Shown here: one piece after another, positions 1 through 64,000 of the stretch
Numbering within the stretch: position 1 is the stretch's first letter
Layout of the letters: each line of letters begins with the position of its first letter
Assembly (NCBI GenBank): GCA_026388185.1
Contig: JAPLKG010000008.1
Coordinates: 198,184 to 262,183, forward strand
Direction: 5' to 3'
Source: Candidatus Eiseniibacteriota bacterium
Lineage (GTDB): Bacteria > Eisenbacteria > RBG-16-71-46 > JAFGJU01
DNA length: 64,000 nt
Position numbers and translations under genes: made by a program
The notes under the pieces: model-generated
Database searches by the model: none
Seen by the model: the letters and a program-made list of their open reading frames with translations, nothing else
Told to the model about the DNA's origin: nothing

Positions 1-792
1 GTGAGGCACAGGAGAGTCGTTGTCTTCGTCAAGCCGGCCTTTCTAATAATAGTGGATTCATTGACCGCGAAGGGTCGGCATCAATACGAGCAGAACTTTC
101 ATTTCGCCGGCGAGGCCTCTTTGTCCACCGAAGCCGGCCTCGTTCGGATCTCGTCTCTCGGCGCAGATCTGGAATCGCTGTTTTTTTCTCCGCTTCTTGC
201 GAGGGGAATGGGCGCGCTCTTCTCCGGTCTGGAGGAGCCCATCGTGGGCTGGCGCTCTCGAGCGTTCTGGCAGAAAGAGCCGTGCCAATGCCTTTCTGTG
301 AGGGGAGAATTCAGGGGATCTCTGCTTATCGAAAGCTGCATTCTGAGTGTTCCGTCGGGTCATTCACAGGAACACGTTGTCTCGTTCTCGAATGCGAATC
401 CGGAGGGACGAGGCTACAGTCTCGTCGAGAGAAAGACGCCACTCTACTCGGAAACCTCACTGATAAACCTGAGCGGGGGACAAGTGGGTGAGAGACGTCT
501 GGAGTCTGACGCAGACTACTTGTGCGTGCGCGAGTTTCCCGCAAGCGGAGCACTGGAACTCTTTGGGAGAAACGTGGGAAAGGTTTTGCGCAACGGCCAA
601 CCCATTCTCGAGGCCCCCAGTAAGTTTGCCTTTATCAAGGTGAGAGTCGAGGAAGAGAAGGTCAGATTCGAAGGCAGAGGCGCCGGCACGGTTCTGGTGC
701 GTGCGCGGCAGACCGCCAACGTCGTCTCGTCCGTGCCGATCGTGACCTGCTCGAGAGAAGGGGAGTTCATAAGAATTTCCTCCGAGACATAG
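1..792 (+). CDS. Heparinase II/III-like protein, C-terminal part (5' truncated by window edge)
   Basis: HRRVVVFVKP..IIVDSL...H.YEQNFHF pattern typical of heparinase II/III C-terminal beta-sandwich; sits in a polysaccharide locus. Confidence 0.6.
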   Translation: MRHRRVVVFVKPAFLIIVDSLTAKGRHQYEQNFHFAGEASLSTEAGLVRISSLGADLESLFFSPLLARGMGALFSGLEEPIVGWRSRAFWQKEPCQCLSVRGEFRGSLLIESCILSVPSGHSQEHVVSFSNANPEGRGYSLVERKTPLYSETSLINLSGGQVGERRLESDADYLCVREFPASGALELFGRNVGKVLRNGQPILEAPSKFAFIKVRVEEEKVRFEGRGAGTVLVRARQTANVVSSVPIVTCSREGEFIRISSET

Positions 793-848
793 TGGAGGCA
801 GGAGCAGATGAGTAGGACTGGCAACACAGAACAGGAATACCGGAGGAG

Positions 849-1901
849 TTGATGCACGAGAAACTGAGGATTGCTATTGCCGGAATGGGTGAGATGGGAA
901 TGGTCAGGGCGGTCATTGCCAAAGGCCTTTCTCAATACGAGCTGGCGTGTGTGATCGACTCTCGCGGGACCTTCGCCCGCCTTGCGGGAAAGCAGCTGGG
1001 CGTCGGCCACTACTCCAGTTATGAGAAGGCCGGTTCCGCAAAAGAGTTCGACGCCTTGATAATCTCCACGCCGCTAGAGTCTCACTATGAACTTGGAATG
1101 CAGGCGGTCCGCGACGGCAAGCATGTTTTCTGCGAGAAGCCGCTCGCGGGAAGCTCCACGCGCGCCATCGAAATGCACAGAGAGGCTGCCGAGCGCCGCG
1201 TGACGGCGCAAGTGGGGTACAACTGGCGTTTCTACGTGACCTTCAGAAGGGCCAAAGAGATTCTCGACGGAGGCGCTCTGGGCGAGCTCAAGTACGTCAG
1301 GCTGGCGGTCTACAAGAGTGAAGTCACAAAACCTGAAGAAAAGAGCGAGAAAAGAAACAGGGAAGAGCGATTTGGAATCTACGGTGCGCTTGCGGTCCAC
1401 GGGCTCGACCTCCTCCTGTGGTATGCCGGAAAACCGGCCAGCCTGAGCGCGCAGACCTCACGCGTGTTCAGCTCCGGGCTTTCGGACCTGATCTCCGCAG
1501 TTTGTAGGTTCGACAACGGAGTGCACGGAGTGATAGACCTCGGGTGGAGTCACCACGGATTCGTCGAGAAGGACGAGCTGTCCCTCTATCTCACGGGAAC
1601 ACTGGGTTCCATGAACGTGAATTCGGACTGCATAGAGATGTACCTGGAGAGAGAATGTGGAGGCTTCCCGTGCGGTGACTCGATCACGTATGCGTCGGAG
1701 ATTCCATATCACACAGAGTTCTGGTTTACGCACAGGGGGCTGTCCCACGAGATGGAGGCGTTCGCGCGCGCTGCTCTTCAGCGTACCGACGCCAGCCCTT
1801 CGTGGTACGACGGTTATCTCGTGGACAGACTCGTTGAAACGTTGGAGGAATCCGGCAAGAGCAGGAAGATAATCTCACCCGTGATTGAGGAGTCAGAATG
1901 A
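849..1901 (+). CDS. Gfo/Idh/MocA family NAD(P)-dependent oxidoreductase
   Basis: N-terminal Rossmann IAIAGMGEMG, HVFCEKP motif, VGYNWRF. Confidence 0.9.
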   Translation: MMHEKLRIAIAGMGEMGMVRAVIAKGLSQYELACVIDSRGTFARLAGKQLGVGHYSSYEKAGSAKEFDALIISTPLESHYELGMQAVRDGKHVFCEKPLAGSSTRAIEMHREAAERRVTAQVGYNWRFYVTFRRAKEILDGGALGELKYVRLAVYKSEVTKPEEKSEKRNREERFGIYGALAVHGLDLLLWYAGKPASLSAQTSRVFSSGLSDLISAVCRFDNGVHGVIDLGWSHHGFVEKDELSLYLTGTLGSMNVNSDCIEMYLERECGGFPCGDSITYASEIPYHTEFWFTHRGLSHEMEAFARAALQRTDASPSWYDGYLVDRLVETLEESGKSRKIISPVIEESE

Positions 1902-2788
1902 AACTACCGAAGGTAATGCTGGGGTCGAATCCCTTTCACGCTGTTTCTTACAGGAGCACTCAAGAGAGGAAGGAGTTCAGAAGGCGCTTCTCCACCGTCG
2001 AGAGCATATACAAGGTGATGGAGCGCTCGGCAGAGATGGGCGTGAGGGGTTTCCACTCCTATGCCAAGGACATGGAGATAAGGGCCATCGTCAAGTTGAG
2101 AGAAAAACTGGGTGATTCGATGACTGTGGTTTCGATCCTGCCCGACATCTACGGTGCGATGTCACGTCAGGCGGGAGGCAGTTCGCAGGACAAGAACCTG
2201 GCCAAGATCAAGATGCTGTTCAAGAACATGCCCGCCCTCATGTCAGCCGGGATGACGGGTAACCTGACGCCGATGGTTGACTCTATTCTCAAGGCCGAGC
2301 TTGCCTTCATAAAAGATACCAGACCCAACTTTGTCCTTCTTCACGGCACCCTCGTGGACATTGCTTGCGTTACGGAACAGAAGAAATTGCTGGTTCTCTT
2401 CAAGGAGAGGGTGCTTGACGCCGGAGCAGTGCCCGGGCTGACTACCCACAATCTTGGGACGACGTACAACAAGTTGAAGGAAATGAGCGTTCACTTTCCG
2501 GTCATAGAGGCGCCTTTCAATCCCAAGGGTTTCATGATGCAGCCGTCGGTGGAGGCGTGTCTCAAAGTGAGGAAAGAGGCCGGCGATGTGCATTTCATAG
2601 GAAAGAAGATTCTGGCGGGAGGTTCGGGAGATCCGCGCGGCGGCCTTACTTATGCTTACAGGGAGGCCGGAGTTCAATGCACGGTCATAGGTATCGGTAG
2701 CGTCAGCGAAGCGGACGAGACATTCGGCATCGCGAAGGAAGTGCTGGGAGAGGAATTTTCCTACGAATATGACGTCAAGGCAACCTGA
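1898..2788 (+). CDS. Hypothetical protein, possibly aldo/keto-reductase-like TIM barrel
   Basis: ATGA overlap with upstream gene; LGSNPF, TTHN, APFNPKGF and KILAGG segments resemble AKR-like barrels; inference only. Confidence 0.55.
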   Translation: MKLPKVMLGSNPFHAVSYRSTQERKEFRRRFSTVESIYKVMERSAEMGVRGFHSYAKDMEIRAIVKLREKLGDSMTVVSILPDIYGAMSRQAGGSSQDKNLAKIKMLFKNMPALMSAGMTGNLTPMVDSILKAELAFIKDTRPNFVLLHGTLVDIACVTEQKKLLVLFKERVLDAGAVPGLTTHNLGTTYNKLKEMSVHFPVIEAPFNPKGFMMQPSVEACLKVRKEAGDVHFIGKKILAGGSGDPRGGLTYAYREAGVQCTVIGIGSVSEADETFGIAKEVLGEEFSYEYDVKAT

Positions 2789-2819
2789 CGGCAGGAAGCC
2801 GCACTGAATCAGAGGAGCT

Positions 2820-4142
2820 TTGAAGATGGAAATCTCGGTCTTCGGACTTGGTTACGTCGGAACGGTCACGTCCGCCTGTCTTGCAAAACTGGGACACGTT
2901 GTCACCGGGGTCGACATAAACGAGTTCAAAGTTGACTGCCTTGCAAAGGGCAAGAGTCCCATAGTCGAGACAGGCATCGAGGCTCTCATCCGCGAGATGA
3001 AGGCCGCCGGAAGACTCACCGCCACGTCTTCGGCTGCGGAGGCCGTGAACTCGTCCCGGGTCAGTGTCATTTGCGTAGGAACGCCTTCTCGCGAGAACGG
3101 CTTCATGAATCTTGGATACGTCGAAAGAGTGTGCAGGGACGTCGGCAAGGCCCTGGGCGCGGTCGGTCACTTTCACGTGCTCATGTTCAGAAGCACCATG
3201 CTGCCCGGCACCGTGGAGAAGGACCTGATTCCGATGCTGGAAGAGACTTCGGGGAGAACGGCGGGTTCCGACTTCGGCGTGTGTTACAACCCTGAATTTC
3301 TGAGGGAAGGCAGCGCCGTTTCCGATTTCTTCAATCCACCTTTCACGCTCCTCGGGGTAAGCGACGAGAGGACCGCTCGCGTTGCAGAGGAAGTTTTCTC
3401 GTCTCTCAGCGCCCCGGTCGTCAGGACGACATTCAAGGTTTCCGAGATGGTCAAGTATGTGTCCAACTGTTTTCACGCACTCAAGGTTACGTTTGCCAAC
3501 GAGATTGGAAACCTATGCGGGCACGAGGGAATGGACAGTCACGAGGTCATGAAGATTTTCTGTATGGACAAGAGGCTTTCCATATCCGAACAGTACTTGG
3601 TTCCCGGCTTCGCTTTTGGCGGTTCGTGCTTGCCAAAGGATGTCAGGGCGCTCCTGGCCAAGTTCCGCGAGGCAAAGATCGAAGCTCCCGTCGTTGACGC
3701 GATCTTGAGGAGCAACGATAACCAGATACGGATTGTTCAGAGGATGATCGAAGACACCCGGAAGAAAAAGATAGGAATACTGGGCGTGAGTTTCAAGGCG
3801 GGCACGGACGACCTGCGCGAAAGCCCGATTGTCAAGGTGATCGAGAGTCTTGTCGGCAAAGGATTTGCAATAAAGGTGTACGACGAGAATGTCGAGCTTT
3901 CCAGGCTTCTCGGCGCAAACAGGCAGTTCGTGCAGGAAGAGGTCCCTTATCTGCCGTCGATCATGTGTTTTTCTGTGGACGAACTCCTCGACTTTGCGGA
4001 GGTCGTGGTCATAGCGAATAAAGGTGTGGGATTCGCCGAAATGGGCAAGAGGCTGCGGAAGGATCAGGTCGTAATAGACCTCGTGCGGGTTGTGAAGGAC
4101 GGTTCTGAAACGGCCGGCACTTACAGGGGAATAAGCTGGTGA
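2820..4142 (+). CDS. UDP-glucose/GDP-mannose dehydrogenase family (AlgD-like)
   Basis: FGLGYVG Rossmann, NPEFLREG, GFAFGGSCLPKD catalytic Cys, FKAGTDDLRESP, C-terminal GISW. Confidence 0.93.
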   Translation: MKMEISVFGLGYVGTVTSACLAKLGHVVTGVDINEFKVDCLAKGKSPIVETGIEALIREMKAAGRLTATSSAAEAVNSSRVSVICVGTPSRENGFMNLGYVERVCRDVGKALGAVGHFHVLMFRSTMLPGTVEKDLIPMLEETSGRTAGSDFGVCYNPEFLREGSAVSDFFNPPFTLLGVSDERTARVAEEVFSSLSAPVVRTTFKVSEMVKYVSNCFHALKVTFANEIGNLCGHEGMDSHEVMKIFCMDKRLSISEQYLVPGFAFGGSCLPKDVRALLAKFREAKIEAPVVDAILRSNDNQIRIVQRMIEDTRKKKIGILGVSFKAGTDDLRESPIVKVIESLVGKGFAIKVYDENVELSRLLGANRQFVQEEVPYLPSIMCFSVDELLDFAEVVVIANKGVGFAEMGKRLRKDQVVIDLVRVVKDGSETAGTYRGISW

Positions 4143-5290
4143 GAAAGAGTTTCCCGCCGGAAGGCGGTGCTCCGGCCGGAGAGCCATATCATGTCACGTT
4201 TCTGGCTTCTACCCTGGGGACGGGAGGGGCAGAAAGGATGATTCGTGAATTCGCGCTGAGACTGGACGGGCACAAGTACGCGCCGTCCGTCGTATGTCTG
4301 AATGCGCGCGGCGAGGTCGGCAAGGAAATCTCCTCCCACGGGATTCCTGTCGTTGATGGCATAATGGGCTCGAGATCCGACCCTTTCGTCCTTCTCAAGC
4401 TCAGACGAGCTCTGAAGAACCTGGCAACGGATCTCCTCTTTTGCCTGGAGCATCGCGACGCCGTGGTCCTGGGCACGCTGGCATCGCTTGGGCTGGTGAG
4501 GAGAACCTTTGTGGCTGTGCATTCCACCAGGTTGTGGGGAGGTCAAAAGAGCCTGGGGTTGACCACGCGCTGGTGTCTCAGATTTGTAGAGCGAGTCCTG
4601 GCCGTGGGTGAAAACCAGGCGGCCTATCTGGCTCAGGAAGAGGGAGTCGCGCGCAACAAGATAGCGGTAATACCCAACGGAATCGAACTCTCCGAGTTCG
4701 AGAAGATGCCTTCGCCTGCCGAGGTGCGGGGTTTGATTGGCCTCAAGCCCGACTCGCTCGTCGTCGGCATAGTGGCCGCCCTGAGGCCGGAGAAGAATCA
4801 TGAACTTTTCCTCGAGGCCGCCTCAGTTGTGGCAAGAGAGATGGAGGAAGTCCATTTTGTGATTGTCGGAGGAGGAAAGAGAAGGGCCCTGCTCGAGGGT
4901 CTGGCTGCCGGCCTCGGGATAACGAGCAACGTTCACTTCGTGGGCGAACGAAACGACGGAAGACTACTTATCCAGGCCTTCGACGTCGCCTTGCTTTGTT
5001 CGCATCCGGTCGTGGAGACTCTGCCGATCTTTCTGATGGAGGCCATGGCTCTCGGAAAGCCGGTCATATCGACGAGAGTGGGAGACGTGCCCTCTCTCGT
5101 AGAGGCCGGGACAACCGGTTTGCTGGTGCCTCCGGGTTCACGCGAAGAACTATCCGGCGCGATGCTCAGACTTCTTCGAGACGAAAGGCTTCGGGTGGAA
5201 ATGGGCAGACGCGGTCGAGAGAAAGTGGCGCGAGAATTCTCGCTCGACCGCTCCGTTCGGATGCTGGAGCGTCTCATAGAGATGAATTGA
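4139..5290 (+). CDS. GT4 glycosyltransferase
   Basis: GTGGAER, IPNGI, ETLPIFLMEAMALGKPVIS (EX7E-type) motif. Confidence 0.9.
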   Translation: MRKSFPPEGGAPAGEPYHVTFLASTLGTGGAERMIREFALRLDGHKYAPSVVCLNARGEVGKEISSHGIPVVDGIMGSRSDPFVLLKLRRALKNLATDLLFCLEHRDAVVLGTLASLGLVRRTFVAVHSTRLWGGQKSLGLTTRWCLRFVERVLAVGENQAAYLAQEEGVARNKIAVIPNGIELSEFEKMPSPAEVRGLIGLKPDSLVVGIVAALRPEKNHELFLEAASVVAREMEEVHFVIVGGGKRRALLEGLAAGLGITSNVHFVGERNDGRLLIQAFDVALLCSHPVVETLPIFLMEAMALGKPVISTRVGDVPSLVEAGTTGLLVPPGSREELSGAMLRLLRDERLRVEMGRRGREKVAREFSLDRSVRMLERLIEMN

Positions 5291-5325
5291 GAGCGCGTCG
5301 CAGGAATTCAGGAATCGAGGAAAAT

Positions 5326-6321
5326 GTGAGACCTACTTCTGCCGTCATCGCCGTCACATACAGATGTAATTCGCGTTGTGGGACTTGCGACATCTGGAAG
5401 AAAGACGTAACACCGGAGCTGCGCCCGGCTGATCTCAAAAGACTCCCGGCGGGTCTTCGCAACATAAACGTGAGTGGCGGCGAGCCCTTTCTGAGAGACG
5501 ATCTTGTAGACGTGATCGGCGTCCTGCGCGAGAGAAATCCGAGAGCGAGCATAGTAATCTCCACGAACGGCCTCCTTCCGGAGCGAATCGAGAGAGACGT
5601 GCGAAGAATGGGACGGGTCGGGGTGCGGGTCTCGATAGACGCGATGGGAGCGCTTGACGACGAAGTCAGGGGAGTGAGCGGGGCCTTTGCCCTTGCCTCG
5701 GAGACGCTTGACCGCCTGCAGGCGCTCGGGCTCGGAGACCTGGGTATCTCGGCGACCATCGGCCGGCACACTGCCGGAGACTTGAAGAAACTCAAGGAGA
5801 TGGCCGAAACTCGCGGCGTCGAGTTGGTGACGAGCCTCGTGCATAGCTCGCCTACCTATTTTGGAGAGCAAAAGGACGAGCTTCCCGAGAAGGGAAGCCT
5901 CGAAAGTGACGCCATCCAGAGGGAACTTGTCTGGTTGAGAGATCGAGAGCTCCGTTCCGCGAGACCTAAGGATTGGTTCAGGGCATATCTCACGGCCGGC
6001 ATCGTAGACCAACTCCGCGGGAAACGGAGAAGGATAAAGTGCCATGCAGGCGCGTGCTTTTTCTTCATGGAACCGGCGGGAGATATCTATCCCTGCAACG
6101 TGTGGCCCGAGAGAATGGGCAACATAGTTCTCGAGAGCTACGATGAAATGGTGGCCAACTCAGGACGGATACTTGCAGGCGTGAATGAGTGTCCGTTTCA
6201 GTGCTGGATGAGTTGCACGGTCGCACCCGCGATGAGGAAGCACCCTCTGAGACCGGCGCTTTGGGTGGTCGCGAGGAAGCTCGGAGTGAGCGAACGACAT
6301 GAAGATTCTTCAGGTAAATAA
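5326..6321 (+). CDS. Radical SAM/SPASM domain protein
   Basis: CNSRCGTC motif, SGGEPF, ISTNG, C-terminal Cys cluster (CHAG..YPCN..CPFQCWMSC); start re-set to GTG 5326 after GAGG at 5317-5320. Confidence 0.9.
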   Translation: MRPTSAVIAVTYRCNSRCGTCDIWKKDVTPELRPADLKRLPAGLRNINVSGGEPFLRDDLVDVIGVLRERNPRASIVISTNGLLPERIERDVRRMGRVGVRVSIDAMGALDDEVRGVSGAFALASETLDRLQALGLGDLGISATIGRHTAGDLKKLKEMAETRGVELVTSLVHSSPTYFGEQKDELPEKGSLESDAIQRELVWLRDRELRSARPKDWFRAYLTAGIVDQLRGKRRRIKCHAGACFFFMEPAGDIYPCNVWPERMGNIVLESYDEMVANSGRILAGVNECPFQCWMSCTVAPAMRKHPLRPALWVVARKLGVSERHEDSSGK

Positions 6322-7510
6322 GTTCTTCTTCCTCAAGGGGGGAGCCGAAAGATACTTTTTCGAGCTGTCCGGGCTTCTTTCCTCAAGAGGCCACAAGATT
6401 ATTCCGTTCTCAATGCAGGACCCCGCAAACGTGCCCTCACCGTATGCAAAGCATTTTGTGAGTAACGTGATTCTTGACGGCACAGGTTCGACCTTCCAGA
6501 AAATCAGAACCGCGGCCAGGGTGATCTACTCGTTTGAGGCGCGCAGAAAGCTGGAGGAGCTCATACACGAAGAGAGACCCGACATTGCTCACGTGCACAA
6601 CATCGCCCATCAGATTTCTCCGTCGATAATAGGCCTTCTCAAGAAACACGGGATCCCCGTCGTCCAGACTCTCCACGATTACAAGCTGGCTTGTCCTGCG
6701 TACTTGATGATCGTGAGAGGTCGCCTGTGCGACGCGTGCGTGGCCGGGAAATACTACAACGTTCTGCTGAAAAGATGTACGCACGACTCACTGCTTGCGA
6801 GCGGCGTGGCGTGCGCGGAGATGTATGTGCACAGACTGACGGGAACCTTCTCGAAGGTAGATGCATTCTTGTGCCCCAGCGAGTTCATCATGGGCGTCAT
6901 GCGGCGCTCTGGCATCGAAGCCCAGAAGCTCTTTCACGTTCCTCACTTCATCGATCTGAACCATTACGAGCCGCGTTACGGAGGCTCGGAGTCTTTCATA
7001 TACGCGGGTCGTCTGTCGGCGGAGAAGGGCCTCAAGGTGCTTCTCGAGGCCAAGCGGAACGTGAAGGGATTCAACCTCGTGGTGGCAGGCGAAGGCGAAC
7101 TCCGCGAACGGCTTGAGGCGTACGCAACGAATGACGGCGACGTTTCATTCATGGGGTTCCTTCCGAGGGAGAGACTGGCTCAAGTCTGGAGAGACGCGGC
7201 TTTCACGGTCGTGCCGTCCGTGTGTTACGAGAACTTCCCTTATACCATTCTCGAGTCGTTTGCATTCGGGAAGCCCGTGATTGCGGCCAGAATAGGCGGT
7301 ATGCCTGAACTGGTCAGAGACGGAGAGAACGGTTTCCTTGTGGAGCCTGGAAACGTCCGTGACTTGACCGAGAAGATACTATATCTTGTCTCGAGACCCG
7401 ACGAGATCTTGAGGATGGGAAGACTCGCGCGTGAAACCGCCGAGAGAACGTACTCTGCCGAGAGGCATTACGATAGCATCATGAAGCTCTACGAGAGGAT
7501 GGCAAGATGA
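6299..7510 (+). CDS. GT4 glycosyltransferase with Cys-rich insert
   Basis: KGGAERY, TLHDYKLACP, ENFPYTILESFAFGKPVIA. Confidence 0.9.
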   Translation: MKILQVNKFFFLKGGAERYFFELSGLLSSRGHKIIPFSMQDPANVPSPYAKHFVSNVILDGTGSTFQKIRTAARVIYSFEARRKLEELIHEERPDIAHVHNIAHQISPSIIGLLKKHGIPVVQTLHDYKLACPAYLMIVRGRLCDACVAGKYYNVLLKRCTHDSLLASGVACAEMYVHRLTGTFSKVDAFLCPSEFIMGVMRRSGIEAQKLFHVPHFIDLNHYEPRYGGSESFIYAGRLSAEKGLKVLLEAKRNVKGFNLVVAGEGELRERLEAYATNDGDVSFMGFLPRERLAQVWRDAAFTVVPSVCYENFPYTILESFAFGKPVIAARIGGMPELVRDGENGFLVEPGNVRDLTEKILYLVSRPDEILRMGRLARETAERTYSAERHYDSIMKLYERMAR

Positions 7511-8601
7511 AGATAGCCATGATAGGCCAAAAGGGAATCCCCGCAACCTATGGCGGCATTGAACGCCACGTGGAAGAGGTGGGAATACGGTTGGCCAGTC
7601 GGGGACACGAAGTGAGTGTGTACTGTAGGTTCTACTACACGAGGGTCACGGACAAGTATCGAGGCGTGAGGCTCCTTAGACTGCCGAGCGTGAAGACAAA
7701 ACACTTCGATACTCCGACGCATTGTGCCATCTCCACGTTGGATTCCGTGTTCAGGGGCTACGACATCGTTCACTTCCACGCCCTGGGACCTTCGCTCTTC
7801 AGTTTCATGCCACGCCTCACGGGAGCCAAGACGGTGGTTACGGTGCACGGTCTTGACTGGCAGAGGGAAAAATGGGGACCCGCCGCCTCGTGGATTCTGA
7901 AGCGCTGCGAGTATCCCGCCATCCACTTTCCTTCAAGAACTGTCGTCGTCTCACGCACTCTTCAAGAGTACTTTCGAAACAAGTATGGGATCGAGACTAC
8001 GGTTGTTCCGAACGGAACAAACATCCCCACCTCCAGAGCGTTGTCCAAGCTCAAGAAAGCGGGGCTCGAAGCGGGCAACTATGTGCTTTTCGTGGGAAGG
8101 CTTGTGCCGGAAAAAGGTTGCCACTTTCTCATCGAAGCCTTTGAGAAACTGGACACGCGTACGAAACTTGTGATTGCGGGAGGGTCGAGTTTCTCGAGCG
8201 AGTACGTCGATACCCTCAAGAGGCACGCCAGTTCCAGGGTCGTCTTCCTCGACTACGTCTACGCGGACACGCTTGAGGAACTCTGGAGCAACGCGCTGCT
8301 TGTGGTACAACCCTCCACGCTCGAAGGTCTTTCCATCTCTTTGCTAGAGGCTCTCAGCTACGGCAGATGCGTGCTCGTGAGCGACATCCCCGAAAACCTG
8401 GAAGTGGTCGAGGACTGCGCTCCGTCGTTCAGGAGCAAAGACGTCGAGGATCTGAGAAGCAAGCTTGAGATGCTGTTGGGCTCGCCCGAGTTGCTCGCGG
8501 CGTACGAAAACAAGGCCAAGCGTCACATATTGAACAGATTCACGTGGGACGGGGTGACGAACTCACTCGAGCAAGTATACCTCGAGCTTCTCTCCAAGTA
8601 G
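7507..8601 (+). CDS. GT4 glycosyltransferase
   Basis: KGIPATYGGIERHVEE, TVHGLDW, EGLSISLLEALSYG. Confidence 0.9.
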   Translation: MKIAMIGQKGIPATYGGIERHVEEVGIRLASRGHEVSVYCRFYYTRVTDKYRGVRLLRLPSVKTKHFDTPTHCAISTLDSVFRGYDIVHFHALGPSLFSFMPRLTGAKTVVTVHGLDWQREKWGPAASWILKRCEYPAIHFPSRTVVVSRTLQEYFRNKYGIETTVVPNGTNIPTSRALSKLKKAGLEAGNYVLFVGRLVPEKGCHFLIEAFEKLDTRTKLVIAGGSSFSSEYVDTLKRHASSRVVFLDYVYADTLEELWSNALLVVQPSTLEGLSISLLEALSYGRCVLVSDIPENLEVVEDCAPSFRSKDVEDLRSKLEMLLGSPELLAAYENKAKRHILNRFTWDGVTNSLEQVYLELLSK

Positions 8602-8630
8602 GTCGTTCAGGTCGGCCGAGCTTATTTGTG

Positions 8631-8659
8631 TTGAAACTGTCACCTCCCTGTGCTATAGA
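8631..8659 (+). promoter_or_regulatory. sigma70-type promoter for manC-like gene
   Basis: TTGAAA-17 nt-TATAGA with TG extended -10. Confidence 0.6.
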
Positions 8660-8694
8660 GAGTCAGAAATCTGAACAACGGGGAGGGACGTCTT

Positions 8695-9771
8695 ACGCAT
8701 AAACTCTTTGCCGTCGTATTGGCTGGCGGTAGGGGAGAAAGATTCTGGCCCTTGAGTCGGGCTTCTTCTCCCAAGCAGCTACTTCCTATCGTCGGGCGAA
8801 GAAGTCTTCTGGAATCGACCGTTTCCAGAATTGTTTCGCTCGTCCCGCCCACACGAATCTACGTCATCACCTCAAAGCATCTTCAAAGTGAGGTGGCGAA
8901 GAGACTCGCCGGCTTCAGAGGAATTACCGTCGTCGGAGAACCGGCCGGAAAGAACACGGCTCCTGCGATAGGGTTGGCGTCCAGCTTGATCTCGATGGTC
9001 GAGCCCGACGCCGTGACACTTGTGGTGCCGTCGGACCACATGGTCAAGGGAAAGAGGGAGTTCATCAGTGACGTTAGGAAGGCCGTGCGGGTAGCCCAAT
9101 CACGCAAGCTCGTCGTGTTCGGCATCAAACCTGACAGGCCGGAGACGGGCTACGGATACGTGCAGGTGGGGGGGCGCGCAGGCTCGGTTGGGAAGGGTGT
9201 TTTCACGGTGAGGAGCTTCGTGGAGAAGCCTGATCACAAGAACGCAGTCAGACTGTTGCGTTCGGGGTGTCACTATTGGAACAGTGGTATGTTTGTGTGG
9301 CGTGTAGACGCCCTGCTGGGGGAAATCCGAAAGCACCTACCCGCGCTTGCCAAGTCCATCGAGGCCTTCTCTTCGGAGTCTTCCGGCCGCTCGTTTCGCG
9401 AGAGGCTCGACCGGTTCTATTCCGGCGTGGAGGCCGTTTCGATTGACTACGGACTCCTGGAGAGATCGAGCGACATTGTGATGGTGAGGGCCAGTTTCTC
9501 GTGGGACGACGTTGGTTCCTGGCTTTCACTCGAGAGAATCTTGAGCAAGGACAAGCGGGGCAACGTTCTGTCCGGTGAGACCGTTGCGGTTGACACTCGC
9601 AATTGTGTGCTCGTCGCGTCCAGCGGTGTCGTTGCCACGTTGGGTGTCGAGAATCTTGTGGTTGTGAGAACCGAGAATGCGACCCTGGTGTGTGCCAAGG
9701 AGCGGGCGCAGGGAATAAAGAAGATATCGAGAATTCTCTCCTCTTCCAAGAAGTTGAAGAGGCATCTTTGA
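8695..9771 (+). CDS. manC: Mannose-1-phosphate guanylyltransferase (GMP domain only)
   Basis: LAGGRGERFWPLSR..PKQ, EPAGKNTAPAI, PSDH, ETGYGY, FVEKPD, WNSGMF, WDDVGSW; start uncertain (track gives TTG 8719, which lies inside the first conserved strand). Confidence 0.9.
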   Translation, partial: THKLFAVVLAGGRGERFWPLSRASSPKQLLPIVGRRSLLESTVSRIVSLVPPTRIYVITSKHLQSEVAKRLAGFRGITVVGEPAGKNTAPAIGLASSLISMVEPDAVTLVVPSDHMVKGKREFISDVRKAVRVAQSRKLVVFGIKPDRPETGYGYVQVGGRAGSVGKGVFTVRSFVEKPDHKNAVRLLRSGCHYWNSGMFVWRVDALLGEIRKHLPALAKSIEAFSSESSGRSFRERLDRFYSGVEAVSIDYGLLERSSDIVMVRASFSWDDVGSWLSLERILSKDKRGNVLSGETVAVDTRNCVLVASSGVVATLGVENLVVVRTENATLVCAKERAQGIKKISRILSSSKKLKRHL

Positions 9772-9849
9772 CACAGGCGAGCGTTAGGGTGCGGTCCGGA
9801 CGCGTGCTCGACGCGTGGACTCTTTCTTTCTCAGAGCGTCGAGGAGGTT

Positions 9850-10341
9850 GTGATGTCTTCAAGGTTTGTTCTGATTCTCTTGGTGACTTCGCTTTTTTTG
9901 AGCCTTCTCTCGGGCGGCTGCGCCACTGAACGCCCGCTGCAGAAAAAGGCCACGACTTCGGGGGGAGCGGTAGGGTCTGAGGGCCAACTGGAGGCAATCC
10001 CGGAGCCGGTCGACCCGCAGAAGAAGGCAGCCTCCCAAGCGGAAGCTTCCTCCTCTTACGTCGAGCAGGAAGTGCCGGTCAACGTGGAGGAACGGGACGT
10101 CGCGTCTGGATACAGTGTGCAGATTTTCGCATCTTCGAGCCTGGAGAAGGCAGAAGAGGTTGCGAGGAAGGCGAGGAACTCTTTTCCCGATAGCGTCTAC
10201 GTGGAATACTCGACCCCTCTCTACAGGGTGAGGATCGGCAACTTCGCTTCCAAGGACGACGCCCTGAAATTCAGGGAAGAAGTGGTTCAAGCAGGTTATG
10301 AGGGCGCATGGATTGTAGAGGCCCTCGTCGAGCGGAAGTAG
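9850..10341 (+). CDS. SPOR domain lipoprotein
   Basis: Lipobox LSGGC; C-terminal YSVQIFA..YRVRIGNF..GYEGAWIV SPOR pattern. Confidence 0.85.
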   Translation: MMSSRFVLILLVTSLFLSLLSGGCATERPLQKKATTSGGAVGSEGQLEAIPEPVDPQKKAASQAEASSSYVEQEVPVNVEERDVASGYSVQIFASSSLEKAEEVARKARNSFPDSVYVEYSTPLYRVRIGNFASKDDALKFREEVVQAGYEGAWIVEALVERK

Positions 10342-10348
10342 GGAGTCA

Positions 10349-11626
10349 ATGGCCAGGTTTGGCGTGTGTATTTTTGAGGATTCTGCTCACGCGGGGTTCC
10401 TGCCCCTGGTCCATTCGAGGGCCGTGTTTGAATTAAGGTGTGGAATCTCTGCGTTGTGGGAGAAGATCGCGCGACATTACGCCGGCGACGTGGAGCTTTT
10501 CTGCGTTACGAGGCCTCATCTGGTGCAGATTCTCTCCGAACGGCTGGGTCTCCGAGTTAATCGTGTGGCCGATTTCGCAGGCGAGACGATGCTCTTCATA
10601 AACGGTCGGCTCCTCGCTCCGCCGGCTCTTTCCCAGCTTCTCCCGGTCGAGGGGAGGCCTGCCTGTTTCTTGAACGAAGGCGAGCTCGTCGCCTTCAGGG
10701 TGGATCAATCCACTTTGCGCGACAAGTTCGCCCGTCCCGAAGCATTCCTGTCGCCCGAGTTTTCCGACAACGTGGCAGAGCAACTGCCCGGCAACGTCGT
10801 CAAAACGACTCTGCTCAGGTTCCCGTGGGAAATCGTGTCCAACAATCCGGGTCAGATCGGTGCGGATTTTGACGTGGCGCGTCAGGGCGGCAGGATCGAG
10901 GGGGACGTGGATGAGAGGGCAGTCATATACAACGCTCGAGCCGTTCACGTAGGCCAGGGTGCGAGGATTGATGCCGGTGTGGTGATAGACGCACGGGGAG
11001 GGCCGGTGTACGTCGGGACTGGTTCGAGAGTCCATTCCTTCAGCCGGATAGAAGGGCCTTGCTCGATCGGAGAAAACTGCGTCGTCGTGGGAGGAAGGAT
11101 GGTCGGGGGGTGTTCTTTCGGCCCTTGCTGTAGGGTAGGAGGAGAGGTGGAACAGACTGTTTTCCAGGGATATTCCAACAAATATCACGAGGGTTTCATC
11201 GGCCGTTCATATCTGGGAGAGTGGGTGAATCTTGGAGCCCTCACAACGAACAGCGATCTGAGAAACACCTACACAAACGTCAACGTGATCGTCGGAGGCC
11301 GGCCCGTGCAAACCGGCATGCTCAAGGTGGGCACTTTCATTGGAGATTTCACCAGAACAGGAATCGGCACTCTCCTTGACACCGGCTCCACGGTCGGTTT
11401 CTCGACGAACGTGTTCGGGGGGAAAGGAGTTCTTCCCAAGTCCATACCCTCGTTCGTCTGGGGCGATGGAGAAAGGTTTACCGAATACGTTCTGGAGAAA
11501 GCCACGGCAACTGCCCGGCTCGTTCTGGAAAGGCGAGGAGTTGCCTGGAGTTCCGGCTTCGAGGGACTGATGCGCGAGGTTTTCGAACTCACGAAGGAAG
11601 AGAGGCAAGGGCTGCTTGCCTGCTGA
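10349..11626 (+). CDS. GlmU-like putative sugar nucleotidyl/acyl transferase
   Basis: N-terminal F.PLVHSRAVFELRCG, left-handed beta-helix hexapeptide repeats, NKYHEGFIG.SYLGEWVNLGA. Confidence 0.8.
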   Translation: MARFGVCIFEDSAHAGFLPLVHSRAVFELRCGISALWEKIARHYAGDVELFCVTRPHLVQILSERLGLRVNRVADFAGETMLFINGRLLAPPALSQLLPVEGRPACFLNEGELVAFRVDQSTLRDKFARPEAFLSPEFSDNVAEQLPGNVVKTTLLRFPWEIVSNNPGQIGADFDVARQGGRIEGDVDERAVIYNARAVHVGQGARIDAGVVIDARGGPVYVGTGSRVHSFSRIEGPCSIGENCVVVGGRMVGGCSFGPCCRVGGEVEQTVFQGYSNKYHEGFIGRSYLGEWVNLGALTTNSDLRNTYTNVNVIVGGRPVQTGMLKVGTFIGDFTRTGIGTLLDTGSTVGFSTNVFGGKGVLPKSIPSFVWGDGERFTEYVLEKATATARLVLERRGVAWSSGFEGLMREVFELTKEERQGLLAC

Positions 11627-11713
11627 GCTGAACCCGGGACTGGAGACAACGATGACAAGATCAAGAGCGGCGCTGAAGAGACTGTTTCGGTCGCACAATC
11701 ACTCTGAGGAGGC

Positions 11714-12742
11714 ATGATGCCAGAGCTGCGAAGAGACCCCATCATAGGGCGCTGGGTAATCATCTCAACCGAACGCGGCAGAAGACCCATGGCGCTTTCT
11801 GAAACCGCCAAGGCAAAGAAAACGGACGCGATCTCCTGCCCTTTCTGCGAAGGCAACGAAAACAAGACTCCTCCGGAGATCTTTGCCTTCAGGGCTCCGG
11901 GTACCGCGCCCAATACTCGTGGTTGGACCGTGAGAGTCGTGCCGAACAAGTTCCCGGCTCTTCAGATCGAGGGGAACCTCAATCGAAGGGCCGAGGGCAT
12001 GTACGACAGGATGAACGGGATAGGAGCCCACGAAGTGATAATAGAGACATCCGACCACAATGAAGAGACCAGTGATCTCTCGGCGGAGCACATAAGGCAG
12101 GTTCTTATCGCGTTCAGAGAGCGAGTGCTCGATCTGAAGAAGGACGCAAGGTTCCGGTACATCTTGATTTTCAAGAATCATGGCGAGTCCGCCGGCGCGT
12201 CTCTCGAACACAGCCACAGTCAGCTTATCGCCACTCCGATTGTCCCGAAGAGAGTGACCGAGGAGATCGACGGGGCAAAACACCACTTTGACCTGAAAGA
12301 GCGATGCATATTTTGTGATATGTTGCAGCAAGAGACCACCGAAGGAAAGAGGATGGTCATAGAGAATGACGAGTTTGTCGTCTTTTCCCCTTTTGCCGCG
12401 CGTTTTCCCTTCGAGACTTGGATTCTTCCGCGCACGCACTCCGCGGCGTTCGAGAAGATTCAGGACCTGGAGCTCTTCACTCTTGCCACTACTCTCAAGG
12501 AAGCACTCAAAAGAATGAGCATAGCCTTGAATAATCCGTCCTACAATTATATATTGCACTCTGCACCGATCAGGACTCCGGACTTGGAGTATTATCACTG
12601 GCACATAGAGATTATCCCGAAGTTGACCAGGGTGGCGGGATTCGAGTGGGGGACAGGTTTCTACATCAATCCCACGTCGCCAGAGGATGCCGCTGAGTTT
12701 TTGGGTCAAATTCCAATTGAAAAACTGAAGGAGGGCACATGA
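11714..12742 (+). CDS. galT: GalT-like HIT-family uridylyltransferase (galactose-1-phosphate uridylyltransferase / ADP-glucose phosphorylase-like)
   Basis: MPELRRDP, CPFC, GASLEHSHSQ (HxHxQ), AGFEWGTG. Confidence 0.88.
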   Translation: MMPELRRDPIIGRWVIISTERGRRPMALSETAKAKKTDAISCPFCEGNENKTPPEIFAFRAPGTAPNTRGWTVRVVPNKFPALQIEGNLNRRAEGMYDRMNGIGAHEVIIETSDHNEETSDLSAEHIRQVLIAFRERVLDLKKDARFRYILIFKNHGESAGASLEHSHSQLIATPIVPKRVTEEIDGAKHHFDLKERCIFCDMLQQETTEGKRMVIENDEFVVFSPFAARFPFETWILPRTHSAAFEKIQDLELFTLATTLKEALKRMSIALNNPSYNYILHSAPIRTPDLEYYHWHIEIIPKLTRVAGFEWGTGFYINPTSPEDAAEFLGQIPIEKLKEGT

Positions 12743-14277
12743 AAGCAAAGCTACGCGTGTGTATTGTGAGCGCCGAGATGATTCCTTTTGCCAAAGTGGG
12801 AGGACTCGCTGACGTGGTGGGTTCTCTCTCGAAGACTCTGGCGTCCATGGGGCATGACGTTTCTGTTTTTCTGCCAAGATACGCTTGCGTCGGGAGCAAG
12901 GAATTCGGGCTCAAGAAGGTGAAATTCAACGGCCGCCTTGCCGTGACGCTCGGGACTCAAGAGAAGAAGATAGACGTCTGGGAGTGTGCCGCCAGGGGTT
13001 CACGCGCCAGGATCTATTTTGTGGGTAACGAATCGCTTTTTGGCAGGGAGGGCATATACACTGACCCCAAGACGAGGGAGGACTATCCCGACAACGGGCA
13101 GAGGTTCACATTTTTTTCCAAGGCCGTTCTCGAAGTCATCAAGAGCCTCTCGCTCCATTTTGATGTCATTCACTGTAATGATCACCAGACGGGTCTAATA
13201 CCGCTCTTTCTGCGCGGGGAGTACTCGGGAGAAAAAGTGCTTGCAAATGTCGCGACTCTTTTCACCATTCACAATCTTGGCTACCAGGGAGTCTATCCGC
13301 TCGAGAGCATCGCGCAGACGGGCCTTCCCGAGGAGCTTGCTTATCCCATGGGACCCCTCGAATTCTGGGGGAAGCTCAATTTCATGAAGGCAGCGATCGT
13401 GTACGCCGATCTGATCTCGACGGTCAGCGAGACGTACGCGAAGGAGATCCAGACGAGCGAAGAGTACGGATTCGGCTTGCAAGGGGTGCTCACCGCAAGA
13501 ACCGAAGATCTTTTCGGTGTCCTCAACGGTGTGGATTACACCGCCTGGAATCCCTTAAGGGATAGATATGTTCCTTACAAGTACGGTCCCGGATACACAG
13601 GAAACAAGACAAAGGACAAGATGCATCTCATCGAGCAGCAGAGGCTGACCGGACTTACGCAGAACAGCTTTTTGATCGGAATAGTCTCAAGGCTTGCGGA
13701 TCAAAAGGGGTTTGACCTCCTGGAAGCTGTTTCGGAAGAAATGCTTTCATTGGACGTCGGCTTGGTGATGTTGGGCACGGGCCAGCAGAAGTACCACGAT
13801 TTCTTCTCGCAGCTCAAATCAAGATATCCTGGCAAGGTTTCGTTGACCCTGGAGTTCAATGAGAAGATGGCCCATCTCATCGAAGCAGGCTCGGACGCAT
13901 TTCTCATGCCCTCCAGGTACGAGCCTTGCGGGCTGAACCAGATGTATAGTATGAGGTACGGAACTATTCCGGTGGTGCGGTTCACGGGAGGCTTGGCCGA
14001 CACGGTGAAGGAGTTCGATCCGACGTCTGGAACGGGTACCGGTTTTGTGTTCCAAGAATACAGCGCCGAGGCTCTGATGGAAGTCGTGAGAAGGGCCTAC
14101 GCGACCTTCCTTGACAAGGAACGGTGGGCAGCGGTCGTGAAGAACGCCATGGAGGAGGATTTTTCTTGGAGACGTGCGGCACGGGGCTACGTGGAGCTGT
14201 ACAGAAAGGCGATCACGAAGAAGTGCAGCGCCCCTTTCGCTGATTGGGTTTCTTCCGTGGCCGAAACAACTCTGTGA
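12739..14277 (+). CDS. glgA: Glycogen synthase
   Basis: KVGGLADV (KxGG), HCNDHQ, TIHNLGYQG, SRLADQKG, PSRYEPCGL. Confidence 0.95.
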   Translation: MKAKLRVCIVSAEMIPFAKVGGLADVVGSLSKTLASMGHDVSVFLPRYACVGSKEFGLKKVKFNGRLAVTLGTQEKKIDVWECAARGSRARIYFVGNESLFGREGIYTDPKTREDYPDNGQRFTFFSKAVLEVIKSLSLHFDVIHCNDHQTGLIPLFLRGEYSGEKVLANVATLFTIHNLGYQGVYPLESIAQTGLPEELAYPMGPLEFWGKLNFMKAAIVYADLISTVSETYAKEIQTSEEYGFGLQGVLTARTEDLFGVLNGVDYTAWNPLRDRYVPYKYGPGYTGNKTKDKMHLIEQQRLTGLTQNSFLIGIVSRLADQKGFDLLEAVSEEMLSLDVGLVMLGTGQQKYHDFFSQLKSRYPGKVSLTLEFNEKMAHLIEAGSDAFLMPSRYEPCGLNQMYSMRYGTIPVVRFTGGLADTVKEFDPTSGTGTGFVFQEYSAEALMEVVRRAYATFLDKERWAAVVKNAMEEDFSWRRAARGYVELYRKAITKKCSAPFADWVSSVAETTL

Positions 14278-14328
14278 AGGTCCGGAGAGACCCTGGGCAA
14301 TTGCTTCGGCGAATCAACGCGGGATGCT

Positions 14329-15552
14329 TCACGCATTAGGAACTGACGCTTCCTCTATGAAGGCCCTGTGCAACTCTCTCACTGCCTGCTCGAGCCTTTC
14401 CTCCGGAACCAGGCATGACAAGGTGATGGCAGTGCTGATCGAGGCGTAGGGAATTATTCCGAGGGACGCCAGGGTCACGAACGTCTCCGAGCATGTGTTG
14501 GCCGCCCAGAGGAGATTCGACCCGACTATCGATACAAGCCCGACGCCGGTGACAAGCTCCATTTTTCCACCCATCTTGTCCAGGACGGATCCGCATGCCT
14601 CCACGAGCGCTTTTTTGTCGGACTCGTGAACGACAAAGAGAAGCGCGGCCCCGCCGGATGGAACCAGCGATTCGTTGAAGAGTCTCACTTCCACACCGGT
14701 TCCTTCAAGCCTCTTGAAGAGCGAGGACGTGGTTTCGTTTACCTTCGCGATTCCGCTGAGTCTTGCCAGTATCATCCCTCCCGTATGAGCTATCCCCGTG
14801 ACGCGTTTTGTGTCCGTGATCGACTTCCCGGTCACCATTGTCCCCCTTTCTGACGAGAAACTGGAGCGCACATGAAGCGGCACGTCGTACTTGTAGGCGA
14901 GCTCGACGGCCGTGTGATGCACTACACCGGCGCCAGATGCGGAGAGTTCCAGCATCTCTTCGAAGGAGACGCAGTCGAGCTTTTTCGCTCCAGGCACGAT
15001 CCTCGGGTCCGCGCTGAAGACACCTGCGACGTCTGTGTAAATCTCGCACTCCTTCGCCCCGAAGGCGGAAGCCAGCGCGACGGCCGTAGTGTCTGACCCA
15101 CCCCTTCCCAGTGTCGTGACCTCTCTGGTCGGGCTCACACCCTGGAAACCCGCCACAATCACGATTCGGTCCTTGCTCAGTTCCTCGCTTATCCTGAAAG
15201 CTTTTACGTCGACTATCCTCGCGCGGGTGTGTTTGGAGTCGGTCATGATCCCGCTTTGTGAACCCGTGAAGGAAATGGCCTCACATCCCCTGTCGTTGAT
15301 TGCCATCGAAAGCAAAGCCATAGAGATTCTCTCGCCGGCGGTGAGAAGCATGTCAAGCTCTCTCGAAGAAGGGATTCGCGACACCTTCATTGCCAGGCCG
15401 AGAAGCTCGTTTGTGGTGTCACCCATCGCCGACACCACGACGATGAGATCGTTGCCCAATCGTTTTGTCCCTACTACTCTGTCGGCGATCGACATCACCT
15501 GCTCGACGGTCGCCAGGGAAGAGCCCCCGTATTTCTGCACTACAAGGTTCAT
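14329..15552 (-). CDS. lysC: Aspartate kinase (monofunctional, ACT domains)
   Basis: [36 protein letters not shown]. Confidence 0.95.
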
Positions 15553-15735
15553 GGGAGTGACTCAGAACCCAGCAGCATCGCTGCCGGGGCTTTGTGTGAG
15601 AGAAAAGTGCGTCCGATTGACCAAGAACGGCAGCACAACGATTCTCGTCCTTGTCTCTCTGACCAGCTTCAACGTGATGTGCTCCAAATGATAGCAGAAC
15701 GCGATTACGGGTCTAGTCAATTGTTCCGGTACTTC

Positions 15736-15764
15736 TTGACAAGGGCTCCATCAGAAGGTATATT
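15736..15764 (+). promoter_or_regulatory. sigma70 promoter for tRNA-Gly/tRNA-Cys
   Basis: TTGACA-17 nt-TATATT. Confidence 0.75.
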
Positions 15765-15793
15765 CTAGCCGTAAACAAGGGAGAATCATGTGA

Positions 15794-15870
15794 GCGGAAG
15801 TAGCTCAGCCCGGTAGAGCTCCACCTTGCCAAGGTGGCCGTCGCGGGTTCAAATCCCGTCTTCCGCTCCA
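15794..15870 (+). tRNA. tRNA-Gly(GCC)
   Basis: Cloverleaf GCGGAAG..., anticodon loop TTGCCAA, GGTTCAAATCC, encoded CCA. Confidence 0.95.
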
Positions 15871-15927
15871 TTGACGACATGCCTCTCAACGGCCGCCAGC
15901 CTCTTGGACCGCTTGCGGCTGGACCGT

Positions 15928-16003
15928 GGCGGCATAGCCAAGTGGCTAAGGCGACGGTCTGCAAAACCGTTATTCTCCGGTTCGAATCCGGATGCCGCCT
16001 CCA
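15928..16003 (+). tRNA. tRNA-Cys(GCA)
   Basis: GGCGGCA...TGCCGCC acceptor stem, loop CTGCAAA, GGTTCGAATCC, encoded CCA. Confidence 0.95.
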
Positions 16004-16076
16004 AAACCTCTTTTTTCCTCCTAGGCTCTCCTACAGTCCCAGCCGTGGAGAGAACACCGAGCACTCAGAGCAGAAG

Positions 16077-16118
16077 AAAAAAACAGCCGGCGCGCCCGCT
16101 CGACGGGAAGCGCCGGCT
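16077..16118 (-). terminator. Intrinsic terminator after HTH-small peptide unit
   Basis: 9-bp stem AGCCGGCGC/GCGCCGGCT followed on the minus strand by GTTTTTTT. Confidence 0.8.
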
Positions 16119-16133
16119 TATGCGCGAAGTTTC

Positions 16134-16190
16134 TCAGCACTTCTTTGCTTTCTTCGCGACTTTCTTTGTCTTTGCTTTCTTCTTGGCCAT
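16134..16190 (-). CDS. 18-aa Lys/Ala-rich peptide MAKKKAKTKKVAKKAKKC (not in ORF track)
   Basis: ATG preceded by AAAGGAGG about 8 nt upstream, TGA stop, intrinsic terminator directly downstream. Confidence 0.7.
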   Translation of the reverse strand: MAKKKAKTKKVAKKAKKC

Positions 16191-16245
16191 GAGTTTTCCC
16201 TCCTTTCACGGTCAGGGGTGTTGCGCGGGCGATTCACCCACCGTC

Positions 16246-16482
16246 CTAGCCTGTGCCCGGCGGGTGAAGGTTGGAGTTGGTTTCGGGGCCGGTACGCCGG
16301 GTAGTTGACTTTTCCTTGACGTATCGCTCCAGCTCGGTCCTCATTATTCTCCAGTTGGTTCCTATCTTGAACGCCGAGATCTCCCCCTTCTTGATGAGAT
16401 TCCTCAGGGTCGGCCTGGAAATCCGCAGGAGCTCGCATGCCTCCTTGGACGTTAGGATGCCCTCTTTCTCAAGTCTTGCCAC
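16246..16482 (-). CDS. Excisionase-like helix-turn-helix (HTH_17/MerR-type) DNA-binding protein
   Basis: LTSKEACELLRISRPTLRNLIKKGEISAFKIGTNWRI; AGGAG SD upstream of GTG. Confidence 0.88.
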   Translation of the reverse strand: MARLEKEGILTSKEACELLRISRPTLRNLIKKGEISAFKIGTNWRIMRTELERYVKEKSTTRRTGPETNSNLHPPGTG

Positions 16483-16512
16483 ACAATACTCCTTTCTTTC
16501 GAAGAGAGCGTC

Positions 16513-16541
16513 ATTGTCCTAAGTATTACAGTATTTGTCAA
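16513..16541 (-). promoter_or_regulatory. Probable sigma70 promoter for the HTH gene within an AT-rich repeat block
   Basis: TTGACA-17 nt-GACAAT on minus strand. Confidence 0.5.
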
Positions 16542-16851
16542 GAACAATGTTATTATTACTGTCCATGCCGAACCTGGCTTGATTTGTTCTGAGGCGCCGT
16601 GTTCTTGCCGACGGCGACCTGTTCGTTCCAGATTCGGAAGGCCACGGTGTTCTTAAGACTGGACCGTCTGCTTTGGGTTGACAGACGCACCGGCCGATGC
16701 TAATTTCCTGGGAGGCCGGGGGCAGTTCGAGTTCCCTCCGTGTCAACGTAATCCGTTGGCTGACCCGCCGTGCCCCGCTGTCCTCGCGGGGTCGCACGAG
16801 AGGGGAGATCAGTCGGGGCCCCAAAGACGAAGAGGTGACAGGTTGGAGCGA

Positions 16852-17604
16852 ATGAAGAATCTTGAGAAGCTTGTTCCGGAAGTTCGAAAGCTTGTTGAGC
16901 CCTACGTCCGCGGTCTCCTGGATGTTGCGGGAGAGGACATCATTTCGGTCTTGGTCTTCGGAAGCGCGACGGGACCTGACTACGTGCCAGGTCGCTCAAA
17001 CATCAACGTGGCGGTTCTGGTTCGAGAGATCGACCCGGCTTTTCTCAAGAAATGCCTCACGCACGCCGCGGGTGGTTTCAAGAAGCGGATAGTAGCCCCG
17101 CTGTTGCTTACGCATAAGTACATAGGCAGCTCACTTGACGTTTTCCCCGTAGAGTTTCTTGACATTCGAGAAACGTGTCTTGTCCTTGTCGGGAGCGATC
17201 CTTTTACAGACGTTGATTTGAGCAATTCGAGCCTTCGCCTCGAATGTGAGCAACAACTCAAAGGCACTCTTCTCAGAATAAGACAAGCCTATCTGGAGCT
17301 CGGCCTTGCTCACAGGGGAATCGAGAGAGTCATGAGCGAATCGCTCAATTCCCTGATACCGGTCTTCAGGGCCATGTTGGTGCTCAAGGGCGAGCAACCT
17401 CCGCGCCGCAAGCAGGAGATCATTGGTTCCGTGTGCCGGGTTTTCGGGATTGCCTCCGACGTCTTCGTGCAGGTTCTCAGATTCAAGCTCGAGATGAAAC
17501 TTGTGCCCCCTGAGACAGAAGAGAAGATTCTCCGCGACTACATCAAGAACGTTGAGGTGCTGGCGCAGCTTGTGGACGCTCTCGCAACCCAGGAGAAACG
17601 TTGA
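16852..17604 (+). CDS. Nucleotidyltransferase-fold protein with helical C-terminus (LemA/TPM-associated)
   Basis: VLVFGSA...SNINVAV (DxD replaced by NxN), FPVEFLDI; start re-set to ATG 16852. Confidence 0.7.
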   Translation: MKNLEKLVPEVRKLVEPYVRGLLDVAGEDIISVLVFGSATGPDYVPGRSNINVAVLVREIDPAFLKKCLTHAAGGFKKRIVAPLLLTHKYIGSSLDVFPVEFLDIRETCLVLVGSDPFTDVDLSNSSLRLECEQQLKGTLLRIRQAYLELGLAHRGIERVMSESLNSLIPVFRAMLVLKGEQPPRRKQEIIGSVCRVFGIASDVFVQVLRFKLEMKLVPPETEEKILRDYIKNVEVLAQLVDALATQEKR

Positions 17605-18560
17605 AGACCGGCAGAACGCTCGAGACTGACGGAGCCTTGAGAATTGATGGGCCACCCCCGTCCCGATTTTCTCACCCTTTCGGTTTCTCGTCTCTTGAGA
17701 CAGGAACCAGGGGACTGCGGCTTGTCACGGTCTTCCTTCTGATCCTTGGTTTCCTGGGTCCGGTATGCTTTCTGCCTGCAGGTTCCCCGTCGAGCTTGAC
17801 GGGTTCGATGGGAGGCTTGGTGTCTGCCCTCGATTCCCGTCCAGGAGTGGCTCTGGCGCAAGAGTATCCCGAACCTGTCGGGTTTGTGAACGATTTCGCC
17901 GGCGTCGTAAACGAGGAGATTCGAGCAAGAATCGAGGCGATCGCCGCGGAAGTGAAGCAGAAGACGGGGGCGGAAATCGTTGTGGTGACCGTCAAGACGA
18001 CGGGCGGAATCGACATTCACGACTACGCGGTGGAGCTATTCACCAAATGGAAGATTGGTAAGAAGGGCCGCGACGACGGGCTTCTCATCGTCGCAGCCAC
18101 AGACGATAGGAAGCTGTGGATCAAGACAGGATATGGGCTCGAGGAGACGATACCTGACGCGGTGGCATCCCAGGTGTACCGCAACGTGCTCGTTCCCTTG
18201 TTCAGGGAGGGAGAGTACGGTAGGGGGCTGCTGTCGGCTGTCCAGGTCCTTGCCGCACGGATCGCCAATCAGGCGGGAGTGACGTTGACGTCGCTGGACG
18301 GGCTTCCGGCTGTGCCGGAAGGGAACTCCTCCGGCAAGGACGCTCGGTCCTTCGTGCCTATGGCCTTCGTCCTGGGAATCATGATTCTATTGATCATCGC
18401 ACGAACGCGTGGAGGCCCCGGCTCGCGTAGGCATGGTGGATTTCCCTTCTGGACAATAGGGGGGTTCTACGGTGGGACGAAGGGGGGCGGTTTCGGAGGC
18501 GGCTTTGGCGGTTTCGGTGGGGGGAGTTGCGGTGGAGGAGGGGCCGGAGGTGGTTGGTGA
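17601..18560 (+). CDS. TPM domain (YgcG-like) membrane protein
   Basis: VNDFAGV, GAEIVVVTV, WKIGKKGRDDGLLI, GYGLEE.IPD, TM helix, Gly-rich tail GGFGGFGGGSCGGGGAGGGW; true start may be downstream. Confidence 0.9.
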   Translation: MKTGRTLETDGALRIDGPPPSRFSHPFGFSSLETGTRGLRLVTVFLLILGFLGPVCFLPAGSPSSLTGSMGGLVSALDSRPGVALAQEYPEPVGFVNDFAGVVNEEIRARIEAIAAEVKQKTGAEIVVVTVKTTGGIDIHDYAVELFTKWKIGKKGRDDGLLIVAATDDRKLWIKTGYGLEETIPDAVASQVYRNVLVPLFREGEYGRGLLSAVQVLAARIANQAGVTLTSLDGLPAVPEGNSSGKDARSFVPMAFVLGIMILLIIARTRGGPGSRRHGGFPFWTIGGFYGGTKGGGFGGGFGGFGGGSCGGGGAGGGW

Positions 18561-18657
18561 GGCCGCCGCTTGGAGCGCGCCGGGAGATTCGGAAGTCACT
18601 CGACTGTAGGGACGAGTAGAAGCAGAGCAAGGTTGGGTCAAGGCTCAAGGAGGTAGC

Positions 18658-19227
18658 ATGAAAGCAGGATGGATCGTCGCCGTTCTCGTCATAGCAGTGC
18701 TCGCGCTTGTCGTTGTGTCCTGGTACATAAGCGGCCTAAACAAGGTTGTGAGACTGGACAAAGAAGTCGAAAAGCAGTGGGCAAACGTCAACGCTCAGCT
18801 TCAGAGGCGAAATGACCTGATACCAAATCTCGTAGAGACCGTCAGGGGATACGCGAAACACGAAGAGGGCGTTTTCGAAGAGGTCGCGAGACTCAGGAGC
18901 CAATGGGCCGGGGCCGCGACAAAAGAAGACAAGATGGAGAGCGCCAGGGCCATGGATGCTGCCCTGTCGAGACTGCTACTCGTCGTGGAGAACTATCCGC
19001 AACTTCGAGCCACGGAGAATTTCCAAACGCTCCAGGCTCAACTCGAGGGGACCGAGAACAGGATAGGGGTGGAGCGCATGAGGTACAACGAAGCGGCCCG
19101 CGCTTTCAATACTTACACGCAGGAAGTATTCGGGAGTTTCTTTGCGAAGCAAAGGGGAAAGACGAAGCCTGCTCCGTACTTCGAACCTACGCCGGGCGCC
19201 GAGCAAGCGCCACAGGTGAAATTCTAG
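18658..19227 (+). CDS. lemA: LemA family protein
   Basis: QLQRRNDLIPNLVETV.GYA.HE, VVENYPQLRA, LEGTENRI; GGAGG SD. Confidence 0.93.
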   Translation: MKAGWIVAVLVIAVLALVVVSWYISGLNKVVRLDKEVEKQWANVNAQLQRRNDLIPNLVETVRGYAKHEEGVFEEVARLRSQWAGAATKEDKMESARAMDAALSRLLLVVENYPQLRATENFQTLQAQLEGTENRIGVERMRYNEAARAFNTYTQEVFGSFFAKQRGKTKPAPYFEPTPGAEQAPQVKF

Positions 19228-19239
19228 TGTGAACCCTGT

Positions 19240-19324
<85 letters not shown>

Positions 19325-19339
19325 AAGAGATCGTTGTGT

Positions 19340-19400
19340 GAGCGTAATCCGGAAAGGATAGTGTGTTACAGCCTCTTATCCGGAAGTGGCTTAAGCCACA
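19340..19400 (+). repeat. Left-end motif, copy 1 (partner 21092-21152)
   Basis: Ungapped alignment 46/61 identical; TWATCCGGAA twice at a 31-bp period. Confidence 0.8.
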
Positions 19401-19444
19401 CCTTTCGATCATGGTTTGTCTCGTAGGCAGGACGAGGTGAAGCG

Positions 19445-20620
19445 ATGAATTTGGGTGCAATCCAATCCGCGCTTTCTGACGCCAAACTGGACGGTTGGCT
19501 ATTCTATGACCATCACCACCGAGATCCGATTGCGTACCGCGTGCTCAAGCTCGACGCTCCAATGTGCACACGCCGATGGTACTACTTGATTCCTGCCGAA
19601 GGTCAGCCAACGAAGCTCGTTCATCGTATCGAGCGGAGCAATCTTGAAGCTCTACCGGGAACCGAGCATCAATATTCGTCCTGGCGCGAACAGCGCGAGA
19701 AGCTGCAGGAGATGCTCGCTTGCAAGGCAAAGGTTGCGATGCAGTACTCTCAGTTGAACGACATTCCCTACATCGGTCTGGTAGACGCAGGCACGGTTGA
19801 ACTGGTAAGGAGTTTTGGGGTTGAAGTTGTATCCTCGGCGGACTTGGTACAACTGTTTGAAGCGCGCTGGTCGACCGAAGCCCTGGCTCTTCATCTCGAA
19901 GCGGGGAAAGTAGTCCACGCTGCTGTCGACACAGCATTCAGAACGATCCGCGATGCCGTACAAACACGCGAAGCAATCGGCGAGTACGAGGTTCAACAGG
20001 AAATCGTCCGATTTTTCGAAACGCACGGCGTCGAGTCGGATGACCCGCCCGTTGTAGCAGTGAACGAAAACACCGCCAACCCCCACTATTCGCCAACGCT
20101 GCAAACCTCCCGTCTGATACGGGAGGGCGATTTTGTTCTCTTGGACGTTTGGGCGAAGCGAAGAGCCCGAGAGGCCGTCTATTTCGATATTACCTGGACG
20201 GGATATGTCGGCGAGGCCGTTCCGGATCGGTACGCGAGGATCTTCGAAATCGTTCGAGAGGCCCGTGACGTGGCCATCGAACTTGTCCAACAAGCCTTGC
20301 GCGGAGGTCGCCCTCTGCGCGGCTACCAGGTGGACGAAGCCGTGCGCGATGTCATCACGCGCCACGGATATGGTGAGTATTTCATCCACAGAACGGGACA
20401 TTCGATCGGCGAGGATGTCCACGGCAACGGCGCCAATATTGACAACTTCGAGACGCGCGATAACCGCGCGATTATTCCTCGAACATGTTTCTCTATTGAA
20501 CCTGGAATTTATCTACCTGAATTCGGCGTGCGAAGTGAAGTGGATGTTTACATCGAGGAAAGCGACGCGCGAGTGACCGGTGACATTCAAAAGGCCATTG
20601 TTCCCATCCTCGCCAAGTAG
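19445..20620 (+). CDS. M24 family metallopeptidase (Xaa-Pro aminopeptidase-like)
   Basis: NPHY, LLDVWA, FDITW, HRTGHSIG..VHG, FSIEPGIY, VRSE metal ligands. Confidence 0.92.
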   Translation: MNLGAIQSALSDAKLDGWLFYDHHHRDPIAYRVLKLDAPMCTRRWYYLIPAEGQPTKLVHRIERSNLEALPGTEHQYSSWREQREKLQEMLACKAKVAMQYSQLNDIPYIGLVDAGTVELVRSFGVEVVSSADLVQLFEARWSTEALALHLEAGKVVHAAVDTAFRTIRDAVQTREAIGEYEVQQEIVRFFETHGVESDDPPVVAVNENTANPHYSPTLQTSRLIREGDFVLLDVWAKRRAREAVYFDITWTGYVGEAVPDRYARIFEIVREARDVAIELVQQALRGGRPLRGYQVDEAVRDVITRHGYGEYFIHRTGHSIGEDVHGNGANIDNFETRDNRAIIPRTCFSIEPGIYLPEFGVRSEVDVYIEESDARVTGDIQKAIVPILAK

Positions 20621-20654
20621 GGAATTCGCGCCATATCTAGATCGTGTTCTTTTT

Positions 20655-20762
20655 CCCCACGTGTGCCCCGAGAGCTAATGATGCTGTCAGAATTTTCGAC
20701 GCGTGAGTCTCAAGGGCAGTCAGTTCCTCTTGTCGCAGTTCTGTACAAGCCGCGCCCTCGGC
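20655..20762 (+). repeat. Right-end motif plus att-like core, copy 1 (partner 31592-31699)
   Basis: Ungapped 89/108 identity; ends in GCCCTCGGC. Confidence 0.85.
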
Positions 20763-20790
20763 GACCACACTACCACATGCCGTTTCGTGA

Positions 20791-20819
20791 TTGACACAGG
20801 ACTTGTCTTGTGATATGTT
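20791..20819 (+). promoter_or_regulatory. sigma70 promoter at the head of element 2, facing the cassette array (Pc-like)
   Basis: TTGACA-17 nt-TATGTT with TG extended -10. Confidence 0.65.
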
Positions 20820-21091
20820 TGCAGCACTCGACGCGACAGGTATATCGCCTCTTGCATGACCAGCAGTTACGCGTCCGCACAGTTCAGGAACTTTTGCGGT
20901 ATTAGGGACCCCTAGACCGTGACGGTCTACGCACACCCGCTGAGCGGGGGAAGGGCAGGGCGAACGGAATCATAGGGTGTGGGTCTAGCGACACGAGTGT
21001 GGTCTTATGCCGAAACAGCGCAACACCACGTGAGATCACGGGAGTTTGGCTAATAGTCCGAACGAAGCGTAGCTGGGAGCCAATTGACAAT

Positions 21092-21152
21092 GAGTGTTAT
21101 CTGGAAGAGATAGCGTTCTACATGCTCTTATCCGGAAGCGACGTAAGGCATA
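21092..21152 (+). repeat. Left-end motif, copy 2 (attI/operator-like)
   Basis: 46/61 identity to 19340-19400; directly followed by GTTCGGG and the SD of the first cassette gene. Confidence 0.75.
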
Positions 21153-21172
21153 GTTCGGGAAAGGAGCAGAAG

Positions 21173-21475
21173 ATGGGTGAGAACAAAGCACATAAGGCAG
21201 TAGTCCACCGCATCATTCACCAGTATGGTGGAAAGTGCGATCCCGAGAAGGGAGCTGACGTCAAGATCCCCTTTATTGGGACTGTGGAGGCCGAAACTGA
21301 CAAGATAGTCTCCGTGGCTCTTACTCAACTCCGAGGCTACCGCGGACCCGTGTATGTCGCAGGAACAAACGCTGTCGAGAAGACATTTGAGGTCAAGACA
21401 GGCACGACGATTGGTGTAACGGATAACAAGGGCAATATCATCAAATCGTCAACACGAAAAAGGCGATGTCCCTGA
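21173..21475 (+). CDS. 100-aa hypothetical protein, first cassette-like gene
   Basis: AAGGAG SD, ATG 21173; stop codon lies inside the left box of an attC-like site. Confidence 0.75.
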   Translation: MGENKAHKAVVHRIIHQYGGKCDPEKGADVKIPFIGTVEAETDKIVSVALTQLRGYRGPVYVAGTNAVEKTFEVKTGTTIGVTDNKGNIIKSSTRKRRCP

Positions 21476-21526
21476 CCAGGCCCTGGAGCGTATGGGCTAC
21501 CGCGCCGCTCAACGCCATCGTTAGGC
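21470..21526 (+). other. attC-like recombination site (57 bp)
   Basis: CCCTGAC-CAGGCC-CTGGAGCG...CGCTCAA-CGCCATC-GTTAGGC: perfect GTTRRRY, inner boxes pair with one extrahelical G; left box has GAC instead of AAC. Confidence 0.65.
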
Positions 21527-21574
21527 CTTCAGCGAAGACACGAACATCCACGTTGCCTGAAAGGAGGTGCGACA

Positions 21575-22327
21575 ATGAGCCGAGTTGTCGCAAGCACGTC
21601 CGCAGCGCTGTTGATCCTGTTTCTTGGCTGCATGGGCCAGGAGCACACTTCATCTGACAAGGCGAAGAGTTTGCCCACGCGTCAGTACGAGTCAGCGGCC
21701 ACAGGGGCTCGGACGCCTCAGGAGGTCGACAAAGCGACCACCGCACCTACCACGAGTCCCACGGACCCGCACAGAAGTGGACAGGCGCGGGATAGGATCA
21801 CCGCAATCAACCCGTCGAAGATTCATATTGATTCTGAGGGCCGTATTGTGACGAAAGATCTTTCCTATGAAGAAATGGGGAAATTGGCAGAGGCCCTAGC
21901 GGAGGCTGATGAATCTGGTGAGCTTCAATCATCTAGAGAATACGACGTAAGTAAGGACAATAGAGGCAGAACTACTGACATGTCGGAAAGGCCACAGGGC
22001 GAAGCGGCTGGCGAGTGGCGCGTCGAGTTCGAATACACCGATCCACAATTGCGTGCAGTCGGCATCGCGGACGCGGCGCGCGCCATTGATGAGCATGGTA
22101 ATGTACTGGCTCAGGCTACGCTTCTCAGGCTGCTCACGGGCGAGGGTAACCAGTTCAAGGGTGCCGAAGTTGAGGAAAGGCATTTCGATGCTAGAGGGCG
22201 CGTTTACTTCAGCTGCAAGAGCCAATTCAGCTTCCCGCTTGGACGAAAGACCGGCGAGTCGGACGCACGAGGACGCAGGACCAGGGACTATTTCTCCCAG
22301 TGGCCACTGCTGGCGGGGATCCCGTAG
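21575..22327 (+). CDS. Hypothetical lipoprotein (cassette-like)
   Basis: AAGGAGG SD, signal with lipobox FLGC, starts 49 nt after the attC-like site. Confidence 0.75.
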   Translation: MSRVVASTSAALLILFLGCMGQEHTSSDKAKSLPTRQYESAATGARTPQEVDKATTAPTTSPTDPHRSGQARDRITAINPSKIHIDSEGRIVTKDLSYEEMGKLAEALAEADESGELQSSREYDVSKDNRGRTTDMSERPQGEAAGEWRVEFEYTDPQLRAVGIADAARAIDEHGNVLAQATLLRLLTGEGNQFKGAEVEERHFDARGRVYFSCKSQFSFPLGRKTGESDARGRRTRDYFSQWPLLAGIP

Positions 22328-22416
22328 ATCGACGATGCAGCCCACCAGCGAACACGTCCGCCCTGGCTCCGATGACCATCAGTCCGCCTTGCGTGGCCCA
22401 CGTGCGAGAGACCACG

Positions 22417-22839
22417 ATGGTACCTGTAACGGGACTCTACGCGGGCGGCAAGCATCCGCGCGACTCGGCAATCTTGTTGAGATTGCCGAGGGCATTGAAT
22501 ACACACCCGAACTATCCCAGGACGGAGCGATGGCTGTTGTGCGTTCAGTCTTTCGTGGAACGAGTAGGCTGCTCGGCCCGTCCGGGTCATGGTGAATCTG
22601 CAGCGGCAGAGTGGAACGTGTGGGCGCAGGCGGTGCCATATGTGGAAGCGGAGATCGCCGTTCTTGCCGAAGGCCGGTGGCTGGACCCGGCTCGCGACGC
22701 AGCGCGTGTGCACATCTGCATCAATCCAGCAAATGAAAACCGATTCTTCGCGGTTCCTTACAGAACGGCTGGCACGCTGACACGCGTTCGTTTGACCATC
22801 GTAGACAACGCGACCGTTTACAAGTTTGCATCGCCTTAG
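22417..22839 (+). CDS. Hypothetical protein or fragment
   Basis: Open frame between attC-like half sites; no recognisable motif; start uncertain. Confidence 0.3.
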   Translation: MVPVTGLYAGGKHPRDSAILLRLPRALNTHPNYPRTERWLLCVQSFVERVGCSARPGHGESAAAEWNVWAQAVPYVEAEIAVLAEGRWLDPARDAARVHICINPANENRFFAVPYRTAGTLTRVRLTIVDNATVYKFASP

Positions 22840-23285
22840 CCAACTTCATTGGCAAACGGAAGAGATACTTGGGATACTGGAGCTGAGCACGACGGGAACC
22901 CGATGGGTGCAGATCCGAATCAGGAATGAACGAGATGGGAGGTGCCCCCCCGTCCTCGCGGCAGGAACGGTTCGGGTCACCCCGGAATGCTAATTGCGCG
23001 TACGTAACATCTCGCCAGCTCAACACGCGACCAGAACATGTGGTGCTTACATCGGAGGACCAAAGACTGGGCATCAACGCACAACACAGATCGCATTCTA
23101 GCTGATTCGGAGAGCCGCGGTTTGCGCAGCGTGATTCGTGCCTGGTGATACGAGTCACTGCTTAGCATGATCGAGCTTGGTCATCGGGAGACACAGCTTA
23201 ACGGAAGGATTGACGTCGCGATTGGGGGCGGTCGCATTCAGTTCGGCAGAGTGGGTAGTTGGCGTGCGGCTGCCTGACTATCTAT

Positions 23286-23307
23286 GTCGCTGATCTTATC
23301 GTTGAGC
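23286..23307 (+). other. attC-like right arm
   Basis: GTCGCTGAT-CTTATC-GTTGAGC (GTTRRRY); no intact left box nearby. Confidence 0.45.
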
Positions 23308-23316
23308 GAATTGCAG

Positions 23317-24768
23317 ATGGGATACCGACTCAACGTTGTCCTAATAATGCCGATACTTGCGGGCTGTCTGCTCACATCATGCCGGGGAACAAATCACTAT
23401 GATAGGAAAGAGGAATCTAAATCGCTCGGAGACACGCCTAGTCATGGTTCGCTATGGACACGGCCCACGACTTATGCGGGCAACCTCTACAACAAGATAC
23501 AGTTATCAGACATTCACGTTGAAGGCGATTATACAAGGACTACGTCCCCGGATGGACGAATCGTGATTAGTGAGAGTGTGGTGGTTGAAGCACACAATTC
23601 CTTCAATGGAGTCACCGAATTCGAGAAGATTAACCTAACTGTCGGCAGGCATCCAATATCCAAATACAGGAGAGTTCATAAGGATGACCTAGGCAGGACC
23701 GTTGTCCTAGAAGAGGGCGAAGAGCCACCAGAGGATATCCTTGTTGAACAAGCTACTAACTTCAAGCCAACTCTGACCTACTATCGTTTCTATTCCGATT
23801 GCGAATACTCTTTGGGCAGGTGCGAGTTACCTGAAATGATTGTGAGAACAACATGGGACGATTCTAGTGACAAAAGAATACGCGATTTGAGCATTAGAAA
23901 AGAGACACTCACCAGGGAAGTAGCTGAGGTACTGCACCACGACGGCCCTTTCTCCCTTGCAAAACTCTGGAGATGGTACATTATGGCAGAATATCAAAAG
24001 GACGCGAACGAGTGCTCCCGAGAACACCTGTTCAATAAATACTCTCCTTCTACCAAAGCCAGAGAGGAGGTGGCGGTAAGAATTAGGATAATTGACAGCA
24101 TCAATGTTGCAGTGAAAAACCTCGACAATCAGAACATTCGGAGAGAATTCATCGCGCTTCTTTCAAAACCCGATTCAGTTTACGGGAATGGTAATACAGA
24201 GTATTACACACAAAGGGTGATAACTACTCAACCACTTACGGGCAAGGATGTTTTTCACTGCTATCACGAGATTTTGAACCATCTGAGAGAGAGTCAGTAT
24301 TCGCACAGCCCCCTGTTGGACGGGATAATCGAATCGTTCAAAGAGATAAAAGACGATCGTGGCAATACTGTGATTGTTCTCACTGGTTACAGTGTAGTTG
24401 ACCCAAAGACTGGTTTTGTTGCAGGAGCCCCTCGCTACATTGAATTTCGCGTTTTCCCTCCGCCGTTCAGAGTACTGACACGTAGCCAGATAAGCAGTCG
24501 TATAGAACAGGTTGAGAAGCAACTTGAGAGAGGAGTAGGTGAGGATGAGATAGGATTGCCGTACTTTGAGACTCTTGAGTACATGCAGAAGGAAAAGGAG
24601 ATTCTCGAAGAGATGATTGAGGAGTGGTCCCTGACAAACGAACCACAGATGATTGTTTATCTACCCGAGATCCTCCTTTTCCACGCTGGTATTCCCATAG
24701 AGAGTTACACGTACAAGTATGATCCGCAGAAAGGAAACGGGGCAGACCATTATGTAGGTCTGAAATGA
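23317..24768 (+). CDS. Hypothetical lipoprotein, visibly lower GC than flanks
   Basis: Long ORF with A/T-rich codons, lipobox LTSC; start moved to ATG 23317 because 23284 lies inside the attC-like arm. Confidence 0.75.
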   Translation: MGYRLNVVLIMPILAGCLLTSCRGTNHYDRKEESKSLGDTPSHGSLWTRPTTYAGNLYNKIQLSDIHVEGDYTRTTSPDGRIVISESVVVEAHNSFNGVTEFEKINLTVGRHPISKYRRVHKDDLGRTVVLEEGEEPPEDILVEQATNFKPTLTYYRFYSDCEYSLGRCELPEMIVRTTWDDSSDKRIRDLSIRKETLTREVAEVLHHDGPFSLAKLWRWYIMAEYQKDANECSREHLFNKYSPSTKAREEVAVRIRIIDSINVAVKNLDNQNIRREFIALLSKPDSVYGNGNTEYYTQRVITTQPLTGKDVFHCYHEILNHLRESQYSHSPLLDGIIESFKEIKDDRGNTVIVLTGYSVVDPKTGFVAGAPRYIEFRVFPPPFRVLTRSQISSRIEQVEKQLERGVGEDEIGLPYFETLEYMQKEKEILEEMIEEWSLTNEPQMIVYLPEILLFHAGIPIESYTYKYDPQKGNGADHYVGLK

Positions 24769-25096
24769 TTCATGAAGAAGGTGAGCATGTTCAGCGGCGA
24801 ACATGTCGCAGCTTCAGTCAACAAGGGATTTGCGCGAATAGCACTGGCAGAATAAAGAGCCGAGAGTGGAAGCGTGGTTTGACATGGAAGAAAGGCTATC
24901 TCCATTTCGGTGCGGTCTCATTGGCGAAGGTACATGGAATGCACATAGATATGCTGAGAAGCGGCGGGAGACGACACGATGTCGGTTCAGTGAAAACGCG
25001 GGAACTCCAACAAAGGCGCGCACGTGCACTGAGATTCCGCCGCGCTTCATCCCCGCCGGTAATGCCTAACGCTGGGGCGCAGGAGGAGGGTATCTT

Positions 25097-25918
25097 ATGT
25101 CTGGAACTACTGAATCGATTCTCGTAGGTCTTGGTATAGGTCTTGTTGTTCTTGCGGTCAGCATGGCGATCAAACCTGTACCACGGCGCGCTGCGATCCT
25201 GATGGCCGTTGGCACTGGGATTATCGCGTTTGTGCTTTGGCCGCGGGCCGTTCTGGTAGAAGTGCCAGATCTGTCTGACCTCAGTAGAGATGAGGCCGAA
25301 CTGGAGCTATCCTCCGCGAAGCTCGACGGAGCGCCGCAACCTCAGGAGGCTCCAAACACGCGTCCAGACCACGTCGTGCCGATGTCACAGAGCCCACTTC
25401 CAGAGACTAAGGTTCACCGCGGCACCCTGGTTCGGTATTCCATCAGCACGCCAACATCCACAGTGTCTGGGAAGGCCACCGACTCCGATAGCACACGGGG
25501 GCATGTCTTGGTGTCAATATTCTCGCCGAGGCATGGCGGTGAGGTTGTGCCTGTGCGCGGGGCGGATAACATATTTAGGTTCGATGTGGAAGGTACACTC
25601 GAAGGTGTCGATCTCGCAAGATATTCTCTGCTCCTATGGGTCCAACCTGTTGCGCCGCCGAGCGACCAGCCCGGATGGTACTTGCAGCGGCTCCCAGCCA
25701 ATGGCGTTCGTTCAATCTCGGGAAACAGGTGGTCCGGGGTGTGTCAGATCGGTAACCAGCAGTATCCGCCGAATGAGGGCGACATGCTCGAGGTCGTAGC
25801 CTCTGTTGTGCCAGCCGGCGAGGCCGAACGCCTGGAAGCTAGGCAAGGACCTCTGACGGCTGTTGTGGTTCCCGGGTCCGTGTCACAGGTTGTTAGAGTC
25901 AAAGTGCGCTTGAAGTGA
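25097..25918 (+). CDS. Membrane-anchored PASTA domain protein
   Basis: GGAGGAGG SD, two N-terminal hydrophobic segments, VEVPDLSDLSRDEAELEL...SQSPLPETKV.RG..V PASTA pattern. Confidence 0.75.
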   Translation: MSGTTESILVGLGIGLVVLAVSMAIKPVPRRAAILMAVGTGIIAFVLWPRAVLVEVPDLSDLSRDEAELELSSAKLDGAPQPQEAPNTRPDHVVPMSQSPLPETKVHRGTLVRYSISTPTSTVSGKATDSDSTRGHVLVSIFSPRHGGEVVPVRGADNIFRFDVEGTLEGVDLARYSLLLWVQPVAPPSDQPGWYLQRLPANGVRSISGNRWSGVCQIGNQQYPPNEGDMLEVVASVVPAGEAERLEARQGPLTAVVVPGSVSQVVRVKVRLK

Positions 25919-25925
25919 GATAGCG

Positions 25926-26034
25926 CTCTAACCAGTAACTTGAGACGGACGAATGCTGCGGCGTCACAGGTCTTGCGCGAGTGATGGCAACAGTCACGCC
26001 GCCTCCGCCCCGCCGCTCAGCGACATCTTTGGTA
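25926..26034 (+). other. attC-like site (109 bp), right box degenerate
   Basis: CTCTAAC...CTTGAGACGG...GCGGCGTCAC/GTCACGCCGC inner stem...CCGCTCAGC-GACATC-TTTGGTA; parallels the right arm of the 21470 site but G of GTT is T. Confidence 0.55.
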
Positions 26035-26284
26035 TGACTCCCGCTGCCAACGTGACTCCGATTTAGCTCTGCCGCGGGTGACTCGGCCCGCCGCGTTGCC
26101 GGATGCGCAGCCTTGCATCGCGGAACGATCTTTGCGAAACCCGCTGCAAGTCCGCGTATCGGCAGTGGCGAGGTGGGCGATTTGCTTAGCCATCCACCGC
26201 GCGATGGTGACTCTTCCGGACGCCGGCAAGACAAGAGTTCCACCGGCGAAGGAACACCATGTACATTTGTCAGGAGATGAGGCC

Positions 26285-29200
26285 GTGAAAGGGGTTAGTA
26301 GTCCATATGCAACAGGGGGAGGCGGCGTGCGTTTAGAGCATGAGATCGCCGCGTCCGCCTTGGCAAGCTTGCTACTGGGCCAGCCCGTCGATGGACTGGG
26401 CGATGATGTCACGCCGATGCGCGTGGCGATGCAGCAGGAGGTGTATTCACCTGTTGACGATATTCACGTGCACGGTACCTTCCCGGGCGGCGAGCGTACA
26501 CTTCAAATCGCGTGTAGGCGGCGACCCACGGTTGGTAAGAGTGATGAATCTACAGTCAAGCTGTTCACTGACTATGTGAAGGTCGTGCTCGACAAGCGGA
26601 CCGCGATTGACAGAGGTGAGATACGACTCGGCTTGGCAGTCGCCGGGCCATATGGGCCGGCGACTGAACTTGCGGTTCTTACAGATACCGCTCGGCTTCA
26701 GCCTGACCGTGCCACCTTCGAAAGCGCTGTAGCTGCACCTGGCGCATACTCCGCGGACATCCGAGCGCGGCTAACGTATGTTGACGAATTGGTGGCTGAA
26801 TCTCTGAGCAGGGTGCTGCGGCCCGCAGGGCCTACGCCTGATCCCAAGGAGTTGAGCTGGGTCCTTCTTCGCGCGCTGTTTGTTCTTCAGACGCAGCTTG
26901 AAGGAAACGTGGCGCCAGGGCGGACCAACGTTGTCGCCAGGCTGCAGGTTCTTACAGGAAATACTCCGCGCGCAGAGCAGCTACGCCTGCGATTGGTTGA
27001 GATCGCATCACAGGCAGAGATTCGAGCTGGATCGATTGACCGTCCGATGCTGAGAAGACAGCTGCACTCGTTCGGGCCGCTCGGACCATCTCCCGACTTC
27101 GGCTTAGCGAAGTCACAGATCACCCTCCTTGAATCCGAACTGAACCGAAGAACGCAGCGCTCCTTGGCGGCTTCGGCTGCGAGCGGTTCATTCATACTCG
27201 ACCGATCGAAACAGCAGGCGGAACTCGTGGACTGCATCTCAAAGGTACCACAGAGTTCCGTCGTTCTCGTGCGAGGTGAGCCGGACGTTGGGAAATCCGC
27301 GCTGGCACTTGAGGCGATAGCATTTATAAGAGAAGCTGGTGGTGCAGCAATCGCGATGAGCCTTCGAGATCTGCCGCCGAGTGCACTGAGTCTCAAGTCT
27401 GCCCTAGGCCTTGCACCTGTCGATCTATTTGCCGCAGCGCCCTCGGCCCCCGTGAGCGTGTTGCTTCTCGATGGGGCTGAAGTGATACAGGAAAGTGACG
27501 CCGGTGCAGTCGGCGTCCTACTCGACGCCGCCTCGACTACGGGAATGACCACTGTTCTGGTAGCACGCGACGACGCGGCTGGATCTGTGCTCGACTTGCT
27601 GCGATCACGAGGCCATGACATTGCGCTCGAGTTCTCAGTGGCGCCGTTGTCCGATGAGGAGATCGCGACGATCGTGGAAGCGATTCCCGAATTGGCGCGG
27701 CTCGGTTCTGATCCGCGATCGGCGTGGTTGCTGCGTCGGCTCGGTCTCATCGAGCTCTTGCTTCAAGCTACGCAACGCGGGACGAGCCTGCCGGGGACGC
27801 TTTCTTCAGAGGCCGAGGTCTTCGCCACGGTGTGGTTGAGCCTGATTCGCCAAGACGGAAGGAGTGTCGGCGGGATCGCACCGGATGACCGTGAAATCGC
27901 CGCAATTAGTGTCGCACGTCAGCTCTTAACTGGTGCACCGAGTGTGGTCACTGGCCCCGCACCGGCTTCGCTGCGCTCTGACGGCGTTCTTCTCTCACTG
28001 GACCGGTCAGCAGCCTGGCAGAAGAGCGACCGATTCGCTTCAGATGTTCTTCGCGATTTTGCAGCAGCACGACTCCTCCTGCGGGAAGGCCTGCAGGTGT
28101 TGCTCGGCTCCACTGCGCCGAGGTGGGCAATTCGGGCAACGCGCCTCTACTCGCAGGCTAGGCTATCGGATGCCGCTTCCCGCGGAGAGGGTGCAATCGC
28201 AGCTGCCTGGGCGGAATTGCGAAGCGAGTTCCGAGGACTCTCGTTGAAGCACGGTGCGCGATGGGGTGAACTTCCGTGGGAAGCGCTGCTGACGGCTGCG
28301 TGGGCCGATCGTGCCCTATCTGAACTTACGCCACAACTGCTCAGTGACCCTGATTTGCAAGCAGAGGCAATTCGCTGTGTGAAACTCCGCTTTTCGGACG
28401 CGGGTGCTTGCGACCCAGTCGTCGCTGCCCCGCTGGTATCATGGCTCACGAATAAAGCCGCCGCGCTGGACCGACCTAGGTCTTATGACAAAGATCCGGT
28501 TGTCGAACTCGTTCGATCGTGGCTACGCGGCGTCGGCCGGCGCGAAGTGCTGGGGAAAGAGATCGATAACTTCAGGCAGCTGCGGTCTCAGCTGCGAGAC
28601 GCTCTCTTGCGCCGAGCAGTGGAGCGCAGCGAGGAGGAGCGTATCGAGTGCCTGGGTCTGCTGGGGTCTGAGGCAAATGAAGCAAGCACGCAGGCCTTGC
28701 GATCGATCACCGAGCATCATCCCGAATCTCTACACCCGATTGTAGAGAGTTTGGACGCGGCCGGGCTGCTGGCGAAGCAGAACGTGGCGCTGCTCGCGGA
28801 TCTTACGGAAGCGTACTATGTCAAGAAGCCGCACCGATCTTCCCGGGACAGTTCGTGGGACGATGAAGGCATCCGCCGTCACCGGGGCGGTGACCTATAC
28901 ACTCCGCTGGCGGCGTGGTATCGCGGCCCGTTCCTTTTCCTCCTTAGAGGGGATCCAGAACGTGGCATCCGGATGATCAACCGCATGCTGGAGCGCGGTG
29001 CTCGTCGGCGCGTCGAAGTACTTCAGGAGCTCAGCGGACACCCACGCAAGAACACCCCACAGGATGAGAAAGAGAACGGCATTTCATTAGACCTTCTTGG
29101 GTACGGCGACCGTCTGTACATCGGCGACCCGCATGTTTGGTGTTGGTACCGAGGGTCGTCAGTCGGCCCTTATCCATGCATGTCCGCGCTCTTCTCCGTC

Positions 29201-31240
29201 GAGATGATGCTGGACGAGCTTGTGAAAGCAGACTTGCCAGCTCGAACACTTGCGTCCTGGGTGCTGCACGATGCAACGACCCTAGCTAGCCCAGGACTGA
29301 TCTATGGATTTCTCGTGCGTCACATTGAACAGGTCACGGACGAACTTGATGGCTTCCTTTCCGTGCCTGAAGTATGGGAGCTTGAGATCAGCCGAAGGGT
29401 TTCTGAGGGTCAGCTTCATGTCCAGGGCGCAGATTCACCAGAGCGTGTCGGCAGAGAGCGCCGCCGCTGGACACCCTTCGAGGTTGCAGCGAAGCTCGTC
29501 TTCGACGCCGCTCAGCGCGGTGACACTAAAGCGTTGGAAAGACTGCGGAGCATAGGAGAGCGCTTGCTTGAAAGGGCCGGAGGCGTGAGTGCCCCCCCGC
29601 ACGTCCGCCAATGGGTGGCCTATCTTGACAGGAACAGTTATTCGGTGGAGCAGCAAGGTGATGATATAGTGCTGAAGGTGAAATTTCCCGAGGATGTCGT
29701 CCAGGCGATGGCACCCGCGCGGACGCAGTCTGCAAGAGTGTCAGAAATGTTCAGGTTGCTGAACCGCTACCGACCGCGCCACGATACTCCCTACCGGTAT
29801 GCTCCAGCAAACCCACCGGACGAACTCGAGCTTGCCAAAGACATCGCGACGGCCAAGGAGCTACAGGCAGAGTTGGTGGATCAGCCACTTGACACATTAC
29901 GTGCCGCGCTCGCAGGCGTGGCTGCGACGGTGATTCAGGCCGCGTCGGGTAGCCTTGTTGTACCTCCCGAGAGCTTCCGCTGGGCCGTTCCGCTTCTTGT
30001 GGAGTGTGCGACACGGCCTCACATGGACGATCTTGCGACAGAAGGGACGATATTCCCTGATGGGGCCGATCGCAAAGCAGCACTGGTCCTCCCGAGGGCG
30101 CTGGAGGCCGTCGATCAACTCGACGCTGCAGCGACTGGGCAGGTGGGAAGCGCCATCACTGCATGTGCGACGAGTTTCTTCTTGGAGGTTCGGCAGAACG
30201 CTGCTGAAGGGCTGCGTCACATACTCCAAAGCCCGTGCAAACTGATCAGCGGCGGGCGTTGCTGGCACGAGCTAGCCTGGGCAGCCATCGAGGCGGCCGC
30301 CCGGAGTGTCATTCTGGGTCCTCAGTCCGCGAATGGCCGGCGTCAGTTAGGAGCGATAACGGGTGACGTTATCACAGGGCTTGAAACAAGTTCGGAGCGT
30401 GACCTGATGCTCACGCACATCGCACCGGCTGTAATCTGCACGATCGACGCGGCTCGGGTGAGCTCCTGCATTAGCACACGAGCAGCACACTTACGAGATG
30501 CATTGCTAAACGCTTACGCGCGGTCGGCATGTCATTGGGCGAAGAACAACTACGACTGGCGTAACGAGCAACATGCCGCATTCGCAGCAGCAGTTCTGCG
30601 CTGGGCGTCAGGGGGAAATCATTCCGTGATTGTTGAGATCGCAAAGCGTCTGCGGTCCTCGCCTTTGGCGTTGGGCAATTTCCTTCACGCACTTACGATT
30701 GTTGCAACCTATCAGGCCTCAGCCGTGCAGCCGCTGGCGGAGACATGGTCCCAACTGATGGACTTGGGATTGGCAGTGCTTCGTGACCGAACGCTCGCTA
30801 GCGATCGGCACGACGTCGACGAATTACTGCAAGACCTTGTTCCTGATCCTAAGCCTTCAGCCTACGTCCAAAACATAGATGAGGTTTTGAAACAGGCCAA
30901 GGCACACTGGCTCTCGATCGAGGTTGTAGCCGCACACATCGATGAGTGGCTCCGGCACGCTTTCGGTCGCCATTGGTGCATAGACCCACTCCTGGCCTTC
31001 TTGCAGGCACAGCCGGTTCAACAACAAGCGAACCCCGGGCTGAAGTGGATCCGACGACTCGTGATTGGGGAGGGCGGAATTGCTCAGACGAGCGGATTTT
31101 TCTTGGTGGGTTGGCTCGGGGAGCTGCGTGACTCACATGTTCTCGGCACCGACACCTGGCCAGAGTACCGGGCAATCGTTGACGGTCTGGTTCTGGGCAA
31201 TTTCGCGGGAGCGCGCGATCTGCAGCGCGGCGACGAGTGA
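26285..31240 (+). CDS. Large STAND-like P-loop NTPase (~1650 aa) with N-terminal PD-(D/E)xK-like domain; candidate anti-phage sensor
   Basis: SSPYATGGGGV.LEH..VDDI..LQIACRR N-terminus, Walker A GEPDVGKS, Walker B LLLDGAE, long helical C-terminus; start re-set to GTG 26285 after AGGAG. Confidence 0.75.
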   Translation: MKGVSSPYATGGGGVRLEHEIAASALASLLLGQPVDGLGDDVTPMRVAMQQEVYSPVDDIHVHGTFPGGERTLQIACRRRPTVGKSDESTVKLFTDYVKVVLDKRTAIDRGEIRLGLAVAGPYGPATELAVLTDTARLQPDRATFESAVAAPGAYSADIRARLTYVDELVAESLSRVLRPAGPTPDPKELSWVLLRALFVLQTQLEGNVAPGRTNVVARLQVLTGNTPRAEQLRLRLVEIASQAEIRAGSIDRPMLRRQLHSFGPLGPSPDFGLAKSQITLLESELNRRTQRSLAASAASGSFILDRSKQQAELVDCISKVPQSSVVLVRGEPDVGKSALALEAIAFIREAGGAAIAMSLRDLPPSALSLKSALGLAPVDLFAAAPSAPVSVLLLDGAEVIQESDAGAVGVLLDAASTTGMTTVLVARDDAAGSVLDLLRSRGHDIALEFSVAPLSDEEIATIVEAIPELARLGSDPRSAWLLRRLGLIELLLQATQRGTSLPGTLSSEAEVFATVWLSLIRQDGRSVGGIAPDDREIAAISVARQLLTGAPSVVTGPAPASLRSDGVLLSLDRSAAWQKSDRFASDVLRDFAAARLLLREGLQVLLGSTAPRWAIRATRLYSQARLSDAASRGEGAIAAAWAELRSEFRGLSLKHGARWGELPWEALLTAAWADRALSELTPQLLSDPDLQAEAIRCVKLRFSDAGACDPVVAAPLVSWLTNKAAALDRPRSYDKDPVVELVRSWLRGVGRREVLGKEIDNFRQLRSQLRDALLRRAVERSEEERIECLGLLGSEANEASTQALRSITEHHPESLHPIVESLDAAGLLAKQNVALLADLTEAYYVKKPHRSSRDSSWDDEGIRRHRGGDLYTPLAAWYRGPFLFLLRGDPERGIRMINRMLERGARRRVEVLQELSGHPRKNTPQDEKENGISLDLLGYGDRLYIGDPHVWCWYRGSSVGPYPCMSALFSVEMMLDELVKADLPARTLASWVLHDATTLASPGLIYGFLVRHIEQVTDELDGFLSVPEVWELEISRRVSEGQLHVQGADSPERVGRERRRWTPFEVAAKLVFDAAQRGDTKALERLRSIGERLLERAGGVSAPPHVRQWVAYLDRNSYSVEQQGDDIVLKVKFPEDVVQAMAPARTQSARVSEMFRLLNRYRPRHDTPYRYAPANPPDELELAKDIATAKELQAELVDQPLDTLRAALAGVAATVIQAASGSLVVPPESFRWAVPLLVECATRPHMDDLATEGTIFPDGADRKAALVLPRALEAVDQLDAAATGQVGSAITACATSFFLEVRQNAAEGLRHILQSPCKLISGGRCWHELAWAAIEAAARSVILGPQSANGRRQLGAITGDVITGLETSSERDLMLTHIAPAVICTIDAARVSSCISTRAAHLRDALLNAYARSACHWAKNNYDWRNEQHAAFAAAVLRWASGGNHSVIVEIAKRLRSSPLALGNFLHALTIVATYQASAVQPLAETWSQLMDLGLAVLRDRTLASDRHDVDELLQDLVPDPKPSAYVQNIDEVLKQAKAHWLSIEVVAAHIDEWLRHAFGRHWCIDPLLAFLQAQPVQQQANPGLKWIRRLVIGEGGIAQTSGFFLVGWLGELRDSHVLGTDTWPEYRAIVDGLVLGNFAGARDLQRGDE

Positions 31241-31591
31241 GTCCTGGGTACACGATGCGGCGTCGAGCCATGACGCGACCAACACGGATGAGGTCTCCGC
31301 GAAGACGTGCGCGCGTACATATGTGTGTTTATGAGTAGGATTTTCCGCAAGTGCAACTGCCCACCGGACAAGCAGGAGAGGGCGACGCTGACTGTCGCTT
31401 GACCAGGCGGAGGTACTGTCGGAACTATGGGCTGGCTGAGGGTTGGTGTCGTGAACTAATCGAGGGGGGTAGGGGCCGATGCTCTGATCTTCAACCCAAT
31501 GAGGGAGCAGGAATCGCAAGAGAGGCACAGAGACGCCGCAGGAGCAGGTGGGTGAGCTTCAACACATATCCTTATCCTTAGCCCTTTTTCT

Positions 31592-31701
31592 CCCCACATG
31601 TGCCCCGAGAGCTAGCGATGCTGTCAGAATCTTGCCCACGCGAGCCTCGAGCCACGTCAGTTCTTCCGGTCGCAGTTCTGTACAAGCCGTGCCCTCGGCA
31701 A
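31592..31701 (+). repeat. Right-end motif plus attR-like core, copy 2
   Basis: 89/108 identity to 20655-20762; GCCCTCGGCAA identical to the tRNA-Leu 3' end. Confidence 0.85.
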
Positions 31702-31710
31702 GAAGAAACC

Positions 31711-33363
31711 TCATGCGGTCGAGCCGGCCGGAACGGCAGTCTCTTCTTTCCCGGTCTCTTCCGCTCTTGTCTCCTCCGTCCCATCGATGTTTCTCGGCAG
31801 ACACACCTTGAACGTGGCTCCTTTGCCTTTTTCGCTCTCGACCGTAATCTTCCCTTTGTGCAGGTCCACGAATCCCTGCACGAGGTACAGACCGAGGCCC
31901 AGACCGTGATAGCGACCTTGCGCCGGCTTGGAACCCTGGGTGAAGAGACCGAAGATCCTGCTCATCTCGTCGCTGTCCAGTCCTATTCCGTTATCCTTCA
32001 CGCACAATTCTATCCACTCGCTGGTCGCGCGAGTGCCCACCACGACCTCGCCTCCCTCTTCAGTGAACTTTATCGCATTTCCTACCAGGTTGAGCACGAT
32101 CTGCCTCAGCTTCGTTCCGTCTGCGCGAATGGGATCCAGTTCCGGGGCCAGGTCCAGCTTGACCTCGATTCCCTTGCACTTTCCGGTAGGCTCTAGCGCA
32201 ATGACCGCGGAGCGAGCGATTTCGTTGACGTCCGTTTCTTCCAACTCAAGTTGCAGCGTGCCCTTCTCGAGCTTGGAAAGGTCCATGAGCTGTTCCGTGA
32301 GATCCAGCAACTTGGATCCTTGTTCATGCATTATCGAGACGAATTTCTTCCTGTCGGTTTCCGAAAGCTTGCTGTCCTGCTCGTCAAGAAGCTCGGCGAG
32401 CGAGACGATGCACGTGAGAGGCGTTCTCAATTCGTGGCTCAGCGTGGCGACAAAGACCTCCTTCATCTGGTTCAACGTGGCAAGCTCTTTGTTGGATTCT
32501 TCGAAGAACAGTTTTCTCGCGTCCACCTTCTCGTACACGAGAGCCTTTCGGATGACGCCCGCGATGTTCTCACCGAAAGCACAGAGCAGGCGCAACTGCG
32601 ATCGCTTGAAGCGTTCGTTCGAACCGACGCGGGTGACGTTGAGCACGCCGACGGTCGTCTTTCTTAGCTTTATCGGCACGCTCATCGCGGAACATATATC
32701 GTTGTCTGCTTTTGTGTAGGGCAGGAACCTCCCGAGCTCGTGTCCGTGCAGCAAGAGAGGCTTTCCGTTGGCCGCCACCCAACCTGCGATTCCCTCTCCC
32801 ACGGCGACTCTGTGGTTCTGCATTCTCTCGCTGTCGAGGCCCCAGGCAGCCTTGCACTCGAGCATACCCGTGGACGGGTTCACTATCATGAGCGAGGCCC
32901 TGTCGGCGCCCAGGCAATTCGGGAGCCTGCGCACGACTATCTTGATGATGCCGTCGAGCTTCAATCTCATGTTTATGGCGGTGCCGACCTCGAAGAGCGC
33001 CGAAAGCTCGGACAACTGAGCCTGCAGGGTCGCGGCGTTGACCTTCTCGTTGAAAAGCCTGGTCCTCAATTGTGCCAGGTTCGTCTGGCCCTGAAGCATG
33101 TACAGGCAGAAGAGAACGACAAGGCCCGCCAGGCCCAGAATCACCGTGCTGCCGCCCTGAAGAACCGGAACCGTCGAGTCGGTCAAATCCTCAGTAGCCG
33201 ACAAGTAGAGGAGTCCAGTGGCCGTGGCAAACGCACTCAGAAGAAGAAACACAACGATCCAGTGTCGAATGTTGGATTTCTCGACCGGACCGAATGGTTT
33301 CCTGCTGCCTCTCTCCTTTGATTCCATCACTAAAGAAGATCCTCCATGGGAAGGGGATTCCAT
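31711..33363 (-). CDS. GAF-domain sensor histidine kinase
   Basis: Two TM helices, GAF (GEGIAGWVA..GKPL), SHELRTPL, NLVGNAIKFT, DNGIG, GLGLGL. Confidence 0.93.
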   Translation of the reverse strand: MESPSHGGSSLVMESKERGSRKPFGPVEKSNIRHWIVVFLLLSAFATATGLLYLSATEDLTDSTVPVLQGGSTVILGLAGLVVLFCLYMLQGQTNLAQLRTRLFNEKVNAATLQAQLSELSALFEVGTAINMRLKLDGIIKIVVRRLPNCLGADRASLMIVNPSTGMLECKAAWGLDSERMQNHRVAVGEGIAGWVAANGKPLLLHGHELGRFLPYTKADNDICSAMSVPIKLRKTTVGVLNVTRVGSNERFKRSQLRLLCAFGENIAGVIRKALVYEKVDARKLFFEESNKELATLNQMKEVFVATLSHELRTPLTCIVSLAELLDEQDSKLSETDRKKFVSIMHEQGSKLLDLTEQLMDLSKLEKGTLQLELEETDVNEIARSAVIALEPTGKCKGIEVKLDLAPELDPIRADGTKLRQIVLNLVGNAIKFTEEGGEVVVGTRATSEWIELCVKDNGIGLDSDEMSRIFGLFTQGSKPAQGRYHGLGLGLYLVQGFVDLHKGKITVESEKGKGATFKVCLPRNIDGTEETRAEETGKEETAVPAGSTA

Positions 33364-33599
33364 TTCTTGTCCGCACGGCGTACACGAACAATCACCAGCG
33401 ACAAGCGGATCACGCTGTCGCCCCGGACGGGCTTTCTACGTATGCTATCGTCAGGCTCTCGGTGATACTTTAGACAATACTGGTCACAGGATGGAGGCCT
33501 GCGGTTGTCTCCTTGCGGCAAGCGAAATGCGCAGTCACACTATACGAGCCTCCCCGTAACCGTGTGCGGCGGGGCCGGGCCCTAACGGCCGGGAGTGTG

Positions 33600-33628
33600 T
33601 TGACTCGGCCGTCCTCAAGCCTTAGACT
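33600..33628 (+). promoter_or_regulatory. sigma70 promoter
   Basis: TTGACT-17 nt-TAGACT. Confidence 0.55.
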
Positions 33629-33748
33629 CGCCGTGTCCGAACGTGAAGTCACAGTACCCCCGTGTGCGAGCGTAAGCTGTGCAGGCCGTGGACCCAGACC
33701 GATCGCGCCGGGGATCGTTGCGTGCGAGGACCACTCCGTGAGGCGCTT

Positions 33749-35299
33749 GTGAGAGACAGATACTTCATTCTACTCATTGTTCTTCTTATCGCCCTGGTTG
33801 AACTCCCCTTCGTGGAGTACATAACCGACGACACTTTCATCCACCTTCAATTCGCCAAGAATCTGGTCGCCGGAAGGGGGTTCTCCTTCAATCCTGGAGA
33901 GCCGACCTACGGGTTCACGAGTCCGCTCTGGATACTCCTTATTTCTGCCGGCGGCCTTGCAGGTGCGGAACTCCTTGCGATTGCGAAATTGCTTGGCCTC
34001 GCTGCACTGATCCTCTCAGGAGTCTTTTTCTACCTTCTCTTTCTTCGCGTATCGTCCGATCGCCATCTATCTCGGGCGGCTACCCTGGTCTGGATTCTGA
34101 ACGGCTGGTCAGTCAGATGGGCTCTTTCCGGAATGGAGACCAGTCTCATGACGGCGTGGGTGATCTTGTCGCTCTACTATTTCCATAGAGACACAGAGTC
34201 CGGAGTGCCTCGCCACTCCGTGTGGATTCTTGCTCTCGCGAGTATCGTGAGGCCGGAGGCCATCGCACTTCTCTTGATCTGTGTAGTGGCTTCCTTGCTC
34301 CCGAGTGTGTGGAGCAGGGTGCCGGGCGGGCGGGCCGGTGGACGAAAAGTGGGCTTCTCGATTCTTCTCTCCGGTGGTGCTGTCTCTCTCGCCTGGTTCG
34401 CTTTCGCGCTGATGCAGTTCGGCCGAATGTCGCCGAGCACCGTTGCGGTCAAGGCGGGGAGATTCATATCGCCGGAAGGTCTCTGGAAGAGCGTGATCGT
34501 GGTCGGCAAGATCGTGGGCTCCACGAACGGATTAGAAATGGCACTGATGGCGATGGTGCTGATGACGGCGTTGGTCAAGAAAAGCCTCCCCGGTCGTCTA
34601 AGCAGTTTTCATGTGGCTGCGGTCGGATGGCTCGTGGCTCTACCTGCTCTCTACGTAGTGCGCGACGTTCAGGTCGTGTCGCGCTACCTCGTTCCCGTCC
34701 TTCCGGTGGCTGTTCTCTACGGTTTTCTATCTCTTCGCCGGATATGTGAGGCGGCAAAGCTGACCCCGCGCTCTTTCCGCTTGAGCGTATCAGCGGTTTC
34801 CGCCGTTTGCATCGCGCTGAACGTTTTGGTGCTGACGCTGGTGGCCTATCCGCACACCCACAGTTTCAGCAGAGACATGAGAGGTTCGCTCGTGTACCTC
34901 GGCGAGTGGTTCTCGGCGAATACTCCCGCGGCCACTTCGGTGGCAATCCCGGACGTAGGCGCGTTTGCTTACTACTCTGACAGAAAGGTCGTGGACCTGG
35001 GAGGACTCGCGACTCCGGCGATGATCCCGATCCTTCGTGAGCACGACCTTGATGAAATTCTCACGCATTTTCTCTTCGCGCAGGTGGCGCGTCCCGACTA
35101 CGTCGTTGACAGAGCCAGGTCGCCCAGGAGACTTCTTCGCGTGGAAGGACTGCGAGACGCCGTCACGCCGGTCGTTACGACCAGCGTGAGTAATCTGGGC
35201 ATCACGAGGCCGGGAACGTTCTACTACACCGCCTACAGAATTGAGTGGGATAAGATCGCGCCCGGAATTACGGCCGGAGAAGGGACAGCCAGCAAGTGA
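33749..35299 (+). CDS. GT-C fold polytopic membrane glycosyltransferase (PMT/ArnT-like)
   Basis: DDTFIH..FAKNL..G.G..FNPGE...GFTSPLW, SGMET, RPEA, many TM helices; start re-set to GTG 33749. Confidence 0.8.
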   Translation: MRDRYFILLIVLLIALVELPFVEYITDDTFIHLQFAKNLVAGRGFSFNPGEPTYGFTSPLWILLISAGGLAGAELLAIAKLLGLAALILSGVFFYLLFLRVSSDRHLSRAATLVWILNGWSVRWALSGMETSLMTAWVILSLYYFHRDTESGVPRHSVWILALASIVRPEAIALLLICVVASLLPSVWSRVPGGRAGGRKVGFSILLSGGAVSLAWFAFALMQFGRMSPSTVAVKAGRFISPEGLWKSVIVVGKIVGSTNGLEMALMAMVLMTALVKKSLPGRLSSFHVAAVGWLVALPALYVVRDVQVVSRYLVPVLPVAVLYGFLSLRRICEAAKLTPRSFRLSVSAVSAVCIALNVLVLTLVAYPHTHSFSRDMRGSLVYLGEWFSANTPAATSVAIPDVGAFAYYSDRKVVDLGGLATPAMIPILREHDLDEILTHFLFAQVARPDYVVDRARSPRRLLRVEGLRDAVTPVVTTSVSNLGITRPGTFYYTAYRIEWDKIAPGITAGEGTASK

Positions 35300-35389
35300 G
35301 CAAGCATGAAGGAGTGGGCGATAACCCAATCACAGCCGAGACAAGTGGTTAGACGGCACTCGCAATCCCGACAAGTCCTCATAATTGTG

Positions 35390-35418
35390 TTGACATGGCC
35401 TCATTCTTCTGGTATCAT
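35390..35418 (+). promoter_or_regulatory. sigma70 promoter of the C25 peptidase gene
   Basis: TTGACA-17 nt-TATCAT with TG extension. Confidence 0.75.
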
Positions 35419-35476
35419 TGTCTCGATGGTAATTCGTTCCTTGGTGTGGTGTTGAGTGGTGTCCGCAGCGCTGCTG

Positions 35477-35518
35477 AAACTCCCCTTTTCAGTCCAGAAG
35501 GTGGGGTTTTTGTGTTTT
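35477..35518 (+). terminator. Terminator-like hairpin inside the 5' leader (possible attenuator)
   Basis: AAACTCCCCTT/AAGGTGGGGTTT stem followed by TTGTGTTTT, between promoter and start codon. Confidence 0.5.
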
Positions 35519-35559
35519 GAGGGCCACTTCCTGAGGCGACTTTCCGCGGAAGGTGAACG

Positions 35560-38500
35560 ATGAGGAACATGCATCTGTTCTGCTGCCTATTGGTCATTTC
35601 TCTTGCAATGCTCTCTGCACAAACAGGGTACGGGGCAACCGGCGGACCCACCGTAAGCGTTTCGAGCGGTACAAGCTACGTCAAGGTGGGCATCTCATTT
35701 GCCGGTAGCTTACCCGCAGTCGTGGACGCCAGCGGCGGAGCTCGCGTTACCCTCACAGGGTGCCTTTCTGGTTCTGCCCCCGGCTATCCCGATCTCCCCG
35801 TATATCTGCTGAGGGTAGAGATTCCCACGGACATGAGAGTGGACAAGATTGATTATGAGGCCGTAGAGAGTATTGGCCTTGAAGGCGCCCGAGAGCTCTC
35901 TTTGACTCCCTTCCCGCTTTCCACGGCCCCCGAGGAGAAAAGGCCCGTGGCAGGCGAAGCCACATTCGACAAGAATGAGTGGTATCCCGTGACGCCTGTC
36001 AAGGCCACGGGTGAAGGTTTCCTCGCTGACCATCGAATCGCCACTTTTCTGGTCTATCCAGTTCAGTACAAGGATGCCGAGGGAAGGCTGAGATTCGACA
36101 AGAGCATGAGCGTCACAATCGAGCTTGCCTCCGACACGGAACGCCCGCTCGAGAGGAAACGCATTCTCCCTACCTCCGAGCGCGAGATCGCCGCTGTCGT
36201 GAGTAAGCTCGTCGTCAATCCGCGTCTCACGAAGATCGCGAACGCCGGGGTCTTCCAGACAACCTCGAGCCAACCGTTCCAGCCGTCGTTTTGTCCCTCG
36301 CTGGACGGAAGTCCGGTGCAATATGTGATCATTACCAACGAGGCGATGGAGTCTAAATTCCAAGTGCTCGCCGATTGGAAAACAAAGAGTGGCACTCCCA
36401 CTGTCGTCAGAACCGTTTCCTGGATACGCGAGAACTATCCCGACGGGTGCGATGTTGCCGAGACCATACGAAAATTCATTCGAGACGCCTACACGAACTG
36501 GGGGACGACTTGGGTTCTGTTGGGAGGGGACAGCGATGTGATCCCGGCCCGGTACGGATGGTCAACCTATACCGGCGGCGAGGGCATTCCCACCGACCTA
36601 TACTATCAGTGCCTCGATGGCAACTGGAACGACGACGGCGATAACTATTTCGGAGAAGGATGGCTGGCGGAGTCTTACCCCGGCGATTACGCGGACCTCT
36701 ATCCCGAAGTCTGGGTGGGACGAGCGCCGGTGAACACTGCAGAAGAGGCACAGTTATTCGTCGACAAGACGCTGGGCTACACCAAGAACCCACCCGCAAA
36801 CTTCGCGACCCATTCTCTCTTCTTTTCGGAAGTACTCTTTCCCAAGACATACGTTCCGAGCGGGACAAAATGCGACACGGTGTCACTGGACGGCACAGCG
36901 CTTTCGGAGACGGCCGTCTCATACCTGCCCTCGTCCTTTCACGTTGCAAAGCTCTACGAGAACTATCTCTGTTTCCCGGGAGCCTATTTGGAGACGAAGC
37001 AGGCCGTGAAGGACTCGCTCAATGTCGGATATGGATTGGCCGAGCACGTGGGACATGGTTACAGAAACACCCTTTCCGTGGCAAACGGCACCTTCGTGAA
37101 CGCTGATGCCGATGCGCTTACTAACGGTAGCAGGGTTGGGATCTTGATTGCCGAGAACTGCACGTCTGCGGCCTTTGACTTCAACTGCATTGGAGAGAGT
37201 TTCATTCTCAACGAGAACGGGGGGTCGGTCTGCTATCTGGGTTCCACCAGATTTGATTATCCGACCACGGCTTGGGTGTTTCAGGATGAACTCTTCAGGC
37301 TCATCTTCCAAGAGGGCGTTACGTGCATCGGTCAAGCCTTGGCCGTCTCGAAGGTTCCATTCATCTCCCTTTCGCAGTCCGACGCCTCGTATAGGTGGAC
37401 GCAGTTCGTCCTGACTCTGTTGGGTGACCCTCAACTGTCCGTCTGGACCGCCGAGCCCGACACCATGACCGTGGCGTACGACGCGGAGATGGTGGCCGGT
37501 TCTCCTTACTTCGAGGTGGAAGTTATGTCGCACGGCTCGCCCGTGGACAGCGCGCTCGTCTGCCTTTCGAAGGCCGATGAGGATTACAAGACGGGCTACA
37601 CGGACGCCGATGGAATCGCGCAGATTCCGTTCGCTCCGGACACTCAAGGTACCTTTACGGTCACCGCGACGAAGCAGGATTTCAGACCGTTCGAAGGGGC
37701 GGCCCAGGTCGTGCTGCCGTCAGCGCCCTACGTGCGCAAGTATGCGGACGGAATTGATGACGACACTGCCGGTCTAAGCGTGGGAAACGGTGACGGCTAC
37801 GTGGACGCGGGCGAGACAATCGAGTATTCGTTACTTCTCAAGAACAGGGGCGGCTCCACTGCCGAGTCGGTCACCGCCGTCGTCGGGAGCACTGACAGTT
37901 TTGTGACTTTCCTCGACGAGGCCGCGAGCTACGGAGACATGGCGTCCGGAGCAGTTGCGCCTCCGGACACGGTATTCCTGCTGCAGGTTTCGCGTGACTG
38001 TCCGGACCAACGCGAAATCGTGTGCACTGTCGAAGCTCGCGATTCTGCCGACAGCGTTTGGACCGACGTGTTTGTTCTCAACGTGCGTGCGCCCGAACTC
38101 TGGCACGCCTCTCATACGACCGTGGACACTTTGAGCGGTGGAGACGGGGATGGGCGGATCGACTCCGGCGAACAGATAGAGTTCTTCGTGACGCTGAGAA
38201 ATCTCGGCGCCGGCAGCGCCAACCAGGTGGTGGGTCATCTCAGTACTCCTGATGCCAACATCACGATACTTGACAGTCTTGCGGTTTTCGGGAGCATCCC
38301 TGCGTGCTCCTCGAGAACTGGCGACGAGTTCAGATTCGTTTGTAGTGACTACGAGGATCATTTCTTCTACCTCAGACTTACGGACACGCTCGGGCTCAAT
38401 CAAGTCTCGCTGTTTGAGCTCAGTGCTCCGGCGGGGCCTTACTATCTCCAGGCTACCGGTAGCTCCTCTTCCGTGAGCCTTGTGTGGACGCCCAACGCCG

Positions 38501-40662
38501 AAACGGATCTACGCGGGTACAACGTGTATCGTAGCGGCAGCGTCTCCGGGCCCTACGAGAAGGTGAACGAATACATCGTCGAACGGACTTCCTACTTCCT
38601 TGACGACGGGCTTCTCCCGTACCAGAAGTACTATTACAAAGTCGCGGCCCAGGATTCCTCCGGTAATGAAAGCGAGCTGAGCCAGTACGTTTCGGTGACC
38701 ACGAACCCGCCGCTCCACGCGGGTGCGCCGTTCGAGTTGGGCGCGCAGCTCACGTCCTCTTCGCCTGCCATCGTGGACCTCGACAAGAGCGGAACGCTCG
38801 AGATAGTCGCCGGCTCGGACAAGATCTACGCGTTTGAGCACGACGGCGCCGAGTACATTAACGGCGACGACGACTTGTTGACGTGGGGAGTCTTCGCGTC
38901 CGAGGGAGAGAAGTTCTCTTGTTCCGTGACCGCCGGCGACCTGGAGCGGAACGGCTCCACCGAGATCGTCTGCGTTGACTGGAATCTGCAGAAGGTTTAC
39001 GTGTGGAATTCAGACGGTACGCTCAGGCAAGGGTGGCCGCAGACCGTCGGGATGAACCCGTGGTCCACTGCGGCGCTCGGCGACATAGACAATGACAATT
39101 CCCTGGAGATAGTCGTCGGAAACGCCGACGGGAAGGTCTACGCGTGGAATCCCGATGGGAGCGAAGTCATCGACGGCGATCAGAACCCGAGTACAACCGG
39201 AGTGTTCGCAGTGACTGGAAGCGCGTGGCTTTACGGCTCTGCCGCCATGGCGGACATAGACGGAGACCAGGTCCCGGAGATCATCATAGGCGGCAGGGAC
39301 GGCAAGCTGTACGCCTGGAATGGTGACGGAAGCTTGGTTCCGCACTTCCCGTACGTAACGAGCGGGTTCATAACGAGCTCTCCCGCGGTCGCTGATCTAG
39401 ACAACGACGGCGCACCTGAGATAGTGTTCGGTTCGGGAAACTACAAGGTCTACGCAATCAATACAGACAGCACGCTCGTCATGGGTTGGCCGAAGACGGG
39501 CATCAATCTGTCGGGAGACATGCAACCCTCTCCCGCGCTAGGCGACATGGACGGCGACGGGCAACTTGACGTCGTCATTGGAACGTCCAACGGCTACGTC
39601 TTTGCGTGGAGGGGATACGACGGTGTGGCGTTGTCCGGTTGGCCGGTGTTTGCGACCAGCTTGGGTAGTCAGTGTTCGCCCGTGCTCGGAGACATAGACG
39701 GTGACGACAGACTCGAGGTGTTGTTCGGGGCCGAAGATGGTCGTCTCTACGGGTGGAATCACGACGGGACCGAGGCGGCGGGCTTTCCCATCCAGATGAG
39801 CGGTGAGGTGAGGGGACCGGCAATCATATGGGACATAGACGGTGACGGATACGTGAACGTGATCTGTCAGAATTGGGACAGGACGTTGTACATTTGGGAC
39901 ATGCCCGGCGAGTTCAACTACAGTAGGGCAAGCTACCCGTGGCCCATGTTCAGACACGACGTCGGAAGAACCGGCTATTTCGTCAACTCCATCCTGACCG
40001 CCGTGGAACTCTCTTCCTTTGCGGTCACGCCTTCACCGATCGGCGTGGTGCTCGAGTGGTACACGAACCTGGACGACACCCTCAAGGCTCAGTGGAACGT
40101 GTATCGCAAGGAAGTGGATCAATCCGATCCCGTGACGACAAGCGGGAGCAGCGGCGTGGCTGCTCTCTCCGGCAGCATTCCCGCAGGGTACGTTCAGGTG
40201 AACAGCGAACCGGTCGAGCCGGTGGCTCCGCACCGCTACAGTTTCACCGATCCGACCGCCGAGGGTGGTCATTCGTATTTGTACCTGCTTGCGAAAGTCA
40301 CGCAGAACGGCGAGATCGTCTTCGGACCGTACGCCGTCCTTGTTCCGGCGTCTTCGGTTCCTCTTGCGCCTGCCCTGGCGCAGAATTTTCCCAATCCCTT
40401 CCAGCCTCACACAGTTATCGCGTTCAACGTTCCTGCCGGTAAGGCGGGTTCTTCTGCACCGACGCACGTTGCGGTGAGAATATTCGATGTGACCGGAAGG
40501 TGCGTGAAGACACTCGTGGATGGGCCAAAGACTCCAGGCTTTTATTCCGTTCACTGGAATGCCACAGGGGATGGTGGCGAGAGAGTTGCTGGAGGAGTGT
40601 ACTTTGTGAGAGCGACGATAGGAGAGTACGCAGCCTCCAGAAAAATGGTGGTGTTGGACTAG
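35560..40662 (+). CDS. C25 (gingipain-family) cysteine peptidase with propeptide, FN3, FG-GAP repeats and FlgD-Ig C-terminal domain
   Basis: Signal peptide, YVIIT, WVLLGGD, TDLYY, VWVGRAP, HVGHG and ENCTS dyad, repeated D.D.DG..E repeats, QNFPNPF..IFDV.GR.V..WN..G.....G.YF tail. Confidence 0.9.
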   Translation: MRNMHLFCCLLVISLAMLSAQTGYGATGGPTVSVSSGTSYVKVGISFAGSLPAVVDASGGARVTLTGCLSGSAPGYPDLPVYLLRVEIPTDMRVDKIDYEAVESIGLEGARELSLTPFPLSTAPEEKRPVAGEATFDKNEWYPVTPVKATGEGFLADHRIATFLVYPVQYKDAEGRLRFDKSMSVTIELASDTERPLERKRILPTSEREIAAVVSKLVVNPRLTKIANAGVFQTTSSQPFQPSFCPSLDGSPVQYVIITNEAMESKFQVLADWKTKSGTPTVVRTVSWIRENYPDGCDVAETIRKFIRDAYTNWGTTWVLLGGDSDVIPARYGWSTYTGGEGIPTDLYYQCLDGNWNDDGDNYFGEGWLAESYPGDYADLYPEVWVGRAPVNTAEEAQLFVDKTLGYTKNPPANFATHSLFFSEVLFPKTYVPSGTKCDTVSLDGTALSETAVSYLPSSFHVAKLYENYLCFPGAYLETKQAVKDSLNVGYGLAEHVGHGYRNTLSVANGTFVNADADALTNGSRVGILIAENCTSAAFDFNCIGESFILNENGGSVCYLGSTRFDYPTTAWVFQDELFRLIFQEGVTCIGQALAVSKVPFISLSQSDASYRWTQFVLTLLGDPQLSVWTAEPDTMTVAYDAEMVAGSPYFEVEVMSHGSPVDSALVCLSKADEDYKTGYTDADGIAQIPFAPDTQGTFTVTATKQDFRPFEGAAQVVLPSAPYVRKYADGIDDDTAGLSVGNGDGYVDAGETIEYSLLLKNRGGSTAESVTAVVGSTDSFVTFLDEAASYGDMASGAVAPPDTVFLLQVSRDCPDQREIVCTVEARDSADSVWTDVFVLNVRAPELWHASHTTVDTLSGGDGDGRIDSGEQIEFFVTLRNLGAGSANQVVGHLSTPDANITILDSLAVFGSIPACSSRTGDEFRFVCSDYEDHFFYLRLTDTLGLNQVSLFELSAPAGPYYLQATGSSSSVSLVWTPNAETDLRGYNVYRSGSVSGPYEKVNEYIVERTSYFLDDGLLPYQKYYYKVAAQDSSGNESELSQYVSVTTNPPLHAGAPFELGAQLTSSSPAIVDLDKSGTLEIVAGSDKIYAFEHDGAEYINGDDDLLTWGVFASEGEKFSCSVTAGDLERNGSTEIVCVDWNLQKVYVWNSDGTLRQGWPQTVGMNPWSTAALGDIDNDNSLEIVVGNADGKVYAWNPDGSEVIDGDQNPSTTGVFAVTGSAWLYGSAAMADIDGDQVPEIIIGGRDGKLYAWNGDGSLVPHFPYVTSGFITSSPAVADLDNDGAPEIVFGSGNYKVYAINTDSTLVMGWPKTGINLSGDMQPSPALGDMDGDGQLDVVIGTSNGYVFAWRGYDGVALSGWPVFATSLGSQCSPVLGDIDGDDRLEVLFGAEDGRLYGWNHDGTEAAGFPIQMSGEVRGPAIIWDIDGDGYVNVICQNWDRTLYIWDMPGEFNYSRASYPWPMFRHDVGRTGYFVNSILTAVELSSFAVTPSPIGVVLEWYTNLDDTLKAQWNVYRKEVDQSDPVTTSGSSGVAALSGSIPAGYVQVNSEPVEPVAPHRYSFTDPTAEGGHSYLYLLAKVTQNGEIVFGPYAVLVPASSVPLAPALAQNFPNPFQPHTVIAFNVPAGKAGSSAPTHVAVRIFDVTGRCVKTLVDGPKTPGFYSVHWNATGDGGERVAGGVYFVRATIGEYAASRKMVVLD

Positions 40663-40685
40663 AGGGGCTTGTGTCATTTCCGCTG

Positions 40686-40722
40686 AAGTGAGCCACTGGT
40701 GGTCGCCAGTGGCTCACTTTTT
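40686..40722 (+). terminator. Intrinsic terminator
   Basis: 14-bp perfect stem AAGTGAGCCACTGG/CCAGTGGCTCACTT plus T tract. Confidence 0.85.
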
Positions 40723-40824
40723 GGAGAGCTTTGGACTGGACAAGAGGTCAGGTGAGATGTAGCTTCACTTGAACTCAGCTAGATCACGCTAACTCTGAGT
40801 GAGTACCGGTCCCCACGCGCGAGG

Positions 40825-42324
40825 ATGCCACACGTGTCCGATCTTCCGAGAGTGAGATTTGCACCAAGTCCGACAGGATATCTTCATGTGGGCGGTGCGA
40901 GGACGGCGCTCTTCAACTGGTTGTTTGCCCGTTCCAAGTGCGGCACGTTCATTCTCAGAATCGAAGACACGGACTCGGCGCGTTCCACGGAAGAATCTCT
41001 GGGCACGATCCTGAAGACCATGCTCTGGTTGGGACTAGACTGGGACGAAGGGCCTGGCAAGGAAGGTGCAGCGGGTCCTTACTTCCAATCCAGGAGGATG
41101 GATACCTACCTTAGGTTCGCGTCCGTGCTCCTGGCGTCTGGACATGCTTACAAGTGTTTCTGTTCGCTCGAGGAGCTCAAAGAGAGAAAAGCAGAGCTGC
41201 TGGCACAGAAGCACGCCTCCCACTACGACGGAAGGTGCAGCGCACTCTCGGCAAGTGAAATCGCTTCTCGAGAGAAAAGGGGAGAGCCCTGCGTTTTGAG
41301 GTTTCGGGTGAGGGCAGGCTCGACGGCTTGGGAGGATGCTGTCAAAGGTCGAATAGAGTTCGCCAACACCGAGCTCGATGATTTCGTCATCCTGCGTTCG
41401 GACGGCACCCCCACGTACAACTTTGCCGCCGCGGCGGACGACATTTCCATGCGAATCACGCACGTCATCAGGGGTGACGAACACGTCTCGAATACTCCCC
41501 GGCAGCTTCTTCTCTACGAGGCCCTCGGCGAAACCCAACCCATTTTTGCCCACATTCCTATGATTCTGGGGCCGGACGGGACAAAGTTGAGCAAGAGGCA
41601 CGGAGCGGTTGCCCTTTCGCACTACGAGAGACAGGGTTTCCTTCCCGAGGCAATGGTGAACTTCCTTGCCTTGTTGGGTTGGTCTTACGACGGAAAACAG
41701 GAGATCTTCAGCACGAGTGAACTAGTGGAGAAATTCTCTCTGGAACGGGTGGGTTCAAACCCGTCGGTTTTCGACCAGGAGAAACTCCTGTGGTTGAATG
41801 GGCAATACATGAAGAGACTCTCGCTCTCCGAGAGGACCGACTTGGTGACGCGCTATCTGCGCGAAGTAGAAGGAATGAATGGGGTGGATGAGACGAAAGA
41901 CTGGATTGCCGGCATAACTCAAGCGTTGGGAGAAAGGCTCAGGGTCGCTTCACAGATAACCGAGCAAGCGGATTTCTTCTTCCTCGAAAGGGTGCAATAC
42001 GATGAGAAGGCGAGAGAGCTACTCCTATCAGGAGAGGGAACTCGAGAACTCCTGATTGCAGTGGCCGATGCGCTGGAATGTCTCGGAGACTACAACGCCG
42101 GCTCCATCGAACAAGCGGTGCGAAGTCTGGCGGGAAGGATGAACCTCAAGGCGGGTGAGCTCATCCATCCAGCAAGGGCAGCTCTCACCGGCAAGACAAC
42201 AAGTCCTGGAATCTTCGAGATCATGGAGCTTCTTGGAAGGGAACGATCGGTATCTCGCTTGAGGGAGGCCGCGCTCTTCGCGGGCGCCAATTCTGCTCCC
42301 AGCGAGCCGGGCGAACACGCGTGA
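40825..42324 (+). CDS. gltX: Glutamate--tRNA ligase
   Basis: RFAPSPTGYLHVGG, LRIEDTD, IRGDEH, KLSKR, anticodon-binding domain ending SPGIFE. Confidence 0.96.
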   Translation: MPHVSDLPRVRFAPSPTGYLHVGGARTALFNWLFARSKCGTFILRIEDTDSARSTEESLGTILKTMLWLGLDWDEGPGKEGAAGPYFQSRRMDTYLRFASVLLASGHAYKCFCSLEELKERKAELLAQKHASHYDGRCSALSASEIASREKRGEPCVLRFRVRAGSTAWEDAVKGRIEFANTELDDFVILRSDGTPTYNFAAAADDISMRITHVIRGDEHVSNTPRQLLLYEALGETQPIFAHIPMILGPDGTKLSKRHGAVALSHYERQGFLPEAMVNFLALLGWSYDGKQEIFSTSELVEKFSLERVGSNPSVFDQEKLLWLNGQYMKRLSLSERTDLVTRYLREVEGMNGVDETKDWIAGITQALGERLRVASQITEQADFFFLERVQYDEKARELLLSGEGTRELLIAVADALECLGDYNAGSIEQAVRSLAGRMNLKAGELIHPARAALTGKTTSPGIFEIMELLGRERSVSRLREAALFAGANSAPSEPGEHA

Positions 42325-42365
42325 GCGCCGTAGGTTACTGCCCGCGCAGCGAGCGCACAAAGAGG

Positions 42366-42394
42366 TTGAAAAGGGCCGGGCCGTGTGCTAGGTT
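42366..42394 (+). promoter_or_regulatory. sigma70 promoter for tRNA-Gln/tRNA-Glu
   Basis: TTGAAA-17 nt-TAGGTT with TG extension. Confidence 0.55.
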
Positions 42395-42408
42395 ACGCAG
42401 GACGACAC

Positions 42409-42482
42409 TGGGGAGTCGTCCAGTGGTAGGACGGCAGACTCTGGATCTGCTTACTGGGGTTCGAATCCTCACTCCCCAGCCA
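42409..42482 (+). tRNA. tRNA-Gln(CTG)
   Basis: TGGGGAG/CTCCCCA stem, loop CTCTGGA, GGTTCGAATCC, CCA. Confidence 0.95.
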
Positions 42483-42506
42483 AGATCGCATCGGAAGACC
42501 TTCATT

Positions 42507-42581
42507 GGCGCCATCGTCTAGTGGTTAGGACAGGTGGTTCTCAGCCATCAGACCGGGGTTCGACTCCCCGTGGCGCTACCA
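42507..42581 (+). tRNA. tRNA-Glu(CTC)
   Basis: GGCGCCA/TGGCGCT stem, loop TTCTCAG, GGTTCGACTCC, CCA. Confidence 0.95.
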
Positions 42582-42586
42582 AGCTT

Positions 42587-42616
42587 GCCGGGCATCCGGG
42601 CCCGGCGTATTCTTTT
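42587..42616 (+). terminator. Possible terminator between tRNA-Glu and the convergent gene
   Basis: GCCGGGC/GCCCGGC stem followed by GTATTCTTTT. Confidence 0.45.
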
Positions 42617-42622
42617 GAGGCG

Positions 42623-44128
42623 CTAAAACGGGAAGTTCGTGGCAAGCCAGAGAGAGTAGCACTCCTCCTCGGCATCGGGCACGGTGAAGCACAGAGCCGT
42701 GCCGTCAGGTCTCCACGCAGGCCAGTTCGCGCCGGTGCTCGTCAGTTGGCCCTCGACCGGTGTGGGAGTGGCATCCAGGAATAGAATCCAGACGTTTTCC
42801 GTTCCATCTTGCGAAGAAACGTAGGCCACCTTATTTCCGTCCGGCGACCAACTCGGATGTACACCGGCGACTTGAGAAACCTGCGCCGGAGTTCCTCCCG
42901 CAGAGGGAACTGTGAAAAGATACGGCTCGCCCCCCACGGTCTTCGAGAAAACGATTTGGTCTCCGTCCGGCGACCATGATGGTCTATCCTCCACGACGTC
43001 CGTTGCAATCGGCGTCGCAGATCCGCCTAAACTCGACATGACCTTCAACGAAAAGCTTCCGGCTTCGTCAGCCACGAAGGCGATTTGGTTGCCGTCCGGG
43101 GACCAGACCGGGTAGTTGGCCGTTCCCGTGTAGACGAGCTCCGCCTCCCCTCCGTAGGGATAGCCGCATATCGGCACTTTGTAGATTAGGCTCACGCCCG
43201 TGCGCGATGAAGCAAAGAGAACCGCACAATCGGCGGGGCGCCAAGACGGGCCCCAGCTTTGCTGGGCGCCAGTGCCTGTCTGTATCACGTCCTCCACGGC
43301 GTCCGGCCAGGACGATTCGAATATGGCCAGAACGCGGTAACCCAGAGCGACGTTTTCTGTGCCGCAGGCCACTTTTTCCCCGTCGGCCGACCACGAGCTC
43401 TGCGTAACGCAGTCATTGCCGGTCATCTGCGTCATCGACATCGCTTCTTCGTTCAACTTGAAGCGCACGCGGACGATGCTTCCGTCAGTCACCTCCACGC
43501 TGCTCGCATTCGGGGAGTAGACGTAGGGTGACCTCTCTACTTCCAGAAGGTAGCTTCCCGCAGGGGCGTCGGACATTGTGAAAGGCGTTGAGTACGGGGT
43601 GGGTTCAGAGTCGATCAGTATCGTCGCGCCTTGGGGAAAGCTCTCTATCACGAGATACCCAACGCCCACGGGGACCGCGCGCGTCATCGAGACCTCGTTT
43701 GCCTCGTCGCTGATGTGAACCGTCAACGTACACGTCGCGGCCACAGAAGGCGCTATCCACTCGACCGATTGACCGAGGGAATCTATCAACGTGCCGGCGC
43801 TCGCCCTCCACAGGAAAGTGAGCGGTTGGCCCTCCGGATCGCCGGCGATTGCAGCAGCCGTGATGGTGTCCCCCGGCGCCGCTCTTGGTGGAGTGAGCTG
43901 GATCGCGTTTATCGAGGGAGGAAGGTTTTGAGGGGCGACCGTCTTTTCGTTACCGGAGCAGCCCGCCAGCATCGTGGCCGTGACGAACACGGCGGCTGCA
44001 ACAAGCAAGATAACAAAACCACGCAGCATGTGTTGTGCGGACGATTGTGAACGGAAACCGAACATTCTGGGACCTGCAGCGTACCTCATTCTTTCTCCCG
44101 CGTTCTCGGTCTTGCACTCGCCTCCCAA
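42623..44128 (-). CDS. TolB-like PD40 beta-propeller lipoprotein with PKD-like and PEGA domains
   Basis: Lipobox LAGC, ESFPQGATILID (PEGA), repeated P.WSPDG; start uncertain. Confidence 0.85.
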   Translation of the reverse strand: MGGECKTENAGERMRYAAGPRMFGFRSQSSAQHMLRGFVILLVAAAVFVTATMLAGCSGNEKTVAPQNLPPSINAIQLTPPRAAPGDTITAAAIAGDPEGQPLTFLWRASAGTLIDSLGQSVEWIAPSVAATCTLTVHISDEANEVSMTRAVPVGVGYLVIESFPQGATILIDSEPTPYSTPFTMSDAPAGSYLLEVERSPYVYSPNASSVEVTDGSIVRVRFKLNEEAMSMTQMTGNDCVTQSSWSADGEKVACGTENVALGYRVLAIFESSWPDAVEDVIQTGTGAQQSWGPSWRPADCAVLFASSRTGVSLIYKVPICGYPYGGEAELVYTGTANYPVWSPDGNQIAFVADEAGSFSLKVMSSLGGSATPIATDVVEDRPSWSPDGDQIVFSKTVGGEPYLFTVPSAGGTPAQVSQVAGVHPSWSPDGNKVAYVSSQDGTENVWILFLDATPTPVEGQLTSTGANWPAWRPDGTALCFTVPDAEEECYSLWLATNFPF

Positions 44129-44230
44129 GGCAATTGCGAAACAACGTTACCACATATCCGAGCTTCGTTCAACGCTACCCGTTCCCCGGCATGGCGCGTG
44201 CACCGTCCTTGAGTGACCGGCCGAGGCATG

Positions 44231-44259
44231 TTGCCTGACTCGGATCTTTCTGATAGCAT
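44231..44259 (+). promoter_or_regulatory. sigma70 promoter of the QPTR operon
   Basis: TTGCCT-17 nt-TAGCAT with TG extension; very short leader. Confidence 0.55.
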
Positions 44260-44282
44260 ACGGTAGCGAGAAGAGGAGGCAC

Positions 44283-44894
44283 ATGATACTGATTATTGCT
44301 CTGTACGTCGCGTGCGAGCTCACGGCCAACGTTACGGCTTCGAAGCCGGTTGCACTGGGTCGCATCGTCGTCCCTTCTGCAGTCTTCATCTACACGATGA
44401 CCTTTACTCTCATAGACCTGATAAACGAGAAGCTGGGGAAGAAACGCGCGCGGCAGGTGATTTACAGTACGTTCGCCGCAAACATTTTGCTTGCGCTCTA
44501 CTTTCAACTCGCGATTTCGCTACCCTCTGCCTCGTTTTACTCCAACCAGAGAGCCTTTGCCTCCGTGCTCGGAGCAACGCCGAGGATCGTCGCTGCGAGC
44601 CTCACGGCTTACCTGATGAGTTCCCTCATCGATACACAGGTATTTGCGTGGTGGAGGGAGAAAATAGGTGGGGCCAGATGGTTGAGGGTGCTCATAAGCA
44701 ATTCGATCTCGACCGCCGTCGACAGCGCGTTGTTCATTACTCTTGCTTTCTACGGCCTCATGCCGTTGCTTGCTCTAATTGAAGGCCAGTACCTTGTCAA
44801 GATGACCGTCACTGTGGTGAGTCTTCCGTTGATATATCTGGTGAAGAGCAGAAGGACCGGCGCGGAAGGGAGTGGAGTGTCCTGGGACGCGTAG
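44283..44894 (+). CDS. yhhQ: Queuosine precursor transporter (YhhQ/QPTR, VUT family)
   Basis: ANVTASK, TFTLIDLINEKLG...A, PRIVAASL.AYL.S, SN.IS..VDS.LFITLAF; GGAGG SD. Confidence 0.88.
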   Translation: MILIIALYVACELTANVTASKPVALGRIVVPSAVFIYTMTFTLIDLINEKLGKKRARQVIYSTFAANILLALYFQLAISLPSASFYSNQRAFASVLGATPRIVAASLTAYLMSSLIDTQVFAWWREKIGGARWLRVLISNSISTAVDSALFITLAFYGLMPLLALIEGQYLVKMTVTVVSLPLIYLVKSRRTGAEGSGVSWDA

Positions 44895-45622
44895 TGGGAA
44901 TAGTGGGAGTTCCTCCCATCGAAATAATCGAGAGACTCGTCAAAGGAAGGGACGAGATCGTCGACCTCGACGCCACCGTTTCTCTTGTCGACGTGGAGGC
45001 AGAGGCGAGGCTGATCCCTCGTTACTACTGTGCGATATTGAGAACTGTGCTCTCCAATGCGCTCAGACTCGAACTTGACGAAATCTTCGTGGACGTCGGC
45101 CACGGTAAATGCGATGGCGCTCGTCACATAAAGGAAATTCTTGAAAGAGAGCTTCCGATTCCCATCACGGAAACTGAAAACGACGACGGCGACAGACGCG
45201 GCAATCCCATCTGCGTTTCTTCGATGTCACTCGCTCAGAAGTTTGAGAAGATTGTTGAGAGCGTGAAACATCCGGGTGGGCTGAAAGGCGACTTTTTTCC
45301 GTCCAAAGCCACGTGCGGGTTCTGGGGAGTGCCGCCGAGAGACTTTGGCTTGCTCGAGCTCTTTCCGCCGGAGACTCACGTTTTCGGATGGACGCGATGC
45401 ATGGAAAACAAGACCCCCGCTGACAGAGAACTCGAACTCACGTTCGATCCTTCAATACCGACCGTCTTTTTTGCCCAATCCTTCTGCGCGAAGAACTCTA
45501 TCGCGTATTATCTTGCGCGCGCACACCCCAGAGGATTCTACGTGGATGGAGACTTCGACATCAGCGCGAGCACCAGAGCAAAGGTGGAGGCTTTTCTCGA
45601 ACTCAACGGAGTCAGACGTTGA
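44894..45622 (+). CDS. Uncharacterised Cys-rich protein, probable Fe-S partner of the HgdC-type activator
   Basis: Duplicated G.(V/W)GVPP motif, six Cys, ends TRAKVEAFLE as in HgdAB/HGD-D C-termini; stop/start overlaps on both sides. Confidence 0.6.
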   Translation: MGIVGVPPIEIIERLVKGRDEIVDLDATVSLVDVEAEARLIPRYYCAILRTVLSNALRLELDEIFVDVGHGKCDGARHIKEILERELPIPITETENDDGDRRGNPICVSSMSLAQKFEKIVESVKHPGGLKGDFFPSKATCGFWGVPPRDFGLLELFPPETHVFGWTRCMENKTPADRELELTFDPSIPTVFFAQSFCAKNSIAYYLARAHPRGFYVDGDFDISASTRAKVEAFLELNGVRR

Positions 45623-46317
45623 TAATAGGGGATTTCGGAACTTCCTATACGAAACTCTGGGAACCAGGTTCGACCCGGGGCCCTCAGGTGATCAGAAGCA
45701 CGGAACTTGCCCCCCACGTGAGAGCGGATTACGGAACCGGTCACAACGCGGCTTTGAGAGCGGATCGAGTGGTGAACGAGCTCGTAGCACTTGCGACCGG
45801 AGCGAGGAAGCGCATCGAAGCTCCCGACTTCCTCGTTCTTGACTGTGGCAGCAGAGACGTCAAATTTGTGGTTTTCGAGAAGGGCAGATTTGAGAGAGCC
45901 GGCTGGAATTCTGAATGCGGATCTTCCATGGGGTTCTCGATCGAGCTTCTCGAGATGCACTTCAAGCTTGACTACAAGGACATCCCCGTGCCGTACGAAC
46001 ATCTGCCGGTAGCCTGTGGAGTCTTGGGCGTGAGCGCTGTCTTTGACGCCGTATCGAGGGGAGAGGAAGTCGAGCAAGCGGTGGCCAAGTTTGTCAAGGG
46101 GATAGCGGTGAATGCTCACAGATTTGCTGGCTGTCCCAGGACGGTTTACCTGTGCGGAGGCCTCTGCGAGAATCCACTCTTTGTGAGAAGTATGCCCGCC
46201 CGCGTGGTGTCACTGGGAAGATTCCTGCTTCTGGAAGGATTGGTCGAGCTGGTGAAACGGGAAAAGGGTCCAGACGCGCGTCGGGCGAGAAACGGGGCTG
46301 CCGACAAAGGCTGCTAA
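45619..46317 (+). CDS. BadF/BadG/BcrA/BcrD (HgdC-like) ASKHA ATPase activator
   Basis: GDFGTSYTK, GTGH, NELVALATG, LDCGSRDVK, NSECGSSMG, ACGV, LCGGL.EN. Confidence 0.85.
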   Translation: MIIGDFGTSYTKLWEPGSTRGPQVIRSTELAPHVRADYGTGHNAALRADRVVNELVALATGARKRIEAPDFLVLDCGSRDVKFVVFEKGRFERAGWNSECGSSMGFSIELLEMHFKLDYKDIPVPYEHLPVACGVLGVSAVFDAVSRGEEVEQAVAKFVKGIAVNAHRFAGCPRTVYLCGGLCENPLFVRSMPARVVSLGRFLLLEGLVELVKREKGPDARRARNGAADKGC

Positions 46318-46844
46318 TCCAGGAGGAGCGACAGGCCGGCTCGAAGCGTCGTCGTGCTCACGTCGGGGGTCGCGAATTCTCGCGTGTAGCGCAGCTCCAA
46401 ACGGACGAGGCCCGACTCCGTGACGGGCAACCTCAACCCTGCCCCCAGGTTCAACATTCCGTTTGTCTCATCTCCTTCGTATTCAAGACCGCCCCTTTCC
46501 CATTCGCTGTGAGACCTGGCAAACCCGAACCCGGCGAGCATGAAGGGGTAGGGAGCAGAAACCGTCTCAAAGTTGTAGATGAAATCAGCAAGAAACGCGA
46601 GCCTGGAATTGGAGAGCCCGTCCGACGTTCGTGAATACCCCATCTCGAACTCCAACTCGGACCCGGGAGCGATAACTACGCCGAAGCGCGGTCCCAGGTA
46701 AATGGAGGAGCCGTCTTCTGGAAACGCAATCTCGGCGCTGCCTCCCAATTCGTGCGTTCCGGGAGGCAGGATGTCTGCACTCGCACAGAGAGAGAACGAA
46801 ACCGACAGGAAGCACACACCCAGAAGTGCAAGTTTCTTTCGCAA
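46314..46844 (-). CDS. Outer-membrane beta-barrel protein
   Basis: TTG 46844 after GGAGG, signal peptide, alternating strands, terminal LRAGLSLLLD. Confidence 0.75.
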   Translation of the reverse strand: MRKKLALLGVCFLSVSFSLCASADILPPGTHELGGSAEIAFPEDGSSIYLGPRFGVVIAPGSELEFEMGYSRTSDGLSNSRLAFLADFIYNFETVSAPYPFMLAGFGFARSHSEWERGGLEYEGDETNGMLNLGAGLRLPVTESGLVRLELRYTREFATPDVSTTTLRAGLSLLLD

Positions 46845-46922
46845 ATTGCACCTCCAATCAACGAGTGGGCTTTGCTTGAGCAGACCCAAGACGAAGGCCG
46901 ATCTGGTCATCCAGTTCATCTA

Positions 46923-47660
46923 TTACAAATGGAATCTGATGCAGGAGTTGAAGCAGATCCCGCTGAAGTCCAGGCTCATCTTTTGTCCGTTGCTCATGAG
47001 CACAGGCGCACCGTTGTCGTTGTAAGTCAGCTCGGAGATCTTTGCGTGTCTGTAGAGAAGTTCTCCGCCAACCGAAACCCACGGTCTGACGAAGTATTCC
47101 ACGCCGCCGCTTGCCTGCAAGCCAATGCCGTCCCCATCGGCCGTTCGCAAGTAGGGGCTGGGGAAATAGACGGGGATTGTCTCGGCAGACTCTGTCTTGA
47201 GTCTACCCAGCCAGAGATAGGATATGCCTGCGCCCACCGTGTAGACGAGTTTCGGATTCTTGGCGTTGCTCACTACGTAGAGCACGCGACCGGTAACAGG
47301 GACAGTGCTTGCATGTATCTCCAGTTCCCTGAATGTCTCGCCCACTATCTCGAGACCCACTTTGGTGGACTCGTAGAGATACTCAATCGTGGCTGAGAGG
47401 GCAATATTCGGCAGCGCTCTTATGCGGAGCTCCCCTCCGCCGGAAGGACCGCTTCCAAAGTCGTTGAGCTCGTCGAAGTTCCGGGGCGCCAGCACGTCGT
47501 TTACCTCGTTTACGGCCACGTTCATGTCGCTCATCGTGTAGGTGCTAAAGCCTCCCCTGATGCCGATGGAGATTGGAGGAATAACAGACTCGGCTACTGC
47601 CAAAGCCTGGCAAGAGAGAAGCATCGAGAAGAGCAAAGATGCAGCTACAACGTACTTCAT
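46923..47660 (-). CDS. Outer-membrane beta-barrel protein
   Basis: ATG 47660 after GGAGG, signal peptide, GGVEYF..SVGGELLY, terminal IRFHL. Confidence 0.75.
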   Translation of the reverse strand: MKYVVAASLLFSMLLSCQALAVAESVIPPISIGIRGGFSTYTMSDMNVAVNEVNDVLAPRNFDELNDFGSGPSGGGELRIRALPNIALSATIEYLYESTKVGLEIVGETFRELEIHASTVPVTGRVLYVVSNAKNPKLVYTVGAGISYLWLGRLKTESAETIPVYFPSPYLRTADGDGIGLQASGGVEYFVRPWVSVGGELLYRHAKISELTYNDNGAPVLMSNGQKMSLDFSGICFNSCIRFHL

Positions 47661-47904
47661 GATTTCCTCCTGTATCCTCTCAAAACACCCCGCAGGAGTT
47701 GACACACACGACTCTCAGAGGGCCACACTCTTCAAAGAGCTAAAATTTATACCAAACCGGCCGCCGTTGCAACGAATTTGTTTGAATCTGAATGTGCTAC
47801 CCGACGAGCGCGACCGGCGCGCCGGAACTGGGGCGTTGAATCCACGCATTCTTTGTGTTAGATTCCGCATGAGTTTCTTGCAATCAGCTTGCGAGTAGGA
47901 GACA

Positions 47905-49206
47905 TTGCTCATGAGGTTGAACCACTCTCTTCTTGTGGCGATTCTCGCCTCGACGGTTGCTGGTCTCTGCTTGGTTGCCCTTCCGCCTCCGCTCCTTGCG
48001 TCGGACTTCGGGTTCGATTCTCAAAGAGCAAGAGAGTCACCCCACTTTTACGCAGATGCGACCTTTTTTCCGTCTCTGGAGAAGGAAGGGACGCTGGAGA
48101 TTCATTACGACATCTCGTACAGCCAGCTCAAGTTCCTGAAGAGGACGGACGGATTCCTCGCCCGCTTCGAGGTTCAAGCGGTGCTGTACGATACCAAGGG
48201 CAAACAGGTGGGAGGCGACTCGTGGCGAAGGAACGTGGCGTGCTCCTCATACAAGGAGACGATTTCTCCGGAGGGCTCCTACCAGGAAACGTTCAGGCTC
48301 GAGGTGGCCGCGGGCAGATACAACCTCTTGGTGAGAACGGAGAATCTCGACGCCGAGGAAAGATCTTCGGTCTTGCTCAAACTCGATCTTGAACCCTTCA
48401 AGTTTCTTCCTGCGATAAGCGATCTCCTCATCGGCAGGTGCCGCGCTGACTCAGCAGATTCAGGCCAGCTGCGTTCGAGGCTCGTTCCTTTTCCCAGGGC
48501 CAGGTTTGGCGAGAGGTTTCCCACTGTCTGCGTCTACGGGAATCTCTACGATACTCCCGCGGAAGGGGACACCGGGGTCGCTCGGATCGCGTGGAGGGTC
48601 TTGGATGAGGAGGGTACCGTCAAATTGCAGGACACCCTCAACGTCACAAGAAAGGGCAGGATCTCGCCCTTTCTTGTGACGTATTCGGTAGACAACCTCA
48701 CCATGGGAAGGCACACGCTTGAGCTCTTTCTCGGCCGCATGAAAGGAACGCCCAGCGCACGTAGAACGTTTGAAGTGGATGAGAGCAAGTTCGATCTTGA
48801 CAAGAAGATCGATGACACTCTCGCCCTTCTCAGCTACATCGCGCCTCGCTCGGAGACAGAGGCTATCAAACAAGCCGCCGGCGCAGAAAGGAAGCGTCTG
48901 TGGATCGAGTTCTGGAAGAAGAAGGACCCGTACCCTGAGACACCGGAAAACGAGTTCCTCATGGAGTTCTTCGACAGAGTTGGATATGCGAATGAAAATT
49001 TTTCCTCCATACAACGAGGTTGGAAGACTGACCGGGGAAGAATCTACATAAGAAGGGGGGCGCCGGACCAGATCGACAGCAGGCCCTTCAATGCCGCGGG
49101 GCCTGCCTACGAGGTGTGGTACTACTACCAGCAGAACCTGGCGTTTGTATTTGTCGACAGGATGGGATTGGGCGACTACGAACTTGTGGGGCCAAATCGC
49201 GAATGA
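47905..49206 (+). CDS. GWxTD domain-containing protein
   Basis: FWKKKDP.P.T.ENE..EFF.RV.YAN..F...GWKTDRGRIYI..G.PD. Confidence 0.9.
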   Translation: MLMRLNHSLLVAILASTVAGLCLVALPPPLLASDFGFDSQRARESPHFYADATFFPSLEKEGTLEIHYDISYSQLKFLKRTDGFLARFEVQAVLYDTKGKQVGGDSWRRNVACSSYKETISPEGSYQETFRLEVAAGRYNLLVRTENLDAEERSSVLLKLDLEPFKFLPAISDLLIGRCRADSADSGQLRSRLVPFPRARFGERFPTVCVYGNLYDTPAEGDTGVARIAWRVLDEEGTVKLQDTLNVTRKGRISPFLVTYSVDNLTMGRHTLELFLGRMKGTPSARRTFEVDESKFDLDKKIDDTLALLSYIAPRSETEAIKQAAGAERKRLWIEFWKKKDPYPETPENEFLMEFFDRVGYANENFSSIQRGWKTDRGRIYIRRGAPDQIDSRPFNAAGPAYEVWYYYQQNLAFVFVDRMGLGDYELVGPNRE

Positions 49207-50066
49207 ACGCAGGGAAGCTTCTAGTCTGCGTCAGCCTGGCGGATGTAAGACGCCGAAGTTCACACAGTTCTGAGCTTCTGACGCAGGCCGTCCTCGGGGT
49301 CGAGCTGGAGGTGATACGCACGACTCGGGACCGCACTTGGCACTTGGTCAGGTTACCGGACGGCTACGGTGGCTGGGTCAGGAGTTGGTCGGTCGTCCCG
49401 GTATCGGATTCGGAGCTACTCAAGTGGAAGGTCGGAGCCCGCTTCCATGTAAGCGCCAGAAGCCTTGCGCTCAGGCAGGAACCTTCGCGTCGCTCGATGG
49501 TGCTTTGCGAGCTCGCGTTGGGAACCCGTGTTCCGCGAGTGGCCAGTCGTGGGAGGTGGGTCAAAACCACTCTCCCGGACGCTACGCAAGGGTGGCTCGA
49601 ACGCTCGGGACTTGAGCCGGTCCGTTCTCCTTCGCAGACCCCTTCGTCCGTCGTCAAGACTGCTCTTCGCTTCATGGGCGCTCCCTACCTATGGGGTGGG
49701 ACGACTCCGTGGGGTTGCGATTGCTCGGGCCTTGTTCAGAGTGTCTACTCGTTCAACGGGGTAGCACTACCCCGTGATGCCATAGATCAGCTTCGGGCCA
49801 CGCGAGACTGCGCCGTGGATGTCGGGGCTGGACGATTTCGTGCAGGTGACGTGCTCTTTTTCGGAAGTAGCCTCGGTGACATTTCACACGTGGCCATCTC
49901 GACCGGGGGCTTCTCCTTCGTTCACTCCCGTGGTTGCGTCCGCCAGGGTAGTCTTGAGAAAGGCGAACTGGGTTATTCACATGAGCTTTCAAGGCTTCTG
50001 CGTGCCGTGGCCAGACCCCTCGAGGCGGCCAAAAAAGATGTTGACAAAAAAAAGGGGTTACAATAG
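49203..50066 (+). CDS. SH3-containing NlpC/P60 (C40) peptidase
   Basis: Two SH3b-like repeats, PYLWGG...DCSGL, HVAI, FVHS; ATG 49203 overlaps the upstream TGA. Confidence 0.9.
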   Translation: MNAGKLLVCVSLADVRRRSSHSSELLTQAVLGVELEVIRTTRDRTWHLVRLPDGYGGWVRSWSVVPVSDSELLKWKVGARFHVSARSLALRQEPSRRSMVLCELALGTRVPRVASRGRWVKTTLPDATQGWLERSGLEPVRSPSQTPSSVVKTALRFMGAPYLWGGTTPWGCDCSGLVQSVYSFNGVALPRDAIDQLRATRDCAVDVGAGRFRAGDVLFFGSSLGDISHVAISTGGFSFVHSRGCVRQGSLEKGELGYSHELSRLLRAVARPLEAAKKDVDKKKGLQ

Positions 50067-50069
50067 AGT
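50041..50069 (+). promoter_or_regulatory. sigma70 promoter upstream of outer-membrane protein
   Basis: TTGACA-17 nt-TAGAGT. Confidence 0.55.
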
Positions 50070-50303
50070 GTGCCGCCGAGTGCTATAACGCTCTGTTCTG
50101 CTTTCCGTTATTCGGGAAGTAGAGCTTTTCTATCGCGACGGCACTCAACAGTTAGACGGATTGAGATGACCGAGCATGAAAGGGGGTGTGGAACAAGAAT
50201 CTCTAACCTCTTCTCTATGTGGATAGTCCGGGGTGGTGCCAGAGGGGAGGGCGCAGAGTCCAAAGTCATTTAAGAAAGAGAGTGGAAAAAGGAGGCTTTC
50301 TCA

Positions 50304-51617
50304 ATGCATACCAGAAGAATCTTACTGTTTACGGTGTTGCTTCTGATGACTCCCGTTCTTGCAACGGCTTCTACTGCAAGACTGGAAGGTCTCGGGGTAA
50401 TTCCGGACTTTGTCGAAGACTACGCCAACATGTTTGCTTATCCTGTTTCGATAGCCAGATACCCAGGCGTAGTGATTGGTGAGCTGGGTGTGTACGGCTC
50501 CTATGATCGCGGTTTTGGTGCGACCATGGGGCTCGGGCAGGACTACAAGTACGGTGTGTTTGGCATCATGCTCAGGGAAAACAGCGGCTTTGCTCCCGTT
50601 CCTGGGTGGACGGGATCATACGGCAGCCAGTTTGACCTTCTCTGGGGCATGAACTTCGGCAGGGCTGCTTTCGGCGTCCGCGTTGACAATAGCTCCAGCG
50701 AGTTCGGATACAAGGTGGGCGACGACTATAGCTACACGATCAGTCCTCTCTATTTCCTCTATATGTATATGGAGGATATTGTCCCGAGCGATGAGAACAA
50801 CACGGGAATCACACTCAGCGCAGGGTTTGACGTTCGCGAGACCGACAAGGTCGAAGCCGCGTTTGAGTACAGGACGCTCAATTTCGAGATAGATGCGAGG
50901 AGCGGTGCCTCCCACGAGAAGATCCAGGACGCCGGGAACGCCTCGTACGGCTTTAGGGGTCGTGGGTTCTTCAACGTCGCCGAGAACATAACTCTCGTTC
51001 CCATGGTCGGATACAGCAAGTATGATTGGGGTTGGGAGATTACGAGTACAGTTCCGGATGATGAGGATTCTGGCGACCAGGCGCTCACTACCATGACTGG
51101 CGGCCTGGGCGTGAAGGTGGACGTAGGCAGCATGTTCATGATCGGTGTGGGATTCTCCCAGACCAAGGCCACGACCGACTTCACATACGCGGAAGCCGCA
51201 CCGGCTGCAAGCTATCCCGAGACGTTCGAGTTCACCAGCACCGCGGCCCCGTTCCTGTTCGGCTGTCTCGAGACACCGATAAGGGACTGGTTGACCGTCA
51301 GGTTCGGCGCACAGAAGAAGCTCGTCAACGAGAAAATGACGCTCGAATTCGTGGGACCCGGCTATGAAAAGTGGGATTTCACGACCAAGAACGGCGTGAT
51401 TCCGTCCGAGTTTCGTACCTACGTCTATGAGGACGGCGGCGTGACAATGCCGTACTTCAACGAGCCGTTCACATTCTCGTTGGGCGTCGGATTCAAGTTC
51501 GGCAACCTTGACATCGATGCCACGATGAACGACTACTATCCGTTCACCGGCATGTACTGGTTGAGTGGCGTTGCGAGCACTCCGTTCTCGAGGATCAGCG
51601 CGACCTACCACTACTAG
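50304..51617 (+). CDS. Outer-membrane beta-barrel (porin/FadL-like) protein
   Basis: Signal peptide, ASTARLEGLG hatch-like N-terminus, amphipathic strands, terminal SATYHY. Confidence 0.75.
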   Translation: MHTRRILLFTVLLLMTPVLATASTARLEGLGVIPDFVEDYANMFAYPVSIARYPGVVIGELGVYGSYDRGFGATMGLGQDYKYGVFGIMLRENSGFAPVPGWTGSYGSQFDLLWGMNFGRAAFGVRVDNSSSEFGYKVGDDYSYTISPLYFLYMYMEDIVPSDENNTGITLSAGFDVRETDKVEAAFEYRTLNFEIDARSGASHEKIQDAGNASYGFRGRGFFNVAENITLVPMVGYSKYDWGWEITSTVPDDEDSGDQALTTMTGGLGVKVDVGSMFMIGVGFSQTKATTDFTYAEAAPAASYPETFEFTSTAAPFLFGCLETPIRDWLTVRFGAQKKLVNEKMTLEFVGPGYEKWDFTTKNGVIPSEFRTYVYEDGGVTMPYFNEPFTFSLGVGFKFGNLDIDATMNDYYPFTGMYWLSGVASTPFSRISATYHY

Positions 51618-51652
51618 AAGATTCGCTGAGGCTCTTTGAGCCGCAGAGTGGG

Positions 51653-51688
51653 AAGGGGGAGCAGCGAAAACTGCTCCCCCTTTGTATT
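51653..51688 (+). terminator. Intrinsic terminator
   Basis: 12-bp stem AAGGGGGAGCAG/CTGCTCCCCCTT plus TGTATT. Confidence 0.75.
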
Positions 51689-51719
51689 CCCTGTCCAGCA
51701 AGCCCTTCCAGGTAGACTC

Positions 51720-52982
51720 ATGTACTACTTCTATTTTCTGCCGGTCGGTACCGAGATCAGGCTACGCAAGGTTCCTCTCGTGACGCTGGCTCTCTTGGGG
51801 GGTAACGTTGCCGTCTTTGTCGCCCTCCGCCTTCTTGGTACGGATAGCCGCTTCCTCCTGCGGCTCGCCTTTGTCCCGGCACGTTTTGAGATCCATGCGC
51901 TGTTCACTTCGTGTTTCGTCCACCTGGATTACCTACACATAATTCCGAACCTCTTGTACTTGTGGATATTCGGCTCCGTCCTGGAGGATCGCATGGGACG
52001 GCTCCACTACCTCGGGGCCTATCTGGTGTGCGGCGCGCTTTCCATGATGGCCCAGGCCGTCGCCGTAGCGAATCTCGTGCCCCAAAATTTGACATTCCCT
52101 ATCATCGGTGCCTCGGGCGCCATCTCGGGACTTCTCGGCCTGTTCCTTGTGAGGTTCTACTACGCTCGCATAAAGGTGGCGTCGCTGACCCTTCTCTTCT
52201 TCCAGGGAGTCTACCGCGCCTCAATCTCCAGGCTCAACGCCGGAGGGGCAATGCTATTGTGGATTCTCATCCAGCTTGCCTACGGTCTGTCTTCCTCTTC
52301 GAATCCGGTTTCCACGACCGCTTACTGGTCGCATGTGTCGGGCTTTCTGTTCGGTCTTCTCCTGGGCATCACCGGCGGACTCGGGAAGGAGGCGAGCCTG
52401 GAGAGGAAGCTTCTCAAGGGCAGGAGGTACTTCGAGGAGGGCAAGTGGTTTGCCGCAATGGGCGAGTTGATAGAGTTCCTGCAAACGAGGCCCCTTGATG
52501 CCGAAGCGAGGGCACTTCTCGCGAGGACGTTCTTGCTGACTGGGCAGAGGACCAAGGCAGTGGCCGAATATTCAAAGGCCGTCGTCGGTGAACTCAGCGC
52601 CGGCGGCTTCAGAGTCGCGGCGGAACTCTACGAGGAAATGAAGAGGGTCTCCGACGAGGCGAAGCTTCCTTCGTCTTTTCAGTTGTTGATGGCCAGGCAC
52701 CTCGAGGAGAGCAATCGTCTTGACCTGTCTGCGGAAGCCTACGCCACGTTTGGCGGCGCGAACCCGGGAATGGACAAGGCGCCGGCCTCGCTGCTGAAGG
52801 CGGCAGGAATCTACGCAACCAAACTCAATGACCTCGACAAAGCAGGTGAACTTTACCAGAGAGTGAGAGGTCTATATCCGCAGACCCGCTGGGCTCAGAT
52901 TGCAAGGAAAAAACTGGCAGAGATAGGGAGAATCGCGGCCAGGAGAAGCGCCTTCCCACAGAACGGCTTCGTCTCATCTTGA
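51720..52982 (+). CDS. Rhomboid family protease with TPR-like C-terminus
   Basis: HIIPNLLYLWIFG..LE, IGASGAISG, SHVSGFLFG; start re-set to ATG 51720. Confidence 0.88.
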   Translation: MYYFYFLPVGTEIRLRKVPLVTLALLGGNVAVFVALRLLGTDSRFLLRLAFVPARFEIHALFTSCFVHLDYLHIIPNLLYLWIFGSVLEDRMGRLHYLGAYLVCGALSMMAQAVAVANLVPQNLTFPIIGASGAISGLLGLFLVRFYYARIKVASLTLLFFQGVYRASISRLNAGGAMLLWILIQLAYGLSSSSNPVSTTAYWSHVSGFLFGLLLGITGGLGKEASLERKLLKGRRYFEEGKWFAAMGELIEFLQTRPLDAEARALLARTFLLTGQRTKAVAEYSKAVVGELSAGGFRVAAELYEEMKRVSDEAKLPSSFQLLMARHLEESNRLDLSAEAYATFGGANPGMDKAPASLLKAAGIYATKLNDLDKAGELYQRVRGLYPQTRWAQIARKKLAEIGRIAARRSAFPQNGFVSS

Positions 52983-53067
52983 AGTCTAGACCTGCCCGGC
53001 GTTTTTCGGTAGGCGGCCGGGCGCACGTCGCACGGGCGAAAATGCCCTCATGGAGCCGCGGAGGCTC

Positions 53068-53601
53068 TTACTCGGAGACTTGCGTCCCTGAAAGACATTC
53101 AGACTGCGCGATTTGCCTATTCCTCGTCGCAACATCAACCATCTGCACGTTGAATTCCAGGAATGGCTTCACCTGCACTCTCGGGATGCAAGGAGAAATC
53201 AGGTGTGAAGCAAGAGAGGCCTTACTCTCATGAAGCACGACGGTTTTTGATACCCACTCGGTCCCCGGCGCCACGTACCAAAGCATGATGGTCTTGTCCT
53301 TGCCGATGTCGATGATGTACTTCATGTTGTAGGCGCCGACCCCGTCGGTCTGAGTAGAGGCAACGACGACGCCCTCGATGGACAGCTTGACCATCACGTC
53401 CTTGAGCGGTTTCTGGTTCTGGTCCCTCACCGCGCCGCTTATTGAAGTCTCGCCTTGAACCGTACGGACCAACTCGGGCGGTCCTGGCTGCTTCTTGTCC
53501 TCTGGAGGCCTCGGCGGGCCAGCGGGCGGGATAGCAGATGCAGTCCACGTCATAGTAAGGGCAAGCGCGACTGCTACGAAGGTCACACACAGCTTTTTCA
53601 T
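53068..53601 (-). CDS. Secreted protein with carboxypeptidase-regulatory-like (transthyretin-like) domain
   Basis: ATG 53601 after GGAGG, signal peptide, ISGAVRDQNQKPL..V.V...TQTDGVGAY. Confidence 0.7.
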   Translation of the reverse strand: MKKLCVTFVAVALALTMTWTASAIPPAGPPRPPEDKKQPGPPELVRTVQGETSISGAVRDQNQKPLKDVMVKLSIEGVVVASTQTDGVGAYNMKYIIDIGKDKTIMLWYVAPGTEWVSKTVVLHESKASLASHLISPCIPRVQVKPFLEFNVQMVDVATRNRQIAQSECLSGTQVSE

Positions 53602-53867
53602 TAGAACTACCTCCTTCAAACAGGTAGCCTCGCAACGCCGAGTCGAACCTATCAATCCGCGGAGTCAATGTCAAGGATAATGGGTGTGCCTCGGGAGCGG
53701 CCGGAACAGAACGCCGCGAGATTGCCACGATTCTCGGTTCGCTCCTCCTCGTCCTTTTCACAAAAGAATTGATTAGGTTTGGGACTTTTGGTAAATTAGG
53801 ACATGATCTTTTTGCGGGCCCTGAGGCTTGGGCAGTCCCCGAGGTCTCAAATGAGAAGGGATTCAAC

Positions 53868-54905
53868 ATGTTTTTCTTAAGGAAGCTCAGATTTCTTTCC
53901 AACGACATTGCCATCGATCTGGGCACTGCCAACACTCTTGTCTACTTGAAGGGAGAGGGCATCGTTCTCAACGAGCCGTCGGTCGTGGCGGTTGACAAGG
54001 GGACGGGTGAAGTGCTGGCAGTGGGAGCCAAGGCGAAGGAGATGCTCGGCCGGACGCCGGACAGGATCGTTGCCGTCAGACCTCTGAAGGATGGCGTGAT
54101 CGCCGACTTTGAGAAAACCGAAGACCTCCTCAGAGAATTCATAAAGCAGGTGCTCAAGAACTGGCGTCTGATGAGACCCAGGATAATGATATGCGTGCCT
54201 TCCGGCATAACTGAAGTCGAGAGACGGGCAGTGGAGGACTCCGCGCTCAGAGCCGGAGCCAGGGAAGTATTCCTTGTGAAGGAACCCATTGCCGCGGCAA
54301 TCGGCGTGGGGTTGCCGGTGGACAGACCAACCGGCAACATGATAATCGACATAGGAGGAGGCACTACCGAGATCGCCGTCATGGCCCTGGATGACATAGT
54401 GAGCCACGTTTCCATTCGCATAGCGGGCGACGAGATGGATGACGCAATAGTGCAACACGTCAAGAAAGCGCACAATCTTCTGATAGGAGAACAGACCGCC
54501 GAACAGGTCAAGATTCGCATCGGTTCCGCCTTCAGGCTCGAGAAAGAAGAGGAAATGGAAATCAAGGGTCGTGATCTCGTGGGCGGTATTCCGAAGACAG
54601 TCAAGATAACTTCGGTGGAAGTGCGCGAAGCTCTTCAAGAGCCAATCGGCCAGATTGTTGATGCGCTCAAGCTGTCTCTGGAAAAGACGCCGCCCGAGCT
54701 CGCTTCAGACATTGTCGACAGAGGAATAGTCATGACGGGTGGCAGCTCCCTGTTGAGAGGATTGGACGCGCTGTTGAGGGAGCACACCAACCTTCACATT
54801 GAGGTCTCCGACGAACCGTTGACTTGTGTGGTGCTGGGCACGGGCAAAATACTGGACAATCCTAAGAAGTACCGTAACGTGATAATGAAGGGCGAGAGTC
54901 ATTGA
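53868..54905 (+). CDS. mreB: Rod shape-determining protein MreB
   Basis: IAIDLGTANT, RPLKDGVIADF, DIGGGTTE, MTGGSSLL; start re-set to ATG 53868. Confidence 0.96.
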   Translation: MFFLRKLRFLSNDIAIDLGTANTLVYLKGEGIVLNEPSVVAVDKGTGEVLAVGAKAKEMLGRTPDRIVAVRPLKDGVIADFEKTEDLLREFIKQVLKNWRLMRPRIMICVPSGITEVERRAVEDSALRAGAREVFLVKEPIAAAIGVGLPVDRPTGNMIIDIGGGTTEIAVMALDDIVSHVSIRIAGDEMDDAIVQHVKKAHNLLIGEQTAEQVKIRIGSAFRLEKEEEMEIKGRDLVGGIPKTVKITSVEVREALQEPIGQIVDALKLSLEKTPPELASDIVDRGIVMTGGSSLLRGLDALLREHTNLHIEVSDEPLTCVVLGTGKILDNPKKYRNVIMKGESH

Positions 54906-54912
54906 TCGTGCC

Positions 54913-55767
54913 ATGCACAAGATTGAAGATTTCCTCGCCGCCTCCCTCCGTGACAGGTCCTTGCAGGCCCTACTGATCTGCATCGTAATCTCCGTTGTCT
55001 TGATGACGAAGTACCAGGGCGATCCCTGGCTTTCTACTCCCAGAGCAAACATCGACAGGACAGTCGGGCAGCTCACAGGCCAGGTAGGCTGGTTTGCACG
55101 GTCGATCTGGCTCGCCGAGGAGTATCGGGTTCTGTATTCCCAGATCGCAGATCGCACTTTTGAGCTCGAAAGACTTGAGGGACTGAAACGAGAAAACGAA
55201 CGACTTCGCGCGGAACTCGGCTTCAGTCCCAGAAGCGAATGGGAGTTTCTGCACGCCGAAGTGGTCGGGAAGGAAACCGACAAACTGGGTGCGGTGATTC
55301 TTGTCAACCAAGGTTCTCTGGCGGGAGTCGGGAAAGGGTGGATCGCTTACTCTCCGCAGGGCCTCGTGGGCAAAGTGGAAGGCGTGGGGGAAGAGTTTTC
55401 GAGAGTTCAGCTCATTACGAATTACAACTCCCCCGTGAGCGTGAGAATCGACAGAAATGAAGTGGAAGCAGTCGTCGAGTGGAATCCCTCTTTGCCGAAT
55501 CGACTTGTCATGCGGTTTGTTCAACCCGAGACCGACGTCAAGATCGGCGACGTCGTGATTTCTTCGGGGTTGGGTGGCGTGTACCCGGCAGGTCTGAGAA
55601 TCGGGAGAGTCTCCAAAGTGACGCTGGAAAAGGGACGCTGGGAGCTCTACGTAGAGGTGAAACCGTTCGCTGATTTCTCTCGCCTGGTGGAAGTTCTTCT
55701 CATAGCACCGGAAAGAATAAAGGTCAAGATGCGCGAGAGCGGGCTTTTCAATCCGACAATTGATTGA
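54913..55767 (+). CDS. mreC: Rod shape-determining protein MreC
   Basis: TM, coiled coil ENERLRAEL, GLVGKV, ISSGLGGVYPAGLRIG, ADFSRL.EV. Confidence 0.93.
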   Translation: MHKIEDFLAASLRDRSLQALLICIVISVVLMTKYQGDPWLSTPRANIDRTVGQLTGQVGWFARSIWLAEEYRVLYSQIADRTFELERLEGLKRENERLRAELGFSPRSEWEFLHAEVVGKETDKLGAVILVNQGSLAGVGKGWIAYSPQGLVGKVEGVGEEFSRVQLITNYNSPVSVRIDRNEVEAVVEWNPSLPNRLVMRFVQPETDVKIGDVVISSGLGGVYPAGLRIGRVSKVTLEKGRWELYVEVKPFADFSRLVEVLLIAPERIKVKMRESGLFNPTID

Positions 55768-55824
55768 AACATGTGAAATCGAATTGCGAATCCAACGATC
55801 GACGAGACGCAGGGAGCGCATTGA

Positions 55825-56370
55825 TTGAAAAAGGACAACTTCTCAGATATCGCCTACGAGATCGTATATCTGGTGGTTGCATTTCTTCTGCAGGGTTCGA
55901 TCGTCGGCTTCGCGGCGATCGGACCGGTGCGGCCCGATCTCCTTCTGGGTTCCGTCACATACATCGCGCTCCGCAAAGGACCGTTTCATGCAACCGTCGC
56001 AGGTTTCCTGGTGGGTCTCTTTCAGGATCTCAGCTTCGGCGGCGGGCTCGGTTTGAATTCCTTCTGCAAATCAGTGATCGGTTTTGCGGCGGGTCGCGTC
56101 TCCTCGGGTTTGTACAAGGAAAGATATTGGACTCAGGTCGTCGTAATCACCTGCTCCGTTGTGGTTCACGATCTCATCTACTTTGCCATACTTCATCCCG
56201 GCAACATAAGAGAACTGGCTTTCAGCATCCTGAGAGTCTCGATCGGGTCGGCCGTCTACACCGCCTTGGTGTGTTCCGGCTATGACTACCTGATGCAGCG
56301 GATTTTTTCCCGCAAAGAGACGGTCGTACGTGAGACACCAGTCGTTCCTCCCGAGCAGCAAGCATTCTAG
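55825..56370 (+). CDS. mreD: Rod shape-determining protein MreD
   Basis: RPDLLL, AGFLVGLFQDL; position after mreC. Confidence 0.88.
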   Translation: MKKDNFSDIAYEIVYLVVAFLLQGSIVGFAAIGPVRPDLLLGSVTYIALRKGPFHATVAGFLVGLFQDLSFGGGLGLNSFCKSVIGFAAGRVSSGLYKERYWTQVVVITCSVVVHDLIYFAILHPGNIRELAFSILRVSIGSAVYTALVCSGYDYLMQRIFSRKETVVRETPVVPPEQQAF

Positions 56371-58207
56371 GGCGCGAGTACTCCAGACGATAGCGATCGT
56401 TTTGCTCGCCGTCATTGTCGGCAGGCTGTTTTATTTTCAGGTCTGGCACGGCAAGGCCTACGCTGAACAAGCAAGAAACAACAGAGTCAGACTCGAGATG
56501 TTGCCTCGCATACGCGGGAGAGTCCTTGACAGGAACGGGAAGGTCGTTGTCGAGAACACGATGTCGTATTGTCTGCTCTTCGATCCCTTCGAGAAGGAAT
56601 TCGTGTCCAAGAAGATCCAGGTGGACGAAGTGCTCAGGAGCATCTCCAACCTCCTTGCGACGGACGGCGTAGACGAATGGAACGCCTTGGTGCAGAAGGG
56701 TAAGGAGACTCCGTTCAGACCAGTGACACTTCTTCACAATCTCGACATTGCACAGATCTCGATCCTGGAAGAACACCGCGAGGAGCTTCCTGGCACCAGG
56801 ATTGAAGCGCGGCCCAGGCGCTCTTATGAATACGGGGAGCTTGCATGTCATCTCGTCGGTTACATGTCTGAGGTGACGAAAGAGGAGATCAGGACCTGCG
56901 TCGAGGACGTCTACCAGCCCGGAGACATGGTGGGAAGGGTGGGCGTGGAAGGCAGGGAAGAAGAGGATTTGAGGGGCAGGAACGGAAAGGAATACGTTGA
57001 GGTTGATGCACGCGGCCGACGTGTGGAGCCCACTCCTGACAGGCCACCACTCCCGCCGCAAGAGCTTCCTTCGGCAGGAATGGACCTCGTCCTCACGCTT
57101 GACGTGGAACTTCAGAAGGTCGCAGAGGAAGCACTGGGTGAGGGCAGAACCGGTGCGATTGTCGTGATCGACCCCAGAGATGGGGCCATCCTGGCGATGG
57201 TGAGCAAACCCGGGTTCGATCCCAACGTCTTCTCGGTCGGCCTTTCCTCTCAGGACTGGGAGAAGCTGAACTCGGACCCCGAGCACCCATTACTCAACAG
57301 AGTGACGCAGGCTCTCTATCCACCCGGTTCAACGATGAAACTCCTGACCGCAGCCGCGGCTCTGGAGGAGGGTGTCGCAGTGCGTGACACCCAATTGGAG
57401 CCCTGCACAGGTTCCTACAGGTTCGGCAGAAGGAGCTTCGGATGCTGGAGACAGGGAGGTCACGGAAAACTAACTTTCTTTGAAGCCATCGAAGCGTCGT
57501 GCGACGTCTATTTTTACCAGCTCGGCCTCCGCTTGGGCATAGACAAGCTCGCGCGTTATGCAAACAGATTCGGTCTCAACCAGCGTACGGGAATCAAGCT
57601 CGCAGGCGAAAAATCGGGCTTTTACCCAAATACCCAGTGGTACGACCAGAGATACGGGAAGAGAAAATGGGGGAAGGGGGTCCTTCTCAATCTTTCCATC
57701 GGACAGGGTGAGATTCTTGTGACTCCGATTGGGCTTGCCAGTTTATGTGCGGCCGTCGCCAACGGTGGCTACCTCTATGAACCTTACGTCGTTGCCGCCA
57801 GGCGTCCCTACGGGAGTGGGAATGTCTCCTCGACCAGGCCCCTTCGCAAGAAGCCCAGATCGCTCGCCGGACTGTCCAAGAACACGACGGCAATTCTCAA
57901 GGAGGCGATGGAGGCGGTAGTGTCCGGGCCCACCGGGACTGGCAGAATGGCCGCGGTGCAAGGCGTTCGTGTTGCAGGCAAGACGGGTACCGCACAGAAC
58001 CCACACGGCGGGGACCACGCCCTCTTCGTAGGATTCGCTCCGGTCGACAACCCGGAAATAGCGTTTGCAATTGTTGTGGAGAATGCCGGTCACGGCGGCT
58101 CGGTCGCCGCTCCAATTGCGAGAGAGATTGTCAGATTCTATTTCTATGGCCCCGACACGTTGAAGGCAGCTTCTCCGAGTGTGGAGGACACCCTTGCGAC
58201 TGAGTGA
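56330..58207 (+). CDS. mrdA: Penicillin-binding protein 2
   Basis: RGRVLDRNG, PPGSTMK (SxxK), SCD (SxN equivalent), GKTGTAQ. Confidence 0.95.
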   Translation: MRHQSFLPSSKHSRARVLQTIAIVLLAVIVGRLFYFQVWHGKAYAEQARNNRVRLEMLPRIRGRVLDRNGKVVVENTMSYCLLFDPFEKEFVSKKIQVDEVLRSISNLLATDGVDEWNALVQKGKETPFRPVTLLHNLDIAQISILEEHREELPGTRIEARPRRSYEYGELACHLVGYMSEVTKEEIRTCVEDVYQPGDMVGRVGVEGREEEDLRGRNGKEYVEVDARGRRVEPTPDRPPLPPQELPSAGMDLVLTLDVELQKVAEEALGEGRTGAIVVIDPRDGAILAMVSKPGFDPNVFSVGLSSQDWEKLNSDPEHPLLNRVTQALYPPGSTMKLLTAAAALEEGVAVRDTQLEPCTGSYRFGRRSFGCWRQGGHGKLTFFEAIEASCDVYFYQLGLRLGIDKLARYANRFGLNQRTGIKLAGEKSGFYPNTQWYDQRYGKRKWGKGVLLNLSIGQGEILVTPIGLASLCAAVANGGYLYEPYVVAARRPYGSGNVSSTRPLRKKPRSLAGLSKNTTAILKEAMEAVVSGPTGTGRMAAVQGVRVAGKTGTAQNPHGGDHALFVGFAPVDNPEIAFAIVVENAGHGGSVAAPIAREIVRFYFYGPDTLKAASPSVEDTLATE

Positions 58208-59420
58208 GATCGGAAAGAAGGTTGACCTCACATTAATATCGTGTGCTCTGCTTCTTTCGGTCATCGGAGTCGGCCTCATTTACAGTACGGGACAGGGTCC
58301 TCTGTCTGCAGCCAGAACCAGCTTGTACCTAAAACAGCTCGCGTGGCTTGGAGTCGGAATTTTCCTTCTTTCCTCTGCCGCCGCTCTGCCTCTGAGGTTC
58401 TACGACGCGCTTGCTAAATTCGTCTACGTAATCTCGATTCTACTGCTTGTCGGCGTTCTTGCGGTCGGAGAAGTGAGGTTCGGAGCCAGAAGATGGTTTC
58501 AGATCGGGAGCTTTCTTTTCCAGCCCTCGGAGTTTACAAAGATTGCCCTCATACTGCTCATGGCGCGAATCCTTTCCAACAGGAGAACCGATTGGACAAG
58601 ATTCGGAAGCCTCACTCTGCCCGTAGTGCTCACACTGATTCCGATGGCGCTCATAATCAAGCAACCGGACCTTGGGACGGCCGTTTCCTGCATCGCGATT
58701 CTCTTCGGAATGCTCTATTGGGCCGGCGTACCCGCCATCAATCTGGCGGTGCTGCTTCTCCCTCTTGCAAGCATGTTGTGTTCTTTCTGGTGGTGGATTT
58801 GGCTGATCTTCTTTGGAGTGCAGTGGCTCGTTCTTCACTATTCAACGCTTTCCTTTGTTCATTCGGTTTTCGTCATGATCGGCACAAGCGTTGTTGGAGG
58901 GGGCGCGCACGAGGTTTGGAACAAGCTGGAATACTATCAGAAGGAGAGAATAGTCTCCTTCCTGAGCACCGGCGCCAACCAGCTTGGCACCGGCTATCAG
59001 GCGGTCCAATCGAAGATCGCCATCGGATCGGGCGCCGTGCTTGGGAAGGGTTTCCTCAAGGGGACTCAGAAGTCACTTGCTTTTCTTCCTCAACAGCATA
59101 CAGACTTCATCTTCGCCGTGCTCGGCGAAGAATTCGGTTTTGTTGGTTGTTGTGCGGTAGTGTTTCTGTATGCCGTCATAGTCTGGAAGGGCATCTCCAT
59201 CGCCGTGCGCACAAGGAGCAGGTTCGCAAGCCTCATGTGCGTGGGGATAGTGAGTCTCTTGCTCTATCATGGCACGGTGAATATACTGATGACCCTGGGT
59301 CTCGCGCCGGTGACCGGAGTTCCCCTTCCGTTCTTGAGTTACGGGGGCTCCGCCCTGATTACGAGTCTCACCGTGGTGGGGGTCATGGCTGGAATCGCTG
59401 GAAAGGTCTACGAATACTGA
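58179..59420 (+). CDS. rodA: Rod shape-determining protein RodA (SEDS)
   Basis: GARRW, FQPSEF.K, QPDLGT, QSKIAIGSG, HTDFIF, PLPFLSYGGS. Confidence 0.95.
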   Translation: MWRTPLRLSEIGKKVDLTLISCALLLSVIGVGLIYSTGQGPLSAARTSLYLKQLAWLGVGIFLLSSAAALPLRFYDALAKFVYVISILLLVGVLAVGEVRFGARRWFQIGSFLFQPSEFTKIALILLMARILSNRRTDWTRFGSLTLPVVLTLIPMALIIKQPDLGTAVSCIAILFGMLYWAGVPAINLAVLLLPLASMLCSFWWWIWLIFFGVQWLVLHYSTLSFVHSVFVMIGTSVVGGGAHEVWNKLEYYQKERIVSFLSTGANQLGTGYQAVQSKIAIGSGAVLGKGFLKGTQKSLAFLPQQHTDFIFAVLGEEFGFVGCCAVVFLYAVIVWKGISIAVRTRSRFASLMCVGIVSLLLYHGTVNILMTLGLAPVTGVPLPFLSYGGSALITSLTVVGVMAGIAGKVYEY

Positions 59421-59486
59421 GGGACGGCATGCCGGAAAGGCAAGCGCCGATGGCGGTGCCGATCGAGAGAATGGCGGGGAAAACCA

Positions 59487-60266
59487 ATGCATCCTGAGAT
59501 TCTGCACGTGGGGATACTGCATCTGAAGTCGTACGGTCTCGCCCTTACTCTGGCTTTTCTTGTCGGAACGCACATCGCGATGAGGCGTGCGAGAAGAGTG
59601 CAAGTGCCCGAAGACTTGGTAGTGTGGCTTGCCCTGATAGTTCTGTTTCTTGCTGTGGCGGGTTCACGGACCCAGTACGTGGTGACGCACATGAGTGAGT
59701 TTCGGGGGGACGTTGCCGGCGTCTTCATGATTTGGGCGGGTGGGCTCTCGATGTACGGCGGATTGATAGCGGCCGTTATTGGCGGCCTCGTGTTCATCAG
59801 GTGGCAGGGCTATTCAACGTGGAAGGTCGCCGATGTGGTCGCTCCTTCCATCGCGTTGGGCGAAGCCATCACAAGGATAGGTTGCTTCATGAACGGCTGC
59901 TGCTTTGGGACGCCGACGTGCCTGCCTTGGGGGATCGTTTTTCCCGACGATTCGTTCTCGGCGACCGTTTCTTGGGGCACGAGAATTCATCCATCGCAGC
60001 TTTACTTGTCTTGCCTTGCCCTCGTTATCTTTTTCTTTCTCCTCTGGTACGAGAGGAGAAAGAAATTCCAGGGGCAGCTTTTCTGGACGTGCCTCCTCGC
60101 TTTGGCGGTGGCCAGAGTCCTGATCGACTTCACGAGATACTACGACGAGGGCGATTACATAGGCCGGTTGGGAAACCTGCGATTCAACAACAATCAACTT
60201 ATCGCCGCCGGCTTCATCACCGCCTCAATTGTGATGATGCGGATTCTCCGCCGTAGGGCAAGATAG
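59487..60266 (+). CDS. lgt: Prolipoprotein diacylglyceryl transferase
   Basis: SYGL, WAGGLSMYGG, RIGCFMNGCCFG, HPSQLY. Confidence 0.92.
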   Translation: MHPEILHVGILHLKSYGLALTLAFLVGTHIAMRRARRVQVPEDLVVWLALIVLFLAVAGSRTQYVVTHMSEFRGDVAGVFMIWAGGLSMYGGLIAAVIGGLVFIRWQGYSTWKVADVVAPSIALGEAITRIGCFMNGCCFGTPTCLPWGIVFPDDSFSATVSWGTRIHPSQLYLSCLALVIFFFLLWYERRKKFQGQLFWTCLLALAVARVLIDFTRYYDEGDYIGRLGNLRFNNNQLIAAGFITASIVMMRILRRRAR

Positions 60267-60301
60267 CCGGCTTCCTTTCGTTCGGCACGTGGCTGGCCGA
60301 C

Positions 60302-61060
60302 TTGTTCATGGGGGGTGTTGGGATGATGGGAGAGAGAATGTTGGCCACCGCAAGGTCAATCGGGGCGGCGTTTGTCGAGTGTTTCCTACCGCAGTTTTGT
60401 GTACTCTGCGAGACGAGAATCTTCTCAGGTGTAAAGCTCTGTTCGCGCTGTGGAGGCTCGCTCGGGGCCGACCCCGTCTTTTTCTGCCCGCTCTGCCGTT
60501 TCGAAGGGAGAAGAGGAGGGGGCGCAGAGAACGAATCTTGCGCCTGCCGGGAAGAGTCACACAGTTTCATAACTGGACGGGCCGCCGTCAGAGCGAGAGC
60601 AGAGATACTCGATCTCGTCCACAAATTCAAGTACTCCGGGGAAAGAGAGCTTTCATCGGTCCTGGCCCGGCTCATCTTGGATTCGGGCATCGTCGACGAA
60701 GATTTCAGGAATTTTCAGCTCATGTGCCCCGTTCCTCTCTTTCGAGCGAGACTGAGAGAGAGGGGGTTCAATCAGAGCGCGGAAATCGCCAGACAGTTGG
60801 AGGCTCACTCGGGGGTTCCCCTGATCACGGATCTTGTGTCGAAACTACGGCCCACAGCCGAGCAGGCCAAACTGACCGGGGACTCAAGAAGACGTAATCT
60901 GTTGCACAGTTTTGTCGTGGCCAAAGAGAGCGTGGCGTGCGGCAAGAGCGTCATACTCGTAGACGATGTCGTTACTACCGGCTCGACAGTGGCGGCCTGC
61001 GCAGAGGCTCTGAGAGCGTCGGGTGTTCGTAGGGTCCTCGTGGTGGCAATCGCTGCCTAG
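60302..61060 (+). CDS. comF: ComF-family double zinc ribbon/phosphoribosyltransferase protein
   Basis: CxxC pairs, FKY, VPL...R..ERGFNQ, LVDDVVTTGST. Confidence 0.88.
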   Translation: MFMGGVGMMGERMLATARSIGAAFVECFLPQFCVLCETRIFSGVKLCSRCGGSLGADPVFFCPLCRFEGRRGGGAENESCACREESHSFITGRAAVRARAEILDLVHKFKYSGERELSSVLARLILDSGIVDEDFRNFQLMCPVPLFRARLRERGFNQSAEIARQLEAHSGVPLITDLVSKLRPTAEQAKLTGDSRRRNLLHSFVVAKESVACGKSVILVDDVVTTGSTVAACAEALRASGVRRVLVVAIAA

Positions 61061-61358
61061 GAAGCTCTGTGATCGCAGTAGCTGTTTGAGAGCATGCCAC
61101 TGGTGGTAGGGGAGTGGGGCCGCGAGTTCCCGTCGCGGCCGGGCCGGCACCGGCTGATAGTCACGCAACAGTTTACCTGTGAACGCGTTACACGTTTCCG
61201 CTTGAGCAGGGCGAAACAACCTGCTATCATGGGCGAAAGCTTCCAGAAAACCGGGCAGTCTGTGGTTTCTCTAGGTTTCGCTGGTCGGGTCGGGACTTTG
61301 CCGTAAGCCTTTCTCGGTTCAGACTCCCCTTTTTTTTTCGCACGTCCTGTTAGAACAG

Positions 61359-63980
61359 ATGAAAAACTATTCAACGACCCTCGAAGAGCTGATTCTGCCT
61401 CTGGTTCGCAAGCCGGGCAGGTACGTAGGTGAGTTCGTCACCGGCTGTAGGGACATGCCTGCTGGCAAGGAGCTCAAGGTGGCGCTGGTGTTTCCGGACA
61501 CCTGTGAGGTGGGCGTTGCAAACTTGGGGCTGAGGATTCTGGGAGCCGCGCTCAAGGAGGTAGGGGGCGTCTTGCTCGATTATTGTTTTGCGCCCTGGCC
61601 GGACTTTGAAGCTCAACTCAGAGGAAGATGTATCCCTCTCTTATCTCTATGTCACTCGCTTCCGATGAAAGATTTCGACGTGGTCGGGTTCTCGCTTCAA
61701 TACGAGCTTCAGTGTGCCAACGTTCTCAACATGCTTGACCTGGCCGGGATCCCGTTGCTTGCTTCCGAGAGAGACGAGTCTCACCCTCTCGTTGTGGCAG
61801 GCGGAAGCTGCGCCTTGAATCCGGAACCCCTCTCTGACTTCATCGACTGCTTCTCAATTGGTGATGGGGAAGAGACGATAGGCCAGATTTGTTCGATCGT
61901 CAAAGCTCACAAGAAGAGAAGAGACAGCAGGGCGGAAGTCCTCGAAGAGCTCTCGAAGTGCCGCGGCCTTTACGTGCCTTCCTTGTTTTCAATCAGGAGC
62001 GCCGAGGACGGAATGAGCACAAGATGCACTTCCGGGCGGAGCGTGGTGAGAAGCGCCGTCACGAAGAGCATCGAACGTCACGAGCCGATAATTTTCACGC
62101 CCCGCGTGCAGGTGACGCACGACAGGCTCAACGTGGAGGTCATGAGGGGATGCACGCACGGATGCAGGTTCTGCATGGCGGGCTACACGTACAGGCCTGT
62201 TCGCGAGAAGAACGTGAATTCGGTCCTCGGTGAGGCCATCAAGGGTTTTGCGAACGCTGGCCTCGAAGAGATTTCCCTCGTTTCACTTTCGACTCCAGAC
62301 TATTCCGGATTGCCGGAGTTGTTGCCTTTGCTGGACGATGCCTTTGCCGAGAGAGGAGTTGACGTCACGTTACCCTCAATGAGACCCGACACCCTGACGT
62401 TCGAATTGGCAAAGGATCTTGACAGGTTCAAGAAATCGGGGATGACTCTTGCGCCGGAGGCAGGCACGAGGAGACTCAGGGACGTCATAAACAAGGGGAT
62501 GGACGACGAAGAAATAGTGACGGCCATCACCGTCGCTTCAGAATTCGGATGGAATCTGATCAAGCTCTATTTCATGATAGGTCTGCCTACCGAGACCGAG
62601 GAAGACATCCGGGCGATTCCTCGTCTGATTGAGAAGGCCCTGGGAGCGGCCAGAAAAGTGAATCCACGAGCGAGCTTCAACGTCAGCATTTCGCCCTTCA
62701 TACCCAAGGCGCACACTCCCTTTCAGTGGGAAAGGCAAGATTCGCTCGAAGAGATGGCCTCCAAAACCAGAGCAATCGTTGACCCGTTGAGGCGGCTTCC
62801 AATAAAGGTCAGATGGCGGGATCCCGGTGTTTCATTTCTCGAGGGCATCATCGCGCGCGGAGACAGGAGGATCGGGGAGGCGATTCTTCTGGCCTGGAAG
62901 AAGGGGGCAAGGCTCGACGCCTGGTCCGATTTCTTCAGGTTCAATCTGTGGCAAGAAGCTCTCGACGAAAGCGGGCTGAGCACGGAATCCTACACCGGGG
63001 CGAGGTCGACTGACCGGCCCCTTCCCTGGGATCACGTGGAAGTTGTTAGCAGGGAATTCTTGCTCAGGGAGAGAACCGCGGCCTACGAAGGTCGACTGAC
63101 CGAGGACTGCAGGAGAGGCGCCTGCCATTCGTGTGGCGTGCTGGAAGGCACAGGCTTGACTCCGGAGGCGACGTGCTTCGTTTCCACGAAGGAAAACAAA
63201 GCGGAAAGGAAGGCGGGCACTCCCGTGCCGCATTCCGTGGAGTTGAGCGCGGGAGCGGAAGCCCTCACCGGAGGAAAATATAGACTGCAATACGAAAAGA
63301 CGGGGAAGGCCAGATTCCTCTCGCATCTCGACCTCGTGAGGATCTTCACGCGCGCACTCAGAGCTTCGAAACTGCCCGTCGCTTATTCATCAGGCTACAG
63401 AGCCAGACCGCGTGTTTCGTTCGGGCCGCCCCTGCCGCTCGGTTTTGTGAGCAGGAGCGAGTATTTCGACCTGGAGCTTGAAACGGCTCCGCAAGAAGAC
63501 CCCGGAGCGGCGCTGAATCCTTTTCTCCCCGAAGGCATACGCTTTCTGGAATGGAAACGCCTCGCGCCGGGAGAGAGATCCCTTTCGTCCGTCTGCACTC
63601 TGGCAAGATACGACATAGGATTTCCGGAGCACTTCGTGGCCCCGACCGGCATGAGTCTGGAAGAGATAAGCAACCTCCTTTCTGGCGCGAAGGATTACCT
63701 CGCGAAGAAGGGCAAGGTGACTCTTGAGAGGGGAGCGGACTCCAAGCGCCGGGAAATAGAGCTTGCAGGAGCAGTGAAAGAGATAGAACTTTCTCACGGA
63801 AAGCGGCCCGTTCTACAAATGCTGCTTTCAATTCAGGGTACAGATGTGGTAAGACCGGATGAGGTTGTTGGCATACTTCTCGAAGACTTGGGGGACGACA
63901 AGATCGAGAAGAGGTACCTCTCCATAGAGAGGACCGGACTTTACGTGAGTTCCTCCAAAGGTATTCAAACCCCGATGTGA
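61359..63980 (+). CDS. TIGR03960-type radical SAM protein fused to a TIGR03936/DUF2344-type domain
   Basis: KPGRYVG, FPDT.EVG..NLG, RGCTHGCRFC, KLYFMIGLPTET, PLPWDH, CHSCG, then YEKTGKARFLSHLD..AYSSGY..RP..SFG..LPLG. Confidence 0.88.
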   Translation: MKNYSTTLEELILPLVRKPGRYVGEFVTGCRDMPAGKELKVALVFPDTCEVGVANLGLRILGAALKEVGGVLLDYCFAPWPDFEAQLRGRCIPLLSLCHSLPMKDFDVVGFSLQYELQCANVLNMLDLAGIPLLASERDESHPLVVAGGSCALNPEPLSDFIDCFSIGDGEETIGQICSIVKAHKKRRDSRAEVLEELSKCRGLYVPSLFSIRSAEDGMSTRCTSGRSVVRSAVTKSIERHEPIIFTPRVQVTHDRLNVEVMRGCTHGCRFCMAGYTYRPVREKNVNSVLGEAIKGFANAGLEEISLVSLSTPDYSGLPELLPLLDDAFAERGVDVTLPSMRPDTLTFELAKDLDRFKKSGMTLAPEAGTRRLRDVINKGMDDEEIVTAITVASEFGWNLIKLYFMIGLPTETEEDIRAIPRLIEKALGAARKVNPRASFNVSISPFIPKAHTPFQWERQDSLEEMASKTRAIVDPLRRLPIKVRWRDPGVSFLEGIIARGDRRIGEAILLAWKKGARLDAWSDFFRFNLWQEALDESGLSTESYTGARSTDRPLPWDHVEVVSREFLLRERTAAYEGRLTEDCRRGACHSCGVLEGTGLTPEATCFVSTKENKAERKAGTPVPHSVELSAGAEALTGGKYRLQYEKTGKARFLSHLDLVRIFTRALRASKLPVAYSSGYRARPRVSFGPPLPLGFVSRSEYFDLELETAPQEDPGAALNPFLPEGIRFLEWKRLAPGERSLSSVCTLARYDIGFPEHFVAPTGMSLEEISNLLSGAKDYLAKKGKVTLERGADSKRREIELAGAVKEIELSHGKRPVLQMLLSIQGTDVVRPDEVVGILLEDLGDDKIEKRYLSIERTGLYVSSSKGIQTPM

Positions 63981-64000
63981 GTCGGGCGTCGACGTTAGGG

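Follow-up and report, generated by a model that had tools for sequence, protein, structure and literature searches.

Two tandem integrase-less modules at the 3' end of a tRNA-Leu(TAA) gene in Candidatus Eiseniibacteriota: possible CIME-like remnants

We analysed a 64-kb stretch of DNA, hereafter the window, in which ∼12 kb of foreign-looking genes lie between a tRNA-Leu gene and a sensor kinase gene. The tRNA-Leu(TAA) gene (19239..19325, plus strand), the attachment gene, was intact according to ARAGORN and Rfam (60.6 bits with the Rfam tRNA model). The extra DNA begins directly 3' of it, at 19326, and the final 11 nt of the gene together with the flank read GCCCTCGGCAAAGAGA (19315-19330). On the right, the locus is bounded by a conserved GAF-HisKA-HATPase histidine kinase gene (31711..33363, minus strand; Pfam), at which synteny with relatives resumes. 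The DNA in between comprises two modules of 1.4 kb (module 1) and 10.9 kb (module 2), respectively. In an Rfam scan of 15-36 kb, tRNAs were the sole matches (E up to 1); the two repeated sequences described below, D1 and D2, had no match.

Comparison with G002, a genome of the same family and a related genus, revealed an empty site. In G002, NT, TPM, LemA and tRNA-Leu(TAA) are followed, after 126 nt, by the convergent kinase and the next two genes, and the locus is colinear with the window apart from 12.4 kb. Because the gap between the tRNA and the kinase is 126 nt in G002, window positions 19326-31701 are extra DNA at the tRNA 3' end. An earlier interpretation made from the letters of the window (the sequence-only reading) had named relatives without an empty site as grounds for its rejection; G002 supplies such a site. 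Two Logan contigs from the same population had a structure identical to that of the window.

The cargo of module 1 is an M24 metallopeptidase of 391 aa (19445..20620, plus strand; Pfam PF00557, E 6e-41). Its orthologues in genus g3 were 83-84% identical and lay at another locus, without D2; the gene was missing from two other genera of the family. We rejected the identity as a sign of recent transfer: PilT, EF-P and SigE gave 80-83%. As these values are equal, identity alone does not show transfer, and only the changed location does. Module 2 has at its left end a strong sigma-70-type promoter (20791..20819, plus strand; TTGACA-17-TATGTT with TG, 10/12 matches), which starts 29 nt past the tRNA-like core that closes module 1. 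Its cargo (21173..31240) consists of five or six ordinary genes on the plus strand, among them those for an ORFan of 100 aa (21173-21475), a putative lipoprotein of 250 aa (21575-22327), a low-GC ORFan of 494 aa (23284-24768), a membrane protein of 273 aa with a weak PASTA match (25097-25918) and an AAA_16-like NTPase of 1720 aa (26078-31240). GC drops to 45% at 23.6-24.6 kb. Searches of the cargo proteins against PHROGs, PADLOC and Pfam, and of the NTPase against PDB sequences as well, gave no useful relatives, and the GTDB representative genomes yielded none for the NTPase. The cargo looks foreign, with its ORFans, its low-GC patch and an M24 gene that is at another locus in g3 and missing from two other genera.

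Both modules end in a copy of the tRNA tail. As the sequence-only reading had noted, GCCCTCGGC is found again at 20754 and 31691; both copies are in the orientation of the tRNA. At the end of module 1, the copy is 9 nt long (GCCCTCGGC, 20754-20762). At the end of module 2, 11 nt of the tail are repeated exactly and, with the flank, 14/16 positions match in the alignment (GCCCTCGGCAAGAAGA, 31691-31706); the 11-nt copy stops 10 nt short of the kinase stop codon. The exact repeats are thus short (9-11 nt). In this genome, the last 10 nt of a tRNA recurred within 20 kb downstream in 3/48 cases and upstream in 2/48, and the chance rate is about 4% per 20 kb. By length, therefore, such a repeat is not rare, and its weight comes from its location at the island boundary.

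Each tail copy terminates a longer right-end block, D1. D1a (20650..20762) ends module 1 in GCCCTCGGC and D1b (31587..31706) ends module 2 in GCCCTCGGCAAGAAGA. The right-motif pair of the sequence-only reading stood: positions 20650-20762 and 31587-31699 align ungapped over 113 nt with 82% identity (BLAST E 7e-27). BLAST found no third copy in this genome; in 206 genomes of the phylum there was none. In the folding test for a hairpin or attC site, z was about 0 on either strand. The possibility that D1 is a decayed whole tRNA was rejected: in global alignment D1b reached a z of 4.1, mostly from its 3' end, and D1a a z of 2.2. We treat the resemblance of D1 to tRNA as similarity of the tail only.

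D1 also occurs beside unrelated cargo elsewhere. In a related species whose kinase is 80% identical, the order is LemA, tRNA-Leu, an island of about 39 kb, a D1-like block, 115 nt and the kinase. The block is 93% identical over 46 nt, terminates in GCCCTCGGCAAGG and has the same 11-nt tail copy. The island, which extends from tRNA-Leu, is a metal-resistance island of ars, RND, ABC and ECF genes, a cargo unrelated to that of the window. D1 copies in other contexts were found on two further metagenome contigs. On one (L048), VapBC and HigBA toxin-antitoxin cassettes come next after a D1 core that marks an internal junction. On the other (L062), the flank across the core, GGCAATTTCCTGGGCGG, resembles GGCAATTTTCCGGGTCGCG, the sequence 3' of the tRNA in the G002 empty site. 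When the D1 copies were aligned, homology ended at the tRNA-like core; the empty site of G002 is without any D1. The expectation that the right end brackets variable cargo was thus supported, by the metal-resistance island and by the internal junction with its toxin-antitoxin cassettes. D1 behaves like an island end.

The second repeated sequence, D2, corresponds to the left motif of the sequence-only reading. The pair exists, 19339-19398 and 21091-21150 being 77% identical over 60 nt. Model matches extend the copies to 19337..19406 (D2a, plus strand, 48.8 bits; the repeat itself starts at 19339) and 21087..21165 (D2b, plus strand, 63.7 bits). D2a starts 12-14 nt past the tRNA, and its end is 39 nt from the start codon of the peptidase gene; D2b ends 7 nt ahead of the start codon at 21173. 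The two are out of register with the cores, one lying 14 nt past the tRNA core and the other 329 nt past the second core. In the genome as a whole, D2 is a 75-nt leader with about 30 copies, found ahead of the start codons of genes that are not related to one another. Other contigs hold most of them, in stacks of cassettes close to Xer-like recombinases. Each of four relatives from the same family gave 0-2 weak matches, and a search of the relatives' loci with the D2 model, including the 39-kb island of the related species, found none. Within the window, the only two copies are inside the island. All copies share a sharp right edge, GTAGTTRGRC, and on the left the limit of the repeated unit varies. 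RNAalifold gave no pairs and the helices tested were without covariation. In the arrays, a sigma-70 promoter lies upstream of D2 and a ribosome-binding site just downstream, and the cassettes carry their own promoters. We read D2 as the 5' leader of about 30 accessory genes, not part of the D1 machinery and not an island end signal. Of the proposed shared pair of end motifs, one half survives: D1 with its tail copy ends both modules, whereas the left motif is not an end. It is scattered with no link to tRNA-Leu cores, an outcome that the sequence-only reading had itself named as refuting, and it is absent from the relative's island.

We then asked what enzymes the locus encodes. A Pfam scan for recombinase families among the ORFs of the segment gave none, PF00589 and PF00239 had no match on the window's whole 535-kb contig, and the tyrosine or serine recombinase said to be missing was indeed not there among these. 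The small ORFs of the island held no decayed integrase, and the scanned ORFs no transfer or integration genes. The called genes of the ∼39-kb island likewise had no integrase Pfam domain. Neither the 12-kb island, the 39-kb island nor the toxin-antitoxin stack yielded an integrase. We searched for an active, integrase-bearing relative with a D1 end and found none. The second segment had also been taken for an attC-like cassette array. Using as criterion R''-L''...L'-R' imperfect hairpins of 57-141 nt between cassettes, we found three R''/R' box pairs in this segment, or six over both strands versus about 2.8 expected from the window's rate under the same both-strand count. The best candidate in 20.6-31.7 kb folded no better than shuffles (z -0.13). 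Box pairs near chance and five or six ordinary genes do not make such an array. Finally, the recombinases of this genome scored 88.8-169.5 bits against TIGR02249, for which the IntI cut-off is 265. Five candidate recombinases are encoded elsewhere in the genome: four Xer-like paralogues and a large serine recombinase at C12:43344-44945.

D1 further contains a peptide-like frame on the minus strand, which in D1a includes VVAEGAACTELRQEEL. In D1b, the ATG of a small minus-strand ORF of 51 aa (31559-31714) shares bases with the stop codon of the kinase gene. Over the variable 45 nt, D1b and the copy L050 differ at 18 nt and keep 10/15 residues (P about 1e-4; other reading frames, P about 0.95). 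Three core codons are nucleotide-invariant in five D1 copies, adjacent codons vary synonymously, and the 15-25 codons beyond the core are conserved at the amino-acid level. The start codon is not conserved, being different or missing in every integrated copy; L050 has none. A plain recombinase-binding arm does not predict constraint of the coding type, which counts against the integration reading given below. D1 as a fragment of a larger gene, for example an integrase, was rejected: a profile search of 1.84 billion proteins for the D1 family gave only five short ORFs of 33-99 aa. Among 5.8 billion proteins, the sole match of the 51-aa ORF was itself. A gene split across the module 1 core was rejected as well, the tRNA-side frame being open for 14 codons, without an ATG, GTG or TTG start and without similarity to the other copies. 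The dual constraint on D1, at the nucleotide level in the core and at the protein level beside it, is unusual.

Overall, we propose, with a probability of about one half, that 19326-31701 is accessory DNA integrated site-specifically at the 3' end of tRNA-Leu(TAA), and that the two modules are tandem, integrase-less remnants resembling CIMEs. The attachment site of each element would comprise a ∼100-bp arm (D1), a core equal to the tRNA tail (GCCCTCGGCAA, then purine-AGA) and a left arm. Integration by a recombinase, which presumably made the junctions, would have restored the tRNA at the left junction and deposited D1 and the core at the right one, beside the kinase. Module 2, with its ORFans and large NTPase, would be the older; a second integration at the tRNA-bearing site would have set module 1, with its M24 gene, between the tRNA and module 2. 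The integrase may have been lost or may always have been supplied in trans, and any mobility today, including mobilisation in trans, is conjectural.

On this integration reading, the locus is a compact, integrase-free case of an already known way of building genomic islands. CIMEs and their tandem accretion are described for the ICESt1-related islands (Pavlovic et al. 2004, summarised in PMC5704250). According to that summary, CIMEs are elements stripped of their genes for integration and transfer that retain attL- and attR-like sites and stand one behind another at a target gene's 3' end, a description that the modules here would fit. Core copies and a conserved right arm are seen here; a common left arm or other shared left-end sequence was searched for and not found. 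The modules would also differ from CIMEs in lacking a known integrase-bearing parent ICE or IME, in their very small size, in the coding-type constraint on the right arm and in a mobility that is only predicted. In Dehalococcoides, islands stand in tandem downstream of the small-RNA gene ssrA, with short direct repeats of its 3' end and variable cargo; some have no integration module and were proposed to be CIMEs, and one related element has the repeat inside a coding sequence (PMC3146451). Most, however, have a six-gene integration module with a CcrB-like serine recombinase by attL and a 20-bp repeat (PMC3146451), whereas the present locus has no such module, a repeat of 9-16 nt and its conserved block at the far (attR) end. 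Of the Islander-type signature, the locus shows the tRNA-adjacent position, the distal tail repeat and the empty site, but no integrase gene.

A recombination hotspot is possible, if on the unlikely side. D1b would then be a resident small gene or element downstream of the kinase, and the interval from tRNA-Leu to D1 a plastic zone in which, following gene transfer, double homologous recombination in the conserved flanks exchanges the cargo; D1a and the remaining D1 copies would be flank fragments carried along, and the tRNA-tail match an old scar or chance. Since D1 lies beside the kinase in two species, D1b could be a resident chromosomal feature, and this shared position, together with the coding-type constraint, speaks for the hotspot. 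So do the lack of an integrase in the 12-kb and 39-kb islands and the fact that 10-mer tail repeats are not rare. Moreover, a 3.3-kb ABC/ArsR module of the relative's island has 96% nucleotide identity to C17:29484-32752 of this genome, in another context, which shows module exchange without visible att sites. Many transfer hotspots have neither mobile elements nor integrases and turn over by flank recombination (PMC5635113); the present locus resembles them in its variable interval between conserved core genes, the tRNA at one edge, the missing integrase and the unrelated cargo of the related species. By contrast, those hotspots have no defined end blocks (PMC5635113), and here D1 and the tail copy mark module ends, internal ones included. 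D1 occurs at internal junctions in unrelated contexts (D1a, L048 and L062), with homology ending exactly at the core, and is wholly missing in G002. The invariant core codons amid synonymously varying neighbours, and a peptide without a conserved start codon, fit a resident gene poorly.

We considered two further explanations. The modules might be D2-bounded cassettes, with D2 as the recombination site of four Xer-like recombinases, integron-like except that the sites would be double-stranded. D2a, next to the tRNA, would have served as a secondary attachment site, taking up first the peptidase cassette and afterwards the following one. The single-gene arrays filled with D2 beside Xer-like recombinase genes, the half-motif that precedes 2/4 of these genes by about 450 nt, on the other strand, the sharp right edge and the confinement of both window copies to the island are consistent with this. 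We nevertheless think it very unlikely, given the leader-like position of D2 between promoter and ribosome-binding site, its variable left edge and its lack of an inverted-repeat core, structure or covariation. In addition, two units between cassettes, read in the G008 arrays of a 175-aa protein family, lacked a D2-like leader, G001 has a recombinase and no D2, and D1 and the tail repeats are left unexplained. With integrons and CALINs the locus shares unrelated genes stacked with repeated sites between them, but it has no IntI and no attC hairpins, and the D2-array cassettes have their own promoters. Most unlikely of all is local duplication and rearrangement, a segmental copying of D1 and of the promoter-leader D2 inside a lineage-specific region, with no mobile element and a coincidental resemblance to att sites. 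It would suit a D1 that occurs only twice in the genome, is absent from 206 genomes of the phylum and has no folded structure, but the D1 family is present on several independent metagenome contigs with different neighbours, an empty site exists, and the copies are only 82% identical and lie beside unrelated genes.

A more specific possibility, which we consider doubtful, is that D1 is the end of a family of minimal tRNA-Leu-targeting shuttles, its ∼100-bp arm also encoding a conserved ∼30-residue peptide across the att core. The invariant core codons, the amino-acid-conserved codons next to them and the variable or missing start codon would fit. A start codon and promoter would complete the D1 gene in just one of the two states, excised circle or integrated form, so that its peptide would report or control the integration state. 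Such shuttles could take any cargo, from one gene to 39 kb, with the recombinase encoded elsewhere.

If the integration reading is correct, tRNA-Leu(TAA) serves as a site of gene capture in a little-known phylum, for modules that range from 1.4 to 39 kb, have one conserved end in common and encode no recombinase themselves. Among the cargo seen to date are a peptidase, orphan genes, genes for metal resistance and toxin-antitoxin systems. The site would offer a concrete case in which to ask how islands without an integrase move or persist. The D1 block with the tRNA tail offers a short tag, of pattern CAGTTCTGTACAAGCCGNGCCCTCGGC, for fishing further members from metagenomes.

D2 may have a significance of its own. 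Most D2-led genes are in promoter-leader-gene-terminator stacks on integrated elements elsewhere in the genome. A promoter-leader unit present in 30 copies, by which unrelated genes are stacked on such elements, may help to explain how the accessory regions of phages and islands grow. The D2 stacks adjoin the uncharacterised 175-aa protein family, which is also found beside prophage genes on other contigs.

The tRNA-Leu(TAA) gene lies on the plus strand at 19239–19325 (ARAGORN). A repeat search of the window recovered both motif pairs on which the sequence-only reading was built: the right motif, D1, at 20650–20762 (D1a) and 31587–31699 (D1b; 113 nt, ungapped, 82% identity), and the left motif, D2, at 19339–19398 (D2a) and 21091–21150 (D2b; 60 nt, 77% identity). 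Plus-strand copies of the 9-mer GCCCTCGGC lie at 19315, 20754 and 31691, and copies of the 11-mer GCCCTCGGCAA at 19315 and 31691. Module 1, from the tRNA to D1a, carries a single M24 peptidase gene as cargo. In module 2, from D1a to D1b, a strong promoter (20791–20819) and D2b are accompanied by four genes of small or medium size, none assigned to a known family, and by a gene for a 1720-aa AAA_16-like NTPase. GC content is 45% in a patch at ∼23.6–24.6 kb versus 55–60% in the surroundings. Two other assemblies with the locus were 99.995% identical to the window and had the same structure.

To place the segment, we compared the locus in relatives. G002, from another genus within the family, was colinear: genes for a nucleotidyltransferase-like protein, TPM and LemA, tRNA-Leu(TAA), a convergent GAF histidine kinase gene and two further genes. 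There the stop codon of the kinase gene lies just 126 nt from the tRNA. In another genome of the phylum, G003, both flanking blocks were kept but lay 220 kb apart; the junction is therefore a breakpoint there as well. These comparisons indicate that the segment is an insertion at tRNA-Leu(TAA). In a related genus the M24 gene occupies a different location, where it converges on a gene for an outer-membrane protein and lacks an upstream D2; the same outer-membrane gene adjoins another neighbour in the window's genome. The peptidase was missing entirely from two other genera of this family. A masked stretch of N lies just downstream of tRNA-Leu(TAA) in G003 (C1:863660–863775).

D1 was found twice in the window's genome and in none of 206 genomes of the phylum. 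Scanning metagenome contigs with an exact pattern of the core-proximal 27 nt of D1 matched three contigs, which we extended by contig walking. The walk revealed a related species, with identity to the window of 80% for its kinase and 75–76% for the next two genes. The island of this species has LemA and tRNA-Leu(TAA) on its left and, on its right, a D1-like block that spans 46 nt at 93% identity and terminates in GCCCTCGGCAAGG, followed by 115 nt and the kinase gene. The cargo of ∼39 kb consists of genes for arsenic, chromate and metal efflux, for ABC transporters and for an ECF sigma factor, with no integrase domain in any gene. This layout places the same site and the same end block around unrelated cargo. 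The proposal that unrelated cargo is bracketed at tRNA-Leu(TAA) was supported for the D1 end.

Further loci carried the same end. L048, a second contig, begins inside the D1 block and runs past the core, the copy of the tRNA tail, into VapBC and HigBA cassettes; its junction is internal, like that at D1a. L062, a more distant member, kept the core; across it stands GGCAATTTCCTGGGCGG, which resembles the post-tRNA sequence of the empty site in G002, GGCAATTTTCCGGGTCGCG, and its flank has the appearance that would be expected of an attR site. In an alignment of all D1 copies, homology ended at the core, with similarity to the tRNA tail in the window reaching 14 of 16 positions. Taken alone, the tail repeat is weak evidence: in a search within 20 kb for same-strand copies of the 3'-terminal 10 nt of the 48 tRNAs, three tRNAs had a copy downstream and two upstream. 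The repeat gains weight because it sits at an independently defined boundary, because it closes a homologous block of 113 nt and because it recurs in other genomes. Overall, these comparisons suggest that D1 behaves as an island end.

D1 also showed a coding-type constraint. Its minus strand reads AEGxACTELR(P/Q)EELxxLExxVxKIL, and in all three pairwise comparisons this frame ranked first for identical residues and for synonymous codon changes and had no stops. Between D1b and the related species, 18 nt differed in the variable 45 nt while 10 of 15 residues were kept, including an arginine encoded by CGC versus AGA (permutation P ∼1e-4; P ∼0.95 for the two other frames of the strand). The core codons GCC GAG GGC were nucleotide-identical in all five D1 copies. 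The start codon varied: D1b has an ATG overlapping the stop codon of the kinase gene (31711–33363, minus strand), D1a a GTG and the related species none. A profile search of 1.84 billion proteins returned only five short ORFs, two of them D1a-like, and no long protein; folding of D1 revealed no structure. D1 is thus neither a mere binding arm nor a conventional gene, which keeps alive the main rival explanation, that the segment is a transfer hotspot without mobile elements. Published descriptions of such hotspots also fit the segment (PMC5635113). The anatomy corresponds to that of integrative elements accreted in tandem and of their derivatives that lack an integrase, CIMEs (PMC5704250), and to that of the tandem islands of Dehalococcoides at ssrA, some of which are without an integration module (PMC3146451). 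The principle itself is not new. Features that go beyond a routine island are the small modules, the one conserved end on cargo of 1.4–39 kb, the absence of an integrase from all copies seen and D1's dual constraint.

D2 fared differently from D1. According to nhmmer and a sequence-only covariance model, it has ∼30 copies in the window's genome, 0–2 weak matches in each of four same-family relatives and none at any relative's locus searched, including the equivalent ∼39-kb island. D2 is a 75-nt leader: its copies stand shortly before the start codons of unrelated genes and share the orientation of the gene in every case, and their RNA gave no consensus structure and no covariation. The distance from core to motif is 14 nt for D2a and 329 nt for D2b, and alignment of the four left junctions yielded no common left end. 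As a shared end signal the left motif is refuted: its scattered copies, unlinked to tRNA-Leu cores, are what the sequence-only reading had itself named as counting against it. At 23246–23265, ∼20 nt upstream of a low-GC 494-aa gene, GGCAGAGTGGGTAGTTGGCG resembles both ends of the D2 leader motif (GCAGAGAGTG...GTAGTTGGGC) fused without the middle; this may be chance. The description of module 2 as an attC-like cassette array likewise failed: the frequency of R''/R' box pairs was close to background for the window, and folding of the best candidate was no better than that of shuffled sequence.

The absence of a recombinase ORF was upheld, with no recombinase domain in any ORF scanned in the segment. 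The genome, which is 98% complete, encodes seven tyrosine recombinases (one XerC-like, one further, one of 281 aa and four Xer-like paralogues beside D2 arrays) and one large serine recombinase, all on contigs other than the window's. None reached the integron-integrase cut-off or had a link to D1. The four paralogues (C12:17536–18516, C4:5909–6910, C18:4317–5177 and C4:32401–33195) share 74–76% identity, and G001, with a single copy, is the only other genome of the phylum to have them. Half a leader motif lies on the opposite strand ∼450 nt upstream of two of the four genes, where it follows a conserved TTTGGTGATAT box. C12:11900–45000 is a probable integrated element, encoding a primase-helicase, a ParB-methyltransferase fusion, an Xer-like recombinase, T9SS-tailed surface proteins, a cassette stack, an N6/N4 methyltransferase and the 533-aa serine recombinase. 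A tRNA-Leu(TAG) gene lies on the same contig at 52015.

Outside the window, D2 occurs in stacks (C12:25000–39600, C3:118500–123400, C13:62100–66500, and on C8, C18 and C19) of unrelated single genes, each preceded by one repeated unit. The unit opens with a gene for a 175-aa protein, either complete or as a 3' fragment whose length varies; next come a terminator hairpin, a TTGACA-17-TATGCT promoter, D2, and a ribosome-binding site with one gene; the right edge is fixed (GTAGTTRGRC) and the left variable. The 175-aa protein (C12:25077–25613, with copies on C8, C18 and C19) has a Lys-rich N-terminus, no Pfam domain and 347 metagenome homologues; within the phylum it is confined to this genome and G008, each with multiple copies. 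On one other contig its gene follows P2-like baseplate, tail and amidase genes and on another it adjoins a LexA-like repressor and replication genes; these neighbours are prophage genes.

A 3.3-kb ABC transporter/ArsR module is 96% identical in nucleotide sequence between the window's genome (C17:29484–32752) and the related species (L053:1818–5085), whose core genes share only ∼80% protein identity; this indicates a recent exchange of the module between different genomic contexts. Finally, ∼70 kb past the window's end (C5:331926–338822), the 3'-terminal 15 nt of a tRNA-Leu(GAG) gene recur without mismatch 6.8 kb downstream, which agrees with a second tRNA-linked island on this contig.

Follow-up and report, generated by a model that had tools for sequence, protein, structure and literature searches.

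The locus lies within a 64-kb window (the whole stretch of DNA that was analysed) and comprises a leucine tRNA gene, two inserted segments in tandem, and a histidine kinase gene on the opposite strand. The first segment carries an M24 peptidase gene; the second carries a predicted promoter, a repeated box termed D2, an array of four gene cassettes in a row without an integrase gene, and a large NTPase gene. Coordinates are collected in Table 1.

Table 1. Features of the tRNA-Leu locus and its cassette array, in window coordinates
Feature	Position	Strand	Basis
tRNA-Leu(TAA), attachment point of the inserted DNA	19239-19325	+	ARAGORN, Rfam
First inserted segment, ends in GCCCTCGGC	19326-20762	+	repeats D1, D2, D7
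Diverged D2 box in first segment	19339-19398	+	repeat search
M24 peptidase gene in first segment	19445-20620	+	Pfam M24 match
D1a repeat in first segment	20650-20762	+	repeat D1
Predicted sigma-70-type promoter TTGACA-17-TATGTT, facing the array	20791-20819	+	10/12 matches, TG extension
D2 box, attI-like candidate docking site, ends GTTCGGG (21153-21159)	21091-21159	+	nhmmer family search
Cassette A: 100-aa ORF, function unassigned (21173-21475)	21154-21520	+	four homologues
attC of cassette A, best preserved; R'' CCCTGAC, R' GTTAGGC	21470-21526	+	R1, R2, R3 matches
Cassette B: 250-aa ORF (21575-22327) and uncertain ORF (22300-22839)	21521-23195	+	tblastn
Relic attC of cassette B, R' degenerated to ATCGGGA	23059-23195	+	homology to L130:860-993
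Cassette C, 5' truncated: 95-aa gene remnant, 483/494-aa ORF (23317 or 23284 to 24768), 236-nt tail	23196-25071	+	homology to L130
Relic attC of cassette C; R'' CTCCAAC, R' GCTGGGG	25005-25077	+	R3, R2 matches
Cassette D: 273-aa membrane-anchored PASTA-like protein (25097-25918)	25072-26028	+	43 homologues
Relic attC of cassette D; R'' CTCTAAC intact, R' TTTGGTA	25926-26034	+	R2, R3 matches
1720-aa AAA_16/STAND-like NTPase gene, 3' of array in second segment	26078-31240	+	weak Pfam AAA_16 match
D1b, right-end repeat of second segment, ends in GCCCTCGGC	31587-31699	+	repeats D1, D7
GAF histidine kinase gene, native right flank	31711-33363	-	Pfam; G002 orthologue adjoins tRNA-Leu

The tRNA-Leu island

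In the relative G002, the histidine kinase gene lies 160 nt behind the same LemA–tRNA-Leu block. This is an empty site; since the tRNA gene adjoins the kinase gene there, 19326-31699 is inserted DNA. Its two segments are bounded by copies of the tRNA-Leu 3' core, GCCCTCGGC, at 19317-19325, 20754-20762, and 31691-31699; in this tRNA-end repeat 16 of 21 bases match, with an exact core of 9 nt. D1b is 82% identical to D1a and was not found 3' of the kinase gene in relatives. Separately, D1b reads as coding on the minus strand. The orthologue of the M24 gene occupies non-syntenic contexts in genomes G002 and G004.

Pfam and integrase profile searches found no integrase in either segment; the array sits in the second of the two, which follow each other in tandem behind the 3' end of tRNA-Leu. 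Neither the window nor the assembly of 20 contigs yielded an intI in six-frame searches with PF00589 and TIGR02249; the highest TIGR02249 score in the genome is 94 bits vs a cut-off of 265. The window's part of contig C5 gave no match to Phage_integrase or intI, pseudogene included. The array therefore has no integron integrase gene or pseudogene nearby, and the layout of a complete integron (intI beside attI and array) is absent, although an intI in a gap of the 20-contig assembly may be conceivable. An earlier note on this DNA had read the locus as a decaying integron that lost intI, carried by a tRNA-integrating element; part by part, the evidence agrees with it, here on both the insertion behind tRNA-Leu and the missing integrase.

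Recombination sites and cassettes

Integron arrays of the phylum, in which 64 of 206 genomes carry intI above the TIGR02249 cut-off, supplied training sites for two attC models, R1 (24 sites) and R2 (94 sites). A third, R3, was trained on 33 of the genome's own attC sites, all outside the window. The models are only roughly calibrated in their E-values; the attC structure shows covariation that none of 500 shuffles equals. With filters off, the best matches in the whole window all fall inside the array and on the plus strand: the attC of cassette A (23.7, 25.2, and 36.7 bits; E 2e-3, 8e-4, and 1.3e-6 with R1, R2, and R3), that of cassette C (19.5 bits, E 0.022 with R3; 12.5 bits with R2), and that of cassette D (14.5 bits with R2; 15.0 bits, E 0.29 with R3). 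The three succeed one another at distances of 3.5 kb and 0.85 kb. With R3, all have E<1, and three sites are found with R2 at E up to 1; only the first is individually significant, the two downstream relics being individually weak (E 0.02-0.3 under roughly calibrated models). In control stretches of this genome (59 kb from the window and 80 kb from elsewhere, both strands), no match reached 11.1 bits with R2 or exceeded 13.7 bits with R3. Behind the NTPase gene (31241-31700), neither R2 nor R3 finds an attC, and the gene itself has no PADLOC match.

The earlier note had described three sites, co-oriented genes, and a promoter facing them. The co-orientation and the promoter stand, the latter as the best promoter-like match across 19.2-32 kb. 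So do two of the sites: the 57-bp one is the top attC match in the window with all three models and contains the upstream gene's stop codon (21473-21475) within its left box, and the 109-bp one was recovered at identical coordinates. The third, a right arm at 23286-23307, was misplaced and is not an attC, the true relic being the one at 23059-23195; it scores 11.1 bits with R2, has no match with R3, and lies by homology in the 95-aa gene remnant or at the start of the 483-aa gene. Cassettes number four and not three. Two relic sites had been overlooked, one at 25005-25077 (a model match) and one at 23059-23195 (recognised by homology only).

That these units are integron cassettes, as the note held, is borne out by three of their genes, whose relatives in other metagenomes are bounded by strong attC sites at equal distances from start and stop codons. 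The gene of cassette A recurs as a cassette, with its boundary at G|TT, on contigs L145, L146, and L124. Homology with these three contigs starts precisely at TTCGGG, which sets the boundary of cassette A at the end of D2; L145 has the same D2-ORF-attC layout, and on L146 and L124 the DNA upstream of TTCGGG is unrelated to the window. The attC behind the L145 homologue is identical to that of cassette A at 56 of 72 positions.

The C-terminal half of the 250-aa ORF in cassette B is similar to a 139-aa protein encoded ahead of a 485-aa gene elsewhere (tblastn, 28% identity, E 3e-8), and a paralogue lies behind another D2 copy (C12:35734-36006). The relic attC of this cassette has no attC-model match in the window itself; the attC at L130:860-993, a 23.4-bit site in that contig, shares 72% identity with 23059-23182 over 124 nt. 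The following stretch, L130:987-1333, has no counterpart in the window, a deletion of ~340 nt immediately after the relic. Cassette C resumes the homology (70% identity to L130:1334-3225 over 1899 nt), and its L130 homologue is bounded by attC sites on both sides. The relic behind it matches the 51.7-bit attC at L130:3165-3237, ungapped, at 53 of 73 positions (73%), and the 483-aa protein has 11 homologues at 42-59% identity. In L127 and L128, homologues of B and C are also arranged as an operon (139-256-485-69 aa) near which no attC was detected, so B and C may have come in together as a single unit.

Homologues of the cassette D protein number 43, and some belong to MAGs that carry other phylum labels. 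On L116, L118, and L123, attC sites scoring 34-56 bits border the homologous gene on both sides. The offsets are identical on the three contigs, the end of the upstream site lying 28 nt ahead of the ATG and the start of the downstream site 8 nt past the stop. The window junction TGA GATAGCG CTCTAAC matches TGA GATTGCG GTCTAAC of the homologous cassettes, and the 3' arm of the site is 83% identical to that of the cassette A site (repeat D8). No attC was detectable beside homologues of cassette genes on L120-L122 and L124.

Decay and competing explanations

Comparison of each relic with an intact homologue makes the decay readable site by site: GTT has been lost, stems have changed without compensation, and one junction carries a deletion. 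GTT persists only at 21520-21522, in the cassette A site, which also keeps the bulged G; the other R' boxes have ATC (23189-23195), GCT (25071-25077), and TTT (26028-26034). Bottom-strand folds of the model-matched sites give z of -0.02, +0.28, and +0.35, vs -3.4, -3.45, and -1.5 for intact homologous sites; no window site folds better than shuffled sequence, and the stems carry uncompensated changes relative to homologues. No site joins GTT in R' to a stable bottom-strand hairpin with bulged bases, the combination of a functional attC. Under the cassette circle rule, R' and the next R'' agree at 3/4, 1/4, and 2/4 variable positions, so that one of three junctions conforms; in an intact array on contig C4 the mean is 3.2/4, vs 1.8/4 for each site's own R''.

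The earlier note saw a defect in a key box at every site and thought the array might be frozen. Three R' boxes do lack GTT, but the cassette A site is less defective than it held, because a TGAC-type left box also occurs in 2 of the 33 other listed attC sites of the genome. Given the GTT lost at three sites and hairpins no better than shuffles, the cassettes are probably fixed in place, perhaps with the exception of cassette A. There is a caution here, in that lineage-trained models find relics invisible to folding energy alone.

We conclude that 21154-26034 is very probably a relic integron cassette array, a CALIN sensu Cury et al. 2016. An integron integrase would have put in the four cassettes successively by single-strand attC recombination with a G|TT crossover, the first joining at G|TTCGGG to the double-stranded, promoter-fed D2 in the role that attI has in a complete integron. 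The integrase gene would then have been lost from the locus, and because of its absence the attC sites would have drifted, one junction losing ~340 nt.

It is unlikely that the array is still active, its cassettes excised and reordered by an integron integrase that was unassembled or supplied by a mobile element. The genome does hold at least 35 attC sites besides those of the array, many of them well preserved (up to 57 bits, with a 16-site array on C4), which speaks for an integrase having acted recently; the assembly is split into 20 contigs, relatives often have intI at contig ends, and the cassette A site retains GTT and the bulged G. Such activity is hard to reconcile with three of four R' boxes without GTT, uncompensated stems, folds at z ~0, and an assembly with no intI above the cut-off.

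Another explanation is a SALIN, that is, one genuine cassette at a secondary genomic site, with the downstream genes as island cargo and the weak matches as chance hairpins or terminators. SALINs formed by attC x attG recombination are common (10.1101/2022.09.11.507474), only the cassette A site is individually significant, and the downstream sites fold no better than shuffles. Homology appears already to contradict this explanation, which we consider quite improbable: the cassette C relic aligns without gaps to a strong attC behind the L130 homologue, the cassette D relic shares its offset and the GATNGCG-GTCTAAC junction with the attC of three homologous cassettes, and no control DNA reached the scores of the downstream sites. 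Finally, it is highly implausible that a recombinase of the tRNA-Leu island stacked the units and that their likeness to attC is incidental; the setting is indeed a tRNA island of tandem segments that lack an integrase and have repeated end motifs, but the units end at attC and G|TT, none of cassette size bounded by tRNA-core repeats was found in the array region, and the same cassettes occur in canonical attC arrays elsewhere.

The D2 box and known systems

As a relic integron array, the locus is of an ordinary, already-known kind, the same cassettes occurring with intact recombination sites in other organisms. Its left boundary, D2, is the sole possibly new feature. The family has ~25 copies (nhmmer) of a ~70-bp box ending GTTRRRY, and in about 20 copies conservation stops at GTT+RRRY. 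The crossover with cassette A falls at G|TT, 21153|21154. The RRRY of D2 matches R'' of the next attC at 19/24 positions in six single-cassette modules and at 27/48 over all 12 pairs (null 21.8, p = 0.035). At least six modules of box, one ORF, and attC are scattered over the genome, and the box has no consensus RNA fold and no Rfam match. Against an attI role, no attC follows about 11 of the copies, some begin directly after an attC, and the box was never seen beside an intI. Other copies have an analogous promoter, TTGACAGG-17-TATGCT, and transcription from the one at 20791 would cross D2 and enter the cassettes.

D2 may behave like an attI-type docking site. A bolder proposal, which we offer tentatively and hold as doubtful, is that D2 with its own terminator and TTGACAGG-17-TATGCT promoter is a multi-copy docking site of this type, with ~25 copies in a 2.6-Mb genome, each taking one to four cassettes at its terminal G|TT; such a "distributed integron" would replace the single platform beside intI. 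In a variant, the ~330-nt block would be a gene-less promoter cassette with a recombination site other than the classical attC hairpin. If D2 were truly multi-copy and attI-like, cassettes could be expressed from many promoters across the chromosome, and the counting of cassette stocks in uncultured phyla would change.

Clusters of attC sites without an integron integrase, or CALINs, are common and were proposed by their authors as degraded integrons (Cury et al. 2016, PMC4889954; IntegronFinder 2.0, PMC9024848). Like them, the window array has at least two same-strand attC matches with E<1 and under 4 kb between them, no intI or pseudogene nearby, and co-oriented cassettes mostly of unassigned function. 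It differs in that its sites are recognised by lineage-trained models instead of IntegronFinder's model, most are visibly dead (GTT lost, hairpin unstable), the array lies inside a tRNA-Leu island, and it starts at a multi-copy promoter-plus-box module with no recognisable attI. In SALINs, IntI has placed a single cassette at a GWT site of the genome, or attG (preprint 10.1101/2022.09.11.507474). Cassette A resembles these in its G|TT junction with a double-stranded non-attC site; unlike them, the window has several successive cassettes, and the recipient is a conserved 70-bp box in ~25 copies and not a random GWT triplet.

Sedentary chromosomal integrons include the "inverted" type of Treponema denticola, with intI upstream of, and co-oriented with, the cassettes. 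Complete integrons of the phylum share this layout (array 3' of intI, cassette ORFs on the intI strand) and have attC sites of the window type, whereas the window lacks intI. Tandem genomic islands at tRNA genes, in turn, include integrase-less cis-mobilisable elements. The locus resembles them in its insertion directly 3' of tRNA-Leu, the empty site in a relative, and the partial tRNA 3'-end copies that bound two successive segments; it differs in the lack of an integrase in either segment, in the shortness of the exact repeat (9 nt within 16/21), and in a cargo of which an integron cassette array is part. Cassette arrays can ride on a tRNA island, and one mobile layer can thus move the stock of another.

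Integrase search and attC sites

The array at 21092-26034 is a relic of four integron cassettes, A to D, in a genome that carries many attC sites. The window spans C5:198184-262183 of an assembly of 2.6 Mb in 20 contigs (not closed, 97.9% complete). Nowhere in this assembly does a match to the intI model TIGR02249 exceed 94 bits, far below the cut-off of 265, in keeping with the loss of intI proposed in an earlier note, and no tyrosine recombinase is encoded anywhere within the window. Despite the missing intI, a covariance model of attC (R1) finds real arrays genome-wide, and the genome total is at least 35 sites. Many attC sites and no intI at the cut-off make this a genome rich in single cassettes and in CALINs, the attC clusters without integrase.

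The models were trained here on sites of the phylum and of the genome itself; Rfam has no attC family. A curated-threshold intI occurs in 64 of 206 genomes of the phylum, one of them from the same family. The canonical arrays of the phylum sit 3' of intI, with a left outer box (R'') GCCTAAC, a right outer box (R') GTTAGGC, and two bulged bases; their attC sites measure 55-136 nt, and their cassettes of 0.4-1.7 kb are filled by single open reading frames (ORFs) on the intI strand. Arrays 5' of intI were rejected, as a strict scan for R''/R' and hairpin in 20 relatives gave coding paralogues only. R1 rests on 24 short sites from the phylum; in its structure 88% of cells pair, 15 pairs show changes in both partners, and none of 500 shuffles does as well. 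R2 comprises 94 sites, long ones included, retrieved by R1 at E up to 1e-4, and R3 is built from 33 sites of this genome, none taken from the window. The window was scanned on both strands with filters off and E up to 10; the E-values rest on briefly calibrated models.

R1 has a single match in the window, at 21470-21526, and all three models support this site. The top four matches of R2 all lie within the array, and the rest of the window reaches at most 9.9 bits; the best R3 match elsewhere in the window scores 13.7 bits. In 80 kb of other DNA from the same genome, the best matches score 10.7 bits (R2) and 12.3 bits (R3). The site at 21470-21526, CCCTGACCAGGCCCTGGAGCGTATGG...CCGCTCAACGCCATCGTTAGGC, is close to attC sites of its own genome such as GCCGAACCAGCGGCTGGAGCGGACGG...CCGCTCACCCGCAGCGTTCGAG, and its TGAC-type left box recurs in 2 of the 33. 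Of the three sites that the earlier note had placed, two (21470-21526 and 25926-26034) are recovered at the same coordinates; the third, at 23286-23307, is not an attC, since it falls within either the remnant of a 95-aa gene or the first part of the 483-aa ORF, and R3 is silent there.

Coordinates of the features (C2 to C20 are contigs of this assembly; other positions are those of the window)
Feature	Position	Strand	Remarks
tRNA-Leu(TAA)	19239-19325		upstream of the array
D2 boxes	19339-19398; 21091-21159		about 23 more, e.g. C12:25729, 29042, 32029, 35342; C3:118586, 120775, 123310; C8:2629, 13297, 14091
M24 peptidase gene	19445-20620		
113-nt repeats D1a, D1b	20650-20762; 31587-31699		
Predicted promoter	20791		TTGACA-17-TATGTT
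Cassette A	21154-21520	+	100-aa protein
Cassette B	21521-23195	+	250-aa protein
Cassette C	23196-25071	+	483-aa protein
Cassette D	25072-26028	+	273-aa protein (25097-25918)
attC match	21470-21526	+	R1 23.7 bits (E 0.002); R2 25.2; R3 36.7 (E 1.3e-6)
attC match	23196-23307	+	R2 11.1 bits; no R3 match in the window scan
attC match	25005-25077	+	R2 12.5 bits; R3 19.5 (E 0.022)
attC match	25926-26034	+	R2 14.5 bits; R3 15.0 (E 0.29)
1720-aa protein gene	26078-31240		
Histidine kinase gene	31711-33363		orthologue near tRNA-Leu in relative G002
attC array	C4:77524-90265	+	16 sites by R2, up to 52 bits; cassette-circle rule intact
attC array	C5:514462-516726	-	R1
attC array	C20:199216-202861	-	R1
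attC pairs or singles	C14, C12, C3, C2, C8, C13		

Cassettes and the decay of their sites

Homologues of the genes of cassettes C and D lie between attC sites in four other contigs (L116, L118, L123, and L130), and this homology decides how the weak sites are read; no attC adjoins the homologues in L120-L122 and L124. The cassette D protein has a weak PASTA match and 43 homologues, some in metagenome-assembled genomes (MAGs) labelled as other phyla. Its gene has attC sites of 34-56 bits on both sides in L116 (an array of typical make-up, rich in toxin-antitoxin cassettes), L118, and L123; there, 28 nt separate the upstream attC from the ATG, and the downstream attC begins 8 nt past the stop codon. 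The junction 'TGA GATTGCG GTCTAAC' of these contigs corresponds to 'TGA GATAGCG CTCTAAC' at 25916-25932, and because of this match 25926-26034 is cassette D's own attC. As an integron cassette, this PASTA-like, membrane-anchored protein has travelled widely, with 56-75% identity in MAGs labelled Saccharimonadales, Acidobacteriota, and Thermoanaerobaculia, and it has a weak PADLOC match to PD-T4-6 over the PASTA part only.

Cassette C has 11 homologues of its protein. In L130, attC sites at 860-993 (23.4 bits) and 3165-3237 (51.7 bits) flank the homologous cassette; the latter site is identical to window 25005-25077 at 53 of 73 positions, gapless and at equal distance past the stop codon. The upstream attC of L130 and window 23059-23182 share 72% identity; L130:1334-3225 and window 23196-25065 share 70%. 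No counterpart of L130:987-1333 was found in the window, which has thus lost the R' of that attC, the cassette start, and most of the 95-aa gene.

The 100-aa protein of cassette A has three relatives outside this genome. Metagenomic contig L145 has the layout of the window (D2-like box, GTTCGGG, AAAGGAG, ORF, attC), and its attC is identical to 21470-21526 at 56 of 72 positions. In L146 and L124, homology to the window starts exactly at TTCGGGAAAGG after unrelated DNA, which sets the left boundary of cassette A between G and TT (21153/21154). The cassette B protein resembles, in its C-terminal half, a 139-aa protein that elsewhere precedes a 485-aa gene in an operon (139-256-485-69 aa); by this likeness, cassettes B and C may have been acquired together. 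A search for a remnant of the 256-aa gene between them found none. The four-protein operon, with no known domains, recurs in metagenomes (L127-L129); from it the window retains only the 139-like domain (21995-22306, fused into the 250-aa protein) and the 485-aa member (23317-24768).

Among the four window sites, GTT, the crossover triplet of R', is kept only at 21520-21526, and the remaining three R' boxes are ATCGGGA, GCTGGGG, and, in 25926-26034, TTTGGTA. The stems carry uncompensated changes relative to intact homologues, and bottom-strand DNA folds give z = -0.02, +0.28, and +0.35 for window sites versus -3.41, -3.45, and -1.50 for intact homologous sites. Under the cassette-circle rule, by which R' matches the next R'', the C4 array averages 3.2 of 4 and the window junctions score 3, 1, and 2. 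Lost triplets, stem changes, and weak folds together identify the array as a relic, in agreement with the frozen state suggested earlier; at most, cassette A could still be mobile.

The D2 box

The box at the left edge of the array is one of about 25 genomic copies of a repeated box, D2, that is also found in L145. The 70-nt box ends in GTTRRRY: conservation stops at ...AGCCGTA GTT and four variable bases, and a ribosome-binding site and an ORF follow. A predicted promoter (TTGACAGG-17-TATGCT) and a terminator lie ahead of many copies, often within a block of about 330 nt that contains the conserved 3' end of a gene (...KAAYAYTDKHVGPRERVGNKGGTLGNRLRAVMAGKK, then stop), the terminator, and the TTGACAGG-17-TATGCT promoter. 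At least 10 copies have a same-strand attC downstream within about 2.6 kb, six of them as modules of D2, one ORF, and attC. In these six, 19 of 24 positions of the four variable bases agree with the attC R'', among them the pairs GTTCGGC/GCCGAAC and GTTAGCA/TGCTGAC. Taking the 12 D2-attC pairs together, 27 of 48 positions match, where permutation gives a mean of 21.8 (p = 0.035).

From these sequence comparisons, we conclude that D2 belongs to the cassette architecture, in which it would have been the recipient site for cassette A. As such, D2 may act as a dedicated counterpart of attI or as an attG hot spot (10.1101/2022.09.11.507474), or it may mark where a gene-less cassette with a promoter ends. 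A simple attI is argued against by the about 11 copies that have no attC downstream, by the block on contig C13, which begins directly after an attC R', and by the conserved gene end that the block also includes. An attI shared with related integrons was rejected, with no nhmmer match near intI in relatives and a 29-mer of D2 (up to 3 mismatches) found in none of the 205 further genomes of the phylum. A structured RNA was likewise rejected (consensus fold -0.88 kcal/mol, one covarying pair), and Rfam has no family for the D2 box or the attC sites.

The tRNA-Leu island

Relative G002 has the LemA-tRNA-Leu block at C103:2364-3081 and, 160 nt further on, the convergent histidine kinase orthologue, an adjacency that marks 19326 to 31699 as inserted relative to G002. 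The insert lies behind tRNA-Leu, in line with the tRNA-integrating element of the earlier note; an integrase is encoded by neither of its two parts, and the gene next to the tRNA is that of an M24 peptidase. Each part ends in a 113-nt repeat, D1, which continues into a tRNA 3' core copy (GCCCTCGGC); the two repeats share 82% identity, and their substitutions, read on the minus strand, show a coding-like pattern. D1 is not the native tail of the kinase operon, since four relatives lack it behind the kinase gene; it is therefore probably borne by the island, as part of the inserts. D1 can be read as a 51-aa ORF (31559-31714 and 20637-20762, both on the minus strand) whose ATG overlaps the kinase stop codon (ATGA), and seven differences between the copies are synonymous.

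The first part carries the M24 peptidase gene. Orthologues 83-84% identical lie at G002:C29:17848-19020 and, in a further relative, G004:C236:1472-2641, in unrelated neighbourhoods, consistent with the gene as the cargo of a small insert. The second part contains the predicted promoter, D2, the four cassettes, and the gene of a 1720-aa STAND-like NTPase, downstream of which R2 and R3 found no attC in the window scans. This protein has a weak AAA_16 match only and no PADLOC match; it may be a STAND-type defence protein.

In integrons of phylum relatives (L061-L077), a G (and A) bulges from the 5' arm of attC, as read on the coding strand of the cassettes, in the place of C (and A) in class 1 and Vibrio sites; on the bottom strand, C and not G would then be the main bulged base. 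The window array itself is unusual in that the decay of each site is visible against an intact homologue, in its place within a tandem tRNA island, and in its multi-copy D2 module.

Follow-up and report, generated by a model that had tools for sequence, protein, structure and literature searches.

A queuosine-linked pair of a predicted HgdAB-fold protein and an activator-type ATPase as a candidate ATP-dependent preQ0 reductase

QueF and the ATP-driven iron–sulfur reductases

According to a November 2026 review (PMC13740343), no enzyme family other than QueF is known to turn a nitrile directly into a primary amine. The protein pair described here, pX–pY, would carry out the same reaction at the same pathway step as QueF, and it takes the same operon place behind queD–queE–queC and shows a complementary phyletic distribution. 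However, QueF has a T-fold, forms a covalent thioimide and consumes two NADPH with neither a metal cluster nor ATP, whereas pX–pY, which has no homology to QueF, would be oxygen-sensitive, ferredoxin-dependent and ATP-consuming. The relation of pX–pY to QueF is one of analogy, not of family membership, and neither pX nor pY matches QueF (PF14489), QueG or QueH.

With ATP, DCCP can reduce acetylene and other small unsaturated molecules, but neither a physiological substrate nor a link to queuosine is known for it. The DCCP/DCCP-R system of Carboxydothermus hydrogenoformans (PDB codes: 6ENO, 7YYL/7YZM) resembles pX–pY in having two components, an ASKHA ATPase of the homodimer type that carries a bridging cluster and a catalytic iron–sulfur protein of the HgdAB fold; DCCP-R is the best match of pY in both sequence and fold, and pX in turn finds DCCP among its closest folds. 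In contrast, DCCP has about 420 aa against 242 aa in pX, the identity is about 12% with no HMMER match even at E ≤ 10, and only three Cys residues are invariant in the pX family, so that the double-cubane ligand set is not implied.

In the 2-hydroxyacyl-CoA dehydratases, the catalytic cluster is held by three Cys residues with an open iron site. HgdAB/HgdC and HadBC/HadI share with pX–pY the activator architecture, both cluster Cys residues and the fold of the catalytic subunit (3o3m_B, E 3e-6), but they are heterodimers of ~375–420 aa subunits whose substrates are CoA thioesters and which recycle a single electron, whereas pX is a single 242-aa protein; no CoA-pathway genes are found near pX–pY. 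Class I benzoyl-CoA reductases (BcrABCD/MbdONPQ) resemble the proposed pX–pY system in that ATP drives the transfer of low-potential electrons, which are consumed stoichiometrically; by fold, MbdON (9gai_B, E 1e-6) comes closest to pX, and MbdP/Q are among the top matches of pY. Unlike pX–pY, they are built of four different subunits, act on an aromatic CoA compound and have a far larger catalytic module.

The yhhQ–pX–pY operon and its products

The window, which is the whole stretch of 64,000 nucleotides analysed here, contains three co-directional open reading frames, yhhQ, pX and pY, with the following features.

44232 to 44260, + strand: promoter-like TTGCCT-17 nt-TAGCAT 5′ of yhhQ, tentative and weak, read by eye, with 8 of 12 consensus positions
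44270 to 44279, + strand: Shine–Dalgarno sequence GAAGAGGAGG, seen in the sequence 3 nt ahead of the yhhQ ATG
44283 to 44894, + strand: yhhQ/QPTR, 203 aa, ATG start, queuosine-precursor (preQ0/preQ1) transporter, from family HMMs
44894 to 45622, + strand: pX, 242 aa, GTG start, predicted minimal HgdAB/BcrBC/DCCP-fold iron–sulfur protein, from the predicted fold; candidate catalytic subunit of a preQ0 reductase
45619 to 46317, + strand: pY, 232 aa, TTG start, HgdC/HadI/DCCP-R-type ASKHA ATPase ('archerase'), from sequence and fold matches; candidate ATP-driven electron injector

The coordinates and both overlaps that join the three genes in the original prediction are confirmed on the sequence: the last base of the yhhQ stop codon TAG is also the first base of the pX start codon GTG (TAGTG), and the TTG start of pY overlaps the TGA stop codon of pX by four bases (TTGA). 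The single promoter also predicted there is not borne out, since a consensus scan of positions 43900–46700 finds no sigma-70 site and only the weak element listed above, which stays under the threshold of the scan, is seen by eye. Neither a riboswitch nor any other Rfam family is detected in positions 43500–46600, and no preQ1 or other riboswitch is found ahead of the operon, either in this genome or in any of 13 related loci. Among close relatives the trio is present or absent as a single unit, and in the genome G038 the same genes flank a site without the trio. Recent horizontal transfer of the trio was considered from base composition, which gives no clear signal (GC 0.53–0.55 against 0.52–0.61 nearby).

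YhhQ scores far above the cut-offs of PF02592 (Vut_1; E 7.7e-42, 143.7 bits against 27.2) and TIGR00697 (124.9 bits against 50.95), which places it in the QPTR family (COG1738), and homologues with 65–70% identity, named queuosine precursor transporter, are found in many phyla. The specificity varies by member: the E. coli QPTR takes up preQ0 and preQ1, the Chlamydia member queuine (PMC11130926). YhhQ of the window is a solid QPTR by sequence, and its presumed cargo, preQ0/preQ1, is assigned by family.

As predicted from the letters alone, pX contains six Cys residues, and exactly six are counted (Cys-46, Cys-73, Cys-107, Cys-141, Cys-169 and Cys-198). Cys-46, Cys-73 and Cys-198 are invariant and Cys-169 is nearly so in 34 diverse members of the family, which comprises 1279 homologues of 237–308 aa. 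The duplicated GVPP motif noted in the original prediction does occur twice, at residues 5 and 145, and both copies are kept across the family; however, the two halves of pX show no significant similarity beyond the GxxGVPP motif (z = 0.7), and a true internal duplication of the protein is not supported. pX matches no Pfam family, with HGD-D (PF06050) remaining below threshold (20.6 bits where 28.4 are required, confined to residues 35–91), and an exhaustive phmmer search with pX finds only 68 clusters, all of them its own family or fragments of it. A profile search against PDB sequences gives no match, and relatives were obtained by fold comparison alone. A Foldseek search with the AF2 model of pX (pLDDT 93.5) gives seven matches at E ≤ 0.001, all of them MbdON, HadBC or DCCP, with a best E value of ~1e-6 and TM scores normalized to the query of 0.55–0.63, indicating that pX has the HgdAB/benzoyl-CoA reductase/DCCP fold; no other fold is matched. 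With 242 aa against 373–422 aa in these structural relatives, pX is indeed much shorter than HgdA/B subunits, as had been proposed. It is also a single gene, unlike the paired subunits of ~375–420 aa, and the yhhQ–pX–pY operon has no second HGD-D-like gene.

pY matches DCCP-R (7yyl_E) in sequence at 7e-7, and HadI and HgdC are matched as well. It stays below the curated HMM cut-offs of PF01869 (BcrAD_BadFG; 16.9 against 31.5 bits) and TIGR00241 (30.7 against 125.4). The top ten Foldseek matches of pY are DCCP-R, HadI, MbdP/Q and HgdC, with E values from 3e-10 to 1e-8, and sugar kinases and actin-like proteins rank far below these activators. Cys-100 (ECGSS) and Cys-133 (ACGV) align with the cluster-cysteine region of DCCP-R and HadI and are invariant in 21 homologues together with the phosphate and adenosine motifs, in agreement with the earlier claim that the ATPase keeps both cluster-type Cys residues. 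Thus, judged by sequence and predicted fold, pY is an HgdC/HadI/DCCP-R-type ATPase with both bridging-cluster Cys residues and matches ATP-dependent activators only.

Queuosine genes around pX–pY and the QueF gap

pY adjoins pX in 163 of the 181 loci examined, a pairing far beyond chance; a pX clade comprising L118–L126 has no adjacent pY. yhhQ adjoins pX in at least three divergent clades, namely the clade of the window, a second one with YhhQ 41% and pX ~46% identical, and a third one with identities of 57% and 44%, respectively, all with the order yhhQ–pX–pY. Mapped on the pX tree, this adjacency needs at least three separate changes. QueT is the other known family of queuosine-precursor transporters, and a QueT gene is likewise found behind pX (PF06177, 52.4 bits, over the cut-off). 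In the queCDEF operon of B. subtilis, queF holds the place that pX–pY take behind queD–queE–queC, an order that is found in three loci (L112, L113 and L117). QueH adjoins the pair in two further loci (L181 and L192). A queuosine role of pX–pY is therefore well supported. As to how often the pair adjoins que genes, which the original prediction had left to be counted, yhhQ, queT, queDEC and queH occur beside it in separate branches, but most of the 181 loci have no que neighbour.

The phyletic pattern points to one pathway step. Among 151 genomes of Desulfobulbia, pX is present in 126 and QueF in 11, and no genome has both (Fisher p = 2.8e-10, a value that overstates independence because the exclusion may stem from few evolutionary events). 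The QueF open frames of the 11 genomes fall into two size classes of 161–238 aa and 275–296 aa, which would fit the unimodular and bimodular QueF subfamilies, suggesting that more than one lineage is represented. QueC is present in 123 of the 126 pX-bearing genomes and QueH in 142 of all 151. Since pX-bearing genomes have QueC and QueH but not QueF, there is a gap at the step from preQ0 to preQ1: judged by gene content, pX-bearing Desulfobulbia would make preQ0 and finish queuosine, yet without a known preQ0 reductase. The mutual exclusion with queF that the original prediction had suggested looking for is thus found, whereas the one suggested for queH is not, as each of the 10 tested genomes that carry the pair, that of the window among them, has a QueH over the cut-off. 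In the phylum of the window, QueF is present in 113 of 201 genomes, and the two genomes that carry pX both lack it; three close relatives that have no trio are likewise without QueF and QueC, so that the pattern in this family fits the model but does not discriminate.

The genome of the window contains a queH–queA–tgt cluster but none of QueC, QueD, QueE and QueF, the sole weak match to a QueF model being FolE. Counting against a reductase, a published scheme would class a genome with tgt, queA, queH and yhhQ but without queF as a preQ1-only salvager (PMC5372724). Since queH–queA–tgt are present and queC, queD, queE and queF are absent, yhhQ–pX–pY may be read as a preQ0 salvage cassette for import followed by reduction. 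The salvage step named as one alternative in the original prediction comes close to this reading.

A candidate preQ0 reductase and its alternatives

These observations lead to the hypothesis that pX–pY is a two-component, ATP-dependent iron–sulfur preQ0 (nitrile) reductase that replaces QueF. This reading is based on comparative genomics throughout, namely gene neighbourhoods and the exclusion of QueF, and we consider it probably correct. Points that speak against it are the lptG neighbourhood of the pair in Desulfobulbia, the vitamin-gene neighbours of deep-branching pX members, the lack of a preQ1 riboswitch ahead of the operon and the pX clade with no adjacent pY. The broader proposal of an undescribed anaerobic module for 7-deazapurine processing is upheld by the fold, the cluster cysteines and the que linkage in several unrelated lineages, although its lead example is not. 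The kind of cluster, the oligomeric state, the substrate, the number of electrons and the coupling to ATP that we infer for pX–pY are as follows. pY would form a homodimer in which Cys-100 and Cys-133 hold one bridging [4Fe-4S] cluster, would receive an electron from ferredoxin or flavodoxin and, by ATP hydrolysis, would drive it at very low potential into pX. There, a [4Fe-4S] cluster on the predicted ligands Cys-46, Cys-73 and Cys-198 would, through this three-Cys ligation, leave one open iron site to bind the nitrile of preQ0 (7-cyano-7-deazaguanine), which may be reduced in four one-electron/proton steps to give preQ1 (7-aminomethyl-7-deazaguanine). Thus, YhhQ may import preQ0 for pX–pY to convert to preQ1, with TGT, QueA and QueH completing queuosine on tRNA.

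With slightly more reserve, it is also likely that pX–pY is the first iron–sulfur, ATP-driven nitrile reductase and a second, unrelated enzyme for the conversion of preQ0 to preQ1, acting in place of QueF in most Desulfobulbia, cable bacteria included, and in scattered anaerobes. Where it shares an operon with YhhQ or QueT, it would make users of preQ0 out of organisms that are now listed as 'preQ1-only' salvagers. No smaller catalytic module would be known in the HgdAB/BCR/DCCP superfamily, and the DCCP-like branch would gain its first member to which a physiological substrate can be assigned. A full-text literature search gave no paper linking such an ATPase/iron–sulfur protein pair to queuosine. 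If the reading is true, nature has found an unrelated second solution to the nitrile reduction of QueF, of interest to enzymology and biocatalysis; a gap in queuosine biosynthesis would be filled for a whole bacterial class, predictions of which microbes produce, require or compete for queuosine precursors would change, and the ATP-driven 'archerase' iron–sulfur reductases would for the first time be given a physiological role, along with a minimal model system.

The same chemistry could take place on tRNA, with TGT inserting preQ0 and pX–pY reducing preQ0-tRNA to preQ1-tRNA before QueA acts, which would account equally well for the QueF gap and the que neighbourhoods. Archaeal TGT inserts preQ0, which also counts for this reading, and bacterial TGT accepts preQ0 poorly; moreover, QueH, which adjoins the pair in two loci, is itself a tRNA-acting enzyme. 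However, pX and pY (242 and 232 aa) consist of a catalytic and an ATPase fold only, with no RNA-binding domain, and their tight coupling to the free-base importers YhhQ and QueT favours a free base as the substrate, so that reduction at the tRNA level seems unlikely.

It is a little less likely still that the pair acts on an unrelated small substrate and that the que neighbourhoods and the exclusion of QueF are coincidences of lineage history. Most loci are without a que neighbour, the pair adjoining lptG in 91 of the 181 and other genes in 43, deep-branching pX members adjoin vitamin genes as varied as thiC, nadA, pdxST or panC, and few ancestral events could produce the exclusion. Against this stand the four kinds of queuosine genes that adjoin the pair on distinct branches of the pX tree, the presence beside pX of both of two unrelated families of queuosine-precursor transporters, and the gain or loss of the trio as a unit; in addition, about 123 genomes with QueC and QueH would be left without a preQ0 reductase.

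The pair might instead deliver electrons to, or reactivate, another iron–sulfur enzyme such as QueH, QueE or one of the cofactor pathways, since activator-type ATPases by nature inject electrons and some of the neighbours (NadA, ThiC, QueE and QueH) are iron–sulfur enzymes. A role as QueH activator is rejected, because QueH occurs without the pair in 9 of the 11 QueF-bearing, pX-free Desulfobulbia, in many other pX-free genomes and in control genomes such as those of Thermotoga and Lactococcus. Such an accessory system would also leave the non-overlap of pX and QueF beside the co-occurrence of QueC and QueH unexplained, and the fold of pX is that of a catalytic partner rather than an adaptor, making this possibility quite improbable. 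An epoxyqueuosine (oQ to Q) reductase in place of QueG or QueH, the lead example of the original prediction, would fit an iron–sulfur reductase-like pair beside a queuosine gene and the finding of no QueG over the cut-off in 10 carriers, but it is rejected as hardly conceivable because QueH, present in all 10 carriers tested and in 142 of 151 Desulfobulbia and adjacent to the pair in two loci, leaves no oQ-reductase gap to fill.

The most frequent neighbour of the pair belongs to Desulfobulbia, home of most carriers, where lptG is followed by pX–pY. LptF/G had been listed as a candidate transporter and failed to complement (PMC11130926), and in L164 genes of the lipid-A-modification type are inserted between pX and pY. 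The lptG of Desulfobulbia therefore looks like an ordinary envelope gene rather than a queuosine-precursor importer, and its adjacency to the pair looks historical.

Organization and surroundings of the yhhQ-pX-pY operon

Three open reading frames, yhhQ, pX and pY, run in one direction at 44283-46317 of the window. YhhQ is a clear member of the QPTR/COG1738 family of queuosine-precursor transporters (PF02592, E 8e-42; TIGR00697, 124.9 bits, cut-off 50.95). The stop/start overlaps between yhhQ and pX and between pX and pY are as originally predicted when read from the sequence, and scans of the yhhQ-pX-pY region found no consensus promoter, noteworthy terminator or Rfam family.

Features of the operon and its flanks
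44232-44260, +, weak promoter-like TTGCCT-17-TAGCAT, recognized by eye only
44283-44894, +, yhhQ, ATG start 3 nt downstream of a strong Shine-Dalgarno sequence, GAAGAGGAGG
44894-45622, +, pX, GTG start having one base in common with the yhhQ TAG stop
45619-46317, +, pY, TTG start overlapping the pX TGA stop as TTGA
42623-44128 (-), 46314-47705 (-) and 47905-49206 (+), flanking genes for a PEGA/PD40 beta-propeller lipoprotein, two small OMP beta-barrels and a GWxTD-domain protein

The flanking PD40/OMP/GWxTD block is kept in relatives with or without the three genes. Among close relatives, yhhQ-pX-pY occupies the same site in three lineages; the syntenic site is empty in G038, where the PD40 and OMP flanking genes are neighbours (L109, 7956-9699), and a methyltransferase and a metallophosphatase stand in its place in G090 (L108, 4534-8242). 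The trio is gained or lost as one presence/absence unit.

Upstream, at 40825-42581 of the window, gltX is followed by tRNA-Gln(CTG) (42409-42482) and tRNA-Glu(CTC) (42507-42581), an arrangement with conserved synteny in relatives (L010). A tRNA-Gln(CTG) also lies directly upstream of pX at L013, in a separate clade of Thermodesulfobacteriota.

Structure of pX and its pairing with pY

pX is a protein of 242 residues with six cysteines and GVPP motifs at residues 5 and 145. No Pfam model covers its compact family, which comprises 1279 homologues when clustered at 90% and only 68 clusters at 50% identity, with full-length matches of 239-308 aa. pX matches the HGD-D profile only below threshold, and the homologue searches retrieved no classical HgdA/B. 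Across 34 diverse members, Cys-46, Cys-73 and Cys-198 are invariant and Cys-169 nearly so. The confident AlphaFold model of pX (pLDDT 93.5) has as its only significant PDB fold neighbours the catalytic subunits of 3-methylbenzoyl-CoA reductase and 2-hydroxyisocaproyl-CoA dehydratase and the double-cubane cluster protein (E about 1e-6; TM 0.55-0.63 on the query). pY (232 aa) likewise gives only sub-threshold matches to the BcrAD_BadFG and activase profiles, and its sequence can be aligned with DCCP-R, HadI and HgdC, whose cluster cysteines coincide with its Cys-100 and Cys-133. These two residues and the ASKHA nucleotide motifs are invariant, and the ten best fold matches of the pY model (pLDDT 85) are the DCCP-R, HadI and HgdC activators and MbdP/Q. 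Since these fold matches and conserved cysteines are accompanied by adjacency of pX and pY in 163 of the 181 loci examined, the anatomy predicted for the pair, a minimal Fe-S system resembling a reductase or dehydratase and driven by ATP, is right, and pX-pY falls within a known mechanistic superfamily.

On one Desulfobulbia contig (L164, 6780-9656), genes for a GT2-like glycosyltransferase, a small membrane protein and an ArnT-like protein lie between pX and pY, the sole case seen of a pair split by inserted genes. In a low-GC pX clade (L118-L126), no pY was found at distances of up to 6 kb from pX; the gene after pX in L121 encodes a QueT-domain protein of 310 aa.

Distribution and linkage to queuosine genes

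The pair is present in 341 of about 185,000 species genomes. It is nearly core in the class Desulfobulbia (126 of 151 sampled genomes) and rare in the phylum of the window (2/201, both in the window's family); the pX tree places the window clade and that of Desulfobulbia as sisters with support of 100/99.

Neighbours of distant pX homologues in assemblies and metagenomes were scored with a gene panel and Pfam. The order queD-queE-queC-pX-pY was found with a pX 40% identical to that of the window, and yhhQ-pX-pY recurs in two further clades (identity to the window's proteins, 40-57% for YhhQ and 44-47% for pX). A QueT transporter gene also follows pX among these homologues, QueH adjoins the pair in two loci, and the pX tree requires at least three separate changes of yhhQ adjacency. 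The link of the pair to queuosine is real. Other neighbours of pX-pY are lptG, thiC, nadA, pdxST, panC and lysS, so that the linkage to que genes is not universal, and most Desulfobulbia loci have no que gene beside the pair.

In Desulfobulbia the pair usually follows lptG, and an LptF/LptG-family permease is translationally coupled to it at L001 (6919-9430) and about 90 other Desulfobulbia loci. On account of its grouping with Q salvage genes in Bacteroidota, LptF/G was independently listed as a candidate Q-precursor transporter, but it failed to complement when tested in E. coli (PMC11130926). Deep-branching pairs (L091, L094, L202, L114) lie beside ferredoxin-nadA and panC, thiC, pdxS-pdxT and a thiamine-binding protein gene. 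The function of deep-branching pairs may differ from that in the queuosine-linked clades.

The probable step catalyzed by pX-pY

Among the 151 Desulfobulbia genomes, pX is found in 126, the NADPH-dependent preQ0 reductase QueF in 11 and both in none, an exclusion (Fisher's exact p = 2.8e-10) behind which there may be few ancestral events; 14 have neither, 10 of them also lacking QueC. The QueF open frames fall into two size classes, short (161-238 aa) and long (275-296 aa). QueC is present in 123 of the 126 pX-bearing genomes and QueH in nearly all, suggesting that these bacteria synthesize preQ0 and complete Q while lacking QueF, the one preQ0 reductase known. In the window's phylum, QueF exceeds the cut-off in 113/201 genomes and in neither of the two pX carriers. 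The window's genome has no QueC, QueD, QueE or QueF, its one weak QueF match being FolE beside folP. Trio-free relatives also lack QueF and QueC, so the pattern within this family is not discriminating; since all five family genomes lack both, the family depends on queuosine precursors of other organisms.

The best explanation, which we consider probable, is that pX-pY is an Fe-S, ATP-dependent analogue of QueF. pY would spend ATP to inject low-potential electrons into a three-cysteine [4Fe-4S] site of pX, where the nitrile of preQ0 would be bound and would take up four electrons to become the aminomethyl group of preQ1. We infer the cluster type, the stoichiometry and the substrate alike. QueF is the sole known nitrile-to-amine reductase family (November 2026 review, PMC13740343), and a full-text literature search found no paper connecting such an Fe-S/activator pair with queuosine; a QueF analogue of this kind, if true, would be new as a family, in its minimal architecture and in its reaction. 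In the window's organism, a precursor scavenger, the translationally coupled yhhQ-pX-pY operon would import preQ0, the substrate preferred by E. coli YhhQ (PMC5372724), and supply the converted product to TGT, QueA and QueH. By current rules its genome would count as a preQ1-only salvager (PMC5372724), a call that the model, if true, changes.

The same QueF complementarity could be read as reduction of preQ0 by pX-pY while it is on tRNA (preQ0-tRNA), which we regard as improbable. A role as a QueH accessory was rejected, since 9 of the 11 Desulfobulbia with QueF and without pX likewise carry QueH. The original prediction of an alternative epoxyqueuosine reductase, and therefore of exclusion with QueG/QueH, named the wrong step for a 7-deazapurine module that the neighbourhoods do favour: QueH co-occurs with the pair, scoring above the cut-off in each of the 10 genomes with the pair that were tested and being present in 142 of the 151 Desulfobulbia. 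The window's genome itself has a queH-queA-tgt cluster (C5:13347-16201), on the same contig as the window and about 182 kb upstream.
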